Shown here: one piece after another, positions 1 through 64,000 of the stretch | Position numbering within the stretch: the first letter of the stretch is position 1 | How the letters are laid out: the number at the start of each line of letters is the position of its first letter | NCBI GenBank assembly: GCA_028716245.1 | Contig: JAQUQW010000001.1 | Coordinates: forward strand, 388,322-452,321 | Reading direction: 5' to 3' | Length of the DNA stretch: 64,000 nt | From: Candidatus Omnitrophota bacterium | Lineage (GTDB): Bacteria > Omnitrophota > Gorgyraeia > Gygaellales > Profunditerraquicolaceae | Translations under genes and position numbers: made by a program | Notes under the pieces: model-generated | What the model was told of the DNA's origin: nothing | The model's database searches: none | What the model saw: only the letters and a program-made list of their open reading frames with translations

Positions 1-16
1 GTTATTCGCCTACTGG

Positions 17-529
17 ATGCGTTTTGTTTACCAGGAAAAAATGCGTTCCTTATCATTCGACGCTAAAAATCAGAAGGAAAAATTCCGCGATAATATCCAG
101 GAACTTATCCAGGAATTTTCCAGCCAATCCGTCAAGCCGCTGGCTAACCGCGTTAGCGAGCTGCTACAGCTTTTTGAAGATGACCTTATGCAGATCGAAC
201 GTAAAAAGGTCCGGCTTAATCATTTCCGCGAAGTAAAACCACTGGTATTTAATCATCGTTTTTTAAAAGAAGGCCTGCTGGGCCGTTCCAGCGACTCCCT
301 TTGGATTATGGCGATTAAATCCGACGCCCTTACCGAGCAGGATATTACTGAATTTGCCAAAGAATGCAAAAGATACCATCATAAATCGCAGCGAAAGATT
401 ATGGTTACTTTAAAAGAAGTTGATCCAAACGCGCGCTTAAGAGCGCTGGAAGAAAAAATCTGGACCTGGGATTTAAACAACCTGAATCAGATCTTGGATT
501 TATTTTCTAAACCCCGGGTAATCGCATGA
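17..529 (+). CDS. hypothetical protein, possibly 5'-truncated (frame is open back to the window edge)
   Basis: 170-aa ORF; no recognisable motif; no stop in frame between position 2 and the first ATG. Confidence 0.35.
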   Translation: MRFVYQEKMRSLSFDAKNQKEKFRDNIQELIQEFSSQSVKPLANRVSELLQLFEDDLMQIERKKVRLNHFREVKPLVFNHRFLKEGLLGRSSDSLWIMAIKSDALTEQDITEFAKECKRYHHKSQRKIMVTLKEVDPNARLRALEEKIWTWDLNNLNQILDLFSKPRVIA

Positions 530-1032
530 AAATAGGCGTAATCGCAGACACGCATATTCCGGATAAATGCGAGCATATTCCCGAAACAATCTTGAATGCC
601 TTTAAGCATGTAGATATGGTTGTGCATGCCGGAGATATGGTAGATCTGGGCGCAATTGATGAATTAAAGGTAATCTGCCCAAAAATAGTTGCCGTAGCAG
701 GAAATATGGATTCTCAAGCGGTGACGAAAAAGTTCCCGGTAAAACAAATTTTTGAAATTTCAGGCCGTAAGGTTGGCATTATGCACGGCTACGGAGCGCC
801 GTCGAATCTTATAAAAATCCTCAAGAATGCTTTTAAAAATGAGCACCCCGATGTAATTATTTTCGGGCATTCGCATAAATCCATGAATGAGGTTATTGAT
901 GGAATATTGTTTTTTAATCCGGGAAGCGCAACTGATCATTCCCTGGGATACGCTTCGTATGGTATAATCGAAATAAAAGATAAGCTGCAAGGCCATGGTT
1001 TGGCTATTGACGCTAAAATAATTAAAATTTAG
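526..1032 (+). CDS. YfcE/MJ0936-family metallophosphoesterase
   Basis: N-terminal GVIADTHIP and HAGD motifs and GNMD, typical of small calcineurin-like phosphodiesterases; ATGA overlap with upstream ORF. Confidence 0.7.
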   Translation: MKIGVIADTHIPDKCEHIPETILNAFKHVDMVVHAGDMVDLGAIDELKVICPKIVAVAGNMDSQAVTKKFPVKQIFEISGRKVGIMHGYGAPSNLIKILKNAFKNEHPDVIIFGHSHKSMNEVIDGILFFNPGSATDHSLGYASYGIIEIKDKLQGHGLAIDAKIIKI

Positions 1033-1034
1033 AT

Positions 1035-1505
1035 ATGGATAGGCTTTGGGCGCCATGGAGGATTAATTACGTAGGTAAAAAGAAAGAACAGAAGGGCTGT
1101 ATTTTTTGCCAGGCAAAAAAGAGCGCCCTTAATGATTACGTGATTTTTAAGACGGCAAAATCCATTTGTTTGCTCAACAGGTATCCGTACAATAACGGCC
1201 ATATAATGATTTGTCCGCTAAGGCATGTTCCGGACATATCCAGGCTTAAGGAGGATGAACTCCTTGATATTTTTAAATCTTTGGAGAAGGCAAAAGCATT
1301 GTTGCAAAAAGTTTTAAAACCCCGGGGTTATAATATCGGCCTTAACTTAGGCAGAGCTGCCGGAGCCGGAATCACCGGGCACCTGCATTTACATATTGTG
1401 CCTCGCTGGTTTGGGGATACCAATTTCATGCCCGCAGTTTCCGGCAACAGGGTGATTTCCCAATCCCTGGATGAGTTGGCTAAACGTTTAAAGAAGCATG
1501 CATAA
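1035..1505 (+). CDS. HIT (histidine triad) family protein
   Basis: C-terminal HLHLHIVPR histidine-triad motif; about 156 aa. Confidence 0.7.
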   Translation: MDRLWAPWRINYVGKKKEQKGCIFCQAKKSALNDYVIFKTAKSICLLNRYPYNNGHIMICPLRHVPDISRLKEDELLDIFKSLEKAKALLQKVLKPRGYNIGLNLGRAAGAGITGHLHLHIVPRWFGDTNFMPAVSGNRVISQSLDELAKRLKKHA

Positions 1506-2643
1506 AATTAACGAATACGAAGAAAAATTTCTTGCTCCTTACGCCAGCAAGAGCTTTAATTCACGGGGCCGGGTGCATAAAGAAGAGGAGCATCCTTACC
1601 GCTCATGCTATCAGCGCGACCGGGACCGGATTATCCACTCCGCGGCGTTTAGAAGATTGGAATATAAAACCCAGGTCTTTGTCAATCATGAAGGCGACTA
1701 TTACCGGACCCGCCTGACCCACAGCATCGAGGTCTCCCAGATTGCCCGCACGATTGCCTACGCCTTAGGTTTGAATATGGACCTGACCGAAGCCATTGCT
1801 TTGGCGCATGATTTAGGGCACACTCCTTTTGGCCACTCCGGGGAAGAAATACTCAATGAATTAATGGCTAAATCCGGAGGTTTCAACCATAATCTCCAGG
1901 GCTTAAGAGTAGTGGATTACCTGGAGGAGCGTTATCCGGAATTCCCGGGATTAAATTTAAGCTGGGAGGTAAGGGAAGGAATAGTAAAACATTCATCCGT
2001 TTTTGATATTGCGGTAAAGATTAAAGAGTTTTTACCCCGCTTGATGCCTTCACTGGAAACCCAGGTGGTTGATATAGCCGATGAGATAGCCTACGATAAC
2101 CATGATCTTGATGACGGCCTGACTTCAGGGCTGATAAAAGAAAGCGACCTTGAGGGTCTTGGGATCTGGAAAAAAATAAATCGCAAAATCGACCAGAAAT
2201 ATGCTAAAATTAATTCCAATTACCGTAAGTACCTGATTATCCGCGGCCTAATTGATTTACAGGTTACCGATCTTATCCAGCACACGCAATCAGAGCTTAC
2301 CCGGCTTAAGATTAAAAAATACACCGATCCGTATAAGGTGGGTTTTAAAATAGTAAATTTCAGCAAAGAGGTCAAAGAGCTAAGAAAACCGCTTCGGCAG
2401 TTTCTCATGCAAAAGCTTTATCACCATTACCGGGTAATGCGCATGAGCATAAAAGCCAAACGTTTTATCCGGGAGTTGTTCAATGAATACATTAAACGCC
2501 CGCAGCAGATGCCCGCTGAAATACAGCTTAAGATCCCTAAAGAGGGGGTAAAACGGGTAGTTTGTGATTATATCGCCGGAATGACTGACCGGTACGCCTT
2601 GGATGAATATAAAAAACTATTCAACCCCTACGAAAAAGTATAG
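1498..2643 (+). CDS. dgt: dGTPase-like dNTP triphosphohydrolase (HD domain)
   Basis: HD-domain motifs (HSIEVSQIAR, LAHDLGHTPFGH, DIADEIAYDNHDLDD) characteristic of the Dgt family; 381 aa. Confidence 0.8.
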   Translation: MHKINEYEEKFLAPYASKSFNSRGRVHKEEEHPYRSCYQRDRDRIIHSAAFRRLEYKTQVFVNHEGDYYRTRLTHSIEVSQIARTIAYALGLNMDLTEAIALAHDLGHTPFGHSGEEILNELMAKSGGFNHNLQGLRVVDYLEERYPEFPGLNLSWEVREGIVKHSSVFDIAVKIKEFLPRLMPSLETQVVDIADEIAYDNHDLDDGLTSGLIKESDLEGLGIWKKINRKIDQKYAKINSNYRKYLIIRGLIDLQVTDLIQHTQSELTRLKIKKYTDPYKVGFKIVNFSKEVKELRKPLRQFLMQKLYHHYRVMRMSIKAKRFIRELFNEYIKRPQQMPAEIQLKIPKEGVKRVVCDYIAGMTDRYALDEYKKLFNPYEKV

Positions 2644-3676
2644 GTTTTTAATCTCGGCGGTGCACAGTATTTACCGCCTGCTCAATTCTACTTATACTGT
2701 TAATGATTTGATCTGCCGCATGGGCCGCTTGTTTTGCCAATTTTTTAACGCCCAATATTGCCAGGTTATCCTATTAGATTCTAATAAGAAATATTCTATT
2801 GTTAAATGCACAATTGTCGATAATAAGAAATGCGATGTCCTTAAAAAGACCAGGGTCAGCGGCAGGGTCGAAGAAAAAATCCTTAAGCGCGCATCCGTAG
2901 TCAGGGAGAGCAACCTTTTGGGTATCCCGCTTATCTGCGAAGACCTGATCGGGCTGATTATTATAAAACGCTCCAAAACCAGCCAGCCGTTTGACATATT
3001 CGATCAAGAGATGCTGATGACCATGGCCGAACAGGCGGTTGTCGGGATCAAGAATCTGCAGCTTTATGAAGAGCAGCAAAGAATAGTTTTTGGCAGTATC
3101 AAATCGTTAGTTACGCTTTTGGATACCCGGGTTTCCAGGGAATACACGCATTCGCCGCATTTTAGCAAGTTGGTTTGTTCCCTGGGCTGCGAAATTCATT
3201 TGAATGAAAAACAGTTGGAAAGCCTTAAATATGCCAGCCTTTTGCACGATGCCGGAAAAGCGGGCATACCAGCTGAAATTTTAACCAAGACCACCAAACT
3301 TACAGCTGAAGAATATGATATTATTAAAAAACATCCGGTTAAGGGAGCGCAGATTTTAAGGCCTTTACAGGTTTTACGCCCGGTTATTCCGATTATTATG
3401 TATCATCATGAAAAATATAACGGAACAGGTTATCCGTCGCGCCTCAAAGGAAACCAGATTCCGCTTGGGGCCCGCATTATGGCGGTAGCCGATGCTTTTG
3501 AAGCCATGGTTTACGGACGGCCTTACCGGCAAAGAATGAACATCCAAGCGGCGATAAGGGAAATAAAGAAAAAGAGCGGAACGCAATTTGACCCTAAAAT
3601 CGTTGATGCTTTTTTGAAGGTAATCAAAAAGTTTAACAAAAGAATCTACTTGAAACAGGATAACCCTAAGTTATAA
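2603..3676 (+). CDS. GAF-like sensor fused to an HD-GYP phosphodiesterase (c-di-GMP hydrolase family)
   Basis: HD motif LLHDAGK and the HHEKYNGTGYP HD-GYP signature; the N-terminal 150 aa resemble a GAF fold; start overlaps the dgt end. Confidence 0.7.
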   Translation: MNIKNYSTPTKKYRFLISAVHSIYRLLNSTYTVNDLICRMGRLFCQFFNAQYCQVILLDSNKKYSIVKCTIVDNKKCDVLKKTRVSGRVEEKILKRASVVRESNLLGIPLICEDLIGLIIIKRSKTSQPFDIFDQEMLMTMAEQAVVGIKNLQLYEEQQRIVFGSIKSLVTLLDTRVSREYTHSPHFSKLVCSLGCEIHLNEKQLESLKYASLLHDAGKAGIPAEILTKTTKLTAEEYDIIKKHPVKGAQILRPLQVLRPVIPIIMYHHEKYNGTGYPSRLKGNQIPLGARIMAVADAFEAMVYGRPYRQRMNIQAAIREIKKKSGTQFDPKIVDAFLKVIKKFNKRIYLKQDNPKL

Positions 3677-3685
3677 TATTAGGTT

Positions 3686-4129
3686 ATGGCAGAAAAACAG
3701 GATTACTCGCAATCCGAACTTTTTACCCAGTCTTTAGATAACGGGCATTATAAGCCGCATATCCCAAAGAACCCTTTTTTTTTACGTATCCGAGGGTATG
3801 AAAAAGCTATGCTTTTGATAATGGGGCTGGTTTTAGTAAGCATTATTTCTTTTTCCATGGGAGTAGAAAACGGGAAAAGGGCGGCTTTTGCTAAAAACAG
3901 CGGGCAGGATCAAAACGGTTACACGATTCAGGTAGCATCTTTTAAAAACAAAGAACTTGCTTTGCGCTACGCCCAGTCATTAAAAAGTGACGGGTTGGCT
4001 CCGATGGTTTTTGCTAAAGGAAATTACATTATTTTGTGCGTAGGCAAATTTTCTAATCAAGAGAACGCGCAACCTTTACTCATTCAGCTGCAGAGGACCT
4101 ACGCTGGTTGCCGCATAAGGAGGTTATAA
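3686..4129 (+). CDS. SPOR-domain (peptidoglycan-binding) membrane protein
   Basis: Single TM, then C-terminal SPOR-like segment (YTIQVASFKNKELALRYAQSLK...ILCVGKF). Confidence 0.6.
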   Translation: MAEKQDYSQSELFTQSLDNGHYKPHIPKNPFFLRIRGYEKAMLLIMGLVLVSIISFSMGVENGKRAAFAKNSGQDQNGYTIQVASFKNKELALRYAQSLKSDGLAPMVFAKGNYIILCVGKFSNQENAQPLLIQLQRTYAGCRIRRL

Positions 4130-4132
4130 AAC

Positions 4133-4435
4133 ATGTCAATACATCCGTCGTTAACTATTTCGGAAAAGGACAAAAAGGTCCGCTCAGTATTATCGCGCAC
4201 CGAGCGCATAAGACAGATGCAGGAAAAGAGCAAATGGAAACAAGGGGATTCAGTCTACGGCTTACCGAAACTTAAAACCCTGAGGATTAAAATTAAAAAG
4301 GAGAAGGTCGAGAAAGCTGAGACTGCAGCAACTCCCGCAGCCGGAGGAGCAGCGCCGGCGGCAGGTGGCGGAACAAAAGAAGCTTCTAAGGCCGCTGCCC
4401 CTAAGGCCGCTGCTAAAGGACAGGAGAAAAAATGA
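4133..4435 (+). CDS. small basic protein with Ala/Pro/Gly-rich C-terminus, hypothetical
   Basis: 100-aa ORF with RBS; low complexity tail AAGGAAPAAGGG. Confidence 0.4.
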   Translation: MSIHPSLTISEKDKKVRSVLSRTERIRQMQEKSKWKQGDSVYGLPKLKTLRIKIKKEKVEKAETAATPAAGGAAPAAGGGTKEASKAAAPKAAAKGQEKK

Positions 4436-5202
4436 GGATAGCCAAGCTAATATCCACTTTCCTGATGGTAAGTTTGATTTTCTGCGCGCCTGTTTTTGCA
4501 GCTGCCTTTAGCGGGCAAATCAATGCGGACAATATAAACGCGCGGGTAGACGCGACAGTAGGTTCGGCTGTGATTTGCAGCCTTCCCAAAGGCCAATTGG
4601 TTGAAGTCGTCTCAGAAGCTTATGATTGGTACAAGATCCGCCTGCCGAAAGAAGCGCCATCATATGTAAAAAAAGATCTGGTCGAATGTATCAATCCCGA
4701 TCCTGTAACCAGCCCGGGAAAATGCCTTACTGCCAAGGTAATTAAAGACCGGATAAATATCCGGCTGGGGCCCAGTGAATCCACCTGGATCCTGGGGAAA
4801 GCGGATAAACTGACCGTAGTTAATATTTTGGCTCAAGAAAGCGGCTGGTATAAAATCCAGCCGATTTATCAAAGCTATGGCTGGGTAAATAAAAAATTTA
4901 TCAGCAAAGAAATAACGCTGCCTAAAAAGCAAAAAGCTGCGGAATTATCTGCCAAAGATATTCCATCCCATGGGGATCTTCTGGTTGTCGAAGGCACGGT
5001 TACTCCATATGGGGTAATTTTATGGCGCAAGGCAACGCATAAATTGGTTACTTCCGATAACAAGATTTATTTCCTAAAGGGTAACCGTAAAAGCTTAGAC
5101 AGCCTTAATTATCATAAGGTTAAAGTTACCGGAAAACTGATTAGCCCGGCCGCAAGCAAATACCCGATTATCCAGATCGACATTATCGAGGCATTAAGTT
5201 GA
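4432..5202 (+). CDS. secreted protein with tandem bacterial SH3-like domains
   Basis: Signal peptide; two repeats of the WYKI...GWV pattern typical of SH3b. Confidence 0.5.
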   Translation: MRIAKLISTFLMVSLIFCAPVFAAAFSGQINADNINARVDATVGSAVICSLPKGQLVEVVSEAYDWYKIRLPKEAPSYVKKDLVECINPDPVTSPGKCLTAKVIKDRINIRLGPSESTWILGKADKLTVVNILAQESGWYKIQPIYQSYGWVNKKFISKEITLPKKQKAAELSAKDIPSHGDLLVVEGTVTPYGVILWRKATHKLVTSDNKIYFLKGNRKSLDSLNYHKVKVTGKLISPAASKYPIIQIDIIEALS

Positions 5203-5828
5203 GTTTTTTAAGCCTGATTATCTCTTTTATCATATCCTTCGCGCTTTTGTTAATCGCGATGACTGTGCATGAATTCGCCCACGGTCTGGTTGCCTATAAG
5301 CGCGGGGATTCTACGGCCAGGTTAAGCGGACGGCTGACCCTGAATCCGCTGGCCCATATCGATCCGTTCTGGACGCTTCTTTTGCCGCTTATACTTTTCT
5401 TATCCACAGCCGGGCGTTTTGTTTTTGGCGCGGCCAAACCTGTTCCCATAAATTACTGGGCGCTGAAGAATCCCAAGAAAGACATTATTTGGATTGGTTT
5501 AAGCGGCCCGCTGGCTAACCTTATTTTAGCCTGGATTATTGCCGGCGTATTAAAATTTATCCCGCTCTCCGGTATCTTAGCCTACCTGCTGTTCCATTTG
5601 CTCACCATTAATGTCATTTTGGCAATATTCAACCTTATACCGATTCCTCCTCTTGACGGTTCGCGCGTTTTAATGGGCCTGTTACCGCCCGATCTTTCAG
5701 AGCAATACGCCAATTTAGAGCGTTATGGCTTTATTATTCTTTTTGCGCTTATCTGGCTGGGCATCTTTGACCGCATACTCTGGCCGCTGGTGGGACTGGT
5801 GATCAGAATGATGGGAGCGGGTTCTTAA
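5199..5828 (+). CDS. site-2 protease family (M50) integral membrane metalloprotease
   Basis: HEFAHG zinc motif in the first TM and the LDG motif (NLIPIPPLDGSRV); multi-TM. Confidence 0.65.
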   Translation: MSFLSLIISFIISFALLLIAMTVHEFAHGLVAYKRGDSTARLSGRLTLNPLAHIDPFWTLLLPLILFLSTAGRFVFGAAKPVPINYWALKNPKKDIIWIGLSGPLANLILAWIIAGVLKFIPLSGILAYLLFHLLTINVILAIFNLIPIPPLDGSRVLMGLLPPDLSEQYANLERYGFIILFALIWLGIFDRILWPLVGLVIRMMGAGS

Positions 5829-5829
5829 T

Positions 5830-6915
5830 ATGCCGAAAGTAAAAGTTAATTTAGGTAAACGGTCTTACGCGATAATTATCGGATGCGGCGTCCTCAATCA
5901 GCTTGGCGAAAATTTAGGTAAATTAAATCTCGGCACAGACGCCTTTATTATTACCAATAATTTCTTAAAAGATAAATACGGGGCAAAGTTATCCTGCGTT
6001 TTATCAAACGCCGGGTTTAATTGGCGTTTTAAGATTGTCGCGGATAGCGAGAAAAGCAAATCCATCCAAACAGCAAGCTCGGTAATTAAAGATCTAGCTA
6101 AATTCGACCGGAAGAAAAAAGTTTTTATTATAGCCTTCGGCGGGGGAGTAGTTGGGGACCTAGCCGGTTTTGTGGCTTCGGTTTATAAGCGGGGAACCAG
6201 TTACGTTCAGGTACCGACGACCCTGCTGGCTCAGGTAGATTCAGCTATCGGCGGAAAAACAGCGGTTGACCTGGATTCAGGCAAAAATTTAGTCGGCGCC
6301 TTTTATCAGCCAAGGCTTGTTTTTAGCGACATTGATTTTTTAAAAAGTTTAAATAAAGAACAGCTTTGTTCGGGAATGGCGGAGGTCATCAAATACGCGG
6401 TAATCAAAGATAAGGGGCTTTTTAATTTCCTGGAGAACAAACATAAGGAAGTAATTGCGGGCAAGGCATCCGCTCTTGAAACGATAATTTGTTCCTGCAG
6501 TAAGATCAAGGCAAAGATAACCAGCAGCGATGAAAAAGAAACTTTGGGGATAAGGACTATTCTTAACTTTGGGCATACGATAGGGCATGCAATCGAAGCC
6601 GCAGGCGGCTATCGCGGCTGTAATCACGGCCAGGCAGTTGGGTTAGGCATGATTGTTGCTGTCGATCTAAGCAGCAAACTTAACCTGATTGACGCCAAAT
6701 CCGCCGCCCGCATTGAAAATTTAATTAAACTTTACGGCTTGCCTGCCAAAATTAAAGGCCTGTCCACGGATAAGATTATTCAAGCCCATTATCACGATAA
6801 GAAATTTTCGGGTAAAGAAAATAAATTTGTGCTTATCCGCGGAATTGGCATACCTAAAATTATCCGTAATATTAGACTGGATTTAATAAAAGAGGCAATC
6901 GCAAGGATAGTTTAG
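5830..6915 (+). CDS. aroB: 3-dehydroquinate synthase
   Basis: GGGVVGDLAGF nucleotide-binding motif and HAIE metal-binding histidines; 361 aa. Confidence 0.85.
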   Translation: MPKVKVNLGKRSYAIIIGCGVLNQLGENLGKLNLGTDAFIITNNFLKDKYGAKLSCVLSNAGFNWRFKIVADSEKSKSIQTASSVIKDLAKFDRKKKVFIIAFGGGVVGDLAGFVASVYKRGTSYVQVPTTLLAQVDSAIGGKTAVDLDSGKNLVGAFYQPRLVFSDIDFLKSLNKEQLCSGMAEVIKYAVIKDKGLFNFLENKHKEVIAGKASALETIICSCSKIKAKITSSDEKETLGIRTILNFGHTIGHAIEAAGGYRGCNHGQAVGLGMIVAVDLSSKLNLIDAKSAARIENLIKLYGLPAKIKGLSTDKIIQAHYHDKKFSGKENKFVLIRGIGIPKIIRNIRLDLIKEAIARIV

Positions 6916-6930
6916 AACCTCACCTGTGGT

Positions 6931-7401
6931 TTATCTGCGGGTGGAAAGGGTAATAAGCTTTTCTTGGTTGTTAAGTTCTACGGTATTTGCAGCAATCTTC
7001 ATTACTTTGGCCCCGTCTACCGAATCATTCTCCCGGACAATTTGGTTGTTGATTAAAGCGTAGCCGTCGTTATCGGAAAAGAAAATTCCGTTTAAAACAA
7101 AAGCAGCTTCCGGGATATTCTTTTCTTCTTTTTTAGCTAAGGCAGGTTCTTCGGGCAGGGGAGCCAAAACAACGGGTTGCTGGAGGGCGATTGCAGTTTT
7201 ATTTGGCGCCTGCGCGGTTTTTATTTTATCTCCCAACAGGCTAAAAATAAAGCTGCTCAAGGAAATTCCTAAGAGTAGAATTAAGATATAGAGCAAGAAT
7301 GGCCTGGGACCGGATTTTTTATCCAGAAATGAATTCTTTTTCGCTTCATTTTGCTGGATGTACTGCTCGGTTTTCTTTAATGCTTCATTAATAATGCTCA
7401 T
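6931..7401 (-). CDS. gspB: general secretion pathway protein B-like (GspB/ExeB)
   Basis: Bitopic protein immediately downstream of the ExeA-like ATPase, overlapping its stop; C-terminal region resembles the GspB family. Confidence 0.45.
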   Translation of the reverse strand: MSIINEALKKTEQYIQQNEAKKNSFLDKKSGPRPFLLYILILLLGISLSSFIFSLLGDKIKTAQAPNKTAIALQQPVVLAPLPEEPALAKKEEKNIPEAAFVLNGIFFSDNDGYALINNQIVRENDSVDGAKVMKIAANTVELNNQEKLITLSTRR

Positions 7402-8228
7402 ATATTTTGGGCTACCGAGTAGCTATCCAATTCTTCAACACATTTTTTGATAATATTAAAATCTATCTGGCTGGTTTCGCTGACAAATCCGGCTAAAAGC
7501 GCGCGATCACAGATCATATTAATTAATCGGGGGGTGCCCCCGGAAAAACGGCTGATCATATCCACAGCTTCAGCGCTAAATTCAATTTGCGGCCTATTGT
7601 CTGCGCCGGCAATCTCAAGGCGCCAGTTAATATAACTGCTTATCTCAGCGTTATCTAGCGGCCCAATATGGTATCTGACCATGATTCTTTGGCGCAATTG
7701 CCTTAAATCGTAGAGATTAAGGCGTTGGTTTAATTCCGGCTGCCCCACTAAAATCACCTGCAATAGTTTATCTTTTTCGGTTTCTAGATTTGATAGCAGG
7801 CGTATCTGTTCGAGCAAACCGGGCTTCAGGTTCTGAGCTTCATCAACGATTAATACCAGGTTATTGCCGGCGGCGGATTCTCTAAGCAGGAAGTTATTTA
7901 GCTCCAGCACCATGCCTAATTTAGTTTTATCCTTAGTGTTTATTCCGAAATCCCTGATGATCGATTCTAACAGTTGGACTTCAGAAAAGGTGGGATTTAG
8001 AATGAAAGCGGTTTTAACGTTTTTACCGACCTGATTCAGGAAAAAACGGCAGATCGTTGTTTTACCTGTGCCGATTTCTCCGGTTAAGACGATAATTCCT
8101 TTTCTCTGGGAGACTCCGTAGAGCAAGTGAGAGATAGCTTCTTTATGTTTTTTACTGGAAAAAAAGAAAGCCGGATCGCTGGTAACATTAAATGGCCTTT
8201 CTTTTAATCCATAGTATTTACAGTACAT
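7398..8228 (-). CDS. gspA: ExeA/GspA-like AAA+ ATPase
   Basis: Walker A GEIGTGKTT and Walker B LVLIVDEAQNL; ExeA-like N-terminus (LTGEIGTGKTT); 276 aa, lacks a peptidoglycan-binding extension. Confidence 0.7.
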   Translation of the reverse strand: MYCKYYGLKERPFNVTSDPAFFFSSKKHKEAISHLLYGVSQRKGIIVLTGEIGTGKTTICRFFLNQVGKNVKTAFILNPTFSEVQLLESIIRDFGINTKDKTKLGMVLELNNFLLRESAAGNNLVLIVDEAQNLKPGLLEQIRLLSNLETEKDKLLQVILVGQPELNQRLNLYDLRQLRQRIMVRYHIGPLDNAEISSYINWRLEIAGADNRPQIEFSAEAVDMISRFSGGTPRLINMICDRALLAGFVSETSQIDFNIIKKCVEELDSYSVAQNI

Positions 8229-8338
8229 TTTTCACCCGCCATTATTATAACACAGAATCAGGGAACGTTTCTATTTTTTTTCAAAAAAAATAGAAAAAAA
8301 ATAGAAACGTTCCTGGTTTCTCGTTTTTAAAATATTTA

Positions 8339-8374
8339 TTGACAAATTGACAGTATTATTATAAAATTTATAAT
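8339..8374 (+). promoter_or_regulatory. sigma-70 type promoter (tandem TTGACA; -10 TAAAAT/TATAAT) for the guaB-like/guaA/dnaE operon
   Basis: TTGACAAATTGACA then 16-17 nt spacer to TATAAT, about 85 nt upstream of ATG 8461 (RBS AAGGAGAA). Confidence 0.5.
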
Positions 8375-8460
8375 CCTTTCATTAGTTTTCCCAAAGCGGG
8401 CGAAATATTCATAACTTATTACAAAACAACGGGTTAATACTATAATAAGGAGAATTTAAG

Positions 8461-9621
8461 ATGGCGGAGTGGATCGGTATAAACAGGCGCGCAAGAAGGT
8501 GCTATGGCTTTGATGAGGTTGCCCTGGTTCCCGGAGCGCAAACTGTAAATCCTAATGAAGTCGATACGAGCTTTGAATTTAACGGGAAAAAGTTTAAAAT
8601 ACCCATCCTGGCGGCGGCTATGGATGGAGTGGTCAACGTTAAGTTTGCAATTGAAATGTCCCGCTTAGGCGGAATCGCGGTCTTAAACCTCGATGGGATC
8701 CAAACCCGTTACGAAAATCCGGATGAAGTACTGGAAGAAATTGCCAAAGCTACACCGCAAAAAGCTACCGAATTAATCCAAGTAGTTTATACTACTCCCA
8801 TAAAAGAGAAACTGGTTACCAAAAGGGTAGCCGAAATTAAAAAAGCCAAAGCTATGGCTGTGGTCAGCTGCATCCCGGCTAATGCCGAAAAATTCTCAAA
8901 ATTAGCGGTTAGCGCTGGAGCGGACATCTTTATCATCCAATCCACAGTCACTACGATTAAACACGTCTCTACGCAATATAAAACGCTGAATTTAATAAAA
9001 TTCTGTAAATCCATGAAAATCCCCGTGCTCCTGGGAAACTGCGTAACCTATGAGACAACTTTAGAGCTTATGCAAACCGGAGCCAGCGGCTTACTTATTG
9101 GCGTGGGCCCGGGGGCGGCTTGTACAACGCGCGGGGTATTGGGTATCGGAGTTCCTCAGGTCACCGCTACTGTTGATGCTTCCGGCGCGCGCGATTTTCA
9201 TTATAAACGCACGGGAAAATACGTCTCCATTATTACTGACGGCGGAATGAACCGGGGAGGGGATATCTGCAAGGCATTTGCCTGCGGGGCCGACGCGGTG
9301 ATGATCGGTTCGAGTTTTGCCCGCGCCCAAGAAGCTCCCGGCAGAGGATTTCACTGGGGGATGGCCACTTCACATGTTAACCTGCCCCGCGGAACCCGGA
9401 TTCAAGTCGGCACAACCGGCTCATTAAAAGAAATTTTACTCGGTCCCGCAAAAGTAGATGATGGCTCACAAAACCTTTTAGGCGCTTTAAAAACCTCCAT
9501 GGGTTCATTGGGTGCCTCAAACTTAAAAGAAATGCATGACGTAGAAATCATTATCGCTCCTTCAATCCAGACCGAAGGGAAAATATTCCAAGTAGGCCAA
9601 AGAGTGGGAATGGGAAAATGA
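8461..9621 (+). CDS. guaB: IMP dehydrogenase family protein lacking the CBS pair (GuaB-like)
   Basis: IMPDH TIM-barrel with catalytic-loop Cys ([11 protein letters not shown]); 386 aa, so no CBS subdomain; ATGA coupling to guaA. Confidence 0.7.
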
Positions 9622-11159
9622 CCAGACAAACAATTTTAATCTTGGATTTCGGCTCACAATACACGCAATTAATCGCCCGCCGGGTACGGGAAAACAAAGT
9701 TTTTTCAATAATTATTCCTTACAATACCCCGGCAAAAGAGATCGCCGCCCTAAACCCCAAAGGTTTAATCCTTTCCGGCGGTCCGGCTTCGGTAGTGAAT
9801 AAAAAATCTCCTTATCCTGACCCGGGAATCTTTAAACTTGGGGTACCTATTCTAGGCATCTGCTATGGAATGCAGGTTATTTGCGAGCTCTTGGGAGGAA
9901 AAGTAAAACATACCCGTGAGCGCGAATATGGAAAAGTAGAATTATTTATTGATGACAACCGCGACCTTTTCAGCCACCTGCCGGGTAATTTTACCTGCTG
10001 GGCCAGCCACGGGGATTATGTAACGAAAATGCCGGCGGGTTTTCACACCTCAAGCCACACTACCAATACGCCGATTGCCGCAATATCCAATCAAAAAAGA
10101 AAAATATACGCGGTACAATTCCACCCTGAAGTGACCCACACGGAAAAAGGCAATCAAATATTAAGTAACTTTTTATTCAAAATTTGCGGTGCTTCGGGAA
10201 GATGGAACATGCAGTCATTTATTAAAGAATCCGTCGAACATATTAAAAAAACTATCGGTCGTGATAAGGTCGTGCTGGGGCTAAGCGGAGGGGTGGATTC
10301 TTCGGTTGCCGCTCTATTAATCCATAAAGCGATCGGTAAAAACCTGCGTTGTATTTTTATCGATAACGGCCTGCTGCGCAAAGGCGAAGCTGAACAGGTT
10401 AAAAGCGTTTTTAAAGATATGTACCATCTCAATCTCAGTTATGTCGACAGGAGCAAAAGATTCCTTGAGCGCCTGAAGGGAATAACTGACCCGGAAGAAA
10501 AAAGAAAAATAATCGGTGATGAATTCATCAAAGTATTCGAAGAAGAAGCAAAAAAGACAAAAGGGGCAAAGTTTTTAGGACAGGGGACCCTTTATCCGGA
10601 TGTTATTGAATCTGTTTCACCCACCGGAGGCCCCAGCAGAAAGATCAAAAGCCACCATAATGTCGGAGGGCTTCCGGCGCAAATGAAGCTTAAACTTATT
10701 GAGCCCTTAAGGGAATTATTCAAAGATGAAGCGCGCGAAATCGGAAGGCAGTTGGGATTACCTGAAAATATCATCCAGCGCCAGCCATTTCCCGGCCCGG
10801 GCCTGGCCGTCAGGATCATCGGAGAGATAGATATCCAACGCTTAAATCTTTTACGTGAAGCGGATAAACGGGTAATCGAAGAAATTTCAAAAGCCGGCCT
10901 ATATGAACAAATCTGGCAATCCTTTGCCGTATTATTACCGATAAAAAGCGTGGGAATAATGGGTGATGAACGCACATATGAAAATGTCGCAGCACTTCGC
11001 TGCGTCTCCAGCTTTGACGGTATGACCGCCGACTGGGTAAAACTTCCTTATGAAGTTATGGAAAAAATCTCCAATCGGATCATTAACGAAGTGAAGGGGA
11101 TCAACCGGGTTGTTTACGATATCAGTTCCAAACCTCCTGCAACCATCGAGTGGGAATAA
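9618..11159 (+). CDS. guaA: GMP synthase (glutamine-hydrolysing)
   Basis: GATase1 domain (GICYGMQ) plus PP-loop SGGVDSS and the conserved C-terminal dimerisation domain ending ATIEWE. Confidence 0.92.
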
Positions 11160-11185
11160 ATAAAGGGAACGCTCCCTAGTTTCCT

Positions 11186-14100
11186 ATGTCTTCTGAATTC
11201 GTTCACCTGCATTTACACACGCAATACAGCCTGCTTGACGGGGCCTGCCGTATACCTGAAATACTGTCCATCGCCAAAAGTTTCAAAATGGATTCTCTGG
11301 CCATCACCGACCATGGCAGTATGTTCGGGGCAATCGAATTCTACCTGGAAGCGCAAAAAACAGGAATCAAGCCAATTATCGGTTGTGAAGTTTACGTTGC
11401 TCCGCAAAGCCGGCTGGATAAAGGCGGAAGCGGTATTGAAGACGTGGCGAATCATTTAATCCTCTTGGCCCGCGATGAAGAGGGCTACCGCAACTTAATG
11501 AAACTGGTCTCCATCGGTTACTTGGAAGGTTTCTATTACCGTCCGCGCATCGACAAAGAGGTATTAGCTACGCACGCCAAAGGATTAATCGCATCAAGTG
11601 CCTGCCTTAAAGGAGAGATCCCATCCCTTATATTGCAAAAACGTTTCAATGACGCGCTCAAAGCAGCTGATACTTATCAGAATATCCTGGGAAAAGGGAA
11701 CTTCTACTTAGAGATCCAAAGCAATTCTATTGCCGAGCAACTTGTTGTAAATGAAGGGATGTTTAAAATTTCCAAGGAACTGGGGATATCCTTGGTCGCC
11801 ACTAACGACGTACATTACCCCACCAGGGATAAAGCCGCCGCTCATGAGGCATTACTTTGCATCCAAACACAATCCACCCTTGACGATCCCAAGCATATGC
11901 GTTTTCAAACGGATGAATTTTATTTCCGTTCCCCCGAAGAGATGAAAAAATTATTTAAGGACTGCCCGCAGGCCTTACAAAATACCGTTGAGATTGCCCG
12001 GCGCTGTAATCTGGAACTGGATTTTAGCAAAATGCACCTGCCTAAATACGTGCCTCCGGAAGGAAAAGATAAGGAAAAGTTCCTGTTTGAGCTTTGCGAA
12101 AAAGGGTTAACTGCTAAAAATTTAAAAAATAACCCCGAAGTGCAAAAACGACTGGATCATGAATTAAAAATTATCCAGGATATGGGTTTTATCAGCTACT
12201 TCCTGATTGTCTGGGATTTCATCCACTATGCCAAAAGCCAGGGGATCCCGGTGGGCCCGGGAAGAGGCTCAGCCGCCGGAAGCCTGGTCAGTTTTCTTTT
12301 GGGAATTACCGATTTAGATCCGTTAAAATACGGGCTGCTTTTCGAAAGGTTCCTTAATCCGCAGCGTATGGGGCTGCCGGATATTGATATCGACTTTTGT
12401 TATGAACGCCGGCAAGAGGTCATCGATTATGTTACCAATAAATACGGGCAGGATAATGTCGCCCAGATTATTACCTTTGGAACAATGCAGGCTCGCGCCG
12501 TAATCAGGGACGTCGGCCGGGTCATGGGCGTTGCTTACGCGGATGTTGACCGGCTGGCTAAAATGATCCCGGCTGAACTGGACATAACCCTTAAAAAAGC
12601 CCTGGAGAGTGAACCGGAATTAAACAACCTTTACCAGAATGACCCGCAAATAACCAAACTGATCAATATCGCTTTGTCCTTAGAGGGATTAAACCGCCAT
12701 GCCTCGGTACACGCCGCCGGCGTAATTATCACGGACAAGCCGTTAAATAACTACATGCCCATATTTAAAACCGCGGATGACCAGATTACCACCGGCTATA
12801 GCATGGGAACCCTGGAAAAAATCGGTTTACTTAAAGTTGATTTTCTGGGTTTAAGAACACTTACTGTAATCGATGAAACCCTAAAACTCATCAAGCAAAC
12901 CCGGAGCATCCAAATTGATATTGAAAAAATACCGTTGGATGATCAAAACACTTACGCGCTGTTATCTTCAAGCCATACTATTGGAATATTCCAGGTAGAA
13001 AGTTCAGGGATGCGCGATTTACTTAAAAAACTTATGCCTGAACGCTTTGAGGATTTAATCGCCCTTCTTGCGCTTTACCGGCCCGGGCCAATTGGCTCAG
13101 GAATGCTGGATGACTTTATGAAACGTAAACACGGAACAATTCCGATTAAATACGAACACGCAAAACTTGAGCCCATCCTCAAAGAAACTTACGGAATTAT
13201 GGTTTATCAGGAACAGATTATGCAGATTGCCTCAAGCCTTGCAGGATTTTCTCTTGCCCAGGCGGATATTCTGCGTAAAGCTATGGGTAAAAAGATCCCG
13301 GAAGTAATGGAGAAGGAGCGAAAAAATTTCATCAACGGCTGCATTAAAAACGGGATAAAAGAGAGCACCGCCAGTAAAATATTCGATCTGATTGAATATT
13401 TCTCCGGATACGGATTTAATAAGTCGCATTCAACCGCTTATGCCTTAATTTCATACCGCACCGCTTATTTAAAAGCGAATTATCCGGTGGAATTCATGAC
13501 TGCCCTGCTTACCTCCGAACGTGATAACACGGATAAAATCGTCGAATATGTTAATGAATCAGCCCGCATGGGTTTAAAAGTGCAGCCACCGGATATAAAT
13601 GAGAGCGAAGTGCTTTTTAAAGTCGAGAATGAACAGACAATCCGTTTTGGCCTAATCGCCATAAAAAATGTGGGCCGAGGCGCTGCTGAATCGATCGTCA
13701 AGGCCAGGGAAAGCCTGAAGTTTAAAACCTTAGATGAACTCTGCCAACACGTAGATTTAAGATTGGCCAACCGTAAAGTCCTGGAAAGCCTGATCAAATG
13801 CGGGGCGCTGGATTGCTTCGGGGCATCCCGAGCCGGAATGTTTGCCAGCCTGGATATAATTTTAGAAGGGGCACAAAGAAGCCAGAAGGAAAAATCCAGC
13901 GGCCAGCTTTCATTCTTCGACCAAGCCCAGAAAGAGAATGGGTTTAAGAAAACTGAAAATAATCTACCCGTTGTGAAGGAGTGGCCGGAACCCCAGCTGC
14001 TTGCTTTTGAAAAAGATATGCTGGGCTTCTATGTCAGCGGCCATCCTTTGGCCCGTTATGCCAAGCAACTTAAACGTTTTGTTTCCTGCTCAACCTCTAA

Positions 14101-14638
14101 TCTTCATGAATATAAAGATCAAGATACGGTCAAAATGGTCGGGTTAATCGTGAAAATCAAGCATACGGTTACCCGGGCAAAGCAAGAGAAAATGGCAATA
14201 TTAAAACTGGAGGACCTAGAGGGAGCAGTGGAGATCCTGGTCTTTCCGCGCGCTTTTGCCAGAATAAGCAGCTATATCCAGATGAATTCCATAGTCCATA
14301 TTCGCGGCATATTGGACCTCAAAGAAGAGACACCTAAAATAATCGTAGAAGACCTTTTTCCGTTTGAGGAGATTTACAAGTTAATCACGGCGATGAATAT
14401 TAATTTATCCGGGATAAAAGAAAATATCTTTGAATCCTTAAAAACCCTGCTTAGCGATTACCGCGGGAATATTCCTGTTTATTTACACCTGGACAGCGGG
14501 CTTACCGGCAAACAGGCGCAGGCGCGCTCCCGCGTGCAGTTAGTTGTCGGCGAAGGGCTCTATGTTTCGCCTAATGAAAAACTCATTCAGGACCTAGATG
14601 AATTATTAGGGGAAGAGCGTTTATCTCTTGTAATCTAG
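11186..14638 (+). CDS. dnaE: DNA polymerase III alpha subunit
   Basis: PHP domain start FVHLHLHTQYSLLDG, polymerase core and OB fold; 1150 aa. Confidence 0.95.
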   Translation: MSSEFVHLHLHTQYSLLDGACRIPEILSIAKSFKMDSLAITDHGSMFGAIEFYLEAQKTGIKPIIGCEVYVAPQSRLDKGGSGIEDVANHLILLARDEEGYRNLMKLVSIGYLEGFYYRPRIDKEVLATHAKGLIASSACLKGEIPSLILQKRFNDALKAADTYQNILGKGNFYLEIQSNSIAEQLVVNEGMFKISKELGISLVATNDVHYPTRDKAAAHEALLCIQTQSTLDDPKHMRFQTDEFYFRSPEEMKKLFKDCPQALQNTVEIARRCNLELDFSKMHLPKYVPPEGKDKEKFLFELCEKGLTAKNLKNNPEVQKRLDHELKIIQDMGFISYFLIVWDFIHYAKSQGIPVGPGRGSAAGSLVSFLLGITDLDPLKYGLLFERFLNPQRMGLPDIDIDFCYERRQEVIDYVTNKYGQDNVAQIITFGTMQARAVIRDVGRVMGVAYADVDRLAKMIPAELDITLKKALESEPELNNLYQNDPQITKLINIALSLEGLNRHASVHAAGVIITDKPLNNYMPIFKTADDQITTGYSMGTLEKIGLLKVDFLGLRTLTVIDETLKLIKQTRSIQIDIEKIPLDDQNTYALLSSSHTIGIFQVESSGMRDLLKKLMPERFEDLIALLALYRPGPIGSGMLDDFMKRKHGTIPIKYEHAKLEPILKETYGIMVYQEQIMQIASSLAGFSLAQADILRKAMGKKIPEVMEKERKNFINGCIKNGIKESTASKIFDLIEYFSGYGFNKSHSTAYALISYRTAYLKANYPVEFMTALLTSERDNTDKIVEYVNESARMGLKVQPPDINESEVLFKVENEQTIRFGLIAIKNVGRGAAESIVKARESLKFKTLDELCQHVDLRLANRKVLESLIKCGALDCFGASRAGMFASLDIILEGAQRSQKEKSSGQLSFFDQAQKENGFKKTENNLPVVKEWPEPQLLAFEKDMLGFYVSGHPLARYAKQLKRFVSCSTSNLHEYKDQDTVKMVGLIVKIKHTVTRAKQEKMAILKLEDLEGAVEILVFPRAFARISSYIQMNSIVHIRGILDLKEETPKIIVEDLFPFEEIYKLITAMNINLSGIKENIFESLKTLLSDYRGNIPVYLHLDSGLTGKQAQARSRVQLVVGEGLYVSPNEKLIQDLDELLGEERLSLVI

Positions 14639-14794
14639 TATTAAGATTTCCGGCTTTTGCTAGAGGCACAATTAGAAGATTTTCGGCAAAAGTGTGCGAG
14701 GAATTACGTTGAGCGCAGGCAATATTATTACGCGTAAGGAAACTGCGCTGCCGGAGCGAGACGTAAGCCGAAGCAAAAGACGGAAAGCTTGTTT

Positions 14795-14813
14795 CCTTGC
14801 GCTTCGCGCAAGG
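14795..14813 (+). terminator. GC-rich hairpin downstream of dnaE (CCTTGCGC-TTC-GCGCAAGG)
   Basis: Perfect 8-bp stem seen in sequence, nested inside a longer AAGGAAAC...GTTTCCTT inverted repeat (14736-14798); T-tract weak. Confidence 0.35.
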
Positions 14814-14851
14814 ATTTCGCTAGATCAAACTTTAAAGGTGCTTAATTTTTC

Positions 14852-14880
14852 TTGACACTGTAACGTTTTGCTGTTATTAT
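14852..14880 (+). promoter_or_regulatory. sigma-70 promoter for hup (TTGACA-17-TATTAT)
   Basis: Exact -35 hexamer, 17-nt spacer, near-consensus -10; predicted TSS just before the conserved leader motif. Confidence 0.55.
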
Positions 14881-14893
14881 ACTTAGCAAATAC

Positions 14894-14931
14894 ACCCGCG
14901 TTGCGCGGGTACGCCCTTGTGGGCTAGGAGG
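14894..14931 (+). promoter_or_regulatory. conserved 5'-leader motif copy 1 (CCCGCG-ttg-CGCGGG-tac-GCCC-ttgt-GGGC-t-AGGAGG)
   Basis: Two tandem hairpins ending in the SD 8 nt before the hup ATG; near-identical copies at 17823-17876 and 57384-57473. Confidence 0.5.
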
Positions 14932-14938
14932 ATTTAAA

Positions 14939-15211
14939 ATGACCAAAAAGGATATTGTCTTAAAAGTATCTGACGACAGCAATTTAAAACAAATAGACGT
15001 CAAGGAAGTAGTGCAAAAGACCTTCGATTGTATCGTTGAGGCTTTAGTCAGGGGCGAAAAGATTGAATTACGTAATTTCGGTGTTTTTAAAGTAAAACAA
15101 AGAAAAAGCCGCACTGGCAGAAATCCGCGCACTAATCAGGTTATCCCTGTCCCGCCAAGAAAAGTTGTCATCTTCAAAGCTGGCTTGGAAATGAAACAAA
15201 AAATAAAATAA
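14939..15211 (+). CDS. hup: DNA-binding protein HU
   Basis: 90 aa; conserved HU arm GRNPRTNQ.I..P and an N-terminal MTKKDIV-type start. Confidence 0.85.
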   Translation: MTKKDIVLKVSDDSNLKQIDVKEVVQKTFDCIVEALVRGEKIELRNFGVFKVKQRKSRTGRNPRTNQVIPVPPRKVVIFKAGLEMKQKIK

Positions 15212-16449
15212 TGTTCAAAAGAGTAGCAGGTACTAAAGATATTCTGCCTGAAGAAACGCCTTCCTGGCAAAGAATCGAACAAACAGCGCATAAGATATTC
15301 TCACTTTACAATTATCGGGAAATGCGCACCCCCATAATCGAAGAAGCATCGCTTTTTAACCGCACCCTGGGCATAACTGCCGAAATTGTACAAAAACAGA
15401 TGTTTCTCATCCATAACCAGGATGAGACTTACGCCCTGCGTCCGGAAGGCACCGCCTCAATCGTGCGCAGCTATCTGGAAAATAATTTAGATAAGGCCGC
15501 CGGTTTTACAAAGTTATATTATATCGGCCCGATGTTCCGCCTGGAGCGGCCGCAAAAAGGAAGATTACGCCAATTCCATCATGTCGGCTGCGAAGCAATC
15601 GGCTCCCAGGAGGCCGCACTTGACGTAGAGATAATCGCCTTAGCGGACCAGATGCTTAAGGCTTTTGGCATCATCGGTTATGAAATTAAGGCCAACAGCC
15701 TGGGTTGTTCCAAAGATAAAGAGGCTTTAGCTTTAAGTTTAAAAGAATGTTTGCAGAAAAAAACAAAAGAACTTTGCGCCGACTGCCAGCAGAGATTAAA
15801 AAATAACGTATTAAGGGTATTGGACTGTAAAAACGAAACTTGCCAGAAAATCGTTAGAACCGTCTGCCCGGATCAAGGGCACCTTTGCCCGGATTGCCTG
15901 GCGCATTTTGAAGAAGTAAAAAATGGATTAAATAACCTGGATATACCGTTTCAGGTCCACCCGCTTTTGGTGCGCGGACTGGATTACTACAACCGCACGG
16001 TATTTGAAATCACCCATGCCGGTTTAGGCAGCCAAGATGCTATTGGAGCAGGCGGCCGTTATAATAACTTAGTCCACCAGTTAGGCGGCCCGGATCTGGG
16101 AGGGATAGGTTTTGCTTTCGGCGTTGAAAGGCTGCTTTTGGCATCGCAAAACCTGGCCGAAAAATCGCAGAAAAAATTAGTATACTTGATCACCCTCGGA
16201 AAAGCCGCCAAATTAGCCGGCCTAAAATTACTAAACCAGCTGCGCAAATCCGAAATTACCTGCGACACGGATTACCTGAACAAATCATTAAAAGGAGCAA
16301 TGCGCGCCGCCAATGACGCGGGGGCAAATTTGGTTTTGATTTTAGGAGACGATGAATTAAAAAAGAATGTTGTCACCGTTAAAAACATGTCTGAAAGCAC
16401 CCAAAAAGAAATTTCGCTGGATAAGTTGATCGGAGAATTAAAATGTTAA
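15211..16449 (+). CDS. hisS: histidyl-tRNA synthetase
   Basis: Class II motifs; HisRS-specific GGRYD-like segment (GAGGRYNNL) and C-terminal anticodon-binding domain; TAATG overlap with hup. Confidence 0.9.
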   Translation: MFKRVAGTKDILPEETPSWQRIEQTAHKIFSLYNYREMRTPIIEEASLFNRTLGITAEIVQKQMFLIHNQDETYALRPEGTASIVRSYLENNLDKAAGFTKLYYIGPMFRLERPQKGRLRQFHHVGCEAIGSQEAALDVEIIALADQMLKAFGIIGYEIKANSLGCSKDKEALALSLKECLQKKTKELCADCQQRLKNNVLRVLDCKNETCQKIVRTVCPDQGHLCPDCLAHFEEVKNGLNNLDIPFQVHPLLVRGLDYYNRTVFEITHAGLGSQDAIGAGGRYNNLVHQLGGPDLGGIGFAFGVERLLLASQNLAEKSQKKLVYLITLGKAAKLAGLKLLNQLRKSEITCDTDYLNKSLKGAMRAANDAGANLVLILGDDELKKNVVTVKNMSESTQKEISLDKLIGELKC

Positions 16450-17837
16450 GGACTCATACCTGCGCCCAGCTCAATGCCGCTGATACTGGAAAACTGGTTA
16501 CGCTTTGCGGCTGGGTTGCCAATCGGCGCGACCACGGCAAGTTAATCTTTATTGATATCCGCGACCGCTACGGCCTCACCCAGGCCGTCTTTATCCCCAA
16601 AGAATCAGGGGAAGCTCATAAATTGGCGCAAGAACTAAGGAGTGAATTCGTAATTAAATTAAGCGGCCTGGTAAATAAGCGGCCGGCCGGAACCATTAAT
16701 CCAAAATTAGCAACCGGAGAAGTAGAAATTTTAGCTAAAGAGCTGGAAATATTGAATCCCAGCAATACCCCGCCGTTTGAAATCCAGGATGATATTGAAA
16801 TAACCGAAGAGATCCGCCTTAAATACCGCTACCTTGATTTAAGAAGAAGTAAAGTTTTTAAAAACCTGCTCTTACGAAGCAATCTCTATAAAGTTATCCG
16901 CTCTTATTTAGGAAACAAAGATTTCATCGAGTGCGAAACTCCGATACTGACCAAATCCACCCCTGAAGGCGCCCGGGATTATCTGGTCCCTTCACGATTA
17001 AGCATCGGCCAATTTTTTGCCCTTCCTCAATCTCCGCAATTATTCAAACAGATCCTGATGGTTGCCGGAATTGAAAAGTACTATCAGATTGCCAAATGTT
17101 TCCGCGATGAAGACCTGCGCGCCGACCGCCAGCCGGAATTTACCCAGCTGGATATCGAAATGTCCTTTATCAACCAGGAAGATATCTTTTCTTTAACTGA
17201 AGGATTAATGAAAATTATTTTCAAGGAATTAAAAAACATAGATCTACCCGCTCCATTTACCCGAATAAGCTATAAAGATGCCCTGGAAAAATATAAATCG
17301 GATAAACCTGACTTACGGCCTGAAACAAAAACAGAATTCGCTTTCTGCTGGATAGTGGATTTTCCGCTTTTCAAATTCAACGCCGAAGAAAAACGCTGGG
17401 AAAGCGAACATCATCCTTTTACCGCACCGAACGCCCAAGACCTTCCAAACCTGAAAGAATCCCCGGATAAAGTAAGATCCTGCTCATATGATTTGGTTTT
17501 AAACGGTATGGAACTGGGTTCAGGATCAATAAGGATCCACCGTCCGGAGCTTCAAGAAAAAATCTTTAAGATTATCGGTATAGACAAGGAAGAGGCCGCT
17601 AAACGTTTCGGCTTCCTGCTGGAGGCTTTTACATTCGGGGCGCCTCCCCATGGAGGGGTCGCTTTTGGGCTAGACAGGCTCTTAGCCATACTTTGTGCGG
17701 AATCAAGTATACGTGAAGTCATTACTTTTCCTAAAACCTCGGCCGCGTTCTGCCCGTTAACTAACGCGCCTTCGGATGTTGCAGATAAGCAATTAAAAGA
17801 ACTGGGTATAACCATTATTAACACCCCGCGCTCATAA
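16443..17837 (+). CDS. aspS: aspartyl-tRNA synthetase, short form lacking the GAD insertion domain
   Basis: N-terminal OB fold, bacterial-type QSPQLFKQ and FRDEDLRADRQPEFTQLD motifs, motif 3 GAPPHGGVAFGLDRL; only 464 aa. Confidence 0.8.
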   Translation: MLRTHTCAQLNAADTGKLVTLCGWVANRRDHGKLIFIDIRDRYGLTQAVFIPKESGEAHKLAQELRSEFVIKLSGLVNKRPAGTINPKLATGEVEILAKELEILNPSNTPPFEIQDDIEITEEIRLKYRYLDLRRSKVFKNLLLRSNLYKVIRSYLGNKDFIECETPILTKSTPEGARDYLVPSRLSIGQFFALPQSPQLFKQILMVAGIEKYYQIAKCFRDEDLRADRQPEFTQLDIEMSFINQEDIFSLTEGLMKIIFKELKNIDLPAPFTRISYKDALEKYKSDKPDLRPETKTEFAFCWIVDFPLFKFNAEEKRWESEHHPFTAPNAQDLPNLKESPDKVRSCSYDLVLNGMELGSGSIRIHRPELQEKIFKIIGIDKEEAAKRFGFLLEAFTFGAPPHGGVAFGLDRLLAILCAESSIREVITFPKTSAAFCPLTNAPSDVADKQLKELGITIINTPRS

Positions 17838-17876
17838 GGAATTGCGCGGGTACGCCCTTGTGGGCGAAAGGAGGGA
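17823..17876 (+). promoter_or_regulatory. conserved 5'-leader motif copy 2
   Basis: CACCCCGCG...GCGCGGGTACGCCCTTGTGGGCGAAAGGAGGG; the aspS stop codon lies in the loop of stem 1; 6 nt before ATG 17883. Confidence 0.5.
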
Positions 17877-17882
17877 AGTAAA

Positions 17883-18422
17883 ATGGACGGATTTAGATTA
17901 GCAGGAATTTGCGTATTGGCATCGACAATGGCACTATCAGGATGCGTGGCCAGGACCTACAACTTAACCCGCGATAGAGTTGACCAGGATTTATCTTCCG
18001 CCTCAGGAAACCGCGGTTACCTTACTGGCCAGGCCCCTGAACCAAAAGAAAGAGCAACTACCCGCACCGTCAGAGTCTTTGAGATAGAATTAGGAAAAAC
18101 TAAAAAATCTAATGTCAGCTGCCCGGCAACTACCCCACTAGGAACTAATATCGAAGAATCGACCGCCGGTCTTCAGGAAACGCTAAGCGAACCGGCCCAG
18201 GGCTTTGAGAAATACTCGGTAGCCAAAAACGATACCTTACAAAAAATTTCTAAAAAATTTTATGGCACAACCAAAAAATGGATGAAGATTTATAATGCCA
18301 ATAAAAATGTTTTATCCGCTCCGGACAAACTTTATCCCGGGCAAACTTTAAATATCCCTTCTGCCCCCGCATCAAAAACTGGAACTGAAAAAACGGCAGA
18401 AATAAAAGAAAACCTCAAGTAA
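17883..18422 (+). CDS. LysM-domain lipoprotein
   Basis: Lipobox LSGC; C-terminal LysM (YSVAKNDTLQKISKKFYGTTKKWMKIYNANKNVL...LYPGQTLNIP). Confidence 0.6.
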   Translation: MDGFRLAGICVLASTMALSGCVARTYNLTRDRVDQDLSSASGNRGYLTGQAPEPKERATTRTVRVFEIELGKTKKSNVSCPATTPLGTNIEESTAGLQETLSEPAQGFEKYSVAKNDTLQKISKKFYGTTKKWMKIYNANKNVLSAPDKLYPGQTLNIPSAPASKTGTEKTAEIKENLK

Positions 18423-18434
18423 GCCAGTCATTAA

Positions 18435-19385
18435 ATGGATAAAATAATTAAGCTGCAGTCCCAGGCAGAAGCGCAGAGCCTGATTGGGACCCAGGATACC
18501 AATATTAAAATCATCGAAAAAGAATTTAAGGTCAGGCTTATCCTGCGCGGCGAACACCTAAAATTAAGCGGCTCAGCCAGCAATATTAAGAAAGCAAACC
18601 AGCTGATTGAACATCTACTTACAGGGATCCGCTCGAAAACCCCGGAGATCAGCCAGAGCGATTTAAATTATTTAATTGCCAATCTAAAAAAAGGCAAAAA
18701 ATCATCGCCAATAGCGCAATTAGATACCGGAATCACGCGTTCCTGCGCGGGTAAACAGATCGGGCCAAAAACTACCGGGCAAAGAGAATACGTCCAGGCA
18801 ATCCAGGAACATGATATTGTTTTTGGCATTGGCCCGGCCGGAACAGGGAAAACTTACCTGGCGATGGCCTGCGCGGTGGAAGAGTTAAAAAAACAGCAGG
18901 TACGCCGGATTATCCTGACCCGGCCGGCGATTGAAGCAGGGGAGTCGCTGGGATTTCTTCCCGGAGATATGCAAGCCAAAATCTCACCCTATTTACGCCC
19001 GCTTTATGACGCCTTATACGATATGATGGAAGGCCAACGCATTGAAAAATATATCGAAACCGGGATTATTGAAGTTGCCCCGCTTGCCTATATGCGCGGC
19101 AGGACCTTAAACGATGCCTTTATTATCCTTGATGAAGCTCAAAATTGCACTGCCGAACAAATGAAAATGTTTTTGACCCGCCTGGGTTTTGATTCCAAAG
19201 CGGTAATTACCGGCGATATTACTCAAAGCGACTTGCCGGGGGCTAATCCTATCGGCCTGCTTCAGGCGCAAGATATACTTAAAGAAATCCAAGGTATAAA
19301 ATTTATTTACTTCAGCGGAGCCGATGTTGTCCGGCACTCGCTGGTGCAAAGGATAATCGAAGCTTATGAAAAAACTATTCGCTAA
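18435..19385 (+). CDS. phoH: PhoH-like ATPase
   Basis: Walker A GPAGTGKTYLA and PhoH family body; 316 aa; conserved phoH-yqfF-ybeY synteny. Confidence 0.85.
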   Translation: MDKIIKLQSQAEAQSLIGTQDTNIKIIEKEFKVRLILRGEHLKLSGSASNIKKANQLIEHLLTGIRSKTPEISQSDLNYLIANLKKGKKSSPIAQLDTGITRSCAGKQIGPKTTGQREYVQAIQEHDIVFGIGPAGTGKTYLAMACAVEELKKQQVRRIILTRPAIEAGESLGFLPGDMQAKISPYLRPLYDALYDMMEGQRIEKYIETGIIEVAPLAYMRGRTLNDAFIILDEAQNCTAEQMKMFLTRLGFDSKAVITGDITQSDLPGANPIGLLQAQDILKEIQGIKFIYFSGADVVRHSLVQRIIEAYEKTIR

Positions 19386-20676
19386 AATAGGAATAGGTAT
19401 TTTTATATTTTTATTCAGCTACTACATCATCGGCCTGAATCCGGCAATACCATTCCTTTTAATCATCCTTTATTTGTGTTTTTATGAAAATTTTTCTAAG
19501 ATAAAAAGCGCGACCCTGGCTAATTTAAGCTTACTTTATCTGGTTTCTTTCTCAATCGGCTATACTCTGCTCAAAAACGGAATAACCATTTACCTTATTC
19601 CGATCACGATTATCCCGATGCTGGGGGTTCTTTTATTCAATAATCTGGCGATAGCTTACTTTTTATCATTAGGCACCTGCCTATCCCTGGCAATCCTAAG
19701 TCCGGAGCCATTTAAGGCGGGGTTTGTTTTAATGACCTCATGCGTAGGCGCAATACTCTGGGTAAAAGGAGCCCGTAAACGCACAAAGGTAATCCAGGCA
19801 GGGGCAATTGCCGGGATCCTGCAGTTGGCCAGCTTAATCCTTCTTGAACACTTGTGGATCAATCAACCGCAGCGGTATTTAATAATTTTAATTAACGGCC
19901 TGCTTTGCGGAGTGGTTACCTTGGGCGTTCTTCCGCTATTTGAATATCTCCTGCAGAGAGTAACCAACATCAGCTTGCTGGAACTGGCTGATTTTAACCA
20001 ACCGCTCTTACAACGCATGATCCTTGAAGCACCCGGTACTTATCACCACAGCCTGGTTGTCGGTAATCTTGCAGATACCGCTTCCGTCGCCATCGGGGCC
20101 AACGGCTTGTTGGCCAGAATCGGAGCATATTATCACGATATAGGAAAATTGCAGAAACCGGAATATTTTATCGAAAACCAAGATATAAGAAAAAACGCGC
20201 ATGATACTCTTTCTCCGACCATGAGTAAATTAATTATTATGAACCATGTCAAAGAAGGGCTGGAACTTGCCAAAAAATACTCATTAACCCCTGTACTACG
20301 GGATTTTATCCAACAGCATCACGGCAGCAGCCTGGTTTATTATTTTTACCGCCGGGCCCTGGAAGGCAAAGAAGAGGACCAGGAGGTAACCGAAGAGGGA
20401 TTCCGATATCCGGGCCCAAAACCGGAAACTTTAGAAACGGCAATCGTGCTATTAGCCGACTCCGTAGAGGCGGCCACCCGCTCCCTGAAAGACCCCGCTC
20501 CGGATAAAATCGAAGAGATGGTGCATAAAATAATAAATAATAAATTTATTGACGGCCAGCTTGATGAATGCGAATTGACCTTAAAAGATATCGAGAAGAT
20601 ATCCAGCGTTTTTACTAAAATATTAAGCGGCATATACCACAGCCGGCTAAATTACCCTCAAGAACCAGAGAAATGA
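19366..20676 (+). CDS. 7TM receptor with intracellular HD/HDIG hydrolase domain (YqfF-like)
   Basis: 7 predicted TM helices followed by the HD motif HHSLVVGNLA...YYHDIGK. Confidence 0.75.
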   Translation: MKKLFAKIGIGIFIFLFSYYIIGLNPAIPFLLIILYLCFYENFSKIKSATLANLSLLYLVSFSIGYTLLKNGITIYLIPITIIPMLGVLLFNNLAIAYFLSLGTCLSLAILSPEPFKAGFVLMTSCVGAILWVKGARKRTKVIQAGAIAGILQLASLILLEHLWINQPQRYLIILINGLLCGVVTLGVLPLFEYLLQRVTNISLLELADFNQPLLQRMILEAPGTYHHSLVVGNLADTASVAIGANGLLARIGAYYHDIGKLQKPEYFIENQDIRKNAHDTLSPTMSKLIIMNHVKEGLELAKKYSLTPVLRDFIQQHHGSSLVYYFYRRALEGKEEDQEVTEEGFRYPGPKPETLETAIVLLADSVEAATRSLKDPAPDKIEEMVHKIINNKFIDGQLDECELTLKDIEKISSVFTKILSGIYHSRLNYPQEPEK

Positions 20677-21086
20677 AAATAACCATAAAAAACCTGCAGA
20701 ATAAAATAGCTGTTCATCCGAAAAAAATAAAAAATTTAATCCATAAGGTCCTTAAGGGAGAACGGGTAAAAGAATCGGGCTGGATAAATATTTGTTTTGT
20801 AAATAATTCGCTGATTAAAAAATTCAACGCAAAATTCCTGAAAACCAACAGCGCAACCGATGTTTTGGCCTTTAACTTAGGATATGGAAAAAAAATTATC
20901 TTAGCCGATATTATGATCTCTACCGATACCGCAATAGAACAGGCCGCTGTTTTTAAAACCACTCCTGATTATGAATTACTGCTCTACATAGTCCACGGCA
21001 TATTGCATATATTAGGTTACAACGACCGCACTCAACCCCAGACCAAGCTGATGCGCAAAAAAGAAAGCCAATATGTCGATAGATAA
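20673..21086 (+). CDS. ybeY: rRNA maturation endoribonuclease YbeY
   Basis: H..HG.LH..GY zinc-binding motif (HGILHILGYNDRT); 137 aa. Confidence 0.8.
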   Translation: MKITIKNLQNKIAVHPKKIKNLIHKVLKGERVKESGWINICFVNNSLIKKFNAKFLKTNSATDVLAFNLGYGKKIILADIMISTDTAIEQAAVFKTTPDYELLLYIVHGILHILGYNDRTQPQTKLMRKKESQYVDR

Positions 21087-21831
21087 AGCCCAGGGCATCG
21101 TATTGAACAAGCGTGATTTACGGGAAACCTCGATAATTGCCGATTTTTATACCAAAGAATTCGGAAAAATAAGCGGGATACTCAAAGGGATCCGGACTGA
21201 GCCGGAAAAATTTGCCTCAAACTTAGAACCATTTTCTTTGAATGAAATCATCTTCTACAGAAAAACTAATTCCAACTTACATTTGATAAGCCAGGCGGAT
21301 AAACTAGATAACTTTACCTGTGCCCGGCAAAGTATCGACCGGACAACCACCGCCGGCTTTATGGTCGAACTGATCAATTCCATAATGCAACCTGAGGACA
21401 AAAATGAGGAGATCTTTAATCTGGCCCTGGCCAGCCTTAAAGAACTGGAAACCAACTATAACCCGGAAAAAATCGCAACTATTTTTAAAATAAAGATACT
21501 GAGCCTTTCCGGGTTTAAACCGCATTTTGACTCCTGTGTTTGCTGCATGGATAAAATAATGGGCCAATCCAAGTTCAGCCTTTCTTTAGGCGGGCTGCTT
21601 TGCCCGCGCTGCATGCCAAAAGATCCTAGCAGCCGTGCGATCTTCCGGGGAACCATCGCCACAGTTTTACATATCGAAAGAAACAGCTTTACCAGCAGCC
21701 TTAGCCTGGGAATGAACCCGCAGATAAAAAAGGAGCTGGATTTAATCCTGAATTCATTCTTAAACTTTCATCTTGGCCGTGAACTGAAATCGCAGAAACT
21801 GATTAATAAATTAGAGGTCGCCGTAGGATAA
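21073..21831 (+). CDS. recO: DNA repair protein RecO
   Basis: N-terminal OB fold (GIVLNKRDLRETS) and a C-terminal CxxC...CxxC zinc motif; conserved position after ybeY. Confidence 0.75.
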   Translation: MSIDKAQGIVLNKRDLRETSIIADFYTKEFGKISGILKGIRTEPEKFASNLEPFSLNEIIFYRKTNSNLHLISQADKLDNFTCARQSIDRTTTAGFMVELINSIMQPEDKNEEIFNLALASLKELETNYNPEKIATIFKIKILSLSGFKPHFDSCVCCMDKIMGQSKFSLSLGGLLCPRCMPKDPSSRAIFRGTIATVLHIERNSFTSSLSLGMNPQIKKELDLILNSFLNFHLGRELKSQKLINKLEVAVG

Positions 21832-21846
21832 ACAAGGATAAAGCAT

Positions 21847-22773
21847 ATGAAAATTGTCGTTGTCGGTTCAGGAGCAATGGGATCACTTTTTGCCGCCTTT
21901 TTAACCAAGTCAAAAGAGGAACTCTGGCTCCTGGATAAAAATAAAGAGAGTGCCGCCAAAATAAACGCGTCCGGGATCTCTTTAGAAGGGGTGTCGGGAT
22001 CCTGGCAGGCAAAAGTAAAAACTACAGCCAATACCGAAGATATCGGCAAGGCCGATTTAGTGCTGATCTGCGTAAAGGCATTCAATACCAAATCCGCGGT
22101 TGAACAAATCAAGCCCATCCTTGGCCAAAATACCAAAATCTTAACCTTGCAAAACGGGATTGGAAATGTCGAAATTATTTCCGAAATAGCCGGAGAACAA
22201 AGGGTGATTGCCGGAATAACCAGCCAAGGCGCAACCCTGATTGAAACCGGAAAAATCCGCCACGCCGGAAGCGGTGAGACCATCATCGGGGCAATCGACG
22301 GCAAAACCCCGGTTGAACTGCGGGCAATCCGCGAAATATTTAATAAGGTTGGCCTTGAAACTAAAATGTCCCGCGATATAAAAAGCCTGATCTGGTCGAA
22401 ATTAATTATTAACGTAGGCATTAATGCCCTCACGGCAATTACCCGGCTGCCCAATGGGAAGCTGCCTGAATACGAAGGGACAAAAAGAATCCTAAGAGAC
22501 GCGGTCACCGAAGCCGCGCGCATCGCTAAAAGAAAACGCATAAAATTAATCTTTGATGACCCCCTGGCAAAAGTTGAAGCTGTTTGCGAGGGCACATCGG
22601 ATAATCTTTCATCGATGCTCCAGGATGTATTAAGAAAAAAACGTACCGAGATTGACTTTATTAACGGAGTAATCGTGCGTTTAGGGCAAGAGATGGGCAT
22701 CAGCGTGCCAACCAATAAACTCCTGCTGGATTTAATAAAGACTATTGAATCAAGCTACGAGTATTCAGCATAG
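21847..22773 (+). CDS. panE: 2-dehydropantoate 2-reductase
   Basis: N-terminal Rossmann IVVVGSGAMGS and the ApbA/KPR C-terminal domain; 308 aa. Confidence 0.8.
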   Translation: MKIVVVGSGAMGSLFAAFLTKSKEELWLLDKNKESAAKINASGISLEGVSGSWQAKVKTTANTEDIGKADLVLICVKAFNTKSAVEQIKPILGQNTKILTLQNGIGNVEIISEIAGEQRVIAGITSQGATLIETGKIRHAGSGETIIGAIDGKTPVELRAIREIFNKVGLETKMSRDIKSLIWSKLIINVGINALTAITRLPNGKLPEYEGTKRILRDAVTEAARIAKRKRIKLIFDDPLAKVEAVCEGTSDNLSSMLQDVLRKKRTEIDFINGVIVRLGQEMGISVPTNKLLLDLIKTIESSYEYSA

Positions 22774-22875
22774 ATCTTAAGATGGCTTTTAGTTCAAAAA
22801 CCCGCAAGTATTTAGTAGTTTTTTTAATAACCGGCTGGCTGGTCAGTTTAATTTATTTTATTTTTAAGAACAAAT

Positions 22876-23700
22876 ATGGACATTAAAGATATCCTGGAAT
22901 TAAAAAATAAACGTAAAATTACCATGCTCACTGCTTACGACTATCCTACCGCTAATCTAGTCGATAAGGCGGGAATAGACATGGTCCTGGTCGGAGACTC
23001 ACTGGCTAATGTTGTGCTTGGCCTGGAATCAACTACCCAAGTGGGCATGGCTGAAATGCTGCATCATACCAAAGCCGTAAGGCGCGCTGTTAAAAGCGCC
23101 CTGCTTATCGCGGATATGCCTTTTGACTCTTATCAGGCTAATCCGCAAGATGCGGTAAAAAACGCAAAACGATTTATTGAAGAAACCGGAGCTCAGGCAG
23201 TTAAATTAGAATGGTTTGCGCTCTGCCCGGAAATAACCAAACAGATCATTAACGCGGGTATACCGGTTATGGGCCATATCGGCTTGACTCCCCAGACTGC
23301 GGATAAAATCGGAGGATTTAAAGTGCAAGGCAAGGACGCCCAAGCCGCCCAAAAGCTGATTGATCAAGCTGTGGCATTAGAAAAATTGGGGTGCTTTGCT
23401 GTTGTTTTAGAGTGCGTGCCTGATAAAATATCCGAGTTGATTACTAAAAAAATTAAAATACCGACTATCGGAATTGGAGCAGGGGTACATTGCGATGGGC
23501 AGGTCCTGGTTATTAACGATATGCTGGGCCTCTTTGAACGCTATACCCCGAAATTTGTCAAAAAATACGCTCATCTTTCTGAGATAATTCTAAAAGCTGT
23601 TGAGGATTTTAAAGACGAAGTTATCCGAGAAAAATTCCCGGATTTAGAGCATTCTTTTACGATCAAAGAAGAGGAATTTAAAAAACTACATGGCAACTAA
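22876..23700 (+). CDS. panB: 3-methyl-2-oxobutanoate hydroxymethyltransferase
   Basis: KPHMT family (MLTAYDYPTA, VGDSLANV, MGHIGLTPQ); 274 aa. Confidence 0.9.
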   Translation: MDIKDILELKNKRKITMLTAYDYPTANLVDKAGIDMVLVGDSLANVVLGLESTTQVGMAEMLHHTKAVRRAVKSALLIADMPFDSYQANPQDAVKNAKRFIEETGAQAVKLEWFALCPEITKQIINAGIPVMGHIGLTPQTADKIGGFKVQGKDAQAAQKLIDQAVALEKLGCFAVVLECVPDKISELITKKIKIPTIGIGAGVHCDGQVLVINDMLGLFERYTPKFVKKYAHLSEIILKAVEDFKDEVIREKFPDLEHSFTIKEEEFKKLHGN

Positions 23701-24418
23701 ACGGTTTTTCAAATATTTAATCGGTATAATTGTGCTTAGTTTAAGTTTGGCTTTTGTAATCAAGTTTGCCGGGCCAAATATCCTAAAGCAGTATATCTCC
23801 TACGGCATAGGAAATTGTAAAAACATCCCTATTCTCTGCATGCAGCCGCAAGATACTACCTTTAAGCCTGAAATTAATAAAGAATATCTGGACACCTTAA
23901 TTCCGCAGAATTTCCCGAAAATGTCGGTTGCGGTACCCAGGGGCTTTACCCTGGTGCAGGAATTAATCAAACGGGTCTACTACAAAAAAAATCATTTTAA
24001 TAATCACACCAATAATAAAGCGGTTATTTATCTTTTGTTCCAGGAACCGGGGGCATTTATCAAGCTTTACCCGGACGTGCGAAAACAGGGGATAAAGGAT
24101 AATGCCGAATTCCTCCGCCGCCTTATGCGTGCCAATCTTGACCAAGTTAATAATATCACCGACGCCTTCTTTGTGATTATGAAAAGCGTATTTACTCCTG
24201 ATATCGGAAACCAAAGCACGGCTAAAATGATCAAATTCGAATTAGGCCAGATTAAAGGTTTCATCAATTACACAATGGCAAAACCGGATAATTATTTTGA
24301 TTGCAATGTCCTTGATGAAAAAGACAACTTTTTTAAAGTATATATAAAAGATGGCGGAGCGCGCCTGGACCTAAACAACGTATTTGCAATAATCTCAACG
24401 CTAAAGCCGATTAAATAA
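23690..24418 (+). CDS. membrane-anchored hypothetical protein
   Basis: N-terminal TM or signal anchor; no recognisable domain. Confidence 0.4.
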   Translation: MATKRFFKYLIGIIVLSLSLAFVIKFAGPNILKQYISYGIGNCKNIPILCMQPQDTTFKPEINKEYLDTLIPQNFPKMSVAVPRGFTLVQELIKRVYYKKNHFNNHTNNKAVIYLLFQEPGAFIKLYPDVRKQGIKDNAEFLRRLMRANLDQVNNITDAFFVIMKSVFTPDIGNQSTAKMIKFELGQIKGFINYTMAKPDNYFDCNVLDEKDNFFKVYIKDGGARLDLNNVFAIISTLKPIK

Positions 24419-24426
24419 TTATAAAA

Positions 24427-27030
24427 TTGACCAAAGAACAATTAACCATGGATATTTTTAAAACAAAAAATAATGTAATAAATATCGGCCCAAAAAACCA
24501 GATATTGGATTTTGATTATCTGGGATGCGCTAAAGAGGTCCTTTTTGATAAATTAAAAACTTCGCAAAAAGGGATTACGGAACAAGAGGCCAAAAAACGG
24601 CTTCTGGAGTATGGGCTCAATGAGCCAGCCAAGAAAAAGAAACGCAACATACTTAAAGAAATTTTTTCCAAGTTCCTTAACCCTCTGGTTATAGTATTGC
24701 TGGTTATTTGCGCTTTTTCGTTGTTTTTCGGCGAGAAAATCAGCGCCCTGATCGTTTTCCTTATGGCGGTGATGAGCGTGATGCTTGCTTTTATCCAAGA
24801 GCACCGCGCCAGTAAAGCCGCCGAAAAACTCAGCGAAATGGTGCGCACTACCGCCACGGTGCTGCGTAACGGAAAATCCAAAGAAATAAGCATCCGGGAA
24901 ATCGTCCCCGGGGATATAGTTGACCTTTTCGCAGGAGACATGATCCCTGCCGACTTAAGGATCATATCCTGCAAAGACCTGTTCATCAATCAGGCTTCTT
25001 TGACCGGCGAATCCTTCCCAATCGAAAAAATATGCGTACCCATTACGCCAAAAAATAATTCCATAACCGAATTGACCAATATCGCTTTTATGGGCTCAAG
25101 CGTGGTCAGCGGGACCGCCCTGGCGGTAGTCATCAAAACCGGTATCGCTACTCAATTCGGCGAACTTTCCCGCAAACTGGCAACCATGCGCATTGAAACC
25201 AGTTTTGATAAAGGTGTAAACAAATTTACCATGCTCATGGTCAAAGCAATGGTTTGTATGGTGGTATTTATTTTTGCGATCATCGCCTTGCGGCACGGAA
25301 ATTTTATCGAAGCCCTGCTTTTTTCATTGGGCGTGGCCGTCGGGCTTGCCCCGGAGATGCTGCCGATGATCGTAACCTTAAATCTTTCTAAAGGCGCTAT
25401 CGCCATGTCCAAAAAAGATGTGATCGTTAAACGCCTTAATTCCATCCAGAATTTCGGCGCCATGGATGTCTTATGCACGGATAAGACCGGCACCCTGACC
25501 ATGGATAAGATTATCTTAGAAAAACATTGCGATGTGGTCAGAAAAGAAGACGCCGATACCTTACGTTACGCTTATATTAATAGTTTTTATCAGACCGGAC
25601 TGAAAAACCTCTTAGACCGGGCAATCCTTAAACATGAAAAATTACTGGTTCAGGAATATACAAAAATAGATGAGATACCTTTTGATTTCTCCAGGAAAAT
25701 CATGTCGGTAGTGGTGGCGGCAGAAGACAAGCACAAAATTATTTCCAAGGGCGCTCCGGAAGAGATTTTCAAAAGATGCCTGCAATATGAATTGGACGGA
25801 GAAATTTTTGACATCGACCCGCTGATTATTTCGGATTTAAAGGAAGAATTCGATTCTTTAAGCGCCGACGGTTTCCGGGTTTTGGCCATTGCCTATAAAA
25901 ATTTCGAAAATAATAAAGAGGCCTATTCAAAAGACGATGAAAAAGAATTGATCCTTAAAGGCTATATCGCTTTTCTTGACCCTCCCAAACCCAGCGCCAG
26001 AAGGGCAATCCAAGCGCTTAAAAAGTTAGGAATAGATTTTAAGGTCTTAACCGGAGACAACGAACTGGTTACCAAAAAAATATGCAGTGAGGTTGGCTTG
26101 GACGTTAAGGGGCTGGTTACCGGGGAGCGGGTCGAAAAATCAGATGATCTCCAATTGCGGGAATTAGTAAAAACAACCAATATTTTTGCCCGGCTGTCGC
26201 CGATGCAAAAGGAAAGAGTGATTGCCGCTCTCCATGTAAACGGCCACATTGTGGGGTATCTGGGTGACGGCATAAACGACGCTCCGGCTTTAAAAACTTC
26301 GGATGTCGGCATTTCGGTGAATAACGCCGTAGATATCGCCAAAGAATCAGCGGATATCATCCTGCTTAAAAAGAGCCTGATGGTCTTAGAGGACGGGGTA
26401 ATCGAAGGCAGGAAAACATTCGGAAATATCGTTAAGTACATTAAAATGGGCTCGAGCTCCAACTTCGGCAATATGTTCAGTATGACCGGCGGCAGCCTGT
26501 TTCTGCCTTTCTTGCCGATGCTGCCGATCCAGATACTTCTCAATAATTTCCTTTATGATGTGTCGCAGATAGCCATACCTACGGATCAGGTTGATAAAGA
26601 ATACGTGATTAAACCCCGGCCCTGGAATATTAAGTATATCCGGAATTTTATGGTAATTATCGGGCCAATCAGCTCGATATATGACTTTCTTACTTACGGG
26701 GTGATGTTATTTATTTTTCACGCCCAAGCCGAGCTTTTTCATACCGGGTGGTTTATCGAATCATTGTGCACCCAGACCTTGGTGATCCATATAATCCGGA
26801 CGGGAAAAATCCCTTTTATCGAGAGCCGGCCAAGCCGGTTCTTAATGTTCATGTCGGTGATCATCGTTTCCATAGGCATGGCCATACCGTTTACTCCGCT
26901 GGCTAAACCTTTTGGATTTGTCAAACCGCCTCCGATGTACTTCCTAGCCTTATTCATTATGGTAGTTACGTATTTATTTTTTGTGCAAGCAGTCAAAAAA
27001 TGGTTTATCCGAAAATACGGTTATGAATAA
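24427..27030 (+). CDS. mgtA: magnesium-translocating P-type ATPase
   Basis: DKTGTLT phosphorylation motif, TGES, GDGINDAPAL; MgtA-like N-terminus and 10-TM layout; 867 aa. Confidence 0.85.
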   Translation: MTKEQLTMDIFKTKNNVINIGPKNQILDFDYLGCAKEVLFDKLKTSQKGITEQEAKKRLLEYGLNEPAKKKKRNILKEIFSKFLNPLVIVLLVICAFSLFFGEKISALIVFLMAVMSVMLAFIQEHRASKAAEKLSEMVRTTATVLRNGKSKEISIREIVPGDIVDLFAGDMIPADLRIISCKDLFINQASLTGESFPIEKICVPITPKNNSITELTNIAFMGSSVVSGTALAVVIKTGIATQFGELSRKLATMRIETSFDKGVNKFTMLMVKAMVCMVVFIFAIIALRHGNFIEALLFSLGVAVGLAPEMLPMIVTLNLSKGAIAMSKKDVIVKRLNSIQNFGAMDVLCTDKTGTLTMDKIILEKHCDVVRKEDADTLRYAYINSFYQTGLKNLLDRAILKHEKLLVQEYTKIDEIPFDFSRKIMSVVVAAEDKHKIISKGAPEEIFKRCLQYELDGEIFDIDPLIISDLKEEFDSLSADGFRVLAIAYKNFENNKEAYSKDDEKELILKGYIAFLDPPKPSARRAIQALKKLGIDFKVLTGDNELVTKKICSEVGLDVKGLVTGERVEKSDDLQLRELVKTTNIFARLSPMQKERVIAALHVNGHIVGYLGDGINDAPALKTSDVGISVNNAVDIAKESADIILLKKSLMVLEDGVIEGRKTFGNIVKYIKMGSSSNFGNMFSMTGGSLFLPFLPMLPIQILLNNFLYDVSQIAIPTDQVDKEYVIKPRPWNIKYIRNFMVIIGPISSIYDFLTYGVMLFIFHAQAELFHTGWFIESLCTQTLVIHIIRTGKIPFIESRPSRFLMFMSVIIVSIGMAIPFTPLAKPFGFVKPPPMYFLALFIMVVTYLFFVQAVKKWFIRKYGYE

Positions 27031-27132
27031 TGTACGCTCTTATAGCGGGTGACGATGACTGGATTCGACGACGCTTCAGGCGGAGGAGAAACAGTCATCG
27101 GCAGGACCCGCGCATATAATCTCACTTGACTT

Positions 27133-27151
27133 TTAACTTAATTTAAGTTAA
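27133..27151. promoter_or_regulatory. 19-bp perfect palindrome TTAACTTAA-T-TTAAGTTAA upstream of glyQS
   Basis: Seen in sequence, 13 nt upstream of ATG 27164; candidate operator. Confidence 0.3.
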
Positions 27152-27163
27152 AAATAAAAGACT

Positions 27164-28468
27164 ATGGCAGAAAACTTAATGGATAAGATTGCTTCCCTGT
27201 GCAAACGCAGGGGATTTATTTTCCAGGGAAGCGAAATTTACGGCGGCTTAAGCAATACCTGGGATTACGGCCCCTACGGCGTAGAATTAAAAAATAGCCT
27301 TAAACGCGCCTGGTGGAAGGCTTGCGTCTATGAGAGAAATGATGTCTTAGGCATGGATGCCGCCATTCTTATGCACCCTAAGGTCTGGGAAGCCAGCGGA
27401 CATGTTGAAAATTTCTTTGATTTAAAAAGCGACTGCAAGGTATGTAAAAAACGTTTTAAGACCGCGGATTTAAAAGATAGATCTATTTGCCCCGAATGTT
27501 CCGGTGAACTTACCGAATCCCGCCCGTTTAATTTAATGTTTAAGACTCACCAGGGCCCGATAGAAGATGCCTCTAACTCAATCCACCTGCGTCCGGAAAC
27601 TGCCCAGGGTATGTTTGTAAATTTCCAGAATATCCTGGATTCAAAACACCCCAAACTCCCTTTTGGCTTAGCCCAAATCGGAAAATCTTTTCGCAATGAA
27701 ATCACTCCGGGAAACTTTACCTTCCGCACCCGCGAATTTGAACAGATGGAGATTGAATATTTTGTTAAACCGGCTGATGCCGAAAAAGCTCATCAAGAAT
27801 GGGTCAAAAACCGCTTCGACTGGTATCTGGGGCTGGGAATTAAAAAAGAAAACTTGCGGCTGCGCCAGCATGGTAAAGATGAACTAGCGCATTATGCCCA
27901 TGCCTGCCTGGATATTGAATATAATTTTCCTTTTGGCTGGTCGGAGCTGGAGGGGATCGCCAACCGCTCGGATTTTGATTTAAAGCAGCACGCCCGATAC
28001 AGCGGCAAAGACCTGCAATTCTTCGATGACTCCACAAAAGAAAAATTTTATCCTTATATAATCGAGCCTTCCGGCGGCGTTGACCGGGCAGTCTTGGCTT
28101 TTCTAATTGACGCTTATCATGAAGAAAAAGTCAGGGAAGATACCCGGGTGGTCTTAAAATTAAACAAAGAACTTTCACCTGTTAAAGTCGCGGTGCTGCC
28201 GCTTCTGAGAAACCGGCCGGAGATTGTTGAGCTGGCTAAAAAAATCACCCAGGAGCTGAAAAAAATTACGATTGCAGTTTATGATGATACCGGCTCAATC
28301 GGCAAGCTTTACCGCCGGCAGGATGAAGTAGGCACTCTTTACTGCCTAACTGTGGATGTGCAAACACTGGAAGATAAACAGGTAACCGTGCGCGATCGCG
28401 ACACTATGCAGCAAGTAAGGATTTCAATCGATAAATTAAAAGAATATTTGATCAACCAACTAACTTAA
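27164..28468 (+). CDS. glyQS: glycyl-tRNA synthetase (alpha2 dimeric type)
   Basis: Class II core with a Zn-knuckle-like insertion (CKVCKK...CPEC) and C-terminal anticodon-binding domain; 434 aa. Confidence 0.9.
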   Translation: MAENLMDKIASLCKRRGFIFQGSEIYGGLSNTWDYGPYGVELKNSLKRAWWKACVYERNDVLGMDAAILMHPKVWEASGHVENFFDLKSDCKVCKKRFKTADLKDRSICPECSGELTESRPFNLMFKTHQGPIEDASNSIHLRPETAQGMFVNFQNILDSKHPKLPFGLAQIGKSFRNEITPGNFTFRTREFEQMEIEYFVKPADAEKAHQEWVKNRFDWYLGLGIKKENLRLRQHGKDELAHYAHACLDIEYNFPFGWSELEGIANRSDFDLKQHARYSGKDLQFFDDSTKEKFYPYIIEPSGGVDRAVLAFLIDAYHEEKVREDTRVVLKLNKELSPVKVAVLPLLRNRPEIVELAKKITQELKKITIAVYDDTGSIGKLYRRQDEVGTLYCLTVDVQTLEDKQVTVRDRDTMQQVRISIDKLKEYLINQLT

Positions 28469-28494
28469 TTAGGAAAGGAAGGGTTTAAAAAGTA

Positions 28495-31227
28495 ATGGCA
28501 AAGAAATATGTTTACTCTTTCGGGGGCGGTAAAGCAGACGGTAATGAGAGCATGAAGAATCTTTTGGGTGGCAAAGGCGCCAACCTCGCGGAGATGGCCG
28601 GAAATAAAGATTTATTGCTGCCTGTGCCTCCAGGTTTTACCTGCACCACTGAAGTCTGCACATATTATTATCAGAATAAAAAGAAATACCCCAAAGAATT
28701 AAAAGCTCAAGTTATGGCCGCCCTGGAAAAGGTGGAGAAACTAATGGGCAGAAAATTCGGAGATGCCAATAATCCGCTTCTATTTTCAGTGCGCTCCGGA
28801 GCAAGAAAATCCATGCCCGGAATGATGGAGACAGTTTTAAATGTCGGCCTGACTGAAAAAACTATACCCGGCCTGGTTAAACAAAGCGGCTCAAACAGCC
28901 GTTTTGTTTATGATGCTTACCGCCGGCTGATTATGATGTACTCTGATGTCGTTATGGAAAAAGCCGCCGGTATCGAACCTAAAGGAGAAGAGGGAATCCG
29001 TAAGCAGTTGGAAGTTATTATGGCCCAGCTTAAAAAATCCAAAAACTATACCAGCGATACGGATTTAAATGTCGACGACCTCAAAAAACTCTGCGGACAG
29101 TTTAAAATCAGGATCAAAGAAGTCCTGGGCAAAGAATTCCCCGATGAACCTGTGGAGCAATTGTGGGGCGGGATTGGCGCGGTATTTTCTTCCTGGAACG
29201 GAAAACGCGCGATCAGCTATCGCCGCATCGAAAATATCCCGGATGAATGGGGCACAGCCGTAAACGTGCAGACCATGGTCTTCGGAAATATGGGAGATGA
29301 TTCGGCAACCGGAGTTGCCTTTACGCGTAACCCGGGAAATGGAGAAAATAATTTCTACGGTGAATATTTAATTAACGCGCAGGGTGAAGACGTAGTTGCC
29401 GGTATCCGCACTCCTGCTCCGATCAATGAATATTCAACCTCAAGCCACAATAAAGAACTGCTTACTTTGGAAAAAGCAATGCCCAGGATTTACCAAGAAC
29501 TGTATTCCATCCAGAACCGGCTGGAAAAACATTACCATGATATGCAGGATATTGAGTTTACCATTGAAAAAGGCAGGCTCTTTATGCTCCAATGCCGCGT
29601 GGGTAAACGCAACGGCCCGGCAGCCGTACGCATGGCAGTAGATATGGTCAAAGAAAAAATGATTAAAAAGGAACAGGCGGTAATGCGGGTAACTCCATCA
29701 CAGCTTGATGAATTACTGCACCCGATTATCGACCCTAAAACAGAATTAACGGTCAAGCCTTTTGCCAAAGGATTGCCGGCAGGACCGGGAGGAGCAAGCG
29801 GACAGATTGTCTTTTCATCCAATGACGCGGTAGAATGGGCTAAAGCCGGAAAAAAAGTAATCCTGGTGCGCGAAGAGACCAATCCTGAAGATGTTGAAGG
29901 AATGCGGGCATCCCAGGCGATCCTTACCGCCCGGGGAGGAATGACCAGCCACGCGGCTTTAGTTGCCCGCGGTTGGGGCAAATGCTGTATTGTCGGCTGC
30001 AACGCGATGCATGTTGATACCGAAAATAAATTGGTGCATATGGATAATAAAACCCTTAAAGAAGGGGACTGGGTTACCTTAAACGGAACCAAAGGCAATG
30101 TTTATGAAGGCAAGCTGCCGATGATGGATGCCTCCGAAGAAAATATGATTCTTTCGGCGTTTTTAAAGCTGTGCGACGGAGTAAGAAAATTAGGTGTTCG
30201 TACCAATGCGGATACCCCGGATGATGCCAAAAAAGCATTGCAGTTTGGAGCCGAAGGTATCGGGCTTTTCCGCACCGAACATATGTTCTACGGCCGTGGC
30301 GCTGATCAACCATTATTCCTGCTGCGTAAAATGATTGTTTCCAATACGCTTGAGGAACGGCAAAAAGCCTTGGATGAATTATTCCCGTTTGTGAAAAAAG
30401 ATATTAAGGGAACGATCGAAGCCATGGATGGATATCCTGTGGTTATCCGTTTGCTTGACCCGCCGCTGCATGAATTTGTGCCGCGCGAGCAGGCAAAGCT
30501 TGAGCAGCTGGCAGCCGACTTAAAGATCAGTATGCAGGAGTTATCCAAGAGGGCCGAAGGCCTGCATGAATCCAACCCGATGATGGGGCATCGCGGAGTG
30601 CGCCTGGGAATTACCTATCCGGAAGTAAGCGCTATGCAGATCCGCGCGATTTTAGAAGCAGCCGCGGAATTAGTTAAAGAAGGCAAAGATCCGTATCCGG
30701 AAATTATGATCCCGGTGGTCTGCGATGTAAAAGAACTGGAGGATCAATTTGCCATTGCCGAAAAGATTTATAAGGAAGTGCTGGCAAAATACGGATTGAA
30801 GAAATTGAAATTTCTACTGGGAACCATGATTGAGATCCCCCGCGCGGCTTTTGTCGCCGATAAACTGGCAAGTATCGCCAAATTCTTCTCCTTTGGGACC
30901 AATGATATGACCCAGATGGGTTTTGGTTTTTCAAGAGACGATATCGGCGGTTTTCTGCCGGAATACCTTAAAAAAGAAATCTTGCCTGAAGACCCGTTCC
31001 AAAGCATCGATCAGGAAGGCATCGGCGAGCTGATTAAATTAGGTATCAAGCGCGGACGCTTAACCAATAAAAAATTAGAAGTGGGAATCTGCGGGGAACA
31101 CGGCGGTGAGCCTAAATCCGTGGAGTTCTGCCATAATATAGGTATGGATTATGTCAGCTGCTCGCCTTTTAGGGTCCCGATCGCAAAATTAGCCGCAGCG
31201 CAAGCTGTATTGAAAAACAAAAAGTAA
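28495..31227 (+). CDS. ppdK: pyruvate, phosphate dikinase
   Basis: ATP-grasp N-terminus, phosphohistidine domain (GGMTSHAALVARGWGK), PEP-utilising C-terminus with catalytic Cys (ICGEHGG); 910 aa. Confidence 0.95.
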   Translation: MAKKYVYSFGGGKADGNESMKNLLGGKGANLAEMAGNKDLLLPVPPGFTCTTEVCTYYYQNKKKYPKELKAQVMAALEKVEKLMGRKFGDANNPLLFSVRSGARKSMPGMMETVLNVGLTEKTIPGLVKQSGSNSRFVYDAYRRLIMMYSDVVMEKAAGIEPKGEEGIRKQLEVIMAQLKKSKNYTSDTDLNVDDLKKLCGQFKIRIKEVLGKEFPDEPVEQLWGGIGAVFSSWNGKRAISYRRIENIPDEWGTAVNVQTMVFGNMGDDSATGVAFTRNPGNGENNFYGEYLINAQGEDVVAGIRTPAPINEYSTSSHNKELLTLEKAMPRIYQELYSIQNRLEKHYHDMQDIEFTIEKGRLFMLQCRVGKRNGPAAVRMAVDMVKEKMIKKEQAVMRVTPSQLDELLHPIIDPKTELTVKPFAKGLPAGPGGASGQIVFSSNDAVEWAKAGKKVILVREETNPEDVEGMRASQAILTARGGMTSHAALVARGWGKCCIVGCNAMHVDTENKLVHMDNKTLKEGDWVTLNGTKGNVYEGKLPMMDASEENMILSAFLKLCDGVRKLGVRTNADTPDDAKKALQFGAEGIGLFRTEHMFYGRGADQPLFLLRKMIVSNTLEERQKALDELFPFVKKDIKGTIEAMDGYPVVIRLLDPPLHEFVPREQAKLEQLAADLKISMQELSKRAEGLHESNPMMGHRGVRLGITYPEVSAMQIRAILEAAAELVKEGKDPYPEIMIPVVCDVKELEDQFAIAEKIYKEVLAKYGLKKLKFLLGTMIEIPRAAFVADKLASIAKFFSFGTNDMTQMGFGFSRDDIGGFLPEYLKKEILPEDPFQSIDQEGIGELIKLGIKRGRLTNKKLEVGICGEHGGEPKSVEFCHNIGMDYVSCSPFRVPIAKLAAAQAVLKNKK

Positions 31228-31231
31228 ATAA

Positions 31232-31263
31232 CAGGGGACGGTTCTCTAAAGAGAACCGTCCCC
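31232..31263 (+). terminator. REP-like hairpin copy B (CAGGGGACGGTTCTCT..AGAGAACCGTCCCC) between ppdK and the sigma factor gene
   Basis: 14-bp GC-rich stem seen in sequence, followed by AATAAAAAC; only 10 nt before the ATG at 31274, which has no SD, so more likely an attenuator or processing hairpin than a full terminator. Confidence 0.45.
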
Positions 31264-31273
31264 AATAAAAACG

Positions 31274-32089
31274 ATGGAAGCGTTAAAAACATATCTTAAA
31301 GAAGTCCGGCAGATACCTCTTTTGACTGCCAAGCAGGAGATCGAGTTAAATAAGCGGATCCGCAAGGGGGATGAAATGGCGCGCAAAGAAATGATTCGCG
31401 CCAATCTGCGTTTAGTAATTAATATCGCCAAGAGATACATGCGCCTGGGGACACCTTTTCTTGATCTGATCGAAGAAGGGAACCTAGGGCTGATGAAGGC
31501 GGTTGAAAAATTCGATCACCGTAAGGGTTTTCGTTTCTCAACTTACGCTGCCTGGTGGATCAAACAGGGAATTACCCGCTCAATCAGCGAACAAGGAAAG
31601 ATGATTCGCGTCCCGGTGTATATGAACGACTTGATCACCAAATGGAAAAAGAACAAAGAGAGCTTAAGCCAAAAATTAAAACGCGTCCCTTCAAATGAAG
31701 AGATCGCCAAGAAATTAAAACTTTCCCCTGAAAAAATGGACCAGATTAATTTCTGGATGTCCAGCACCACTTCCTCCTTGGAAGCGCCAATCGGGGAAAC
31801 CGATGAAAATCAGATATCGGACTTAGTGGAAGATAAAAATGCCGTGCCGCCGGACGCCGGCATCCAACGGCTGCTTAACCGGGAAAGGCTGGATAACCTT
31901 TTAGAAATTATGTCAGAGCGGGAAAAGGAAATTTTAAACCTGCGTTTTGGCCTGGCTAACGATAAACCGCAGACCTTGGCTGAGGTTGCCAAAAAACTGG
32001 GAGTTTCCCGCGAGAGGATCCGCCAGATTGAAGAGACGGCTTTAAGGAAACTAAGGAAATTCGTCGTCAGCCAGGAAAAGGAGCTTTAG
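31274..32089 (+). CDS. RNA polymerase sigma factor, sigma-70 family (regions 1.2, 2, 3, 4)
   Basis: Region 2 (LIEEGNLGLMKAVEKFD...FSTYAAWWIKQ) and region 4 HTH (TLAEVAKKLGVSRERIRQIE); 271 aa, so alternative (RpoS/RpoH-size) rather than primary. Confidence 0.8.
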   Translation: MEALKTYLKEVRQIPLLTAKQEIELNKRIRKGDEMARKEMIRANLRLVINIAKRYMRLGTPFLDLIEEGNLGLMKAVEKFDHRKGFRFSTYAAWWIKQGITRSISEQGKMIRVPVYMNDLITKWKKNKESLSQKLKRVPSNEEIAKKLKLSPEKMDQINFWMSSTTSSLEAPIGETDENQISDLVEDKNAVPPDAGIQRLLNRERLDNLLEIMSEREKEILNLRFGLANDKPQTLAEVAKKLGVSRERIRQIEETALRKLRKFVVSQEKEL

Positions 32090-32620
32090 ATGAATAATTC
32101 TCTGTTGGAAAAATCCATAAGAAACATTCCTGATTTCCCTAAACCGGGAATTCTTTTCCGCGATGTCACTACTTTAATTCAAAATAAAGAAGCTTTTAAA
32201 AAAGCCGTTGATTTGTTAGCCAAGAGGTACAAAGCAAAGGGGTTTGATAAAGTCGTCGGGGTGGAGGCGCGGGGATTTATTTTTGGAGCCGCAGTCGCCT
32301 ATAAAATCGGCGCGGGGTTTGTGCCGGTGCGCAAAAAAGGAAAACTCCCCTCTAAGACAATTTCTACGACTTACCAGCTGGAATACGGCACGGATACTTT
32401 GGAAATCCACCAAGACGCGATTGCTCCCGGTGAAAAAGTTTTAATTATCGATGACCTTTTGGCTACCGGCGGAACGGTTAAGGCGGCAACTGAGCTGGTC
32501 AGCCAGTTGGGAGGAAATATCGCAGAAATTGCTTTTGTCATAGAGTTGGTGGATTTAAAAGGAAAAGATAAGCTCAAAGAGTATCCGGTGTATTCTTTGA
32601 TTAAGTTTAAAGGAGAATAA
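32090..32620 (+). CDS. apt: adenine phosphoribosyltransferase
   Basis: PRPP-binding motif [13 protein letters not shown]; 176 aa; ATGA overlap with the sigma gene stop. Confidence 0.9.
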
Positions 32621-32623
32621 TCT

Positions 32624-32697
32624 GCCCCTGTAGCTCATAAGGATAGAGCAGCAGTTTCCTAAACTGCGTGCGGCAGGTTCGATTCCTGCCAGGGGCA
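32624..32697 (+). tRNA. tRNA-Arg(CCT)
   Basis: 74-nt cloverleaf folded by eye: acceptor GCCCCTG/CAGGGGC, D-arm GCTC/GAGC, anticodon stem GCAGT/ACTGC with loop TTCCTAA (anticodon CCT), T-arm GCAGG-TTCGATT-CCTGC; CCA not encoded. Confidence 0.9.
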
Positions 32698-32706
32698 CTT
32701 AACTTT

Positions 32707-33360
32707 ATGTATAACTTACACGCGCACACATTTTTAAGCGACGGTGACCTGCTCCCGTCAGAGGTAGCGGTACGCTATCAGGATAAAGGTTATAAGGTGA
32801 TCGCCATCACCGACCATGCCGACTATAGCAACATCAAACAAACCGCAAAAGCAATTGTGGAATTTTGTAAACGCTGGCCGAAGAATTCCGGAATTAAAGT
32901 TTTACCGGGAATCGAATTAACCCACCTGCCTCCTGAACAGTTTAAACCGCTGGCATCCCTGGCCAGAAAAGAAGGAATTAAAATTATTATTGCTCACGGA
33001 GAAACTCCGGTTGAGCCTGTTGCAAAAGATACTAATCATTTAGCCTTAATGGCTGATATTGATATTTTGGCCCACCCCGGATTAATTACTGATGAAGATA
33101 CAAAACTTGCCAAAGAACGCGGGGTGTTTCTGGAAATCACCAGCCGCCGCGGCCATAAAGAAACAAATACCCACGTAATCAATCAGGCCAGAAAATTCGG
33201 GGCAAAATTAATTTTAAACAACGACAGCCATACTCCGGAAGATATTATTACCCCGGGCCAATTAATCAAGGAAGGCTTGGATTCCGGATTAACCCAAACT
33301 GAAATTAACACAATTTATCAAAATATAAAAGAACTCTTAGCCAAAAAGGAGGTAAAATGA
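32707..33360 (+). CDS. PHP-domain metal-dependent phosphoesterase
   Basis: LHAHTFLSDG...ITDHADY PHP motifs; the track ORF start (32668) lies inside the tRNA, so start reassigned to the internal ATG (MYNLHAHT). Confidence 0.6.
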   Translation: MYNLHAHTFLSDGDLLPSEVAVRYQDKGYKVIAITDHADYSNIKQTAKAIVEFCKRWPKNSGIKVLPGIELTHLPPEQFKPLASLARKEGIKIIIAHGETPVEPVAKDTNHLALMADIDILAHPGLITDEDTKLAKERGVFLEITSRRGHKETNTHVINQARKFGAKLILNNDSHTPEDIITPGQLIKEGLDSGLTQTEINTIYQNIKELLAKKEVK

Positions 33361-33821
33361 AGTTTGCAAAACCTTTTTCCTTTATCTCTATAAGCTGCCT
33401 GCTGGCTATTGCCCTGTTAGGCTGCTCGACTTTTTCCGATAATCCAAAATCCCTAAACTCGGGAGCGCTTGAACCTCAGGCAATTTTAAAATTCAGCGAT
33501 GTGCCGGTGCCTGTAGGCTTAAAATCCCTGCCCCAGGCATCATATTCTTTTGAAAGCTCGGGGGTGCGCGTAGGAGTTTTAAAATACCAGGGCAAAGCCA
33601 ATGCCGACCAGGTAATTGGTTTCTATAAGGAGCAAATGGCGATATACAACTGGAACCTGGTAAACATCGTCGAGTACGGGCAGAGGTTGATCAACTTCGA
33701 ACGTGAAAATGAAACCTGTATTATCACTATAGAACCCAAAGGTAATACCGTAATTTTAACTATTTCTCTTGGCCCAAAATCACAAAATTTGGCTAAAAAG
33801 GCCAGGGCGCCGGTAAAATAA
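33357..33821 (+). CDS. lipoprotein, hypothetical
   Basis: Lipobox LLGCS; ATGA overlap with the PHP gene. Confidence 0.45.
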   Translation: MKFAKPFSFISISCLLAIALLGCSTFSDNPKSLNSGALEPQAILKFSDVPVPVGLKSLPQASYSFESSGVRVGVLKYQGKANADQVIGFYKEQMAIYNWNLVNIVEYGQRLINFERENETCIITIEPKGNTVILTISLGPKSQNLAKKARAPVK

Positions 33822-33971
33822 ACTAAACCGGACCCTGTTTTAAAAAAACTCTTGACAAATATAGAGTTATGTGCAAAAATTATTCAAATGAAATTATCCT
33901 AGGCAATAAGATTATTAGCCTAGTTAACCATATATCCATAAACAGTTAACAAAAAAAGGAGGAGTAAAAAA

Positions 33972-35303
33972 ATGGGTAAACGCTTGATTTTAGTATTAGC
34001 GCTTGCTTTACTAGTCGGCCTGACATTTAGCGCCGCCTACGCAGAAGTGCAGAATGTAAAGGTATCCGGAGACATTTTAGTAAGTGGCGTAGACAGAAAT
34101 CACTTTAACTTAATTAATTCAAATCCGGGAGACAAAAGTGTTCTAAAGCAGAACTTTTTAATGTCTCAGGTCAGATTACGTATTGACGCAGATCTTACAG
34201 ATAACGTCATCGCGACAGTAAGACTGATCAATGAAAGAATCTGGAACGGACAGATGGATTCCGGAGCTGCTAGTACCAATAACCAAAATATTGATGTCGA
34301 CCTCGCTTATGCTACTATGAAAGAATTTTTGTATTCGCCTTTAACTCTAACTGTCGGCCGCCAGGAAATTAAATTCGGCAACGGTTTGGTTATTGGTAAT
34401 TCAAAAATTGCCGGTAGTTCATCAAGCATTCCTAATGACTTAACGGAACAAAAAGCTTTTGATGCAATCCGCGCAACCTTAAACTATGATCCATTAATTG
34501 TGGACTTAGTTTATGCTCAAGTCAAACAAAGTAATTCAGTTGACAGAAACACTGTCAGCCTAACTGGTATGAATGCCGCATATGCTTTAAACAAGAAGAC
34601 TGATGTTTCTGTCTATTATTGGCTTAAGGATAATAACAACAATGCTGCTATCGGTACCAGCAGAGATGATAAACTCTCTACAGTTGGCGCTTTAATTTCC
34701 AACTCTTCGATTGAGAATTTAGCCGCTTCTTTAGAAGCTGCCTATCAGTTTGGCAAAAATACTGAAATGGCTAGCGCAAAAAGGCATGATGCCTGGGCTT
34801 TACAAGCAATGGCAGATTATACTTTTGCCAAAGTTAAGACAACTCCTAAGATCGGTGCTTCTTATACTTTTCTTTCCGGATCTAACACCGGTGGCACCAG
34901 AAATCAGGGTTGGGATCCTATGTTCTACGATCAAAAACTCAACAGTATAGTTTACACGCTGCTACCTTTTTCAAATATGAATGCTTATAATTTAAGAGGC
35001 AGCATGAAACCGGTTGATGATGTTACAGTATCCTTAGTTTATGGATACTATGATGTAGCACAAAAGAATAGCGCGGCATTTACTGCTCCATTCACCTATG
35101 ATAATGGAATTGCATACCTAGGATCTACAGCATATACCGGAAAAAGACATCTGGGTAGTGCGCTGGACGGGTCTATAACTTATGATTACACTGAAGATGT
35201 CCAGTTTGGTTTAACCGGCGGTTATTTTACAGCAGGTGACGCGCTCACCACTAAAACAGCCAATGCAACCCAGTTAATCGGATCAATGAAAGTAATATTC
35301 TAA
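33972..35303 (+). CDS. outer-membrane beta-barrel protein (porin-like)
   Basis: Signal peptide (AAYA-EV), alternating amphipathic beta-strand pattern, C-terminal aromatic residue (..MKVIF); 443 aa. Confidence 0.5.
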   Translation: MGKRLILVLALALLVGLTFSAAYAEVQNVKVSGDILVSGVDRNHFNLINSNPGDKSVLKQNFLMSQVRLRIDADLTDNVIATVRLINERIWNGQMDSGAASTNNQNIDVDLAYATMKEFLYSPLTLTVGRQEIKFGNGLVIGNSKIAGSSSSIPNDLTEQKAFDAIRATLNYDPLIVDLVYAQVKQSNSVDRNTVSLTGMNAAYALNKKTDVSVYYWLKDNNNNAAIGTSRDDKLSTVGALISNSSIENLAASLEAAYQFGKNTEMASAKRHDAWALQAMADYTFAKVKTTPKIGASYTFLSGSNTGGTRNQGWDPMFYDQKLNSIVYTLLPFSNMNAYNLRGSMKPVDDVTVSLVYGYYDVAQKNSAAFTAPFTYDNGIAYLGSTAYTGKRHLGSALDGSITYDYTEDVQFGLTGGYFTAGDALTTKTANATQLIGSMKVIF

Positions 35304-35326
35304 TACAACTTATGTAGAAACACTTG

Positions 35327-35361
35327 AAACCCTCGGGGGAGAAATCCTCCGAGGGTTTTTT
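35327..35361 (+). terminator. rho-independent terminator after the porin gene
   Basis: AAACCCTCGG-loop-CCGAGGGTTT followed by TTTTTT. Confidence 0.75.
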
Positions 35362-35376
35362 CTTGATACTTAAATC

Positions 35377-36924
35377 ATGTTAAATCTTGCCTTTATCTTT
35401 CATATGCACCAGCCGTATTATAAGGACCTCTTAACGCAAGAGAGTGATCTTCCCTGGGTCAGGTTACACGGCGTTAAGGATTACCTGGATATGGTACAGA
35501 TCCTGGAAAAATTCCCTAAGATCAAACAAACCTTTAATGTTGTGCCGTCTTTATTCGAGCAGGTCGAAGATTATAATAATGGAAAAGTAAGCGATAAATA
35601 TCTTGAGTTAAGTAAAAAACCGGCAGCGGAATTATCCAAACATGATCAGGAATTTGTCCTGCAGAATTTCTTTTCCATAAACAACGAAAAAGTGATCTCC
35701 ACTTTTCCGCGTTATTACCAACTCCACTTCAAAAAACACCATCGCCTGGAATTCTTGACCCAGGATTACCTGGACTTGCAGCTTTTGTTTAATCTGGCCT
35801 GGATCGATCCGTCTTTCCGGCAGAATATCCCTGAACTTAAAAAAATAGTCTTAAAGGAAAGATTCTTTAATGAACAGGATAAGGCAACTGTCCTGGATAA
35901 ACAGTTAAGCATCTTAAAAGAAATTATCCCTGCCTACTGCCTTTTTAAACAGAATAACCAGATTGAGATCAGCGTTACTCCTTATTATCATCCCATCTTG
36001 CCGCTTCTTTGCTCGACGAACACCGCCAAAGAAGCAAACCATAAAACAATCTTGCCCAAAGAAGAGTTTCGCTATCCGCAAGACGCAAAAGATCAAATTG
36101 ACAGCGCAGTAAAATATTATCGGGAGAGGTTTGGCTGTCCGCCGCACGGTATGTGGCCGTCGGAAGAAGGAGTAAGCGAAGAGATCCTGCCGTTTATTAT
36201 TAAATCCGGGATAAAGTGGGTAGTTACCGACGAGGCAATTTTATTTAAATCTTTAAAGATAAAAAAACGTGACACTAAGCTCCTTTATCAGCCTCACCTG
36301 TTAAAAAGGAAGGAGGGGGAGCTGAATATTGTTTTTCGCGACCGCAACCTCTCGGATTTAATCGGTTTCTCTTATCACAAGATGAAAGAAACTGAGGCGG
36401 TAAATAACTTTATGGCGCATTTGGAAAATATCCACAAAACCTTCAAAAACAAGGATATCCTGGTAACCGTAGCCATGGACGGAGAAAACGCCTGGGAATA
36501 TTTCCGCAATGACGGCCATGATTTCCTGGAATTATTTTATAAACATCTATCCGAAGCGCCTTTTGTAAAAACTACCACCGTCAGCGAATATTTAAAAAAT
36601 AACCCGCCGGAAAAATCAGAAATAAAACACTTAAGCGCGGGCAGCTGGATCTATGGAGAATTCGGCAAATGGATCGGCAGCCCCTATAAAGTAAAAGCCT
36701 GGGAGTGGCTGACGCAGGCGCGCAAAGCAATAAAAGAAACTAAAGAACCAGGCGAGCTGGCCTGGAAGCAAATGTATATCTTAGAGGGCAGTGATTGGTT
36801 CTGGTGGGCAGGAGAAGACCCGGATGGCTCATTTGACCGGCTGTTCAGGCTGCACCTGACTAACTTTTATAAGCTAATTGACAAAGAGCCGCCGGCATAT
36901 CTCTCCAAGCCCTTAACCCCTTGA
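35377..36924 (+). CDS. glycoside hydrolase family 57 (alpha-glucan branching/amylase type)
   Basis: GH57 N-terminal signature FHMHQPYY and a typical 515-aa length. Confidence 0.85.
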   Translation: MLNLAFIFHMHQPYYKDLLTQESDLPWVRLHGVKDYLDMVQILEKFPKIKQTFNVVPSLFEQVEDYNNGKVSDKYLELSKKPAAELSKHDQEFVLQNFFSINNEKVISTFPRYYQLHFKKHHRLEFLTQDYLDLQLLFNLAWIDPSFRQNIPELKKIVLKERFFNEQDKATVLDKQLSILKEIIPAYCLFKQNNQIEISVTPYYHPILPLLCSTNTAKEANHKTILPKEEFRYPQDAKDQIDSAVKYYRERFGCPPHGMWPSEEGVSEEILPFIIKSGIKWVVTDEAILFKSLKIKKRDTKLLYQPHLLKRKEGELNIVFRDRNLSDLIGFSYHKMKETEAVNNFMAHLENIHKTFKNKDILVTVAMDGENAWEYFRNDGHDFLELFYKHLSEAPFVKTTTVSEYLKNNPPEKSEIKHLSAGSWIYGEFGKWIGSPYKVKAWEWLTQARKAIKETKEPGELAWKQMYILEGSDWFWWAGEDPDGSFDRLFRLHLTNFYKLIDKEPPAYLSKPLTP

Positions 36925-36959
36925 CATAGATAGGGTTTTGTGTTATAAGATATATTCAA

Positions 36960-37532
36960 ATGAATAAGAAAGAAATCTACGAACATCTGGCGAATATTTA
37001 TCTGGATGCCTCTTCTAAATCATCAAAGAAAAAAAATAAATTCAGCCCTTATCCTAAAGCAATATGGGGCATCGTAATTTTGGGATTGGTAACCGCCTTA
37101 GGTTTAGGCAGCGCGGTTACTTATTTCCATATTAATAACCGCAGTCCCAAAGGGCAAATCGCCTTATTTTTATATCAAGATTCGGCTAAAATAAATTTTA
37201 ACTTTGATCCCGCCAAAAGAGAAACTTTTTCCATCAACCTTAAACAATTAAATTTATCCAAATATAAAGCCTTGGCCTTTAGCGTAAGAAAAACTAACTC
37301 TAAAGATATAATTTCATTAAGGGTGGAATTTATTAACCGCTTTAATGAAAAATCCGAAGTTTACGTGAAAGATATTTCCGGTAAATGGACGCAGGAAAAC
37401 TTGGATTTTAGCCGTTTTGCTAAAATGAACGACTGGACCCAGATGAAGGCATTGGCTTTTAGCATTGAAGAATGGAACGCCCGCGAAAAATCAGGCATAG
37501 TTTATCTTGATAATATAAAGGTAATCAAATAA
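36960..37532 (+). CDS. membrane-anchored protein with internally repeated beta-rich ectodomain (possible carbohydrate-binding module)
   Basis: Basic N-terminus, one TM, two repeats (KYKALAFSVRK / QMKALAFSIEE); ends in a CBM-like ..IVYLDNIKVIK. Confidence 0.35.
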   Translation: MNKKEIYEHLANIYLDASSKSSKKKNKFSPYPKAIWGIVILGLVTALGLGSAVTYFHINNRSPKGQIALFLYQDSAKINFNFDPAKRETFSINLKQLNLSKYKALAFSVRKTNSKDIISLRVEFINRFNEKSEVYVKDISGKWTQENLDFSRFAKMNDWTQMKALAFSIEEWNAREKSGIVYLDNIKVIK

Positions 37533-37547
37533 TAAGAAGGAGGATGA

Positions 37548-38642
37548 ATGCGCATAATTTCAATTGCTAATCAAAAAGGCGGCTGCGGCAAAACAACTAC
37601 ATCCATAAATTTAGCTGCCTCACTGGCATCCAATAGCCGCCGCGTCCTGCTTATTGATCTTGACCCGCAAGCCCATGCCACCAGCGGCTTAAACATCAAA
37701 GCGGAATTAAGTATCTACAATGTCCTTTCTAAAATCACGCATAAAAAAGCAAGGATTGACGAAATTATCCAGAACATCGGAGTTAATTTTGATATCGCCC
37801 CATCTTCGATTATTTTAAGCACGCTGGAACAGGAGTTAAGCGGTGAAATCGGAAGAGAGAGCCGCCTTTGGGATATCTTAAAAAGTTTTCAGAACAACTA
37901 CGATTACATTTTAATCGATTGCCCTCCAAACCTGGGGATCCTGACCATTAACGCCTTGCGGGCGGCAAACGAAATTATTATTCCGGTTGAAGCCAGCAGG
38001 TTCTCCTTAGAAGGGGTAAGCCAGTTAACCAGCATTATTAACCTGGTCAAAGAAAGGTTAAACCATAGCGTGGATTTCCGGATCCTGGTAACCAACTTTG
38101 ATTCCCGGCTGCAGCATTCGTTTAAAATGCTTGAGAAAATCAAGACTGACTACAAAAACAGAATGTTCTCTAACATTATCCACGTGAATGTAAAATTAAA
38201 GGAAGCCCAAAACGAAGGCCTGCATATACATGTTTACGATAAATACTGCCGGGGGGCAAAAGATTATTTCTCGCTTTCCCGTGAAATTATCACCCAGGAA
38301 AATACGCCTCCTGCGCCTGTTCCGCCAACAGAAAAAAACCTGGAAAAACGCATGCAAGATATCCTTAAGGAGAACCTGCCAAAATTAAATGAAACTGTTC
38401 TTTCGGTTAAAGCTCCTGATGCAAAAGAAGTTTATTTGGCGGGAGAATTCAACAACTGGAAGCTTGATGAACACAGCCGCATGGAGCAGAATAACGGCTG
38501 TTGGACCAAACACCTGGCCTTAAATAAGGGTAAATACCGTTACCGTTTCGTAATCGATGGAAATTGGGCCGAAGACCCGGAGAACCCATCAAGGCAAATG
38601 AATGCTTACGGCACCATGGATTCGTTGATTGAAATTAATTAG
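37548..38642 (+). CDS. ParA/MinD-family ATPase fused to a C-terminal CBM48 (AMPK-beta glycogen-binding) domain
   Basis: Deviant Walker A KGGCGKTTT and ParA body (about 250 aa), a Pro-rich linker, then CBM48 signature VYLAGEFNNWK...GKYRYRFVIDGNWAEDPENP. Confidence 0.75.
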   Translation: MRIISIANQKGGCGKTTTSINLAASLASNSRRVLLIDLDPQAHATSGLNIKAELSIYNVLSKITHKKARIDEIIQNIGVNFDIAPSSIILSTLEQELSGEIGRESRLWDILKSFQNNYDYILIDCPPNLGILTINALRAANEIIIPVEASRFSLEGVSQLTSIINLVKERLNHSVDFRILVTNFDSRLQHSFKMLEKIKTDYKNRMFSNIIHVNVKLKEAQNEGLHIHVYDKYCRGAKDYFSLSREIITQENTPPAPVPPTEKNLEKRMQDILKENLPKLNETVLSVKAPDAKEVYLAGEFNNWKLDEHSRMEQNNGCWTKHLALNKGKYRYRFVIDGNWAEDPENPSRQMNAYGTMDSLIEIN

Positions 38643-38666
38643 CAGGTAAAAAATAGGAGAGTTAGT

Positions 38667-38993
38667 ATGTCTGCTCTGGAAAATGAACAAGAGATACGTG
38701 ATGGAAAATTTTTTGCCATAATTTCGTACGTTTCTTTTCTGTGCATCATTACTTTAATCTTAAAAAAAGACAATAAATTCGCCCTTTATCATGCTAAGCA
38801 GGGGCTGGTGCTTTTTGTAATGGAAGTTGTGGCATTTATACTTTCGATTATACCTTTATTAGGCTGGTTAATCGGAGTTCTTGGGTATGCGTTATTCCTG
38901 CTGGTTTCTCTATGGGGAATTATGCAGGCTTTTCTGGGTATTTACTGCCGGATCCCGGTTATAACTAAGATATCTGAGAAAGTCGTCATCTAA
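38667..38993 (+). CDS. small integral membrane protein (DUF4870-like)
   Basis: 108 aa with 2-3 TM helices; strong RBS AGGAGAG. Confidence 0.45.
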   Translation: MSALENEQEIRDGKFFAIISYVSFLCIITLILKKDNKFALYHAKQGLVLFVMEVVAFILSIIPLLGWLIGVLGYALFLLVSLWGIMQAFLGIYCRIPVITKISEKVVI

Positions 38994-39004
38994 GCAAGGA
39001 GGGC

Positions 39005-39415
39005 TTGTCAATGGCTTTAAAAAAGTTGAGCACCAATAAAAAAATAGCGAAATCCTCGCGCTTAGCGCGAGGAAAAAAGAAAATTACCAAAAAAGCTGTT
39101 AAAAAAACCAAAAAGAAACTGATCAAGAAGATGCCTGTAGCCAAGAAAAAACCGGCTGCTAAGAAAAAAGAAGGCAACCTTATCGGCACAGTCACGCATT
39201 ATTTTCCCCATGTGCAAGCCGCGGTAATCAAATTAAAAGGGCCTCTGGCAATGGGAGATACGGTAAAAATAAAAGGGCACACCACCGACCTTACCCAGGC
39301 GGTAACTTCAATGCAAATCGACCGGGTAGTGATTTCAAATGCCAAAAAAGGGGATGAAATCGGGCTGCAGGTAAATTCCCGGGTCAGGCAAGGCGATAAA
39401 ACTTATAAATTATAA
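39005..39415 (+). CDS. lysine-rich histone H1-like N-terminal tail fused to an EF-Tu domain-2-like beta-barrel
   Basis: N-terminal 60 aa are KKAVKKTKKKLIKK-type repeats; C-terminus shows a GTV...GD.VKIKG....GDEIGLQV pattern like translation-factor domain II. Confidence 0.4.
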   Translation: MSMALKKLSTNKKIAKSSRLARGKKKITKKAVKKTKKKLIKKMPVAKKKPAAKKKEGNLIGTVTHYFPHVQAAVIKLKGPLAMGDTVKIKGHTTDLTQAVTSMQIDRVVISNAKKGDEIGLQVNSRVRQGDKTYKL

Positions 39416-39517
39416 CTTCTAAGGGCCTGTTAAGCACAAAGCAGGCCCTAAAAAACGCCTATTTATAAGTAGGTACTCATAATAAATACGGCGTTAAACT
39501 TGGGTAAATCTAGGTAA

Positions 39518-39844
39518 ATGCGCTTGCGAGGAAGGCCGAAAAAATACAGGATAGTCAAAGTTGACCCTAAAATCAGCTATTTTAGCCCTAGAGGCCGGCC
39601 GGGAAGGCCTGATGAAGTCCAGATAAAAATGGATGAATTTGAGGCCTTAAGGCTGGCTGATTACCAAGGATTAGGCCAAAAAGAATCAGCCAAGTCTATG
39701 CGCATATCCCAGCAAACCTTTAGCCGGATATTAAAGAAGGCGCGCAAGCAAGTAGCTAAGGGAATTACTACCGGATCAACCATAAGAATCCAGGGTGGCC
39801 AATACGTGTTGCTTCCCGGGAGCAGAAATGAGAAAATTAGCTGA
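39518..39844 (+). CDS. DUF134/UPF0251 family predicted DNA-binding protein
   Basis: Characteristic N-terminus RGRPKK...V...P....F.P and C-terminal HTH (ESAKSMRISQQTFSRILKKAR). Confidence 0.7.
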   Translation: MRLRGRPKKYRIVKVDPKISYFSPRGRPGRPDEVQIKMDEFEALRLADYQGLGQKESAKSMRISQQTFSRILKKARKQVAKGITTGSTIRIQGGQYVLLPGSRNEKIS

Positions 39845-40670
39845 CTTAACTAAGGAAAAGTTAATCGATTTATATCTAAATGAAAGAAAATCCTTGGGTG
39901 ATATAGCTAAAATCTATAGCGTTTCCCGGACAGCAATATATAAAAAACTTAACACTCATGGTATAAAACAACGCTCTAAATCAGAGGCAAGAATTGAAGC
40001 GCAGAAACAAAATAAGGTTCCACAGCAATTTTATGATATAGATGAGGATTTTTTCAGTACTTGGTCACCTGAAATGGCGTACGTTTTTGGCTTAATTCTT
40101 ACTGATGGATGTATTTCTGATAACGGAGTGATATCGCTTTGTATAAACGACAGAGAATTACTAGAAAAGGTTAAAAAAGCATTGCAATCCGAACATAAAA
40201 TAACACTGTCTAAGCATCAAGAAGGCTTGCATTATTTTCATTTTGCCAGGGAAAAACTTGTGGCGGACTTAGCAAAACTTGGTGTTTTACCCAGAAAAAG
40301 TCTTACGGTCAAATTCCCAAAGATTCCAGAAAGCTTCCTAGTTGATTTCATAAGAGGAGTTTTTGATGGCGATGGAAGTGTTTTCTTTGATAAACGCCGA
40401 ATAAACTGTCCATTAAGGTCTAAATTTGTTAGTGGCTCCTGTGATTTTATAGCCGGTTTACAACAAAAGTTAGAATCTTTGAATATGCCCGAAAGAACAA
40501 TCTATAAACAAAAAACCAAAAATGGATGGAGTTATATGTTTATATATGATCATAAAGATAGCTTAAAGTTATTTGAAATTTTATATAAAAATATCCAAAA
40601 TAAGCTATTTTTAGAACGCAAATATAGGCGGTTTTTAGAAGGTATAAAAGGCATTAAGGCAAAAACATAG
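39828..40670 (+). CDS. free-standing LAGLIDADG homing endonuclease with N-terminal HTH
   Basis: Two LAGLIDADG motifs (FGLILTDGCI and FIRGVFDGDGSV) after an HTH (SLGDIAKIYSVSRTAIYKKL); start moved to ATG 39828 (RBS GGGAGCAG); visibly AT-rich versus neighbours. Confidence 0.7.
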   Translation: MRKLADLTKEKLIDLYLNERKSLGDIAKIYSVSRTAIYKKLNTHGIKQRSKSEARIEAQKQNKVPQQFYDIDEDFFSTWSPEMAYVFGLILTDGCISDNGVISLCINDRELLEKVKKALQSEHKITLSKHQEGLHYFHFAREKLVADLAKLGVLPRKSLTVKFPKIPESFLVDFIRGVFDGDGSVFFDKRRINCPLRSKFVSGSCDFIAGLQQKLESLNMPERTIYKQKTKNGWSYMFIYDHKDSLKLFEILYKNIQNKLFLERKYRRFLEGIKGIKAKT

Positions 40671-40693
40671 GGAAATAAGCAAGGAGGTTTTTT

Positions 40694-40990
40694 ATGAATA
40701 CCCAAATAGAATTAGAATATTTAAAACAACTAACTCAAAAATACGGTAGCCGCTATATAAAGAGTTATTTTGGTTTTACTATGAGAGATTTTGCAAGAAG
40801 AATGGGCATTGCAGATAATACTTTTAGCCAAATATTAAAAGGCGTACGTAAAATGCAGGAGAAATATGAACAAGCATTCTTACAGGCTTTTAAAGATTTG
40901 CAGGTAGAGGAAAAATCAAAGGGTTTCAAAGAAACCCCAAATCAGGTACAAATGAAACAGCTCTATCAAAAAAAGAACAGCTTATTCTGA
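40694..40990 (+). CDS. small HTH-containing hypothetical protein
   Basis: 98 aa; RBS AAGGAGG; HTH-like FTMRDFARRMGIADNTFSQILKG; AT-rich. Confidence 0.4.
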   Translation: MNTQIELEYLKQLTQKYGSRYIKSYFGFTMRDFARRMGIADNTFSQILKGVRKMQEKYEQAFLQAFKDLQVEEKSKGFKETPNQVQMKQLYQKKNSLF

Positions 40991-41666
40991 ATACAGGACA
41001 TCTTTGGGAACTGGATATAATATATCTTATGTTAACTTGTCTATCTTGGCTAAGTGTACTTAACCCTATATGAGACAATAAGTTATTAAGAGATGTTTTT
41101 AACCTGTGGAAAAGGTAATTCTTGTTTACTTAAACTTACCGCTTTATTTTATTCCTAACAATTCAGGCAAAATTTATGAATCATCTTCCCTGGATTTTTT
41201 GCTTTTAATTAAAGATTTTATTTATGAACCTGGCCGGGTTAAAACAGTAATTGCGGGATAAATTGACCTCTCTCCGAAGCGGTTATTAACGCGGTCTAGA
41301 GCCTAAATAAGGCCTTCCCTGCGGATTTCTTCCTAAGTAAACTATTAAGAGATGCCCATAGCAAGTGACCCCGATTGCCCGATTTCCGGGCCGTTTAGCC
41401 AAAGATACACCACATTGCGCTGACTAAATTTTGCTGCCTGAGCCTTGTAGCCACCATTTCAGACAACAGCCTGATCCAAGCTGGATAACCTGGGGGTTTA
41501 TTTGAGCTCTAGGTAAAGTATATGGATGGCTGATTGACTTGGGTTTTCACTGGACTTACCGGAACTTTCCTCAAACTTACCACAGTTACCATAACTCTCA
41601 TTAAAAAAATGCAGTAATGTTAAAGTTTGCACAGATTCTCTCGTGGAATTATCATCTGATCCATAT

Positions 41667-42270
41667 TTAATATTTCCTGATTACGGTGATGAGCTTGCCG
41701 ATTACCTCAAACTCTTCAAAGATTGGCGCGTAATTTGGATTAGCCGCTTCTAAATGAAACTTACCGGCTTTACTGCGCAGCCTTTTTAAAGTCACCTCAT
41801 TATTGTCTAAAAGTGCGGCAACTATATCATTATTGTCGGCATGGGGGCGTTTCTTGATAATGGCAATATCGCTATCTAGTATCCCGGCATCAATCATGCT
41901 GTCGCCTTTAACCTTTAAAGCGAAAACATCATCAAAACCCAGGCGGCCAAGAAATAAATCATCAGCATCAACATAACCCTGAATTTCTTCATAAGCTAAA
42001 TCCGGCTTACCGGCCATGATCGTACCGATTATGGGAATTTTAAAAGACGCGCGCTGCGTTAACCCGATTGCCCGTGATTTATTATTCATCCGCCTCACCA
42101 AACCTTTCTGTATTAGGGCCTTTAAATAGTCCCTGACTGTCCCGGTAGATTTAAACCCCAGCTCCTCTCCTATTTCTCTAATTGTAGGAGGGAGCCTCTC
42201 CCCTATCCGTTTGCGGATAAAATTAAGCACCTTTTCCTGCTTTGGCGTCAAATACGGCTTCTTTTCCATG
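41667..42270 (-). CDS. lexA: LexA repressor (SOS regulator, S24 peptidase)
   Basis: N-terminal wHTH (LTPKQEKVLNFI...GEELG), Ala-Gly cleavage site (IMAGKPD), Ser/Lys dyad (GDSM...KRL); start set to the internal Met MEKKPYLT rather than the track start 42290. Confidence 0.85.
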
Positions 42271-42282
42271 GCTATAGATATA

Positions 42283-42298
42283 CCACACATTTGTGTGG
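42283..42298. promoter_or_regulatory. candidate LexA operator: perfect palindrome CCACACA-TT-TGTGTGG
   Basis: Seen in sequence 13 nt upstream of the lexA start; autoregulated lexA genes typically carry their own operator here. Confidence 0.45.
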
Positions 42299-42333
42299 TT
42301 TGTCAAGAAAAATTAAAGGGGCGCCTCTAAAAT

Positions 42334-42381
42334 AAAGGGGACGGTTCTATTCCTTGGTTAAAAAATAGAACCGTCCCCTTT
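42334..42381 (-). terminator. REP-like hairpin copy C (AAAGGGGACGGTTCTAT-loop-ATAGAACCGTCCCCTTT)
   Basis: 17-bp stem with A/T-rich flanks, between the zinc-ribbon sORF and lexA on the minus strand. Confidence 0.55.
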
Positions 42382-42389
42382 ATTCTTAT

Positions 42390-42554
42390 TTAACGGCTTT
42401 GCCCCTTGCTCTTTTGATAACACTCTCTGCATAATATCGGTTTGCCGCCCTCTCTGGGTTTAAAAGGCACTTCGCATTCTTTTTTGCACTCTGCGCAAAT
42501 TGCCTTGTGCATTTCCCGGGGCCCGCCAAATCCACCACCTTGTTGATACGCCAT
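42390..42554 (-). CDS. 54-aa zinc-ribbon protein (CxxC-x17-CxxC)
   Basis: Below the 60-aa track threshold; translated by hand: MAYQQGGGFGGPREMHKAICAECKKECEVPFKPREGGKPILCRECYQKSKGQSR; perfect SD AAAGGAGGAAAC before the ATG; hairpin follows. Confidence 0.55.
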   Translation of the reverse strand: MAYQQGGGFGGPREMHKAICAECKKECEVPFKPREGGKPILCRECYQKSKGQSR

Positions 42555-42620
42555 GTTTCCTCCTTTTAGTTACTTAAATAATTATATAACTTTCTAAAAT
42601 AATCTCAAGTATTTTTAGTA

Positions 42621-42653
42621 AGGGGCTGGATAATCAAATCCAGCCCCTTTTTT
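42621..42653 (+). terminator. hairpin AGGGGCTGGAT-aatcaa-ATCCAGCCCCT plus TTTTT
   Basis: 11-bp stem with T-tract on the plus strand and A-tract on the minus; sits after the msrBA/sORF unit (minus) and could act in both directions. Confidence 0.5.
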
Positions 42654-42670
42654 AACCTATACAAATAAAC

Positions 42671-42727
42671 TTATTTCTTTTTCTTCTTTGCCTTTTTCTT
42701 CGGTTTCTTGCAGCTTCCGCAGCTCAT
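42671..42727 (-). CDS. 18-aa lysine-rich sORF (MSCGSCKKPKKKAKKKKK), possible micropeptide or leader
   Basis: Consensus SD AAAGGAGGTG 5 nt upstream, placed directly after the msrBA TGA stop; hand-translated. Confidence 0.25.
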   Translation of the reverse strand: MSCGSCKKPKKKAKKKKK

Positions 42728-42739
42728 ACCCACCTCCTT

Positions 42740-43639
42740 TCATCTTTTAGGTATATGGCAAGCCGGCTTTAAACCGTGTTTTATATAATAATCCTGATGA
42801 TAGCCTTCAGCTTTATAGAAATCTCCGGCTGCGATAATTTCGGTGGTAATCGGCTTTTTGTATCTGCCGGATTTCTCCAGCTTCTCCTTGGAAGCCAAGG
42901 CCGATTTTTTCTGCTCAGGCGTGTAATAAAATATCACTGAACGATACTGGCTGCCGATATCCGGGCCCTGTTGGTTTGGCGTGGTAGGATCATGGATATC
43001 CCAGAAAATATCCAGCAGCTTCTCATAAGCAACAACCTGAGGGTTAAACTCTAGCTCTACCGTTTCCGCATGCCCGGTCTTATCCGTACAGACATCTGCA
43101 TAACTGGGATTTTTCAGTTTTCCACCAGCGTAACCAGCTGTAGTTTTAACCACGCCTTTTATTCCTGTAAATGCTGCCTGGACGCCCCAGAAACATCCGG
43201 CGGCAAAAGCAGCTTTTTCGAGTTCTTCTTTTTTCGGCAGATTAATTTTGGCAAATTTAAGCGCTGCCGCATTAATACAATAACGTTTGCCGGTTGGCGG
43301 CGGGCCATCGTCAAAAACATGGCCCAGATGCGCGTCGCAACGGGCGCAAAGCACTTCCACCCTGGATGCCCCCAAAGTATTATCGATTCGTGTTTTGATA
43401 TTTAATTCAGAAACCGGTTCCCAGAAACTCGGCCAGCCGGTGCCGGATTCAAATTTGGTAGTAACTAAAAATAAATCCGTGCCGCAACAAATGCATTTAT
43501 ATACACCCTGCTCATTCTTCTTGGGCAGAACGCAGTGGCCGCTAAAAGGTACTTCCGTTACTTTAAGCCTGGTAACCCTGTATTGTTCAGGAGTAAGGAT
43601 CTTCTTCCATTGGGCATCGGTTTTATAGACCCGCTCCAC
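42740..43639 (-). CDS. msrAB: bifunctional peptide methionine sulfoxide reductase MsrB-MsrA
   Basis: N-terminal MsrB (two CxxC pairs, RYCINAAAL) and C-terminal MsrA (GCFWG); the track start is a GTG. Confidence 0.85.
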
Positions 43640-43766
43640 TTCCTCAACTTGGCCGTTGCAAGATTAAAGATTTTAACCTTTTCTGGTTCTTTTGAAGAAA
43701 CTTCCATCTGCCCTCCAAGTAACAATATAAATCCAACTAACATCACAATTATACTGCTATACTTAT

Positions 43767-44189
43767 TCATCTTTTGACTTTACGCGGCGCCACCATTTTT
43801 GCATCCTTTAAAACATCATACATAAAACTGATCATGGATATTTCCGTTTTGGGTATTTCTTCATTTATTTTATTTACGCCATAATCCAGAGCCCTGACAG
43901 TACGGAAACTATCGGTTACGGTTATAACCACCGCTTCGTTTCTTTCTAATTCCTTGATCCCTTCAAGAACAAACATAAGTTTCTGGTATTCGGTCAGCTG
44001 ATTCCAGTTTTTATTAGTAAGTTTATAGCCATCCCATTTTGCCTGGGCCTTAGGAAAAAAACAAATATGCGGGGTCTGGTTATACCGGTAAATATTGCCT
44101 GAATTTTTAATACCCGGACCGGATGTTGAAGCGCAGCCGTTTAACAGGAATACTGCGGTTAAAACAGAAATCACCGATCCTATTTTCAT
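43767..44189 (-). CDS. lipoprotein, hypothetical
   Basis: Lipobox LLNGCAS; 140 aa. Confidence 0.45.
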   Translation of the reverse strand: MKIGSVISVLTAVFLLNGCASTSGPGIKNSGNIYRYNQTPHICFFPKAQAKWDGYKLTNKNWNQLTEYQKLMFVLEGIKELERNEAVVITVTDSFRTVRALDYGVNKINEEIPKTEISMISFMYDVLKDAKMVAPRKVKR

Positions 44190-44818
44190 TTTTGATCTCC
44201 TTTCCAGGAATCGATAAATCTCTTAACCTCCCGGCCAATTGCGGAGAAATTTTTGGCGGCCAACCATTCTTTTCTAAAAACACTGGCGCCAAAAGAAACC
44301 GCACTAGCCCCACTGGCAAAGTAGTCCTTCAGGTCATCCGCAGTTACTCCGGAGCAGGCCAAAAGTTCTATTTGATTAAAAGGCCCTTTGATCTCCCGAA
44401 AATACTCCGGCCCAAAAAATTTTGCCGGAAACACTTTGACCATCGTTGCCCCTGCCTCCCAGGCATAATAGATCTCCTGAGGGCTAAGGGCTCCGGGAAA
44501 TACCGGAATTTTATTTTTCACGCAATATTTCACAACATCATTGACTAAAACCGGCATCACGATAAAAGTCGCTCCACTCTTGAGAGCAATTTTTAAATCT
44601 TGCAAAGTAAGCACTGTGCCTGCGCCTAAAATCAAACGGCCTCGAGATACTTGCTTTGCCTTTTTAATTAAATCCGAAACTCCAGAAGTATTCATGGTAA
44701 TTTCTAAAGTTTCAAGCCCAGCCTCAATTACCGTTTCAACTAAAGGCTCAATCTGACTTACTTCGACACCCCGAAGAATCCCAAGAATAGGTTTTTCCTT
44801 AAATTTTATTATATCCAT
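44186..44818 (-). CDS. eda: KDPG / 4-hydroxy-2-oxoglutarate aldolase
   Basis: Eda family TIM barrel (GILRGV...LEITMNT...GAGTVLT, Schiff-base Lys region KVFPA); 210 aa. Confidence 0.75.
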   Translation of the reverse strand: MDIIKFKEKPILGILRGVEVSQIEPLVETVIEAGLETLEITMNTSGVSDLIKKAKQVSRGRLILGAGTVLTLQDLKIALKSGATFIVMPVLVNDVVKYCVKNKIPVFPGALSPQEIYYAWEAGATMVKVFPAKFFGPEYFREIKGPFNQIELLACSGVTADDLKDYFASGASAVSFGASVFRKEWLAAKNFSAIGREVKRFIDSWKGDQK

Positions 44819-44864
44819 ATAGAAACTTATTTAAGGGTGTCCCCTTTCAGGACGTCCCCCTTAT

Positions 44865-45815
44865 TTATTCTTCAACCTCCCCGACTAAATTCTCGTAAAA
44901 CTCACGGTAATTTTCTTTTTTATCGCTCCCCCGCAGGGCAATTGCCGTGCGCGGATGCTCATTAAGGATCCCGGTAATCGCGTAAGGGATAAAGTATCCC
45001 CATTCTATCTTTTTCTGCAAAGGGATAAACTCCTTGGAAATCACATCCAGGATCGGCCGGATATCATATTTAGGGTTCTTCAGAAATCCCAGGATCAACT
45101 CAGTGGGACAATTGCCCGCTGCCCTGCCTAAACCAAAGATGCTCGTATCCACGTAATTGGCCTCATGAATAATAGCCTCGATGGTATTGGCAAAGGCAAG
45201 CTGCTGATTATTATGCGCGTGCATCCCGACTTCCTTGCTTTTCAAAATACCTTTTGCTTTCTTGATCAGAAATTCCGTGGTTTCCTGATACAATGAGCCG
45301 AAGCTGTCCACGATATTGATTATCTTGGCCTTACATTCTTTTTCAAGCTGCTGCAGGCATTCGGTAAGTTCATTATCCAGCGCCCGGGATATGGCCATAA
45401 TATTTACCGCGGTTTCATAACCTTTATCCGCAAAGTGATTTGCCAGAAGGATCGCCTTATCCACATCCTTGACATAAGTAGCCACCCTGACCATATCAAC
45501 CGGGCTGTCTTGCTTAGGTAAAATATCGTCGATATCCACCCTGTCCACATCCACCATCACCGAGATCTTGGTCCGGGAAGCAATCCCCTCAACTACTTTC
45601 TTGATATCCTGATCCTCGCAAAATTTCCATTTACCAAACTCTTTGGGATTAAAAATCCGTTTGGAATTCTTATAGCCAATCTCCATATAATCTATACCCG
45701 CCTCAGAGAGCGCCTTATAAACTTCGCGCACAAAACGCAGGTCAAAATCATGATTATTCATTAATCCGCCGTCCCTGATCGTGCAGTCCAAAACCTTAAT
45801 CTTTTCCCTAAACAT
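44865..45815 (-). CDS. HMGL-like (DRE-TIM metallolyase) aldolase/synthase family protein
   Basis: N-terminal IKVLDCTIRDGG and downstream HxH (GMHAHNN) metal site; 316 aa. Confidence 0.6.
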   Translation of the reverse strand: MFREKIKVLDCTIRDGGLMNNHDFDLRFVREVYKALSEAGIDYMEIGYKNSKRIFNPKEFGKWKFCEDQDIKKVVEGIASRTKISVMVDVDRVDIDDILPKQDSPVDMVRVATYVKDVDKAILLANHFADKGYETAVNIMAISRALDNELTECLQQLEKECKAKIINIVDSFGSLYQETTEFLIKKAKGILKSKEVGMHAHNNQQLAFANTIEAIIHEANYVDTSIFGLGRAAGNCPTELILGFLKNPKYDIRPILDVISKEFIPLQKKIEWGYFIPYAITGILNEHPRTAIALRGSDKKENYREFYENLVGEVEE

Positions 45816-45826
45816 CAGCTCCTCCT

Positions 45827-46870
45827 TTAATCCCTGTTAATAACACCAACCATCTGGCAAAGCCGGCCGTAATCGCGCAGATTAAAGTTCATGATCAGCC
45901 GGGGCAACTGCGGATACTCCCCCTTTTGGATCTCCTCTTCGGTGGGAGGAGAAAAACAAATTTCGCCGCTTGCCAGAATATCTTTAAATTCCCGGTTGAT
46001 CAGATCCAAAGTTTTATCGGAAATTTTTTTATTCAGCCGCATTACCGTCAAACCGGCAACATACCTGATCGAGTGGTAGATCCGATAAAAATCTTCGATA
46101 TATTTGATTGCTTCATCGATGCTTTTAGCCATGTAAAAAAGGTTAAAATCCTCTTTTTTCACAAAGTCATTTTTAAACAGCTGGTTATTTATGAAACGCT
46201 TCCAATCAACCCAATAGGTAGAGCCTTTAGGTTCCATTAAAACTATCGGCCGGGGCTTGGATTTTCCGGTTTGAATGAGCGTAAGCATTTCAAAGCCTTC
46301 GTCATTTGTGCCAAACCCGCCCGGAAATAAAGCGGTGGCGTCGGTTTCTTTGACAAAAACCAGCTTTCTGGTAAAAAAATATTTAAAATTAATCAACCTC
46401 TCTTTTTCATCGATATAAGGATTGGGCTTTTGCTCAAAAGGCAGGCGGATGTTTAAGGCGAAATCTTTTCCAGCCAATGCCCCCTTATTGCCGGCCTCCA
46501 TAATCCCGGGGCCGCCTCCGGTTACCACCATATAGCCTTTTTCAGTTAGCTTCCTTGAAAATTCTTCAGCCATCTTATATTCAGCTGATGCTTTTTTAGA
46601 TCTAGCTGAACCAAAGATAATTACTTTTTTAATATTTCTATAGGGAGAAAACACCCTAAAGGAATAGCGTAATTCTTTAAGCACGTTATTTACAAGCTTA
46701 AGGTCACCCTTATCATCAGACTCCCTGCCTAATTTAACCGCGGTGGTGATTATTTCCCTTAACAAATGCGCGCTTTCCGCAGAGCTGATTTTTTTAACCA
46801 GCTCATCGATTAAATTATCTATGGCTTTGTCGCCAATTTCATAATCTTTTGCTATCCTGGCCATAACCAA
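45827..46870 (-). CDS. LOG-family (TIGR00730) nucleotide 5'-monophosphate nucleosidase with N-terminal extension
   Basis: IIFGSARS...VVTGGGPGIMEA and PGGFGT..E LOG motifs. Confidence 0.7.
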   Translation of the reverse strand: MVMARIAKDYEIGDKAIDNLIDELVKKISSAESAHLLREIITTAVKLGRESDDKGDLKLVNNVLKELRYSFRVFSPYRNIKKVIIFGSARSKKASAEYKMAEEFSRKLTEKGYMVVTGGGPGIMEAGNKGALAGKDFALNIRLPFEQKPNPYIDEKERLINFKYFFTRKLVFVKETDATALFPGGFGTNDEGFEMLTLIQTGKSKPRPIVLMEPKGSTYWVDWKRFINNQLFKNDFVKKEDFNLFYMAKSIDEAIKYIEDFYRIYHSIRYVAGLTVMRLNKKISDKTLDLINREFKDILASGEICFSPPTEEEIQKGEYPQLPRLIMNFNLRDYGRLCQMVGVINRD

Positions 46871-46888
46871 CCCTTCTTTACCCGATAC

Positions 46889-47284
46889 TTATTTTTTATC
46901 CTTCTGGACAAAATCCCTTATCGCGGCTTTATCTTCCTCTGAAATTTTATCAAAACGAATCCCGATCCTATGGCTTTCATCAGGCATAACCGAATTCGAC
47001 ATGACCTGCGCGATAACCTCAATACGCCTCAAACGCTTTTCGCCAACCAAACGCAAATTCATGAGATTAAATTTTACCCGAAGAAGCGTTCCTAACGGTA
47101 TGTCGTACTTAGTAATAATCGCCGCGCCCAGATCGCTTAAGTCCCGCATTAAAGCGCCGGTTTCATCGGGTAACCCCAAAGTAATGCGTAATTCAAACGG
47201 CTTCTCTATGCTATAGCTAAGCGTAAAAGCAGCCTCAGTACGAGCGGACTTGCGGTGATTTTGGCCATTCTTGCCATTTTCCAT
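46889..47284 (-). CDS. PilZ-domain protein (c-di-GMP receptor)
   Basis: RKSAR (RxxxR) and DLSDLGA (DxSxxG) motifs. Confidence 0.6.
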   Translation of the reverse strand: MENGKNGQNHRKSARTEAAFTLSYSIEKPFELRITLGLPDETGALMRDLSDLGAAIITKYDIPLGTLLRVKFNLMNLRLVGEKRLRRIEVIAQVMSNSVMPDESHRIGIRFDKISEEDKAAIRDFVQKDKK

Positions 47285-47298
47285 ACCCGCCCCCCCCT

Positions 47299-48366
47299 CT
47301 ACAATTCGATTAACTCATAATCAAGGCTGCCCAGCCCTATTTCCTGGGCGTATTTAAGCTGCTTCATCCCGTCTTGCTCAGGATGCGTTGCTTTAAAGAT
47401 ATCCGTGCCGCTTGCTTTATTCACCAAATCAAAACTTGCTTTGTCGATACTTACCGGGTCAAGCGATGCCAATATCCCGACATCAGGGGCAATCCGCGGA
47501 TTTTCCATTCCCCAGTAATCACATTCCTTATTAATTTTTACGGCAAAATTTATGAAACCGGATTTATTTTCTTTTCCTTTGAGCACTGCCAGGATATATT
47601 CTGCCATCTTCTCCTGCACCTTATCCCCCGCCTTAAAATCGATGAACATCGCCATAGTCGGACATACCGCCAGGCAGCTGGCGCAGCCAATGCACTTTGA
47701 ACTATCTACCACGGATTTTTTATTCTCAAGGTGAATCGCCTTTACCGGACAAACTATTTGGCACTCACCGCAGCCGATACATCTTTCTGTATGGACAACC
47801 GGCGCCACATCGCAATGCTGGGCAAGTTTCCCCTGCCTGGAAGCGCACCCCATACCGATATTTTTTAGCGCTCCGCCAAAACCGGTTAGAATATGCCCCT
47901 TGAAATGGCTGACCGCGACAATTGCCTCCGCATCGATAAAAATGCGCATTAGGCTGGCGCTTTTGATAAATTTTTGATTAATCGGTATGGCAACCACATT
48001 TTCTTTTTTTGTATCATCCGGTATGATCACATCCGCGCCGGTGACCACCTTGGTAAATCCGTGCTCATAAGCTAACTTCAGATGATCGCTGGAATTCAGG
48101 CGTTTTCCCCGATACAGAGTGTTGGCATCCGCTAAGAAAGTGTTTGCCCCGCATCTTATAATTGCATCGCAGACCGGACGTAAATGCTCTGGCCTCACAA
48201 AACCCGTATTTCCTTCTTCCCCGAAATGAAGCTTGACTGCAACTTGATCATTTTTATGGATAAAATCTAAAACCTTGCTCTCTTCAATCAATCTTTTGAG
48301 CTTTTGGTTAACCGACTGAAGATCATTAGAGTCATTTACCGGGATAAAATATACCTTGCTTTTCAT
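47299..48366 (-). CDS. DUF362-domain protein with two 4Fe-4S ferredoxin clusters
   Basis: CIGCGECQIVCP and CIGCASCLAVCP motifs inside a DUF362-like body; 355 aa. Confidence 0.65.
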   Translation of the reverse strand: MKSKVYFIPVNDSNDLQSVNQKLKRLIEESKVLDFIHKNDQVAVKLHFGEEGNTGFVRPEHLRPVCDAIIRCGANTFLADANTLYRGKRLNSSDHLKLAYEHGFTKVVTGADVIIPDDTKKENVVAIPINQKFIKSASLMRIFIDAEAIVAVSHFKGHILTGFGGALKNIGMGCASRQGKLAQHCDVAPVVHTERCIGCGECQIVCPVKAIHLENKKSVVDSSKCIGCASCLAVCPTMAMFIDFKAGDKVQEKMAEYILAVLKGKENKSGFINFAVKINKECDYWGMENPRIAPDVGILASLDPVSIDKASFDLVNKASGTDIFKATHPEQDGMKQLKYAQEIGLGSLDYELIEL

Positions 48367-48367
48367 T

Positions 48368-48943
48368 TTATGCGCAAACCTTCTGCATAAGCCAAGCCAT
48401 GTTCTTGCCCAATATGCTCATCGTATTCAAACCTTCTTCGTCTTTTTCTACTTCTCCGATTTGGCGGCCAATCCCGATATTCCAATATAATGAACCCACA
48501 ATGATCATCTCCCCTATTGTAAAAAAATGATTGATCGTATCAAAAACATGGATTGCCCCGCCGCGCCTTACCGCAACAACTGCGGCGCCGATCTTACGCA
48601 TGAACATATTATCATTGGCTCTGGCTACCATACCCGCGCGTTCAATTAAGGCTTTGGCATTGGCCGTGCAATCGGCAAAATAAGTCGGTGAGCCAATAAT
48701 GATCCCGTCTGCCGCAATCATCTTGGCGATATACGCATTAACCGGATCATTATTCACGGCGCACTTTTTATTTTTTTTCGTAAAACACACCCCGCAACCG
48801 GCGCACCCCTGAATTTTCTCACCGGCCAACTGGATGAGCTCAGTTTCAATTCCTTTATTTTCCAATTCCTTAAAAACTTTCTTGATAAGAATCGCAGTAT
48901 TGCCGTCTTTGCGGGCGCTGGTGTTAAAAGCAACCACTTTCAT
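48368..48943 (-). CDS. iron-sulfur flavoprotein / NADPH-dependent FMN reductase family
   Basis: Flavodoxin-like fold (MKVVAFNTSARKDGNT), compact Cys cluster CAGCGVC...C, GSPTYF motif. Confidence 0.65.
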   Translation of the reverse strand: MKVVAFNTSARKDGNTAILIKKVFKELENKGIETELIQLAGEKIQGCAGCGVCFTKKNKKCAVNNDPVNAYIAKMIAADGIIIGSPTYFADCTANAKALIERAGMVARANDNMFMRKIGAAVVAVRRGGAIHVFDTINHFFTIGEMIIVGSLYWNIGIGRQIGEVEKDEEGLNTMSILGKNMAWLMQKVCA

Positions 48944-50568
48944 AGATTTACCCCCTTATATAACTGGTGGCGCTGCTCTTTAATTTGCTCATTGGCCAGA
49001 TATTCATCAAAGGTGGTGCTGATGCGATCAATGTATCCTCTGGGAGTGATCTCAATAATACGGTTGGCTACAGTCTGGATTAATTCGTGGTCATGCGAAG
49101 AAAATAAAATTGTCCCGGGAAATTTGTTCAGGCCCCGGTTTAAAGAAGTGATTGATTCTAAGTCCAGGTGGTTAGTCGGCTCATCTAAAATAAGGACGTT
49201 TGGCTGGATAACCATCATCCGCGTAAACATACAGCGGGCCTTTTCCCCTCCGGATAAAACATTCACCGGCTTAAGCGCTTCTTCCCCTGAAAAAAGCATA
49301 CGGCCTAAAAAAGATCGGATATACTCCTCTTCGGTATTGAGTGAATATGTTTTAAGCCAATCAGGAATATTTAATGGTGAATTAAAAAATTTAGAATTGT
49401 CCTTTGGAAAATAAGCCCGGCGGGTGGAAACCCCCCATTTAAAAGTTCCGCCATCAGCCGGAGTTTCATTCATCAGGATTTCAAAAAGCATGGTCTTAGC
49501 AAGGTCATCGGGCCCGACAAAAGCGACTTTATCCCCCTTGTGGATAGTAATATTAAGCCGCTCAAACATAGTCTCCCCGTCTGAGCGCTTAAACAGGTTA
49601 TTTATACTTAAAAGGTCATTACCGGCTTCCCGCTCCGGCTCAAAATTAATATACGGGTATTTACGCGAGGAAGGCTGGATATCTTCAACGGTAAGTTTTT
49701 CCAGGATCTTTTTACGGCTGGTTGCCTGGCGCGATTTAGCGGCGTTATTGGCAAAACGCATGATAAAATTCTTTAAGTCTTTGCGTTTTTCTTCTATTTT
49801 TTTATTGGTTTCGCTGCGCTGGCGGGCGGCAAGCTGGCTGGCTTCTGACCAAAAAGAATAATTACCGGCGTAAAGATGGATTTTAGAAAAATCAATATCG
49901 GCAATATGCGTACAGACTTTATCCAAAAAATGCCGGTCGTGCGAAACAACGATAGCGATATTTTGGAAATCACAAAGGAATTCCTCAAGCCACATACTCG
50001 ATTCCACATCTAAATGGTTAGTCGGTTCATCCAGAAGCAGGATATCCGGGGTGCCGAATAATGCCTGCGCTAATAAAACGCGAAATTTCAGCCCGGCTTC
50101 CAACTGGCTCATCTGCGCCGCGTGCAAAGATTCTTCGATACCCAAATCACTTAAAAGCTTGGCCGCGTCAGACTCGGCATTCCAGCCTCCCAATTCGTTA
50201 AACTCTTCCTCCAGCTTCGAAGCATGCATGCCATCTTCATCGGTAAACGGGGCCTTGGAATAAATAGCCTCCTTCTCAGCCATAATTTCATAGAGCCTTT
50301 TATGGCCCATAATAACCGTAGTCAAAACTGTATATTGGTCAAAAGCAAACTGGTCCTGCTTTAAGACTGAAATCCGCTTTCCCGGAGATACGTTAACTTC
50401 CCCGCTGGTCGAATCAATCTCGCCTGAGAGAATTTTTAAAAAAGTGGATTTACCCGAACCATTGGCGCCGATTAAACCATAGCAATTACCGGGGGAGAAA
50501 ACGATATTTACGTTTGAGAAGAGTTTGCGCTGGCCAAATTGCAGTGATACGTTATTTACGGAAATCAT
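48940..50568 (-). CDS. ABC-F family ATPase (tandem ABC domains, no TMD)
   Basis: Two Walker A (GANGSGKST, GPDDLAKTML-like), two ABC signatures (LSGG) and an inter-domain linker; 542 aa. Confidence 0.85.
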   Translation of the reverse strand: MISVNNVSLQFGQRKLFSNVNIVFSPGNCYGLIGANGSGKSTFLKILSGEIDSTSGEVNVSPGKRISVLKQDQFAFDQYTVLTTVIMGHKRLYEIMAEKEAIYSKAPFTDEDGMHASKLEEEFNELGGWNAESDAAKLLSDLGIEESLHAAQMSQLEAGLKFRVLLAQALFGTPDILLLDEPTNHLDVESSMWLEEFLCDFQNIAIVVSHDRHFLDKVCTHIADIDFSKIHLYAGNYSFWSEASQLAARQRSETNKKIEEKRKDLKNFIMRFANNAAKSRQATSRKKILEKLTVEDIQPSSRKYPYINFEPEREAGNDLLSINNLFKRSDGETMFERLNITIHKGDKVAFVGPDDLAKTMLFEILMNETPADGGTFKWGVSTRRAYFPKDNSKFFNSPLNIPDWLKTYSLNTEEEYIRSFLGRMLFSGEEALKPVNVLSGGEKARCMFTRMMVIQPNVLILDEPTNHLDLESITSLNRGLNKFPGTILFSSHDHELIQTVANRIIEITPRGYIDRISTTFDEYLANEQIKEQRHQLYKGVNL

Positions 50569-50571
50569 GGG

Positions 50572-51240
50572 TTAAAAATAATATATGCCTTTCCAATAAT
50601 CCATATATTCGGCTTCGGATATTTTGCCATCCTTATTCTTGTCCATTTGCTTAAAGTATTCGCTAAATTGCAAACTGGATTCATCCTTGGTAATTTTACC
50701 GTCTTTATCTTTATCGGCATTTTTAAGCATTTTTGTATTATCAACTGCCAGTTCTTTTGAGTCAATAACCCCATTTTTATCTTTGTCTAATTTCTCAAAT
50801 TTTCCGGCTTGATACGCCTGCATTTCTTTTGAGCTAATGAACCCGTCTTTATTCGTATCCATTTTCTGAAACTCCGGCTTAATTACCGCAAGCATATCCG
50901 CCTGTCCGGCAAAAGCATTAACGCCGCTGAATAAAATTATACAGAAAAATAAAGTAACGGCCCTGGATGAATTCAGCATCATTTTCTCCTTTCGTTTTTT
51001 CGATCTAGACAATTCTACTTTTTTCTTTGGCGGCAGGCGCTTGATCGCAGCTTCCCGTTTTAAAGCAGCAGACCTGCTTGCGGCTTTTTCAGCGTGCACC
51101 AATTTTACCGGAGCTCTGCCCCTGGTAAACCTGCAGCCGCATCCAGCATTATGCTCTTTTATCCTGCGGGCTAAATCTGTGGTGATGCCGGTATATAACA
51201 AAGCGCCCTTACACTTGATGATATAAATATACCAGGGCAT
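50572..51240 (-). CDS. in-frame fusion: GIY-YIG (YhbQ/UPF0213-like) nuclease domain, then signal peptide and four EF-hand calcium-binding motifs
   Basis: N-terminal YIYIIKCKGALLYTGITTDLARRIKEHN (GIY-YIG); after about 95 aa an internal MMLNSS..signal peptide, then DTNKDG, DKDKNG, DKDKDG, DKNKDG loops. Confidence 0.5.
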   Translation of the reverse strand: MPWYIYIIKCKGALLYTGITTDLARRIKEHNAGCGCRFTRGRAPVKLVHAEKAASRSAALKREAAIKRLPPKKKVELSRSKKRKEKMMLNSSRAVTLFFCIILFSGVNAFAGQADMLAVIKPEFQKMDTNKDGFISSKEMQAYQAGKFEKLDKDKNGVIDSKELAVDNTKMLKNADKDKDGKITKDESSLQFSEYFKQMDKNKDGKISEAEYMDYWKGIYYF

Positions 51241-51248
51241 AAATTAAG

Positions 51249-51782
51249 CTACTTCTTTTGATATAAGCCGACTAACTGGGCCTGATCCAAAATATGGCCG
51301 GTCATAGCAAACTCTAAATTCGTTTTACTTATTCCGGCCTTTAAATTCAACAGTGTATCTAAGGCGTATATTTTAAAAAAATAACGGTGGACTCCGGCGG
51401 GCGGACAGGGGCTGACATAACCTGACTTACCCAAAGAATTAACACCCTGTTTTCCAAAAACACTGTTTTCTTCTACGCGGCTAGTAACCGGTGCGTCATA
51501 GACCACCCAGTGCACAAAATCACCGCCCGGAGCATCGGGGTCATCGACAATTAAGGCCAGGCTCTTGGTTTCTTTGGGCAACCCTTCAATAGATAGGGGC
51601 GGATTTACACCCTTACCTTGACAAGTGAATTTTACAGGAATAAAGGCATTATGTTCAAATGCCGGACTGGATATGCGCATATTAGCACCCTCCTCTGCCT
51701 TAGATTCGATATTTAAGGCTAATGATATTAATCCTAACAACAATATAATAAATGGTATTTTGATTCTCAAATTATGCACCAT
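51249..51782 (-). CDS. YbhB/YbcL (PEBP/Raf-kinase-inhibitor-like) family protein, secreted
   Basis: Signal peptide; PEBP motifs DPDAP...HWVV and GY.GP.PP.G.HRYFF. Confidence 0.7.
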   Translation of the reverse strand: MVHNLRIKIPFIILLLGLISLALNIESKAEEGANMRISSPAFEHNAFIPVKFTCQGKGVNPPLSIEGLPKETKSLALIVDDPDAPGGDFVHWVVYDAPVTSRVEENSVFGKQGVNSLGKSGYVSPCPPAGVHRYFFKIYALDTLLNLKAGISKTNLEFAMTGHILDQAQLVGLYQKK

Positions 51783-51795
51783 CTTATGGATTAAA

Positions 51796-51975
51796 TTAAT
51801 AAAGAGTCAACTCTCTAATCTTCTTTTCAATCAGTACTTTATGCTTCTCTTCTTCGGTTAGTAAAAACGAGAGCAGTTCTTTTAAGCCGGGATGGTCCAC
51901 CAACATCTTTTGGTAGGTTTCAATCGAGTTGTTTTCTCTGGATAACGCAATTTTAAGCGCTTCAAGATCGATCAT
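51796..51975 (-). CDS. 59-aa hypothetical protein (sub-threshold ORF)
   Basis: Hand-translated MIDLEALKIALSRENNSIETYQKMLVDHPGLKELLSFLLTEEEKHKVLIEKKIRELTLY; strong SD AAAGGAGGGC; packed between gpmA and the PEBP gene. Confidence 0.45.
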   Translation of the reverse strand: MIDLEALKIALSRENNSIETYQKMLVDHPGLKELLSFLLTEEEKHKVLIEKKIRELTLY

Positions 51976-52011
51976 TTAGCCCTCCTTTAAGCGTTAAGAG
52001 ATTTTAACCCT

Positions 52012-52779
52012 CTATTTTGCCTTACCCTGATTCGCTACTGCCTCCATAGCTTTCTTTACTTCTTCTGGATCACCTAAATAATAACTTTTGATCGGCTTTA
52101 GATTATCATTCAACTCATAGACCAAAGGCAAACCGGTGGGAATATTTAAATTTACAATTTTTTCATCAGAGATATGATCAAGGTATTTCACTAAAGCCCG
52201 CAGTGAATTTCCGTGCGCGGCAATGATCACCCGCTTTCCGGCTTTTACGCTGGGGGCGATTGTTTTATACCAATACGGCAGGAACCTGGCAACGGTGTCC
52301 TTTAAACATTCGGTAAGCGGCAGCTCTTTAGGCTTAAGTTCTTTATAACGCCGGTCGTTACCCGGATAACGCGGGTCATTTTTTTCTAATGCCATCGGAG
52401 GGACATCATAGCTTCTTCTCCAAATCAAAACCTGCTCTTCTCCATATTTTGCGGCAGTTTCTGATTTATTCAAACCCTGCAGCGCCCCGTAATGCCTTTC
52501 ATTGAGCCGCCAGGAATTATATACCGGTATCCACATTAAATCCATTTCATCAAGAGTTATCCAAAGCGTGCGGATTGCCCTCTTTAATACCGAAGTATAA
52601 GCTACATCAAACACAAAACCCTCTTTTTTAAGCACCTCTCCGGCCTTCCCGGCTTCCTGCAATCCTTTTTCCGATAAATCAACATCAGTCCAGCCGGTAA
52701 AACGGTTCTCTTTATTCCAGGCGCTTTCACCGTGCCTGAGTAAAACTATTTTTTTCATCAAGCCCCCCCTCTTAATCAT
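52012..52779 (-). CDS. gpmA: 2,3-bisphosphoglycerate-dependent phosphoglycerate mutase
   Basis: LLRHGES.WN catalytic His motif and AHGNSLRAL second His motif; 255 aa. Confidence 0.9.
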
Positions 52780-52884
52780 TAATTTAGGATATTATTTTAA
52801 CTCTTAAAAAGCTTTTTAGCAAGTGCAAATAAATCTTGTATTATCGAATAATTTTGCTAAAATACAAATTGAAAGGAGGTTTCT

Positions 52885-53199
52885 ATGAAAAAAATAAGTT
52901 TTATTGTTTTAGTATTGTTTCTGGCGGTAATGCTTAACGGTTGCGCCACACCATATCCTATGGGGGCATTCTACACCGAAATTAAAGCTCCTGTAGCTGC
53001 CGGTGACGGAACAATGTCTTACAGCAAAGTCGGAACATCTAAAGCTACCTCTATATTAGGATTAGTTGCTACAGGCGACTGCAGTATTAAAACCGCTGCG
53101 GCAAACGGCGGGATCAAAAATATTAAATATGTTGACTATGACGCCAGGAATATCTTGGGCATCTACGGCGAATACACCACTACTGTTTACGGAGATTAA
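52885..53199 (+). CDS. TRL-like family lipoprotein
   Basis: Lipobox MLNGCA; short Gly/Thr-rich beta protein ending TTTVYGD. Confidence 0.5.
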   Translation: MKKISFIVLVLFLAVMLNGCATPYPMGAFYTEIKAPVAAGDGTMSYSKVGTSKATSILGLVATGDCSIKTAAANGGIKNIKYVDYDARNILGIYGEYTTTVYGD

Positions 53200-53221
53200 T
53201 AGCCGTCAGGGTAGCTGATAA

Positions 53222-53263
53222 AATAATAATGCCGGTATCTAAAAAAGATGCCGGCATTATTAT
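53222..53263. terminator. bidirectional terminator (18-bp stem AATAATAATGCCGGTATC / GATGCCGGCATTATTATT)
   Basis: Between convergent genes ending at 53199 and 53273; A/T tracts on both sides. Confidence 0.7.
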
Positions 53264-53272
53264 TTTAATAAA

Positions 53273-53821
53273 TTACGCGGATTTTTCTAAGTCAATCGTG
53301 CGGGTATCGCCGTGGATTGCCATTGATTCAACCTTGCTTAGCTTCGACATCCTCTCCATAACGTCGCGGATTTTTTGAAAATTATTATGCATAGTCTCAA
53401 TCCTATTGCGGGTCTTTTCGTTTAGTTCAATATGTTTAAGTTCGAGTTCAAGCAACTCAAGGTTTCCGCTAATAGCCAAAAGCGGATTATTCACCTGGTC
53501 CCCTAAAGCAAGCGCGGTTTCGGTAATTGCCGCCAGGCGGCTCTTTTCAATCAATTCCTGCTGCATAAGCAGGATCTTACGGTTATCGTCGATTAATTTA
53601 AAAATTACCGACATCAGCATCCTTCTGCCGACGACAATCCCCATAATAAAAACGCCGATGGTCGCCAACACAATATAGCCGGCCTCTGCGGCTAAAAGAT
53701 TAAAATTAGCAAACTTATCCACGATCAAATAGATAAATACCAAGAGAGGAATAATACCGACAAGGCTTAATGCGCGGTTAAAATCTTTTTTGATATTATA
53801 GGTGAATTGTCTTACTTCCAT
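53273..53821 (-). CDS. 2-TM protein with a degenerate HisKA-like dimerisation domain (no phosphoacceptor His, no ATPase domain)
   Basis: Two N-terminal TMs, then a coiled coil and H-box-like LALGDQVNNPLLAISGNLELLE with D/Q where His is expected. Confidence 0.4.
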   Translation of the reverse strand: MEVRQFTYNIKKDFNRALSLVGIIPLLVFIYLIVDKFANFNLLAAEAGYIVLATIGVFIMGIVVGRRMLMSVIFKLIDDNRKILLMQQELIEKSRLAAITETALALGDQVNNPLLAISGNLELLELELKHIELNEKTRNRIETMHNNFQKIRDVMERMSKLSKVESMAIHGDTRTIDLEKSA

Positions 53822-54278
53822 ATAAATTCCTCCTGATTATTAAGAGGGTTATTAGGTAACAAAGCGCCCCTAAAACTAAACCGATAACCAGATAGCCGGT
53901 GATAACCGGCAGAAGCACCTCAAAAAATGAAAGTTTAAAAAATTTAAACCAGGTAAAATCCTGCACCAGGCCTTGCGCTTTCTGCTGCACCTGCCGCCAA
54001 TCCATTTTAAGTATAACAGAACCGGCTTTTATTGCCAAGATAAAAGTTACCAGGCTTAACCAGGTATTGGTAAGTAAACTGCCGAATAATGCCGCGGCGC
54101 GGTTGGCCCGAAAAATAAAAGCCAAAAATACCGCGGCAACCGGACCGGTTCCGGGCATCAGGCCGCTAAATACGCCAAGGCCGGCGCCCAAAGCAATTTT
54201 TTGCGCGGAATCATTGATCTTAAAAAGCCTGGAAAAAATAAAATTGATGATTTTCTTAAATCCGGATTCTTCGGCCAT
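53796..54278 (-). CDS. small polytopic membrane protein, hypothetical
   Basis: 160 aa with 4 predicted TM helices. Confidence 0.4.
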   Translation of the reverse strand: MAEESGFKKIINFIFSRLFKINDSAQKIALGAGLGVFSGLMPGTGPVAAVFLAFIFRANRAAALFGSLLTNTWLSLVTFILAIKAGSVILKMDWRQVQQKAQGLVQDFTWFKFFKLSFFEVLLPVITGYLVIGLVLGALCYLITLLIIRRNLYGSKTIHL

Positions 54279-54280
54279 AT

Positions 54281-55240
54281 TTAAATAGGTTTAATATTTA
54301 CTCCGGCAAATCTCTCCTGGCCGTAGGACTCCTGGATCCAACCGTTAAGCAAATGGTATTTTTCCAATATCCGCCTGGCTTCTGCATACTCCCCAGCTTT
54401 GAGGCGACGATTGACTTTAGGATTGCCGGATGCTTTATGATAAGGCAAATACTGGCTCATTAAGCTTATATAAACGTTTTCGGATAATTCTTCGGCGATA
54501 AATTCCATTACCTTCTCGGTTGCGCAAATCCGGTTGGGCAATACCAAGTGCCGGATAATTAAGCCCTTCCTGATTAGTCCGTCTTCGCTAAACCCAGCCG
54601 GCTCCACCTGCCTGTACATTTCCTTAAGCGCTGCCTGATTAAATTCCACGTAATCGTCAGCTTGTGATAATTCCTTGGCAATCAGGTTATCCCCATAGCG
54701 GCTATCGGCAAGATAAATATCAACGATGCCCTCGAGTAATTTAATAATTTCGGCTAATTCATAACCACTGGTGTTGTAAACCAGCGGAATCTTTAATCCT
54801 TGGGGGATAGCTAATTCTAAACTTTTAAGTATCTGCGGTAAAACATGGGTTGGGGTAACCAGATTAATATTATGGCAGCCTAAACCCTGTAACTCCAGCA
54901 TAATTTGCGCCAATTGCTCAAAAGTATATTCTTTACCGGCCCCCAGCTGGCTAAACTCATAATTCTGACAATACAGGCAGGCCAGATTACAATGACTAAA
55001 AAATATCGTCCCGCTTCCTTTTGTGCCGGAAACCGGCGGCTCTTCGCCATAATGGGGCATAAAACTGTAAATCTTAGGAAGTTGAGCGGTTTTACAAAAA
55101 CCGATTTTATTCTCTAACCGGTTGACCTTACAACGGCGCGGGCAAATCTGGCAGGATTTAAGAGAAGTAAACAACTGTTGAGATATCTTCTTTAATCTGC
55201 CGCTTTTATAAGCGCTAAGATATGCTGGATACTCTGGCAA
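54281..55240 (-). CDS. radical SAM protein (PFL-activating-enzyme-like)
   Basis: CNLACLYCQN CxxxCxxC cluster motif; 319 aa. Confidence 0.75.
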   Translation of the reverse strand: MPEYPAYLSAYKSGRLKKISQQLFTSLKSCQICPRRCKVNRLENKIGFCKTAQLPKIYSFMPHYGEEPPVSGTKGSGTIFFSHCNLACLYCQNYEFSQLGAGKEYTFEQLAQIMLELQGLGCHNINLVTPTHVLPQILKSLELAIPQGLKIPLVYNTSGYELAEIIKLLEGIVDIYLADSRYGDNLIAKELSQADDYVEFNQAALKEMYRQVEPAGFSEDGLIRKGLIIRHLVLPNRICATEKVMEFIAEELSENVYISLMSQYLPYHKASGNPKVNRRLKAGEYAEARRILEKYHLLNGWIQESYGQERFAGVNIKPI

Positions 55241-55246
55241 TTTATT

Positions 55247-55759
55247 TTACGGTGTATAGAGTTTCCTGATCTGGTTGAAAATATCGATATACTCTTTACT
55301 GCGGTAATCCGGATAAGTCCAGTCATTGCCGGAAAATGAATTGTCCCTGAAAGAAAGGGTCACCTCGGCAAAAATACCTTTACGTAAGAATATCCTGTGG
55401 GCGTAATCCTTGGTGGAAGCAAGTACCAGCTTAGCCGAATCTAGATATCCCGGATCAAGATTTAGCTGCCGCGATTTGGAAATGGATAATTTTCCCTCAA
55501 GCCTGTTGGTATAAAGTTTGATGCGGTATAAATCCTGCATCGGGATCAGCTTATGAAAGCTGATGAACCTCCTTTTTAACCCTGCGCCCATCTCTGCTTC
55601 ATAATAATCGGTGTAGTTAAAATCAATCTGTCCTGATTCAAAATCGATTTTCCCGAATTTTCTTGCTAATTTATTCCTAGCTTTGATAAAAACAGCTTCA
55701 TCTTTGTAGATGAAGCCGATAATTAACTTAACCGGATTATATTTTCTGATTTTTCCCAA
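55247..55759 (-). CDS. DUF4416-like protein (tentative)
   Basis: 170 aa; N-terminal PVKLIIGFIY pattern recalled from DUF4416; family assignment not verifiable here. Confidence 0.4.
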   Translation of the reverse strand: MGKIRKYNPVKLIIGFIYKDEAVFIKARNKLARKFGKIDFESGQIDFNYTDYYEAEMGAGLKRRFISFHKLIPMQDLYRIKLYTNRLEGKLSISKSRQLNLDPGYLDSAKLVLASTKDYAHRIFLRKGIFAEVTLSFRDNSFSGNDWTYPDYRSKEYIDIFNQIRKLYTP

Positions 55760-55766
55760 TGATTTT

Positions 55767-56114
55767 TTAAGGCAAGAGCTTGCTTATATAGCGGGCGATC
55801 TTTTTACGCTGTTCATCGCGCATTTCGTTAAAAAATATGGCCAGGTTAAATCCGCCGTTGGCTTCATCCTCAGTCCTTACCACCACCCCCCGGCATTCAA
55901 CAATCGTGCCTTTACCGGGCTGGTCCTTATCAGGCAGGCTCAACTTTACGGAAATCTTGGTAAACGGCGGCATATATTTATCCAAGTGGCAATAAGCGCC
56001 CACGCAGCTGATATTACGCGTTGAGGTGGAAAAATGATAACCGTCTACCGCCAGATTAAGCGGTAACTTCTGGTCTAATCGCGGATGTAACCTGCGTTCC
56101 TTGATACTTTTCAT
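55767..56114 (-). CDS. PilZ-domain protein
   Basis: RRLHPR (RxxxR) and NISCVGA (DxSxxG-like) motifs. Confidence 0.6.
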   Translation of the reverse strand: MKSIKERRLHPRLDQKLPLNLAVDGYHFSTSTRNISCVGAYCHLDKYMPPFTKISVKLSLPDKDQPGKGTIVECRGVVVRTEDEANGGFNLAIFFNEMRDEQRKKIARYISKLLP

Positions 56115-56302
56115 TATTTTTTCTCTTCTGCCTTTGATTTTTTAATAAATTCCCGCCAGCATTTCTTGCTGCAGTAGTATTTACCGTTTCGGTAATACCT
56201 TTTCAGCTTCTTAACCACTTTATTACAAGCCAGGCAATTAACGCGTTTATCCGCCTTGGGCTTTGCTTCTGCTTCTTTTACTTTGGGTGCTTCCGGTGCC
56301 AT
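56114..56302 (-). CDS. small zinc-ribbon protein (CxxC...CxxC), lysine-rich
   Basis: 62 aa; NCLACNK ... YCSKKCW; overlaps the PilZ start by 1 nt. Confidence 0.5.
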   Translation of the reverse strand: MAPEAPKVKEAEAKPKADKRVNCLACNKVVKKLKRYYRNGKYYCSKKCWREFIKKSKAEEKK

Positions 56303-56324
56303 GACTTATCTTCCTTTCATTTAG

Positions 56325-56690
56325 TTAAATTTGCCCAAGTTGCATATTGATAAAATCTTTAAGGTATATTTGTTCGTGCAGATTAAACTCGACAAACTCT
56401 ATACCCATTTGATTGCGATTAGAATGCGACAGGGGCGTTGACCAGGCTATTTTACCAACAGGCCTGAGTACGCGGTTTAAAACATTAATTTCAAGCATTA
56501 CCGCGGTAGAAGTGGGAACAAACCTGTCGTTAGTAAACCTTAAACCGCCGCAGCTTATGTCATTAGTGAGAGCGCTATTAAAATCCGGCTTGCCTCTGAT
56601 CTGATACTGTATCTTTGAATGAAAATCTATCCGGGGAAAACAACGATTTTCTTTCTGTCTTGCCAAAAACACCATAAAAAAATATAACAC
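56325..56690 (-). CDS. PilZ-domain protein
   Basis: RCFPR and DISCGG motifs; the true start may be Met6 (56675), which coincides with the predicted TSS. Confidence 0.6.
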   Translation of the reverse strand: MLYFFMVFLARQKENRCFPRIDFHSKIQYQIRGKPDFNSALTNDISCGGLRFTNDRFVPTSTAVMLEINVLNRVLRPVGKIAWSTPLSHSNRNQMGIEFVEFNLHEQIYLKDFINMQLGQI

Positions 56691-56709
56691 ATATTCGTAA
56701 ATATGTCAA
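56681..56709 (-). promoter_or_regulatory. sigma-70 promoter (TTGACA-17-TATATT) for the PilZ/zinc-ribbon/DUF4416/radical-SAM operon
   Basis: Read on the minus strand: TTGACATATTTACGAATATGTGTTATATT. Confidence 0.45.
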
Positions 56710-56730
56710 TACTTTACAAAAGGTGCAATA

Positions 56731-56770
56731 AAAAGGCCTCCTTTTAAATCTCAAAAAGAGGCCTTTTATT
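56731..56770 (-). terminator. rho-independent terminator (AAAGGCCTC...GAGGCCTTT plus TTTTATT)
   Basis: Follows the stop of the minus-strand gene at 56789. Confidence 0.7.
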
Positions 56771-56788
56771 AATATCTAAAAAAATAAA

Positions 56789-57235
56789 TTAGTTCTGGTT
56801 TTCGATTGAGACTAGGCTCAGCTCATCCCCAACCTGCTTGGCAGTAACGGTTACCTGTAACTTGCTGTCAGCTACTTTAAGAAACTCTGCAACTTTGGCG
56901 TTGGAATTTTTATCGAATTTGTAAAGCTTGCCGTCTGCAAAAATAGAATAACCACTCTCAATGCATCCGGGTTTTAAAGCACACTCCTTGGTATGTGTCT
57001 TGACAAATTCAGCCAGAGTGTCTTTATTAGCGCCTGCGCACATATTGTCGATAACATCGCCCTTTAACGTCAAAACTTCAGGAGTAACGGCAACTGTAGT
57101 CGCAGTAGCGGTTGTCGCAGCTGTAGCCTCAGTAGCAGTTGTAGCAGCAGGCACAGCGGTATCCTCAGCAAAAGCTAAAGAGCTTACAAAACAAAAAGCA
57201 ATAAGCACAAAAAATATCTTTTTCATTTTATTCAC
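56789..57235 (-). CDS. secreted Thr/Ala-rich protein with a Cys-containing C-terminal domain, hypothetical
   Basis: Signal peptide; low-complexity ATTATEATAATTATATT linker; 148 aa. Confidence 0.45.
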   Translation of the reverse strand: MNKMKKIFFVLIAFCFVSSLAFAEDTAVPAATTATEATAATTATATTVAVTPEVLTLKGDVIDNMCAGANKDTLAEFVKTHTKECALKPGCIESGYSIFADGKLYKFDKNSNAKVAEFLKVADSKLQVTVTAKQVGDELSLVSIENQN

Positions 57236-57349
57236 CTCCTTTCATTTAATTAAATTTTGAAACAAAAAATGGAAACAATTTCTATAATCATAACAAGGTG
57301 ATTGCCGCCTGTCAATAAATAAAATGCCGCCATCAAAAAAGTAAAATTA

Positions 57350-57376
57350 TTGACAGGCAATCAATTGTGGTATAAT
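57350..57376 (+). promoter_or_regulatory. sigma-70 promoter (TTGACA, extended -10 TGgTATAAT)
   Basis: Exact hexamers; the -35 lies inside an inverted repeat TTGCCGCCTGTCAATAA...TTATTGACAGGCAA. Confidence 0.55.
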
Positions 57377-57383
57377 TAATTGT

Positions 57384-57473
57384 CACCCCGCACTATAAGG
57401 CGCCCGGCGCAATAGGTATGCGCTTAGCATGCGCTTGTGCGCTAGCGCGGGTGTGCCCTTGTGGGCTAGGAGG
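57384..57473 (+). promoter_or_regulatory. conserved 5'-leader motif copy 3 (extended version)
   Basis: CACCCCGC...GCGGGTGTGCCCTTGTGGGCTAGGAGG with extra internal palindromes (GCGCTAGCGC; GCGC-TTGT-GCGC). Confidence 0.5.
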
Positions 57474-57478
57474 CCGAA

Positions 57479-57799
57479 ATGAATAAAATCTGCATTATTC
57501 TGCTGTTTATCGCCTTAAATCTCTTAGTTACCAATACTCCTGCCAAAGCAAACAATGATAATTCAAATCAACAAAAACCTCCTAGCGGCATGGAAATTAT
57601 AACTGTCGGAGATGGTCAACAGTTAATTCTCCCTAAAGGGACAAAGATGCGTAAAATAGGCGCCCAATTAATTATTGAGGACAATGCCGAATACGTATCG
57701 GAACGAATTTGGGATTTAGAGAAGCGCATAAAGAGATTGGAATCAGCCAATGAAGAACTTAAAAAACAGATACAGGAATTGAAAAATCCAGCCCCCTAA
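57479..57799 (+). CDS. secreted coiled-coil protein, hypothetical
   Basis: Signal peptide; C-terminal heptad-repeat segment (RIWDLEKRIKRLESANEELKKQIQELK). Confidence 0.5.
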   Translation: MNKICIILLFIALNLLVTNTPAKANNDNSNQQKPPSGMEIITVGDGQQLILPKGTKMRKIGAQLIIEDNAEYVSERIWDLEKRIKRLESANEELKKQIQELKNPAP

Positions 57800-58275
57800 G
57801 GTGCTTTACCTGCTTTTGTCGCCTTTTTTAACACAGAAACCCTGCTTAACTCAGAATCTATATTTTTGTTCAATTCGCTAAAATCGCTCCTTAATCTTTC
57901 TTTACAAACTTTCGTCTTAGGCTCAAGCGTTTGTGTTACTGCATCCAAACTCTTAATATTCAATTCGCTTGTGCTCTTGATTATCTTGAGCCAATTAATC
58001 AGATAATTGACAGCATCTTCATTGGGGATTTTTACACTGTTAAAAATCCCTACCATATAAAAATAAGCATCCAGCTGCATCATCGTCATAACAGAAGAAT
58101 CCCACATACTGCTCATCAAGACTATATCTTTTGACTGTAGGAACAAGGCTTTTATCTGTTTTGATTCCAAGGATATTTTATTACGCATTTCAAAAAGACC
58201 ATTCTCCAAAGCATAGCTGCGAACACTAAAAAATATAAATAAAATCAACAAAATTGAAATTTTCTTTTTCATCAC
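57796..58275 (-). CDS. secreted hypothetical protein, last gene of the pseudopilin operon
   Basis: Signal peptide; 159 aa; starts just downstream of the GspM-like gene. Confidence 0.4.
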   Translation of the reverse strand: MMKKKISILLILFIFFSVRSYALENGLFEMRNKISLESKQIKALFLQSKDIVLMSSMWDSSVMTMMQLDAYFYMVGIFNSVKIPNEDAVNYLINWLKIIKSTSELNIKSLDAVTQTLEPKTKVCKERLRSDFSELNKNIDSELSRVSVLKKATKAGKAP

Positions 58276-58312
58276 TTCCTCCTCGCCATTCTGCCCCTTT
58301 ATAAAATCAAAA

Positions 58313-58870
58313 CTAAAGAGTAATTATTTTAGAGATAACCATACTGCAGATTGCTACACTGGATTCTTTAGCCTTTGGGCTGATCTGGCATTTTTCAATG
58401 GTTAAAAGCTCCTTAGAGTTTTCTATATTATACATGAAGCGGATTAATTGCTCCATCTGTGCTTCGCAGTTTAAATTTATCAAATATTTTTTTGATGCCC
58501 CTGTTTCTTTCATACTTGCAGGCTTCATGTCAACTAAATAAACCGAAGCTTTATCAGCGTAATTTTCAATCTCTTTCATTAAAGAAGCCGCCTGGTCTTC
58601 GCCGGATTCAGGAGTATTTAAGAAAGAGCTATATCTGGCATTTTCAGCTAAAATCCTATCCTTCTGAGCTAATATGCGTAAATTCTTCTTAACCTCCGAT
58701 TCTTTCAATCGAATCTCTTTATCCAGGGATTTCATCCTAGAAAATACCGGAGATATTATTAAACGGTCCAAAACCACTAAAGAGATAAAGAAAATCACAA
58801 CATAAAGAATAAATTTTTCTTTTTTAGGTAAACGCGTAAAAGCTGCATAAAGGGACGGGGCCTTAAACAT
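58313..58870 (-). CDS. gspM: GspM/PilO-like bitopic inner-membrane protein
   Basis: Short cytoplasmic N-terminus, one TM, coiled coil plus periplasmic domain; follows the GspL-like gene. Confidence 0.5.
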   Translation of the reverse strand: MFKAPSLYAAFTRLPKKEKFILYVVIFFISLVVLDRLIISPVFSRMKSLDKEIRLKESEVKKNLRILAQKDRILAENARYSSFLNTPESGEDQAASLMKEIENYADKASVYLVDMKPASMKETGASKKYLINLNCEAQMEQLIRFMYNIENSKELLTIEKCQISPKAKESSVAICSMVISKIITL

Positions 58871-58876
58871 CCTATT

Positions 58877-60358
58877 TTATCTAGCCTCCTTATTCAACAA
58901 AGCAGTTATTTCAAAATCTGTCAGATCCTTATAACCATCTTTTCTTTTTGTAGTATATTTAGTTTTAACATCTTGAAAATATTTTAATTTTTTCATGCTG
59001 TCAACGAATGAAAAAACTATGGACATCGACTCTGCGGTGCCCCTGACGGAAAATTTATCCTGCTCATCAAAACGAATATCATTTAGTTCTAAATCCAAGG
59101 GGCTGATATTGTGTAATTCGGTTAATGCCTCCAAGAAGAAACCGCGGCTGGATAGATAATTCCTTACTGTTTTTACCTTTAAAGATTCCTTTTCTAATTT
59201 TTGCGACTCTTGATCTAGTGTTTGATATTTATTACTTAACTCCTTAAGATATACGCTCTTAAAATAAATCTTGCTTAGCAATATAAAGAATAATAAAATA
59301 AAAATCGTAAGCGTAAAGACCCCTATCTTTATCAGGTCATTGCCTCTTTCCTCAAGCGACCTCTTTATTTTTATCTCCTCAGGGATAAAGCTGACCCGCA
59401 TCTCTTCCAAGCTAAATAAAGGGGCAATTACATTTAGGAATGACGAATATCTGGTCTTAAACGCTGCCTTCAAGGGCTCATCCGGAATTATCAAATTACT
59501 CAAATAGGCTACTATCTTGACGGATAAATGCAAGTTATTATTTAAAATAGTCTCTACGTCTTTTAATTCTTCTATGGCGCCGGTCAAAAAGAGCGTTTTA
59601 GGATAACTCTCGATCTCCTCGGCCTGATAGGCCTCTAAAGACCTCTTTATTTCTTCTATAAATTTCACCACAAACTTTTCCTTTTCATCCAAAAGGCTGC
59701 GGGCGCCGATAGGAATGCTCCTTATGAATAAAACTTTACTTTTAAAAACAATGGAAAAATCTGTGCAGCTTTCATCGATATGGAGAATGCCTACCGGTGC
59801 GTTTTCAGTTTCAATTTTTAATATTCTAGAGATAGACCGGGCAAGCCCCTCAGGGGCAAGAAACACATTTGTTAATTTAAGCCCGGCTTTTTCCAGTATT
59901 TCAAATTGCCTTTTTATGACATTGCGCGCAACAATCACCAAAAGAATCTTGGTATAAGTATGTTTATAAGTGCATATATCAATATAATCACTGATTATTT
60001 CTTCCCGGGAATACGGAGTATGCCGGGGCGCCTGTAAATCTATGATCTTCTTTATGACACCGTGGTCGATAGATGGTATCTCGATATTTTTAGTCAAGAT
60101 CAAATGTGACGCAACGGTATTGACAATATTGGCATCTTTTACCGTTAAATTATTAAAACAAGCACGGATGACTTTAGAAATTTCGGCATCAGGCAGGCCG
60201 GTAATATCGCAGCTTTTGATATTAACTATCTTTCTTTTATTAGCAAGGCCTCTGGCGTGGACAAGCTTTAAAGTATTGGAACTAAAATCTATCCCGACAA
60301 AATCCCGTTTGCCGTTATCAGCCAAAAATTTTAATCTTCCGATATTCATTCCCAACAT
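58877..60358 (-). CDS. gspL: GspL-like protein (PilM-like actin-fold cytoplasmic domain, TM, PilN-like periplasmic domain)
   Basis: 493 aa; single TM near residue 350 (IKIGVFTLTIFILLFFILL) followed by a coiled coil. Confidence 0.6.
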   Translation of the reverse strand: MLGMNIGRLKFLADNGKRDFVGIDFSSNTLKLVHARGLANKRKIVNIKSCDITGLPDAEISKVIRACFNNLTVKDANIVNTVASHLILTKNIEIPSIDHGVIKKIIDLQAPRHTPYSREEIISDYIDICTYKHTYTKILLVIVARNVIKRQFEILEKAGLKLTNVFLAPEGLARSISRILKIETENAPVGILHIDESCTDFSIVFKSKVLFIRSIPIGARSLLDEKEKFVVKFIEEIKRSLEAYQAEEIESYPKTLFLTGAIEELKDVETILNNNLHLSVKIVAYLSNLIIPDEPLKAAFKTRYSSFLNVIAPLFSLEEMRVSFIPEEIKIKRSLEERGNDLIKIGVFTLTIFILLFFILLSKIYFKSVYLKELSNKYQTLDQESQKLEKESLKVKTVRNYLSSRGFFLEALTELHNISPLDLELNDIRFDEQDKFSVRGTAESMSIVFSFVDSMKKLKYFQDVKTKYTTKRKDGYKDLTDFEITALLNKEAR

Positions 60359-60361
60359 ACC

Positions 60362-61366
60362 TTAAGACTCCCGCCAATATAGTATATTTCCGTTACGGTT
60401 AATCACGCAAATCAATTCCACGGTATCTACTCTGTTGTTTAATTTAGCAGACGCCTTGATCATAAAATTTTTAGAATTTGCAACCAAGTATTGGTCAACT
60501 ACCGCACTAAGCTCTGCCAGCTCAGAAACACTCAGATGATAAGACTGGCTAAGTTTTGGGATTATATTAGCAGTTGTATCGAAAATTTTATCGTCGGCAG
60601 TAGCCATAACCCCATCTTCACCTGCCCTAAAAGACATAATATCACCTGCAATATTATCATCTAAGCCTAAAGCCAGAAGCACCGGCCTTGAAGCAGTATT
60701 GATATTAACCCTGCCGCTGCTATAAATAGTAACATAATCCTTGATTTTTTCAAAGATATCCTTGTTCATCCCTTTAACCAGAAGAATTTCATCCAGAACT
60801 TCAAAATCCTGGTTCCTTGCTTCATAAGGATATTGCATGCTTCTGTAATCAAAATTCTCGGCACTGCCCAAAGGTATTGATAATTGGCTATCGCTGTCCC
60901 TCCAGTCAATTATGCAAGCCGCCAGCTCCTGAGCGCCTGTTTCATCCAGACCAGCGACAATCTGAAAAAGATGCTTAAGCACCGGCATCCCTGCTTTATT
61001 AATATTTATTTTTCTTTCTTCATCAACCAGCCCATACCGGGTTTGGCAAATTCCTGATTTCTCGTCTATATAACCATATGAAATATCGACCTCGCCATCG
61101 CCTATAGCCATCCCTTTAAAGGCGCCAAGATTATTGCTCCAGGTATCCCCTAAAGCATCATAAGGCTTCTCTTCTTCTTTTTTCAATTCCACGATTGCTT
61201 TCATTACCGCAGCCTGGGCAATAAAATGTAATTTGCTTTTTTCATCCAGCCTTTGGGCTAAGGTTAATTTCTGCCTGACTTGATATCCTAAAACCACGCT
61301 AAAAATAGTTAACAGGCAAACCGTCCACAAAGAGATAAACAATATGCTGCCGCCTTTAGTCTGCAC
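60362..61366 (-). CDS. gspK: GspK-like minor pseudopilin
   Basis: Hydrophobic N-terminal helix without the conserved Glu5, large periplasmic domain; 334 aa; follows gspJ. Confidence 0.6.
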   Translation of the reverse strand: MQTKGGSILFISLWTVCLLTIFSVVLGYQVRQKLTLAQRLDEKSKLHFIAQAAVMKAIVELKKEEEKPYDALGDTWSNNLGAFKGMAIGDGEVDISYGYIDEKSGICQTRYGLVDEERKININKAGMPVLKHLFQIVAGLDETGAQELAACIIDWRDSDSQLSIPLGSAENFDYRSMQYPYEARNQDFEVLDEILLVKGMNKDIFEKIKDYVTIYSSGRVNINTASRPVLLALGLDDNIAGDIMSFRAGEDGVMATADDKIFDTTANIIPKLSQSYHLSVSELAELSAVVDQYLVANSKNFMIKASAKLNNRVDTVELICVINRNGNILYWRES

Positions 61367-61392
61367 GCTGGCCTTTTAAATAATCCATTAAA

Positions 61393-61980
61393 TTAATTGC
61401 TAACCGGAATACTGACCGTTTTAACAAACTCACTGCTTTGCCTGCCCTGGCCTAAACTCAACTCTACCCTTACCGCCAAAGGCAACCCATCTTTTGACCA
61501 CTCATCAAGCCAAAGATACTCTTTTATCCCTTGGTCATAGAAATAATATTGGAATCTCAATGATTCCACATTCCTTACTAATTGTTGAGTTAGGCCTGCG
61601 CTGCCCTCGTAAATTTGGCTATAATCCAAAGAAGATCTGCTTATTATCCTTGACTCCGGATCATAAAGATAGATAACTTTGCCTACCGTATTCTTCTGCA
61701 TTCTCTGGCTATCTACAAGAGTAATGAATTCAACCTGTTTTTCTTTCCCTGAGAAATTGTACCCGCTGAATTTAAAAGCATTTCTTAAATCTAAAACAAA
61801 CTTCTCAAAGAAAATATCCAAATCCTCTTCAACTGCCTGCTCATTTATTTTCTGCCAAATTTTTATACCATTGTTAAAAGTGGCATATATTGCCAGGGAT
61901 ACAACGGCTAAAAGCGCCGTAACAATAAGCAATTCAACCAGGGTAAAAGCTTCTTTATTCCTTCTTCTTATACTCTGCAT
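61393..61980 (-). CDS. gspJ: GspJ-like minor pseudopilin (prepilin-type N-terminus)
   Basis: KEA-FTLVELLIVTALLAVV class-III signal with Glu5; start set to the internal Met (MQSIRRRNKEAFTLVEL) rather than the track start 62058. Confidence 0.55.
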   Translation of the reverse strand: MQSIRRRNKEAFTLVELLIVTALLAVVSLAIYATFNNGIKIWQKINEQAVEEDLDIFFEKFVLDLRNAFKFSGYNFSGKEKQVEFITLVDSQRMQKNTVGKVIYLYDPESRIISRSSLDYSQIYEGSAGLTQQLVRNVESLRFQYYFYDQGIKEYLWLDEWSKDGLPLAVRVELSLGQGRQSSEFVKTVSIPVSN

Positions 61981-62344
61981 ATGCGCTTCTTGATAGCCCC
62001 GCTTTTCTTTGGCCTTGTTGCCAATAAAGATCCAGGTCGATTTTGTATAAACCACCATCGATCAAGCTGTAATTTAGGCCCCAGCTAAAAGTCTTACCCG
62101 ACTTTTGAAATTCACCTGTTGTTTGCAGCTGGGCCAAAGCGCCAAACTTATTCAAACCATCCTGCGCCTGCCAAAGCTGTTCATCCATCCACGGAATAAG
62201 GTTGAGATAATTGGTGTAACGGTTAAAGGCATCTAAGGAAGTAAAAAATGCCCCATATATCAGAACAGTCCCCAGAGACAAAACCACTGTGGTAACCATT
62301 ACCTCTATAAGGGTAAACCCTTTATTCCCAATTTTTAACGTCAT
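61955..62344 (-). CDS. gspI: GspI-like minor pseudopilin
   Basis: KG-FTLIEVMVTTVVLSLG prepilin signal; start ambiguous (62344, 62365 or 62389). Confidence 0.55.
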   Translation of the reverse strand: MTLKIGNKGFTLIEVMVTTVVLSLGTVLIYGAFFTSLDAFNRYTNYLNLIPWMDEQLWQAQDGLNKFGALAQLQTTGEFQKSGKTFSWGLNYSLIDGGLYKIDLDLYWQQGQRKAGLSRSAYAEYKKKE

Positions 62345-63083
62345 CCTCGGTTCCTTCTTGGCCATCCCTTCCCAATGAATACAGATCATAATCGGCCCGA
62401 TGGTTACCCGGTGATTTATATTTATACTCTCTTCCCCAGGGGTCCAGGGGCTGCTTCTCTAAATAAGGGCCGTTCCATTTTCGGCTGGAAGCCGGCTTAT
62501 TCAACAAAGCATTTAAACCTTCTTCGGTGGTAGGAAAAATACCATTATCTAACTCGTAAAGTTTTAAAGCAGTGGCAATATTGGCGCGGATATCGGCTTC
62601 GGCGGTAGCCACGCGTGCCTGCTCGGTCCTTCCGGTAAGCCGAGGCATTACCATTGCGACCAAGGCTCCAATGATTATAACCACCAGCATCAGTTCAATC
62701 AGAGTAAAACCCTTAGGCGCCGTTACTTTTTCAATAGCCGATATGACCGTATCTATTTCTACCGGTTTAGTGATATAATCCAGTACCCCTAACTCATAAG
62801 CCTTAAGCTTATCTGCGTCCTTACTCAAAGCAGAAAGAATTATTATGGGGGTTTTACTGCCCACAGGATCACTGTTGAGCAGCTGGCAGGCATCCATACC
62901 TCCTATATCCGGCATAAGCAAATCAAGCAATAAACAATCGGGCTTATATTTATCTACTTGCGCGACAATATCTTTAGCGTTGGATAAAGCAATCACTTCA
63001 TAACCTTTACCTTCCAGGTTCAGTTGCAATATTCTCAAGAAATCTACCTCATCGTCAACCAGCATTATCTTCTTTTTCTTCAT
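62322..63083 (-). CDS. gspG: response-regulator receiver (REC) domain fused in frame to the major pseudopilin GspG
   Basis: Residues 1-120 are a complete REC (DD at 11-12, phospho-Asp in LLLDLLMPD, ILSALS, ITKP Lys), followed directly by TAPKG-FTLIELMLVVIIIGALVA (prepilin cleavage/methylation signal) and a GspG body with C-terminal Ca-binding loop DYDLYSLGRDGQEGTEDDV; no internal start or SD before the pilin part. Confidence 0.8.
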   Translation of the reverse strand: MKKKKIMLVDDEVDFLRILQLNLEGKGYEVIALSNAKDIVAQVDKYKPDCLLLDLLMPDIGGMDACQLLNSDPVGSKTPIIILSALSKDADKLKAYELGVLDYITKPVEIDTVISAIEKVTAPKGFTLIELMLVVIIIGALVAMVMPRLTGRTEQARVATAEADIRANIATALKLYELDNGIFPTTEEGLNALLNKPASSRKWNGPYLEKQPLDPWGREYKYKSPGNHRADYDLYSLGRDGQEGTEDDVKNWE

Positions 63084-64000
63084 GTTGTCCTTTCCTCCCC
63101 TATCTTAAAACTAAGAACCGCCTTAGTAAACTTGCCTTCCTGGCTAACTATATCAATGACCCCTCTATGCATCAGCATAATATTACGCGTAACTGACAGG
63201 CCTAAACCCAGTCCTTTATTGGGGCCTTTGGTGGTAAAAAAGGGCAGAAAAAGCTTATCCGTATTCTCTTTAGAAATACCTGTCCCTGTATCTTCTATTT
63301 CTACAATCAGGGCCTCTTCCCCTAAGGCAAACATATCGCTTTTTCTCTTGCCCACTCCATTTTTTATTTCATCGAGTTTTTTTGAATAAACGCGGATAAA
63401 GATCTTGCCGCCACCCGGCATTGCTTCAATGGCATTTAATAAGATATTCACCAGCGCCTGTTCAATTTTTTGCCGGTCAACAAAGATTTTAGGTAAATCT
63501 GCCTGGAATTGCCTGCTGATTTCAATATTACCCAGCTTAATTTTATGCTCAACCAGGACCAAAGAACTTTCTAATATAGATTCTATACTCTCATTTTGCT
63601 TGGATAACTCTGTTTTTCGGGAAAAACTAAATATTCCATCAATAATATTGTCGCTTCTTTTGACATTATCCTTAATCATATTCAAGGTATCAGAAATATT
63701 CCGAGGGCAAGGCTTAAGCTTGCCTTCTAAAAAATTCACCCCCTGCAAAATTACAGCTAAAGGATTCCTTATTTCATGGGCCACACCGCTGGCCAAAACA
63801 CCTACCGCGGCTAATTTTTCCGAATCCATCAACTCTGTCTGGACCTTATGTAATTCTACATAGGCCCTCTTTAGCTCCTCCGCCTTTTGCTGGCGTTCGG
63901 TAACATCCCGGCTAATGTGGACAAATTCATTAATCTGGTTTTTTTCATCCACAAGAGGATAAACGCTTACTTCAAAAAATCTTGGGTGGTTATTATTATC
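63080..64000 (-). CDS. PAS-domain sensor histidine kinase (HisKA + HATPase_c), 5'-partial
   Basis: H-box HEIRNPL, N/G1/F/G2 boxes (LLNAIEAM, EDTGTGI, GLGLGLS); the frame stays open beyond position 64000 with PAS-like sequence; its TGA overlaps the ATG of the REC-GspG gene (ATGA). Confidence 0.8.
   Translation of the reverse strand, partial: DNNNHPRFFEVSVYPLVDEKNQINEFVHISRDVTERQQKAEELKRAYVELHKVQTELMDSEKLAAVGVLASGVAHEIRNPLAVILQGVNFLEGKLKPCPRNISDTLNMIKDNVKRSDNIIDGIFSFSRKTELSKQNESIESILESSLVLVEHKIKLGNIEISRQFQADLPKIFVDRQKIEQALVNILLNAIEAMPGGGKIFIRVYSKKLDEIKNGVGKRKSDMFALGEEALIVEIEDTGTGISKENTDKLFLPFFTTKGPNKGLGLGLSVTRNIMLMHRGVIDIVSQEGKFTKAVLSFKIGEERTT

Follow-up and report, generated by a model that had tools for sequence, protein, structure and literature searches.

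Introduction

REP sequences are short extragenic palindromes, which are normally species-specific and usually lie as inverted doublets downstream of genes. In the classical REP / REPIN-RAYT systems of E. coli and Pseudomonas (RAYT groups 2 and 3), these repeats flank a single-copy Y1 tyrosine-transposase gene and have been recruited to terminate transcription or to stabilise mRNA. A related arrangement was described by Di Nocera et al. (2013), who termed the gene together with its repeats a TIRtron and the enzymes TIRYTs; the flanking repeats share the motif GGGGWSAS, and in some genomes moderately abundant TIR families occur as dimers or clusters (PMC3733652). Most TIRYTs fall into TnpA-Y1 subclass 2.1 according to Quentin et al. 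(2018), who found no REP-like sequences beside those genes (PMC6006769). This subclass is equivalent to RAYT group 1 of Bertels et al. (2017, PMC5581495). Group 1 exceeds all other RAYT groups in size and in breadth of distribution, and is described in the literature as lacking REP-like partners.

Here we analysed three conspicuous hairpins, termed A, B and C, in a 64-kb stretch of an Omnitrophota genome (in the following, the window). They can be explained as one repeat family, and are likely to be REP/MITE-like doublets of the ends of TIRYT-type transposases (“TIRtron” repeats), with two canonical copies and one diverged copy. The kind of repeat is already known and is reported here from an Omnitrophota genome.

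Results

An initial annotation of the window had grouped three intergenic hairpins into one family, and all of them were found where it had placed them. Copies B (31234–31263) and C (42331–42384) are canonical doublets which have an exact 12-bp core in common, GGGGACGGTTCT / AGAACCGTCCCC. The 12-mer GGGGACGGTTCT occurs exactly four times in the 64 kb, namely in both arms of B and both arms of C. In copy B, the core doublet GGGGACGGTTCTCT / AGAGAACCGTCCCC forms arms of 14 bp (31234–31247 / 31250–31263), and in copy C the arms comprise 21 bp (AATAAAGGGGACGGTTCTATT; 42331–42351 / 42364–42384) around a 12-nt loop; the arms are 100% complementary in both copies. In copy A (8259–8316), the inverted doublet is formed by a variant core, with the arms GGGAACGTTTCT (8261–8272) and AGAAACGTTCCT (8303–8314), separated by a 30-nt spacer consisting of A and T only. 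Its full arms read GGGAACGTTTCTAT on the left (from 8261) and ATAGAAACGTTCCT on the right (to 8314); the only non-Watson-Crick position of the stem is found at its base, where GGG stands opposite CCT. When the window was searched with the pattern GGGRACGKTTCT, allowing at most one mismatch, eight matches were obtained as compared to 0.78 expected, a number that was reached in 0 of 100 shuffles.

Copy A differs from B and C at core positions 4 and 8 by two compensated changes, and the difference between CTAT and CTCT is likewise mirrored on the right arms, as the initial annotation had recognised. Among related sequences, A is separated from the GGGGACGTTTCT variant, which is carried by the Omnitrophota loci L035 and L046, by one compensated G:C to A:T change and one basal mismatch. 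The A-rich direct repeat that had been noted inside A corresponds to positions 8283–8296 (AAAAAAAATAGAAA), which duplicate the inner right arm in truncated form. This segment could serve as an alternative pairing partner of 8268–8281, to which it is 100% complementary over 14 nt with 1 nt between the arms, and analogous nested or tandem arm duplications were found in other genomes.

RNA folding of the three copies yielded free energies of −27 to −39 kcal/mol, with z-scores of −8.4 for A, −7.7 for B and −9.4 for C relative to shuffled controls; B folds into a 13-bp stem with a UAAA loop. The remaining terminator-like hairpins of the window have stems unrelated to the core of A, B and C. In a search against Rfam 15 at the gathering threshold, a tRNA was the sole match both in the window and in 18 loci, and all matches of the core to an E. 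coli rrn operon (16S, 23S, 5S and three tRNAs) had at least two mismatches, which corresponds to chance level. A literature search with sequence strings of the repeat retrieved unrelated primers only, and in exact-protein look-ups the sigma factor, APRT and the ExeA-like proteins were not on record. A lone core-like site at 62262–62273 (minus strand; GGGGACTGTTCT), which has one mismatch and lacks a partner arm, is probably a chance match.

The gene contexts of the three copies were as described in the initial annotation, with A between divergent genes and B and C at co-directional junctions. Copy B is located between the genes for pyruvate phosphate dikinase and a sigma-70 factor, beginning 6 nt past the stop codon of the former and ending 10 nt before the start codon of the latter. 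Copy C lies between a gene for a 54-aa zinc-finger protein and lexA, both on the minus strand, on which it follows the stop of the zinc-finger gene and precedes the lexA promoter. The suggestion that B and C are terminator-like is plausible for C, the stem of which is followed by a U-tract (UUUAUUUU) on the minus strand, i.e., the strand of its upstream gene; C is a credible intrinsic terminator just before the lexA promoter. For B the case is weak: on the plus (coding) strand the stem is followed by AAUAAAAAC and no U-tract was found, a terminator being flagged on the minus strand only. No room for a promoter is left between B and the sigma gene. We infer that B is more likely an intercistronic hairpin, which would dampen read-through or shield the 3′ end of the upstream mRNA, than a full terminator.

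Copy A is positioned between a gene for an ExeA/GspA-like AAA ATPase (minus strand) and an IMPDH-family gene (plus strand) followed by guaA. As its flanking genes are divergent, it has no upstream gene to terminate. The left arm of A supplies a weak −35-like hexamer for the minus-strand gene, so that A overlaps a candidate −35 of this gene, and on the other side A lies 23 nt upstream of a promoter that matches the consensus at 12 of 12 positions. No RNA role is evident for A, and one may speculate that it is either neutral or influences the divergent promoters, a setting that is rare for this repeat family. The initial annotation had singled out A as more likely a protein-binding or REP-type element; membership in a REP-type family was borne out, and the separation from B and C was not, as A is a diverged copy of the same element in an unusual divergent context. 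Two further features of these intergenic regions were observed. The consensus promoter next to A is a sigma-70 promoter (TTGACA-16-TATAAT, 8339–8374) upstream of the IMPDH-family / guaA operon. Moreover, a perfect 18-bp palindrome (ACCACACATTTGTGTGGT, 42282–42299), which is kept in the related contigs L214 and L216, sits between a −35 hexamer TTGACA (42301–42306, minus strand) and the likely lexA start ATG (42269, minus strand) and is a candidate LexA operator of this lineage.

A scan of species-representative genomes with GGGGACGKTTCT-N(0-30)-AGAAMCGTYCCC revealed core doublets at no fewer than 120 loci in approximately 102 assemblies (species-level genomes), representing about eight phyla as labelled, where the phylum labels of MAGs can be wrong. 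The GC content of these loci ranged from 26 to 72% among the matches listed. Hosts include isolates of the Bacillota (Oribacterium, Butyrivibrio, Neobacillus, Maledivibacter, Fonticella and others), an isolate of the Actinomycetota (Micropruina glycogenica) and at least nine other Omnitrophota MAGs, as well as contigs labelled Bacteroidota, Aminicenantes, Elusimicrobiota, Planctomycetota and “delta proteobacterium”, with the same reservation about MAG labels. In the 130 doublets among the matches listed, the K and M positions always matched each other and Y was always C, although the pattern had allowed otherwise. Several copies can occur within 8 kb, with five in L050 and three each in L013 and L052 among the matches listed. 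In viral contigs, the real core was detected in 6 contigs with 11 elements, versus 0, 0 and 3 contigs for three shuffled cores, which had kept the GGGG start and for which only one of the 3 contigs carried a true palindrome.

The arrangement of the doublets follows a common pattern. Adjacent cores point with their GGGG ends outward in 152 pairs, versus a single pair in the other orientation. The sequence between the two arms is not conserved, and half-sites are spaced by 2–30 nt in A to C and by 4–30 nt elsewhere. Many Bacillota have cores that are individually enclosed in a short inverted repeat of their own (X-core-X′), with an X that varies from lineage to lineage, and a profile of the flanks of 341 arms gave A/C-A-A/T. 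With regard to genes, 81 of the 130 doublets among the matches listed could be classified: 50 lie between co-directional, 25 between convergent and 6 between divergent genes. Co-directional and convergent junctions together place 75 of these listed matches downstream of a gene, and for the 130 listed doublets the nearest upstream stop codon is at a median distance of 27.5 nt. An all-against-all BLAST comparison of the 120 listed loci showed no enrichment of any neighbouring gene, except for a generic cluster in 14 loci.

The core also occurs unpaired, in direct tandem arrays without an inverted partner. Locus L012 carries a direct array of at least four copies with a 21-nt period, and in Micropruina (L061) four direct copies are followed by four inverted ones with a 23-nt period and spacers which are not complementary. 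In the direct arrays (L012, L061, L039 and others), the spacing has maxima near 21, 34 and 46 nt, which comes close to whole turns of the helix, and the Micropruina arrays switch orientation at a centre.

Two of the repeat-containing loci led to a gene family, which was noticed from arrays bracketing an ORF and not from neighbour enrichment. In L012, two opposed core arrays bracket a 258-aa ORF (4676–5452), and in L050 two core doublets bracket a 285-aa ORF (868–1722). Both encode Y1_Tnp proteins (PF01797, E about 1e-16; 2.5e-16 quoted) and the core is inverted around both genes; the best NCBIfam match of the two proteins is “REP-associated tyrosine transposase”, below the cut-off of that model. 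The family is large, comprising 660 proteins at E ≤ 1e-10, and has invariant HUH histidines and an invariant catalytic tyrosine, the motifs NHVH, FQDRF, Y[VI]H.NP and WSS and an HTH-like C-terminal tail, for which the L050 protein shows a weak HTH_3 match. In an alignment of Y1 proteins of about 255–285 aa (A1), N59, H60, H62, Y119, N123, P124, W137, S138 and S139 are invariant. This motif set agrees with the signature of TnpA-Y1 subclass 2.1 / RAYT group 1 (compared with Table 1 of PMC6006769). A PDB sequence search with the Y1 profile gave no significant match, the TnpA-REP structure 4ER8 being reached at E = 0.63.

A metagenome scan that was seeded with the Y1 protein alone yielded 80 loci. 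At 31 of them, the core (at most one mismatch) was found on the plus strand 60–230 nt upstream and on the minus strand downstream of the gene, for which we estimate a chance expectation of about 0.35 hits. These 31 loci span a GC content of 0.27–0.67, and their proteins are only about 30–48% identical to the query. The remaining Y1 loci of the 80 have related ends, for example GGGGTCAGGTCTTG, GGGGACAGGT and GGGACGTTTCC, and relatives of the same enzyme with the ends GGGGTCAG... and GGGGACAG... fit GGGGWSAS fully. Furthermore, the ends of individual units, about 1 kb apart, still share the same variant, as in L132 (GGGGTCGGTCCT), L148 (AGGGACGGTTCC) and L151 (AGGGACGGTTCT). In L140, L157, L142, L182 and others, the sequence that comes directly after the upstream terminal repeat is cTTGACA, likely the −35 of the promoter of the Y1 gene, so that the repeat abuts or supplies this hexamer.

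The link to a REP-associated transposase, which the initial annotation had raised as a possibility, is thus real in other genomes. Neither the 64-kb window nor the nine Omnitrophota loci contain a Y1 transposase gene, and when the 80 Y1 loci were searched by tblastx for contigs related to Omnitrophota, nothing convincing was obtained. Many of the Y1-bearing contigs in the list from the 660-protein search are only about 0.9–1.4 kb long; metagenome assemblies apparently end at the repeats on either side of the gene, and Y1 units would be hidden as a result.

These data also bear on the earlier proposal that the matching arms reflect selection on the hairpin and not on the primary sequence, which could not be upheld. 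The 12-nt core is invariant across phyla with a GC content of 26–72%, it is also present unpaired in direct arrays, and variant cores are the same at transposase ends about 1 kb apart. Matching arms can be accounted for if both arms are copies of one recognition sequence and are therefore no proof of selection on pairing.

Comparison with related contigs showed that repeat copies turn over between close relatives, both at the site of C and at a break next to A. For C, we compared seven contigs which encode an identical 54-aa protein and have 86–93% nucleotide identity to the window. One of them (L214) contains an identical copy C; L211, L213, L215 and L216 are without C and have two other hairpins there instead, and L212 and L217 carry a different short form, GGGGACGGTTC-tattttt-GAACCGTCCCC. 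The right arm of an older hairpin (AGAGGCGCC), the second of these two, persists as a relic in the window at 42318–42328 (minus strand), and this hairpin is intact in the relatives lacking C (alignment A2). Near A, the homology of L218, which is 97.5% identical to 8325–11433, ends 9 nt to the right of the repeat, and L218 keeps the consensus sigma-70 promoter (8339–8374) without the adjacent A arm.

A different picture emerged for B. Locus L046 is syntenic with 30538–37433 of the window at about 70% identity, and its junction orthologous to B contains a degenerate hairpin, GGGGCGG..AGAACCGCCCC (with its flanks, caGGGGCGG..AGAACCGCCCCtg), that looks like a decayed copy. A degenerate hairpin at the orthologous site of such a distant relative points to long vertical retention and a host function at the B site, not to recent mobility. 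Some repeat copies are therefore long-lived and probably of use to the host. In the same locus, an extra small gene with a hydrophobic N-terminus (L046 3752–4177) is followed by a GGGGACGTTTCT doublet, and at this position the window has only a 16-nt junction (33822–33838).

Discussion

Among described systems, the TIRtrons and their TIRYT enzymes are closest to the repeats of this study. In both cases, a Y1 gene is bracketed by inverted repeats that start with GGGG, and repeats are also dispersed as dimers or clusters: in-window evidence consists of three extragenic inverted dimers in 64 kb, up to five copies per 8 kb are found elsewhere, and arrays occur in addition. The enzymes share the motifs NHVH, FQ, Y..NP and SS as well as the HTH-like C-terminal tail, and have a wide but patchy distribution across phyla. 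B and C match the core of the inverted repeats at 12 of 12 positions, with the bracketing itself being shown in other genomes. There are also differences from the published description. The core GGGGACGG... agrees with GGGGWSAS at 7 of 8 positions, having G instead of A at position 7, and the full 12-mer is invariant across proteins of only about 30% identity and genomes of 26–72% GC. Moreover, the repeats are present in Omnitrophota and form direct arrays with a period of 21–23 nt, and they accompany genes of subclass 2.1, at which no REP-like sequences were found by Quentin et al. (PMC6006769).

The classical REP / REPIN-RAYT systems resemble the present family in that short extragenic palindromes, usually inverted doublets downstream of genes, flank a Y1 transposase gene. 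However, an unpaired GTAG 5′ of the core is absent from A, B and C, whose flanks read ..AATCA, ..TAACA and ..ATAAA; the 12-mer is shared between phyla instead of being a species-specific palindrome, and the enzymes belong to a different subclass with a profile that matches 4ER8 only weakly. The features of the CGTC-tagged REPs of Di Nocera et al. (2013) were not found in the three copies either: there is no unpaired CGTC head, CGTC being located inside the paired core AGAACCGTCCCC, and no CCA tail. With intrinsic (Rho-independent) terminators, copy C has in common a long GC-containing stem and the U-tract on the strand of the upstream gene, but the stem is a shared repeat, and the other two copies lack a coding-strand U-tract (B) or an upstream gene (A).

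Because the same core forms the terminal inverted repeats of Y1 genes, the doublets look like a unit without its gene. Each element consists of two inverted copies of the 12-bp core GGGGACGKTTCT, whose GGGG ends point outward, around a spacer of no fixed sequence, and would correspond to a TIRtron unit from which the Y1 gene has been deleted. The doublets may be copied or moved by a TIRYT which recognises the core in single-stranded hairpin DNA and whose gene lies elsewhere in the genome or has been lost, and such mobilisation would have occurred in the source genome. Doublets would survive mainly just downstream of genes, where the transcribed hairpin could be co-opted, C presumably as an intrinsic terminator and B as an intercistronic hairpin at the RNA level. 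The sequence family, its spread across genomes, the association with Y1 genes elsewhere and the turnover between close relatives are direct observations.

Several other explanations were weighed against this model. A mobile origin would not be needed if the hairpins were ordinary host-evolved terminators or mRNA hairpins that are alike by chance or convergence, as suggested by the canonical stem and U-tract of C, by the presence of a hairpin at the B site in the distant relative L046 and by the location of most family members just past stop codons. We regard this as very unlikely, since the exact 12-mer common to B and C is far beyond chance and recurs across a GC range of 26–72%, and since A has no gene to terminate and B no coding-strand U-tract; the spread across genomes, the direct arrays and the bracketing of transposase genes largely refute it. 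The doublets could also be MITEs of another mobile element, such as a DDE-type insertion sequence, with the Y1 genes merely lying within or beside the repeats. Their geometry is indeed that of terminal inverted repeats, and the window encodes no transposase of any kind. Still, this is unlikely. None of the three copies is flanked by direct target-site duplications, the hallmark of DDE-type MITEs, and many genomes have inverted instead of direct repeats at the flanks. Nor do the 120 listed loci show enrichment of any other gene family beside the repeats. Furthermore, Y1 genes are bracketed at fixed distances and in fixed orientation at 31 of 80 independent loci, often with the upstream repeat abutting the −35 of the Y1 gene.

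Palindromic operators for a host DNA-binding protein, either a regulator or a nucleoid protein, would fit the position of A, which overlaps the candidate minus-strand −35, is close to the consensus promoter and might control the divergent promoters of exeA and the IMPDH-family gene. The spacings of the direct arrays near whole helical turns (about 21, 34 and 46 nt) and the HTH-like tail of the associated transposases would agree with protein binding as well. Nevertheless, we consider operators highly improbable: the half-site spacing varies from 2 to 30 nt in A to C and from 4 to 30 nt elsewhere, most copies are found at gene 3′ ends with only 6 of 81 classified copies between divergent genes among the matches listed, and the close relative L218 keeps the promoter without the A arm. 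Inverted 12-mer pairs at gene ends, together with type II secretion and pilus-related genes nearby, are furthermore reminiscent of DNA-uptake sequences, which form inverted pairs in terminators in Neisseria and Haemophilus. Such a role is hardly credible, given that uptake sequences are lineage-specific and the core is shared by unrelated phyla, brackets transposase genes and has a low density of three sites in 64 kb. The reading as TIRtron-derived doublets is therefore preferred.

Among further candidates, a tRNA-like 12-bp minihelix was dropped because the distal part is variable and CCA is missing. Domain V of group II introns shares ACGGTTC with the repeat, but the order of the arms is wrong, and CRISPR remnants were discarded on account of a wrong period and spacing. 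Sites of invertible segments were considered and dropped as well. CsrA-binding GGA loops were abandoned since, to our knowledge, CsrA is absent from several of the phyla that host the repeat.

For the family as a whole, the core stays constant, with enzymes that share as little as about 30% identity and hosts whose GC content lies between 26 and 72%. We tentatively suggest that group 1 RAYT / TIRYT enzymes could drive a single pan-bacterial REP-like system in which GGGGACGGTTCT is the core that they recognise. If so, a single testable DNA target would be available for a whole enzyme class, and the repeat would be conserved between phyla, unlike the usual REPs, which are conserved within species. 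We know of no established DNA partner for the group 1 RAYT / TIRYT enzymes beyond the loose GGGGWSAS motif, of no biochemical work on subclass 2.1 and of no experiment showing that its enzymes move such repeats. A 12-mer which brackets Y1 genes and extends from Clostridia with 26% GC to Actinomycetota with 72% GC and to Omnitrophota offers biochemists a concrete substrate. In addition, the core might be used as a simple annotation marker for widespread terminator-like repeats that break metagenome assemblies, and the example of the window cautions against reading matching arms as RNA covariation.

Family members can also be located in frame within coding genes, as is known for Rickettsia palindromic elements (RPE) and intragenic REPs. 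Unlike RPE, the repeats have no in-frame copy in the window, and the sequences are unrelated. In a MAG labelled Muribaculaceae (L018), in-frame core insertions were observed at three sites of a dihydrolipoyl-dehydrogenase-like ORF (7125–7909). These insertions are made up of doublets of the core and of one arm repeated three times in tandem, and they encode GDGS...EPSP segments, and the same gene contains a separate GTAGGG...CCCTAC palindrome.

Follow-up and report, generated by a model that had tools for sequence, protein, structure and literature searches.

A candidate dispersed RNA module of about 45 nt, joined to the Shine-Dalgarno sequence, in Omnitrophota

Introduction

The bacteria of the phylum Omnitrophota are uncultured, ultra-small and probably dependent on hosts, and to our knowledge nothing has been established about the control of gene expression in them. 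A stretch of 64,000 nt from a Candidatus Omnitrophota bacterium (contig JAQUQW010000001.1; hereafter, the window) raises a question in this field: the genes for the nucleoid protein HU (hup), a LysM lipoprotein and a secreted coiled-coil protein are each preceded by the same two hairpins and, directly after them, by a Shine-Dalgarno sequence (SD). What is this element, and what might it do for the genes that it precedes? An earlier note on the window had described a conserved structured leader, and had read it as a possible switch or thermosensor shared by HU and two envelope or secreted proteins. The searchable literature contains no relevant report of a structured RNA, stem-loop, riboswitch or hairpin in Omnitrophota, and the genomics papers on the phylum that were consulted are silent on intergenic motifs; the module is apparently undescribed so far.

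The three sites in the window

The core CGCGGGT-RY-GCCCTTGTGGGC is found in three copies in the window, where 0 are expected by chance. The 21-mer CGCGGGTRYGCCCTTGTGGGC lies at 14904-14924, 17845-17865 and 57446-57466, on the + strand in all three cases, and AGGAGG stands 1-4 nt past each core, followed by an ATG. A fourth match to the 21-mer was absent from the window at up to 3 mismatches, and 100 shuffles gave 0. The scan with a covariance model, suggested in the earlier note as a check, was run with filters off: the window yields just the three known copies, at 70.3, 43.6 and 34.4 bits (the next-best match reaches 11 bits), and the collected loci yield many more. These three copies, together with the covariation across the family described below, bear out the claim of a conserved structured module ending at the SD.

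In its simple form, the consensus of the module is aaUA-ACAC-C-CCGCGC-UUAUAAGGAAUU-GCGCGGGUGU-GCCC-UUGU-GGGC-A-AGGAGG-N5-9-AUG. The first hairpin, P1, comprises 10 bp (ACAC-C-CCGCGC / GCGCGGGTGT), a single bulged C and a 12-nt loop, UUAUAAGGWAUU. The second, P2, has 4-5 bp and a loop that is mostly UUGU, and directly abuts P1. In the nested form, the P1 loop holds further copies of the module, and modules are also found in tandem. Site 2 is a canonical module, site 3 a nested copy whose inner module has decayed, and site 1 a derivative without the loop and the bulge.

Site 2 is the top window match of model R1 (70.3 bits). Its canonical P1 (17823..17851, + strand) extends from the pair A17823-T17851, with the bulged C and, at 17832-17843, a loop of 12 nt; both the 5' arm and this loop fall within the 3' end of aspS, so that the aspS stop codon TAA (17835-17837) is part of the loop. 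P2 follows at 17853..17866 (+) as C-GCCC-TTGT-GGGC-G, of 5 bp, and is succeeded by the SD AGGAGGG (17869-17875) and the ATG of the LysM lipoprotein gene (17883-18422), the whole initiation segment covering 17869..17885 (+). No promoter was found at site 2.

At site 1, the promoter scan predicts a sigma-70 promoter for hup (TTGACA, 17 nt, TATTAT; 14852..14880, +), which is conserved among syntenic relatives both with and without the module. The exact TATAAT previously assigned to this site has to be corrected to TATTAT, a -10 box ending 13 nt before P1, and the predicted transcription start lies about 5-7 nt upstream of P1. This P1 (14894..14910, +) is a loop-deleted derivative, ACCCGCG / TTG / CGCGGGT, with 7 bp and no bulge; in a more distant relative (L120), the orthologous position before hup carries a full-length P1. 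P2, GCCC-TTGT-GGGC, occupies 14913..14924 (+), and the SD AGGAGG (14926-14931) and the ATG at 14939 complete the segment (14926..14941, +). The hup gene itself (14939-15211, +) matches Pfam PF00216 with E = 1.6e-29.

Site 3 is preceded by promoter-like boxes (TTGACA, a 15-nt spacer and TGnTATAAT; 57350..57376, +), which were read by eye and are uncalled by a scan requiring a spacer of 16-18 nt; a start predicted from them would fall roughly at P1. The outer P1 (CACCCCGC / GCGGGTG, with the bulged C; 57384..57453, +) encloses the decayed inner module (57392-57446), whose inner P2', GCGC-TTGT-GCGC, is still recognisable at 57431-57442. Homologous nested copies exist in two of the collected loci (L036 and L138). 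The fold consistent with the family has -39.7 kcal/mol, against -43.0 for the minimum free energy (MFE) fold. P2, again GCCC-TTGT-GGGC, lies at 57455..57466 (+), and the SD AGGAGG (57468-57473) leads to the ATG of a gene (57479-57799) that encodes a secreted coiled-coil protein of 106 aa, with the initiation segment at 57468..57481 (+). As to the loop lengths of the first hairpin, the values of 3 and about 55 nt given earlier stand, and the intermediate one, given as 13 nt, becomes 12 nt once the full 10-bp P1 is recognised.

Both site 1 and site 2 carry the rare variant GGGTAC (GGGUAC in the RNA), a resemblance between the two sequences that points to intragenomic copying. Taken singly, the sites do not fold significantly better than dinucleotide shuffles (z = -0.8 to -1.9); the evidence for structure is the covariation found across the family.

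The family in Omnitrophota

A genome scan with one genome per species, using the core with two positions free, gave 86 stretches. After G+C-rich chance or unrelated matches had been dropped, 74 copies in low-GC contexts were kept, from 38 assemblies, 34 of them labelled Omnitrophota or Omnitrophica and 4 labelled "uncultured Planctomycetales". An independent scan of metagenome contigs, anchored on the other half of the module (5' arm and loop), added 100 stretches, in which the 3' arm of P1, the P2 hairpin and the SD appeared again, with a freely variable P2 sequence. The census comprises 198 non-redundant uncut copies. A covariance model trained on 51 copies retrieved 85 from the first set of loci and 122 from the second, diverged ones included. 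The best homologs of the window's HU also come from Omnitrophota metagenome-assembled genomes (MAGs).

Several matches were set aside. Thirteen copies of the 21-mer in one Acidobacteriota MAG lie inside an unrelated identical repeat and were judged unrelated, and the single matches of the 21-mer in G+C-rich actinobacterial and other contigs were judged unrelated or due to chance. The viral contig collection gave 0 matches for two anchors, so that no carriage by phages was seen.

The module very probably represents a real, conserved and structured family, and the three sites of the window are best read, from their sequences, as copies of a dispersed, co-transcribed RNA module of about 45 nt belonging to the Omnitrophota.

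Secondary structure and covariation

In the copies aligned by the model, 97% of the cells are paired, and 11 of the 14 pairs show changes on both sides, a result equalled by 0 of 500 shuffles. When 194 distinct copies are pooled, every one of the 14 pairs occurs as at least two Watson-Crick types. P2 illustrates this best, with GCCC/GGGC, GUGC/GCAC, GCAC/GUGC, GCCU/AGGC, GUGU/ACAC and GCGC/GCGC among its variants. Moreover, a test comparing matched with mismatched duplexes gave z = -19 for the arms of P1 and z = -17 for the halves of P2.

Other features are kept at the level of sequence or spacing. The bulged C of the P1 5' arm is retained in 191 of the 194 copies and the linker between P1 and P2 is zero in 179; the P1 loop has 12 nt in 131 copies and contains a nested insert in 26. 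The loop and the lower stem are conserved beyond what pairing needs, although this statistic is partly biased by the search anchors. As an indicator of the functional strand, the mismatches within the stems proved uninformative: G.U (51) and A.C (43) are equally frequent and give no RNA-strand signal, for which reason the strand assignment rests on the co-orientation of the module with genes.

Known RNA families do not account for the module. With Rfam 15 at gathering score, a tRNA alone passes in the whole window, and at E <= 10 the surroundings of the three sites give chance-level matches far under gathering, with no ribozyme or other family. Ribosomal protein leaders are likewise absent at the gathering threshold, the best being L31-Firmicutes with 15.2 bits against 33.3. 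An intrinsic terminator was also rejected: P2 is followed by (A/U)AGGAGG and not by a U-run, and the scan calls no terminator at the three sites.

Position of the module relative to genes

An SD, a start codon and an ORF come directly after 152 of the 198 copies (77%). In 120 of these 152, the SD is offset from P2 by 1 nt, and in 125 the start codon lies 11-14 nt beyond P2. The orientation of gene-linked copies is always that of the downstream gene. The other copies mostly belong to nested or tandem arrays, as inner or upstream members. These arrays are direct and not inverted, and all of those inspected terminate in an SD and a gene; a stand-alone multi-module RNA acting as a sponge was thus not seen among them. 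Some 15-18 of the 198 copies have neither SD nor gene after them, and in about 8 of these an A-run and another hairpin come next, which is a 3' UTR position. In several SD-less copies, the hairpin after the A-run would be the terminator of a convergent gene.

Towards the upstream side, 63 of 88 copies (about 72%) stand just after a same-strand ORF of at least 60 codons. The upstream stop codon overlaps the first base of P1 in 16 copies and lies inside the P1 loop in 10, as at site 2. The module is therefore mainly intercistronic and not tied to transcription starts, and the earlier placement of the start on the first base of the first hairpin does not hold for the family. A provision of stop codons in all three frames was also considered and rejected, since it is general only for the UAA of the loop, TAA before P1 and TAG before the SD each being found in a minority.

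The genes served had been thought to be those of HU and envelope proteins; the family instead precedes a broad range of highly expressed housekeeping genes. They include, for translation, elongation factor EF-Tu (tuf) and the ribosomal proteins S3, S6, S8, S20, L6, L20 and L35, the module being present even inside the normally tightly packed ribosomal protein operons. DnaK (Hsp70), GroES (Cpn10), HU, the acyl carrier protein ACP (acpP), a cold-shock protein (cspA, CSD), ATP synthase subunit c (atpE), enolase (eno), PEPCK, ClpP, RpoD (sigma-70), MetK and P-II belong to the set as well, and so do many secreted proteins and lipoproteins. The module is found preferentially in front of the most highly expressed genes. 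At hup it is common, since many publicly available HU gene calls begin with an N-terminal extension translated from P2 and the SD.

Gene callers extend ORFs through the module, which provides the last codons and the stop of some upstream genes.

Among the genes of the window with a strong SD, a structured G+C-rich upstream segment is found at the three module sites only; elsewhere in the window, leaders that end in an equally strong SD are AU-rich and unstructured. This genome thus has no general habit of placing hairpins beside the SD, and, since such unstructured leaders with a strong SD are common in the window, the module is unnecessary for a good ribosome binding site (RBS). Nor does the module depend on the replication strand in the window: the left half, in which the + strand shows positive GC skew and is presumably leading, contains sites 1 and 2, and the right half, with negative skew, contains site 3, before a + strand gene. 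A 16S rRNA was sought in the collected loci to look for complementarity to the loop, and none was present.

Gain and loss among relatives

Syntenic relatives of the window (dnaE-hup-hisS-aspS-lysM-phoH...), with 72-76% nucleotide identity to it, contain no copy of the module in 66 kb. At hup, they keep the promoter and the segment from SD to ATG, and the module is missing; between aspS and lysM, one relative has overlapping stop and start codons and no module; and at groES, a CIRCE element is directly followed by the SD. As the same promoters and SDs are found at hup, lysM and groES in relatives without it, the module is dispensable. L120, which is more distant (69% identity), has the full module before hup.

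Elsewhere, orthologous genes keep the module across species but alternate between simple and nested forms, and L138 contains near-identical tandem units. Between genomes that share 67-72% identity in the flanking DNA, and just 69% in a syntenic comparison, copies of the module still agree at about 91%. No target-site duplication was found when filled and empty sites were compared at hup and at aspS-lysM. Absence at the same sites in syntenic relatives, together with the nested and tandem copies, characterises the module as a dynamic dispersed element.

Possible functions of the module

The preferred reading, to which we give a probability of roughly 0.45 and which is accordingly held as tentative, is that the module acts as a cistron-boundary and RBS-presentation element. 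The mechanism that may be proposed starts from a very stable P1-P2 stack sitting between the upstream stop codon (or the 5' leader) and the SD. All of the G+C-rich sequence would be locked in the module's own helices, leaving the strong SD single-stranded at the foot of the helix and exposed independently of whatever sequence precedes the module. The same stack might block exonucleases as well as scanning or read-through ribosomes, and the outcome would be a high, context-independent expression of the downstream gene. The module itself would be gained and lost through duplication or recombination at the DNA level. That loop, bulge and lower stem are conserved in sequence suggests a further partner acting in trans, which could be the 30S subunit, a protein or an RNase. 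Counting against a boundary and RBS role are the dispensability of the module in relatives, the many strong SDs of the window that do without it, and site 1, where neither the conserved loop nor the bulge is left. A tall hairpin beside the SD also tends, in E. coli, to lower the binding of the 30S subunit and not to aid it. Furthermore, a purely translational role leaves the SD-less copies in 3' UTRs unexplained.

A bolder version, which we regard as unlikely on balance, would have the 30S subunit of the Omnitrophota, or an RNA-binding factor specific to the phylum, dock on the module in a sequence-specific manner; as a dedicated docking site, the module would mark and co-control the core set of highly expressed genes (tuf, ribosomal proteins, chaperones and HU). 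P2 would then stack on the helix formed by the SD and the anti-SD, and the partner would read the conserved loop and bulge. Were it true, the module would be a bacterial counterpart of IRES-like recruitment or TOP-type regulation, portable and capable of being copied before new genes.

The SD-less copies would be easier to understand if the module were a processing signal, at which a conserved endoribonuclease cuts polycistronic or leader RNA at or near the junction of P1 and P2; P1 would then protect the 3' end of the upstream product and P2 the 5' end of the downstream one, and copies in 3' UTRs fit such a protection of ends. The mainly intercistronic location, straight after stop codons, the abutting of the hairpins with zero linker, the concentration of conservation in the lower stem, the bulge and the junction, and the variable distance from predicted promoters to the module are all in line with this. 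P1 and P2 together, however, make just 14 stacked bp, and classical RNase III substrates are longer than that; moreover, the strict 1-nt spacing to the SD is not needed by a processing model. We consider this explanation rather doubtful.

The partner might also be one of regulation. A global post-transcriptional operator, comparable with CsrA targets and with the eukaryotic TOP mRNAs, would be bound at its loop and bulge by a phylum-specific RNA-binding protein or by the ribosome, and would co-regulate core growth genes. Such an operator would account for a loop, bulge and lower stem conserved past pairing needs, for a module far more conserved than the flanking DNA, for a gene set made up of the translation, chaperone and central-metabolism core, and for leaders with several modules, which would offer several binding sites. 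Site 1 is again difficult to accommodate, as it has no loop and bulge and keeps the remainder. As regards CsrA, the obligatory GGA is not conserved in the loop: in a sample that is partly loop-anchored, all 131 loops have the second G, whereas the third position is filled by A in 85 and by U in 46. One GGA is supplied by the SD, and UUGA is a frequent sequence of inner loops. No stand-alone sponge RNA was seen among the arrays inspected, and the same genes in close relatives do without the module. Our analysis makes this operator quite unlikely.

The module might instead be a dispersed repeat of the REP, MITE or BOX kind, either selfish or neutral, with hairpins serving DNA mobility and a position that reflects nothing but tolerated insertion. 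This is suggested by its presence or absence at orthologous sites, by the nested and tandem copies with the near-identical units of L138, by the GGGTAC variant common to sites 1 and 2 and by wobble counts without an RNA-strand signal. Several observations count against this reading: gene-start copies are all oriented with the gene and have the SD fixed at 1 nt, they show no replication-strand dependence in the window, and they are enriched before the most highly expressed genes. In addition, orthologous genes retain the module, its consensus survives between genomes with about 70% DNA identity, and compensatory changes occur within individual copies. The viral contigs have no copies. As to its ends, the inverted repeat formed by the P1 arms fails to bracket the unit, because P2 lies outside it, and no target-site duplication appears in the filled-versus-empty comparisons; a Correia-like MITE was rejected on these two grounds, the second at hup and at aspS-lysM. 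Pure selfishness or neutrality is therefore held to be very unlikely.

Finally, the conformational switch or thermosensor, with two mutually exclusive folds gating the SD, has energetic arguments in its favour. The alternative fold (fold B) pairs the 5' arm and loop (CCCC..GCUUAUAAGG) with P2 and the SD (CCUUGUGGGC..GGAGG); in the consensus it is 3 kcal/mol less stable than the family fold (-21.9 versus -24.9), and it becomes the MFE when site 2 is folded with long flanks. Evolution has nevertheless not maintained it, with z = 0.0 and +1.1 for its pairings versus -19 and -17 for P1 and P2, and P2 varies freely while the P1 loop is constant. Its predicted pairing probability is 0.001-0.002 at 10 to 55 °C, and P1, being transcribed first, should be the kinetic product too. 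The exclusive pairing which had been pointed out earlier, between GGG of the P1 3' arm and CCC of P2, shows 0 changes on both sides, which equals shuffles; a thermosensor is unlikely as well, for the SD lies outside both helices and the consensus fold and the pairing probabilities of P1 and P2 are unchanged from 10 to 55 °C. This family of explanations is, in our judgement, highly improbable.

Comparison with known elements

A likeness in behaviour is offered by the dispersed palindromes of other bacteria. In enterobacteria and pseudomonads, the REP/BIME elements are imperfect palindromes, short and G+C-rich, which form clusters and sit in transcribed intergenic DNA, often after stop codons within operons; their stems are kept by compensatory change and act as barriers that stabilise segments of mRNA. 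The module resembles them in being a multi-copy short imperfect palindrome, with about 200 copies collected and covarying stems. REP/BIME, however, are found in either orientation and frequently as inverted pairs, stand in no fixed relation to an SD, are specific to a species or genus and are tied to RAYT transposases, whereas the module follows the orientation of the downstream gene, has its SD 1 nt past P2 and is found in at least 38 species-level genomes.

Correia elements in Neisseria, ERIC in Yersinia and the enterobacteria, and BOX and RUP in the pneumococcus are also dispersed, structured, co-transcribed with their neighbours and modular or nested; their presence is polymorphic between strains, and they alter the stability or the expression of adjacent genes. 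They are 100-150 bp or longer, with terminal inverted repeats, some target-site duplications and a variable orientation. The module, in contrast, has about 45 nt, no bracketing inverted repeats, no duplication in two comparisons and a fusion to the SD.

In its position, the module recalls the stabilisers of 5' UTRs, such as those of E. coli ompA, B. subtilis aprE and ermC, and the Stab-SD of cryIIIA: one or more stable hairpins upstream of a strong SD, on very abundant mRNAs, and portable between genes. The P1 loop even carries an SD-like UAAGGA, which is reminiscent of Stab-SD. These stabilisers are, however, leaders of single genes with the key hairpin at the very 5' end, while the module is multi-copy and about 72% operon-internal. 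The intercistronic RNase III signals of phage T7, the plastid sites of the PPR10 type and the synthetic insulators (RiboJ, Csy4 hairpins) are similar in being structured units between cistrons, ahead of the RBS, which uncouple the downstream cistron from its upstream context and protect the RNA ends created. The helices of the module are shorter than RNase III substrates, and its processing is a proposal.

The occurrence of the module before rpmI and rplT, rpsF, rpsH and rpsT calls to mind the autoregulatory leaders of ribosomal proteins (L20, S6:S18, S8 and S20 types); unlike these, the same module also precedes dozens of non-ribosomal genes. Strict orientation, the fusion to the SD at 1 nt and recursive nesting set it apart from REP, ERIC, Correia, BOX and the stabilising leaders.

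Significance

A structured unit of about 45 nt fused to the SD of the genes for EF-Tu, DnaK, GroES, HU and ribosomal proteins is unusual for bacteria. The module has practical consequences for annotation and is a good candidate for a new Rfam family. If the proposed role as a cistron-boundary and RBS-presentation element is true, it would represent a natural, portable "insulated RBS", useful as a part in synthetic biology, and would provide an experimental handle on translation initiation and operon architecture in the Omnitrophota.

Variant forms of the module

In addition to the simple and nested forms, a third form of the module was found at L131:4439-4515 and L132:725-801, two loci from other genomes or metagenome contigs, in which an extra perfect hairpin (CCUGCCUGCCGGCAGGCAGG) lies within the 3' arm of P1, opposite the C-run bearing the bulged C, and owing to this insertion a three-way junction replaces the simple P1. 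Each of two modules about 1.1 kb apart (L074:874-930 and L074:1956-2012) stands before its own GTG-started small ORF, with MKRERERELK.. as the N-terminus in both cases; one of the two ORFs, of 70 aa, was read to its end, is Cys/Ser-rich in its C-terminal part and resembles a peptide-precursor gene.

Presence and absence at groES and aspS-lysM

A CIRCE inverted repeat (TTAGCACTC-N9-GAGTGCTAA) was found upstream of groES at L086:3615-3720 (- strand), where the order is CIRCE, module and SD, and at L187:1470-1550, a relative's locus in which CIRCE is present and the module absent. At the place of window site 2, the closest relative (L190:5925-5990) carries two small, unrelated G+C hairpins, one (GCCC-UGC-GGGC) within the end of aspS and the other GCCCG-UGAUAU-CGGGC, followed by the same SD as at site 2. 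This pair may represent either remnants of the module or independent structures.

Matches on contigs not assigned to Omnitrophota

The 21-mer core common to the three window sites occurs in 13 copies in one Acidobacteriota MAG (CBDEGM01; L009, L011, L014, L015, L020, L032, L045, L058, L061, L062, L069, L080 and L083), each within a G+C-rich repeat that is otherwise identical and has unrelated flanks; this repeat is probably a multi-copy gene or an IS element rather than the module. Furthermore, a complete P1+P2 copy lacking the SD is present at L051:5187-5243, where the flanking GC is 0.56; its contig has been assigned to a Deltaproteobacteria bin, and the copy could reflect either a mis-binned contig or horizontal transfer.

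Surroundings of the module in the window

At site 3, the promoter-like sequence upstream of the module stands back to back with a near-consensus divergent promoter on the - strand (57287-57315; TTGACA, 17 nt, TATGAT, with TG ahead of the -10 box), which points toward a - strand gene (56789-57235) whose product is a secreted, Ala/Thr-rich protein of 148 aa with no match in Pfam. On a larger scale, the sign of the GC skew flips near 40 kb, and the long ORFs lie nearly all on the + strand until ~40.7 kb and nearly all on the - strand beyond ~41.7 kb; since genes and GC skew converge there, the region 36000-44000 looks like a replication terminus.

The module and coding sequences

The module also contributes to protein ends. 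At 17820-17837 the aspS reading frame runs out (..N T P R S stop) within the module's 5' arm and loop, which supply its final codons. As with aspS, the upstream ORF stops at the UAA of the P1 loop in 10 of the 88 family copies, and the proteins ending there therefore carry a ..TPR(L/S)-type tail that derives from the module. At the other side of the module, HU homologs are 98-113 aa long in public gene calls (P0002, P0010, P0012, P0015, P0016, P0031, P0036, P0037 and P0041) rather than 90 aa. Many residues of these N-terminal extensions are translated P2 and SD (e.g. VCPGGQGGSE-M), an artefact that the module has introduced into the annotation.

Follow-up and report, generated by a model that had tools for sequence, protein, structure and literature searches.

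A widespread ParA ATPase fused to a CBM48 module and paired with a dedicated partner gene: a candidate glycogen-positioning system

Introduction

ParA/MinD ATPases are general positioning machinery of bacterial cells, and their known cargos comprise DNA, carboxysomes, chemoreceptor arrays, flagella, and the divisome. To our knowledge, the cargo is marked by an adaptor protein in every case studied. In the classical diffusion ratchet, the activator of the ATPase sits on the cargo. Adjacency of parA and parB is the rule for chromosomal systems, and the absence of the signature lysine is the hallmark of McdA. Storage granules have tethers of their own: PhaF and PhaM link PHB granules to the nucleoid, and Stbd1 and Atg45 tether glycogen in eukaryotes.

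The orphan ParA concept covers ATPases that lack ParB, have a small dedicated partner encoded next to them, and carry a non-DNA cargo (PMC9178275). On the chromosomal side, the LGRG peptide of HpParB is an experimentally defined ParA-binding determinant (PMC11229316), and the basic patch for non-specific DNA binding in TtSoj consists of R182, R194, R208, and R211 (PMC6393308). The Omnitrophota are predicted to synthesize glycogen (PMC8542988). Here, we describe a ParA-CBM48 fusion encoded in a 64,000-nucleotide stretch of DNA from a Candidatus Omnitrophota bacterium (the window). We found no description of a ParA-CBM48 system in the literature, and it has apparently never been studied.

Results

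Organization of the locus

A preliminary description had placed a GH57 enzyme, a membrane protein, and the ATPase side by side, and the three open reading frames were recovered in that order on the + strand. The membrane protein is referred to as TM190. The features of the locus are as follows:

33972..35303, + strand: AlgE-like (Alginate_exp) outer-membrane porin; Pfam Alginate_exp, 115.6 bits
35326..35359, + strand: terminator-like hairpin downstream of the porin gene and upstream of GH57; 15-bp stem, 8 G-C pairs, T-rich tail
35377..36924, + strand: cytoplasmic GH57 alpha-glucan hydrolase, amylopullulanase-like, 515 aa; Glyco_hydro_57, 206.7 bits, above the gathering threshold
36960..37532, + strand: TM190, 190-aa membrane protein and candidate ParA partner, at position -1 of ParA-CBM
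36960-37034, + strand: invariant cytoplasmic N-terminal peptide of TM190 (aa 1-25)
37056-37136, + strand: transmembrane helix of TM190 (aa 33-59)
37191-37526, + strand: CBM-like jelly-roll beta-sandwich of TM190 (aa 78-189; AlphaFold, Foldseek)
37548..38642, + strand: ParA-CBM48 fusion gene, one continuous ORF of 364 aa plus stop codon; AlphaFold mean pLDDT 90.4
37548..38300, + strand: Soj-type ParA ATPase domain (aa 1-251); Pfam AAA_31, closest solved chains ParA/Soj
37575-37595, + strand: deviant Walker A KGGCGKT (aa 10-16)
38301..38387, + strand: Pro-rich flexible linker (aa 252-280), disordered in AlphaFold
38388..38639, + strand: CBM48/AMPK-beta-type module, putatively glycogen-binding (aa 281-364; Pfam, 1z0n alignment)
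38667..38993, + strand: DUF4870/MamF-like small membrane protein, 108 aa; weak Pfam DUF4870 match, E 1.4e-3
39005..39415, + strand: Lys-rich protein with a histone-H1-like tail, 136 aa; conserved downstream neighbour

The ParA-CBM gene lies beside a switch in GC skew and gene orientation that is terminus-like, not origin-like.

The ATPase domain

The protein had been described as a complete ParA ATPase with the Walker A sequence KGGCGKTTT, and this reading held: the motif spans residues 10-18, and Pfam AAA_31 covers residues 1-176 with 193.9 bits (cut-off 27). The closest solved chains are the chromosomal-type ParA 8ray (about 50% identity, E 9e-56), TtSoj 1wcv, and HpSoj 6iub, whereas McdA gives a weak match (6non, E 1.7e-14). 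The deviant Walker A with its signature lysine and the Walker A' and Walker B aspartates are all present, and K10, K15, D37, D39, and D124 are invariant among 118 diverse fusions. The subfamily has a signature of its own, with C13 (94%) and H43 (96%) in the same set; its motifs read KGGCGKT and DPQxH, with C and H at sites that are V and N in canonical Soj. The NCBIfam equivalog ParA_partition scored 108.7 against a cut-off of 180, and minD_bact scored 58.7 against 212.9. By these profiles, the window ATPase is a member of the ParA superfamily and not a curated equivalog.

At the positions of the DNA-binding patch, R187, K199, and K216 of the window protein are basic and V213 is not. Across the 118 fusions, R187 is kept in 88%, position 216 is K/R in 79%, an extra position, 218, is K/R in 80%, and position 213 is variable. 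The ATPase looks functional, with most of the Soj DNA-binding patch kept; with one of the four patch positions non-basic, its binding to DNA is putative.

The CBM48 module and its linker

The proposed joining of the ATPase to a C-terminal CBM48 through a Pro-rich linker was borne out by Pfam, by alignment to 1z0n, and by AlphaFold. Both relevant profiles scored above their gathering cut-offs: AMPK1_CBM at residues 291-364 (52.5 bits, cut-off 26.8) and CBM_48 at residues 279-340 (28.6 bits, cut-off 22.4). The AlphaFold model consists of the ATPase (1-251), a disordered linker (about 252-280, with pLDDT below 50 at residues 257-277), and a beta-sandwich (281-364) whose seven or eight strands occupy residues 281-363 with pLDDT 91-97. 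No contact between the CBM and the ATPase was predicted (pTM 0.69, disordered linker). Across the family, the linker ranges from about 10 to 290 aa, and no Pfam domain lies inside it.

The best sequence match of the module is the AMPK beta1 CBM chain 1z0n (E 7.8e-11). W100, K126, W133, L146, and N150, the AMPK beta1 sugar contacts known from the 1z0n work, correspond to W304, R333, W340, Y354, and D358 of the window protein. Among the 118 fusions, W304 is conserved in 100%, K/R333 in 95%, W340 in 96%, F/Y354 in 68%, and N/D358 in 90%. The nearest carriers of the same CBM subtype that lack the ATPase are GH13 amylases and pullulanases. The C-terminal domain is a genuine AMPK-beta/CBM48 module, with predicted glycogen binding.

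Distribution of the fusion

The architecture is shared by homologues, as the preliminary description had anticipated. The 120 best homologues of the window protein are 80-94% identical, cover its full length, and contain both domains. Of the 150 best cluster representatives at 50% identity, 124 have the fusion, and the 120 best matches of a profile search are all fusions. Species genomes contain at least 593 relatives, and metagenomes at least 589. The full-length fusion forms hundreds of protein clusters and is spread over more than a dozen bacterial phyla, including Omnitrophota, Planctomycetota, Myxococcota, Desulfobacterota, Gemmatimonadota, Acidobacteriota, Nitrospirota, and several candidate phyla. 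Judged from this spread, the ParA-CBM48 family is large and old. Its architecture is real and widespread, and the conserved sugar-contact positions speak for selection on it. The joining of two separate genes by a frameshift or assembly artefact was considered and ruled out; hundreds of independent assemblies, from many phyla, share one full-length architecture, and the probability of such an error is negligible.

A dedicated partner gene beside the fusion

In the Omnitrophota clade, TM190 was found at -1 of ParA-CBM in every locus (27/27 in the first set; 21/21 in the second set, as HMM matches). Its most conserved segment is the N-terminal peptide. TM190 had no match in Pfam or NCBIfam. The ectodomain, earlier described as repeated and beta-rich, turned out in AlphaFold and Foldseek to be a single jelly-roll beta-sandwich, with matches to CBM11, CBM28, CBM30, CBM16, and the AlgX CBM (E down to 5.7e-6).

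Outside the Omnitrophota, the downstream (+1) gene opens with a ParB-like KLGRGLxDVSHxFLS peptide. This LGRG...SHxFLS peptide was detected by HMM or motif matching in 19 of 1272 ORFs and, out of sample, in 21 of 779 ORFs, every one of them at +1 of ParA-CBM; it was also recovered with independent gene calls. The KLGRGLxDVSHxFLS peptide marks a previously unnamed partner family. Taken over all lineages, the partner bodies are diverse (MinD-like, AAA-like, or TM plus CBM-like). The N-terminal peptide of TM190 has no significant similarity to the LGRG peptide, and the peptide HMM does not detect TM190, so the case for TM190 as a partner is one of adjacency and conservation.

The truly conserved and obligate companion of ParA-CBM is a dedicated adjacent partner gene. 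The idea that no adaptor would be needed, since cargo recognition is built into the ATPase, is wrong; the conserved pair is the ParA and its neighbouring partner protein. That partner is not ParB: phmmer with BsSpo0J (E up to 0.01) returned no ParB-like ORF in 164 scanned loci, none was found in two further loci (L165 and L166; 166 altogether), and the GERRxRA ParB motif is absent from the window.

Alpha-glucan genes and other neighbours

The window GH57 is closest to the GH57 amylopullulanase chains 8zyi and 9iht (E about 1e-84; PMC12106739). It has the HQP motif at residues 10-12 and no signal peptide, and it lacks a BE_C domain, so it is not of the branching-enzyme type found in L034, L041, and L166. 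In this subclade, the transcription unit probably starts with GH57. The expected synteny with GH57 was found in 15 of 23 informative Omnitrophota-clade loci, all in one subclade, but it is not a property of the family: GH57 stands at -2 only in the subclade with at least 57% ParA identity. Among distant members, alpha-glucan genes adjoin the fusion at 6 of about 117 loci (L034, L041, L084, L127, L135, and L166, as independent cases) against about 1 locus expected by chance, a rough estimate. About 95% of the distant loci have no nearby alpha-glucan gene, and the support from context is therefore modest.

In 17 Omnitrophota loci, the Alginate_exp porin gene precedes TM190 or GH57; it is absent outside the Omnitrophota. 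The hairpin that follows it suggests a separate transcription unit, and the porin, a frequent upstream neighbour, is probably not part of the unit. Downstream, the DUF4870/MamF-like gene follows ParA-CBM after a 24-nt gap and is found at +1 in 15 Omnitrophota loci. The Lys-rich protein is encoded at +1 to +3 in 21 Omnitrophota loci and had no match in Pfam, NCBIfam, or the PDB; whether it belongs to the ParA-CBM system is uncertain.

Discussion

Comparison with known systems

ParA-CBM48 resembles the chromosomal ParA/Soj proteins (type Ib Walker ATPases; 8ray, TtSoj 1wcv/2bek, HpSoj 6iub) in the fold and size of the ATPase, the signature lysine, the Walker A' and B aspartates, and most of the DNA-binding patch, and its partner peptide in most phyla has the LGRG determinant of ParB N-termini. 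It differs from them in lacking a ParB or parS partner, in the C13/H43 signature, and in the C-terminal linker and CBM48. The lack of ParB and an adjacent partner expected to stimulate the ATPase are shared with McdA-McdB, PomZ-PomXY, ParC-ParP, and PpfA. In those orphan pairs the partner binds the cargo, whereas here the ATPase carries the presumed cargo-binding module and the cargo would be a polysaccharide. Since K10 is present and invariant in the 118 fusions, ParA-CBM48 is not a member of the McdA family, although it may work like McdA.

Of the contact positions of the AMPK beta CBM48, the module keeps the two stacking tryptophans as well as the Lys/Arg, Leu/aromatic, and Asn/Asp sites. 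Unlike that domain, which belongs to a kinase scaffold, it is joined by a disordered linker to a P-loop partition ATPase, and it shows no sign of AMPK's regulatory interface with the kinase domain. As in PhaF/PhaM, Stbd1, and Atg45, one module for the storage polymer and another for a scaffold would together place granules or secure their inheritance; those tethers are passive, whereas here the tether would be tied to a cycle of ATP hydrolysis and to a partner that activates it. BcsQ is likewise a ParA/MinD-fold ATPase tied to polysaccharide biology, but the CBM48 points here to a cytoplasmic alpha-glucan.

A model for the ParA-CBM48 system

We propose that the fusion and its partner form an orphan, Soj-derived ParA system in which the ATPase itself recognizes the cargo and glycogen particles are tethered or distributed, and put the probability of this reading at about 0.5. 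The surface to which the ATP-bound dimer attaches would most likely be the nucleoid, contacted by way of the basic patch that has been kept, and the two CBM48 modules of the dimer, on flexible linkers, would hold particles of alpha-1,4/1,6-glucan (glycogen). The adjacent partner would dock on the ATPase through its conserved N-terminal peptide, leading to ATP hydrolysis and release, and through this cycle the particles would be tethered and spread, which would hold them in position and secure their inheritance. The partner found in most phyla would be a cytoplasmic protein with the ParB-like LGRG peptide; that of the Omnitrophota lineage in the window spans the membrane and carries a periplasmic CBM-like domain, so that glycogen and ParA are probably connected there to a landmark in the envelope. 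DNA binding, glycogen binding, stimulation of the ATPase by the peptides, and granule positioning are all inferred. Because the ATPase itself would hold the cargo, the dynamics must differ from those of a classical diffusion ratchet. Partitioning of polyglucan granules, as first suggested for this locus, agrees with the fusion architecture, the conserved sugar-contact and ATPase residues, and the GH13 kin of the CBM, but the GH57 context that had been offered for it is weak.

Alternatively, the CBM48 may be an AMPK-like glycogen sensor or sequestration site that tunes the availability or activity of ParA, with the real cargo set by the partner: the membrane complex in the Omnitrophota, a MinD-like or other protein elsewhere. 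A positioning or division process would then be coupled to the state of carbon storage. The CBM is indeed closest to the AMPK beta regulatory module, alpha-glucan genes are missing at most loci, and the partner bodies are as diverse as expected of cargo adaptors. Moreover, unfused relatives in the same ParA subfamily (L072 and L077) keep the same partner as the fused members, so the core system works without the CBM, which would be an add-on, and the primary cargo may be something else. We nevertheless consider this unlikely: flexible linkers of 10-290 aa and two CBMs per dimer resemble a tether more than an allosteric module, no CBM-ATPase contact was predicted, and glycogen enzymes are immediate neighbours repeatedly, in several lineages.

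By analogy with BcsQ, the ATPase could instead organize a trans-envelope complex of the AlgE-like porin and TM190 for polysaccharide export or uptake, with GH57 processing the glucan. The probability of such a machine appears low, even with the porin upstream in Omnitrophota loci, an ectodomain resembling CBMs that include the AlgX CBM of the AlgKX complex 7ula, and an overlap of Pfam CBP_BcsQ with the ATPase domain (33.9 bits). The strong terminator-like hairpin divides the porin from GH57, the fusion persists outside the Omnitrophota where porin and TM190 are absent, the window cluster has no synthase or glycosyltransferase, and CBM48 and GH57 are cytoplasmic, without signal peptides. No bcs genes were found in the window or the loci, and the ATPase, far closer to Soj, reached only 67.8 against the NCBIfam cellulose_yhjQ (BcsQ) cut-off of 157.85. 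An ordinary chromosome-segregation ParA with an accessory domain, its ParB encoded elsewhere, would account for the identity to 8ray and for the LGRG peptide of the other phyla. Its probability is very low, given 0 of 166 loci with an adjacent ParB, the subfamily's own KGGCGKT and DPQxH signature and non-ParB partner, a ParA_partition score below the cut-off, and the position of the window gene beside a terminus-like switch and not an origin.

Implications

If the glycogen-tethering model is true, direct binding between ATPase and cargo and a carbohydrate as the cargo would both be firsts for a ParA system. A polysaccharide storage particle would join the list of ParA cargos, and the ParA cycle would be wired differently, with the ATPase on the cargo and the activator located elsewhere. 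In its broadest form, which we hold tentatively and at somewhat less than even odds, glycogen would be an actively organized cargo in many phyla: a ParA subfamily would recognize the polymer through CBM48 and cycle it on the nucleoid with a peptide-bearing partner, which in the Omnitrophota would serve as a landmark spanning the membrane, its glycan-binding domain in the periplasm. Glycogen storage would then be spatially controlled in many uncultivated lineages.

Validation of the ParA-CBM protein

The ORF check recovered the three genes of the preliminary description, consecutive and on the + strand:
35377-36924, + strand, GH57 enzyme, 515 aa
36960-37532, + strand, TM190, a membrane protein, 190 aa
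37548-38642, + strand, ParA-CBM, a ParA ATPase fused through a linker to a C-terminal CBM48, 364 aa

In the Pfam search, the ATPase of the 364-aa protein was recognized as AAA_31/ParA at residues 1-176 (193.9 bits), and the CbiA model reached residue 226. The C-terminal CBM48 module, previously proposed from the sequence, was confirmed by the AMPK1_CBM profile at residues 291-364 (52.5 bits; cut-off 26.8), and the CBM_48 profile scored 28.6 bits against a cut-off of 22.4. Among solved structures, the best match of the C-terminal 115 residues was the AMPK beta1 carbohydrate-binding module (1z0n, E 7.8e-11). The ATPase domain best matched chromosomal-type ParA/Soj proteins (8ray, E 9e-56; TtSoj 1wcv, E 1.5e-38; HpSoj 6iub, E 4.9e-36), whereas McdA was a much weaker structural match (E 1.7e-14). 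In the AlphaFold model, computed with an alignment of 40 diverse homologues (mean pLDDT 90.4), the ATPase spans 1-251 and the beta-sandwich 281-364 (pLDDT 91-97), connected by a Pro-rich, disordered linker at about 252-280.

Distribution and conservation of the fusion family

The 120 best homologues of ParA-CBM in a collection of 5.8 billion proteins were 80-94% identical across 100% of the length, and all contained both domains; the named ones were Omnitrophota MAGs. The exact window protein had no entry in the contig index. From the 150 best matches in a 50%-identity representative library, 124 had ParA with a single C-terminal CBM, joined by linkers of about 10 to 290 residues, 20 had the ATPase alone, some of them being fragments, and 6 had 5 to 18 tandem CBM48 repeats without the ATPase. 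No added domains were found in the long linkers or in the unfused relatives. With a profile built from diverse members, all 120 best matches were fusions, bearing generic source names ("AAA family ATPase", "chromosome partitioning protein", "hypothetical protein"); the named ones among them were all MAGs, and none was a cultivated carrier. When species-representative genomes were scanned with the subfamily patterns NQKGGCGK and DxDPQ[GA]H, at least 593 relatives were found; metagenomes gave at least 589.

Full-length fusions were carried by Omnitrophota, Planctomycetota (Phycisphaerae, Pirellulales, Tepidisphaerales, and Sedimentisphaerales), Myxococcota, Thermodesulfobacteriota, "Deltaproteobacteria", Gemmatimonadales, Acidobacteriota, Rokubacteria, Eisenbacteria, Krumholzibacteriia, Margulisbacteria, Auribacterota, Schekmanbacteria, Glassbacteria, Nitrospirota, and others. 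The representative library, profile, and pattern searches show that the ParA-CBM48 architecture is shared by a large multi-phylum family. An assembly or frameshift artefact is excluded because the full-length fusion recurs in 120/120 best homologues and across many phyla.

In 118 diverse fusions, K10 (the signature lysine), K15, D37, D39, and D124 were invariant. The subfamily signature comprises C13 in KGGCGKT (94%) and H43 in DPQxH (96%), where canonical Soj has Val and Asn. The sugar contacts of AMPK beta1, which we take to be W100, K126, W133, L146, and N150 from the 1z0n work, were transferred to the window protein through its 1z0n alignment. The non-specific DNA-binding patch of Soj (TtSoj R182/R194/R208/R211; PMC6393308) appears to be largely retained in the fusions. 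Judged from their sequences, the ATPase and CBM halves both look functional.

Sugar-contact and DNA-patch positions in the window protein and in 118 diverse fusions
Position; window residue; 118 fusions
AMPK beta1 W100; W304; W 100%
AMPK beta1 K126; R333; K/R 95%
AMPK beta1 W133; W340; W 96%
AMPK beta1 L146; Y354; F/Y 68%
AMPK beta1 N150; D358; N/D 90%
DNA patch 187; R; R 88%
DNA patch 199; K; basic 56%
DNA patch 213; V; variable
DNA patch 216; K; K/R 79%
Extra position 218; K; K/R 80%

TM190 and the Omnitrophota loci

The loci studied, each reaching 10 kb to either side of the match, were 84 in the first round, 80 from an independent metagenome scan, and 2 with called genes. Those with at least 50% ParA identity to the window were taken as the Omnitrophota clade. 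TM190, which had no match in Pfam or NCBIfam, resulted in 692 matches apparently limited to Omnitrophota. It was directly upstream of ParA-CBM in 27/27 Omnitrophota-clade loci of the first set, and all 21 TM190-HMM matches of the second set were at position -1, immediately before the fusion. Four more distant loci (42-45% ParA identity) had a longer -1 protein of TM190-like architecture. These longer proteins, in L028-L030 and L039, were linked to TM190 by an iterated HMM over intermediate sequences but not by direct profile comparison (hhalign probability 5%); their putative kinship is accepted with caution.

The TM190 model comprised a helix (3-19), a TM helix (33-59), and a beta-sandwich (78-189) (pLDDT 72-86). 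As a Lys-rich stretch precedes the TM helix, the positive-inside rule predicts a cytoplasmic N-terminus, with the sandwich in the periplasm. The sandwich is CBM-like in its modeled fold: Foldseek matched it to CBM11 (6r31, E 5.7e-6), CBM28, CBM30, CBM16, CBM4, and the AlgX CBM in 7ula, although the TM-scores were modest (0.36-0.48). Residues 1-25 (MNKKEIYEHLANIYLDASSKSSKKK) were nearly invariant, the TM segment was variable, and over the whole divergent family the N-terminal peptide was the most conserved segment (column conservation 0.64-0.69 versus 0.23-0.55 elsewhere). From this invariance, the position, and the obligate adjacency, not from homology, we infer that the TM190 N-terminus is a ParA-docking peptide. 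When the window protein was compared with L028-L084, the loop equivalent to HpParA L23 (ParA aa 48-61, window 37689-37730) lacked three residues in exactly the clade whose TM190 is of the YEHLANIYL type. The L23 loop clamps the ParB peptide in HpParA (PMC11229316); its shortening is consistent with TM190 peptide docking and could also be plain phylogeny.

GH57 was found upstream in 15 of the 23 informative Omnitrophota-clade loci. All had at least 57% ParA identity, so the gene looks like one insertion event, and an AlgE-like porin was directly before TM190 in the clade loci without GH57. GH57 synteny was rejected as a property of the whole fusion family in both locus sets. In the window, the probable transcription unit is GH57-TM190-ParA-CBM-DUF4870-like-Lys-rich protein, with intergenic gaps of 35, 15, 24, and 11 nt. 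No comparable + strand hairpin to the one listed here was found from GH57 to the Lys-rich protein gene.
35326-35359, strong terminator-like hairpin separating the porin from GH57
38667-38993, small DUF4870/MamF-MmsF-like membrane protein with three TM segments; the gene follows ParA-CBM immediately in 15 Omnitrophota loci
39005-39415, Lys-rich 136-aa protein with a histone-H1-like N-terminal tail and a small beta-rich C-terminal domain
39795-40990, LAGLIDADG_3 homing-endonuclease-like ORF (291 aa, 46.3 bits) and a 98-aa ORF, in the low-GC stretch

The Lys-rich protein had no family or PDB match; in 21 Omnitrophota loci (L001-L027), it is encoded one to three genes after ParA-CBM. It could be a nucleoid-binding accessory of the system, for which the PHB-granule tether PhaF is a parallel, or a mere syntenic neighbor. 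The cumulative GC skew of the window has its maximum at about 40.5-41.5 kb, gene orientation changes there from + (upstream) to - (downstream), and GC drops to 0.33-0.36 at 40-41.5 kb. About 2-3 kb downstream of ParA-CBM, this pattern is consistent with a replication terminus or with a major strand switch of another kind. In the syntenic loci L001 and L002, the place of the LAGLIDADG_3 and 98-aa ORFs is taken by genes for a Y-family polymerase (IMS) and a 102-aa protein; the region, next to lexA, looks like a local insertion or replacement. Eight loci (L008, L011, L012, L014, L023, L027, L028, and L030) come from MAGs labeled "uncultured Planctomycetales/Planctomycetia", with ParA-CBM 45-76% identical and the Omnitrophota-specific TM190 synteny; these labels are probably imprecise.

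Candidate partner genes in other phyla

Outside Omnitrophota, a co-directional gene recurred directly downstream of the fusion (+1), from which it is separated by -4 to about +30 nt; its product begins with the consensus (K)LGRGL-x-(D/E)-(V/I)-S-H-x-F-L-S. In the first locus set, a post hoc regular expression found the peptide within the first 80 residues of 19 of the 1272 ORFs, all at +1. An HMM from these 19 peptides matched 21 of the 779 ORFs of the independent set, all at +1. Independent gene calls at two loci resulted in the same peptide (KKLGKSIEDISYLFLS and KKSLGRGFEEISNIFLS); KLGRGLADVSHVFLS exemplifies the partner peptide. The partner bodies differ, being a degenerate MinD/ParA-like P-loop, AAA-like, or without family match, and no curated Pfam or NCBIfam family was assigned to the partners at cut-off.

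In H. pylori, ParB binds the ParA dimer through its ten N-terminal residues, MAKNKVLGRG, of which Leu7 and Arg9 are conserved among ParB proteins; the R9A substitution abolishes binding (PMC11229316). ParA stimulation by ParB N-termini is thought to use an arginine finger (PMC9178275). Because the partner peptide resembles this ParA-binding N-terminus and the +1 position is constant, we read the +1 proteins as candidate ParA partners with a ParB-type peptide, not as ParB. The HMM from the 19 partner peptides did not detect the TM190 N-terminus (best E above 9); homology between the two peptides was therefore rejected, and they are taken as analogous.

Nine loci from outside Omnitrophota (L034:5653-6219, L049:12165-12809, L042:11088-11789, and six others) encode, one to three genes after the fusion, a protein of cluster C7 (about 190-230 aa), which had no Pfam or NCBIfam match. 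In L042 and L048, the C7 protein itself bears the LGRG...SHxFLS peptide. C7 may be a further component of the ParA-CBM system.

Links to alpha-glucan metabolism

The window GH57 was closest to the GH57 amylopullulanases 8zyi/9iht (E about 1e-84; PMC12106739) and, as it has no signal peptide, is predicted to be a cytoplasmic degradative enzyme. Elsewhere, the window encodes housekeeping proteins (DnaE, aminoacyl-tRNA synthetases, GuaA/GuaB, PPDK, and sigma-70), with no other glycogen genes. Glycogen synthesis is reported to be encoded in Omnitrophota MAGs (PMC8542988). Outside the TM190 clade, a seed set without GlgC and some synthases detected alpha-glucan genes within 10 kb in six of about 117 loci. 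About one locus is expected by chance, a rough figure based on 4-Mb genomes with two or three alpha-glucan loci each and on stretches of about 11 kb; the six loci therefore represent a modest enrichment.

Loci outside the TM190 clade with alpha-glucan genes
L084; Omnitrophica, 37% identity; GH77, GH57, glycogen phosphorylase, and GT4, abutting the fusion 3' end
L034; Thermodesulfobacteriota; GH57 branching enzyme, DUF4912, GT4/GT5-like synthase
L041; unclassified bacterium; GH57 branching enzyme, GalT-like gene
L127; metagenome contig; 1434-aa glycogen-synthase/phosphorylase fusion at -1, starch-synthase-like GT at -4
L135; metagenome contig; GlgB, divergent neighbor
L166; PVC group; DUF4912 and GH57 branching enzyme, 3-4 kb downstream, co-directional

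By a crude ORF call, the L127 protein (L127:2490-6794) joins Glycogen_syn (GT3-type), DUF3417, and alpha-glucan phosphorylase in one ORF, an unusual union of synthesis and degradation enzymes in one polypeptide. Stand-alone CBM48 proteins of about 100 aa, near kin of the ParA-fused CBM48 (E 2e-18), are encoded at L034:6337-6642 (- strand) and L051:8264-8551, and the L034 gene adjoins the GH57 branching enzyme. In the representative library, P0241, P0271, and P0325 are very large and contain the fusion's CBM48 subtype in 5 to 18 tandem copies. GH13 amylase/pullulanase domains are attached in some tandem-CBM48 proteins; no catalytic domain was seen in the parts examined of P0241 (1812 aa), P0349, and P0365. 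Among proteins that carry this subtype without the ATPase, those closest to the fusion are GH13 alpha-amylases and pullulanases with CBM48 in tandem, which argues for alpha-glucan specificity.

Proposed function of the ParA-CBM system

We favor, with a probability of about 0.5, an orphan ParA/partner system whose ATPase would bind alpha-glucan directly via CBM48. In the main rival reading, the CBM would sense glycogen, and the partner would determine what the ParA really carries. This rival is favored by the unfused members of the same ParA subfamily, which keep the same partner (L072 and L077), and we consider it rather unlikely. An envelope polysaccharide machine and an ordinary chromosomal ParA, the type that the ATPase domain best matches, are both improbable. 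No ParB-like protein was found in the window or in any locus; 164 loci were scanned by phmmer with a Spo0J query, in which small errors may exist but are unlikely to affect phmmer at this level, and L165 and L166 were covered through their called genes.

The constituent families and the system type, an orphan ParA plus partner, are known. The carbohydrate-binding cargo module built into the ATPase, the partner family with the KLGRGLxDVSHxFLS peptide, and the membrane-anchored partner variant are new. In the literature searched, where absence is not proof of absence, neither the fusion of a ParA with a glycogen-binding module nor the positioning of glycogen by ParA was found described.

For the orphan ParA/partner system, we infer the following functional steps. 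Two linker-tethered CBM48 modules per dimer would hold alpha-glucan particles directly, the ATP form of ParA-CBM would bind a matrix, probably the nucleoid, and hydrolysis and release would be driven by the partner peptide. Glycogen particles would in this way be tethered and distributed, and in the window lineage the membrane-anchored partner may join glycogen and ParA to an envelope landmark.
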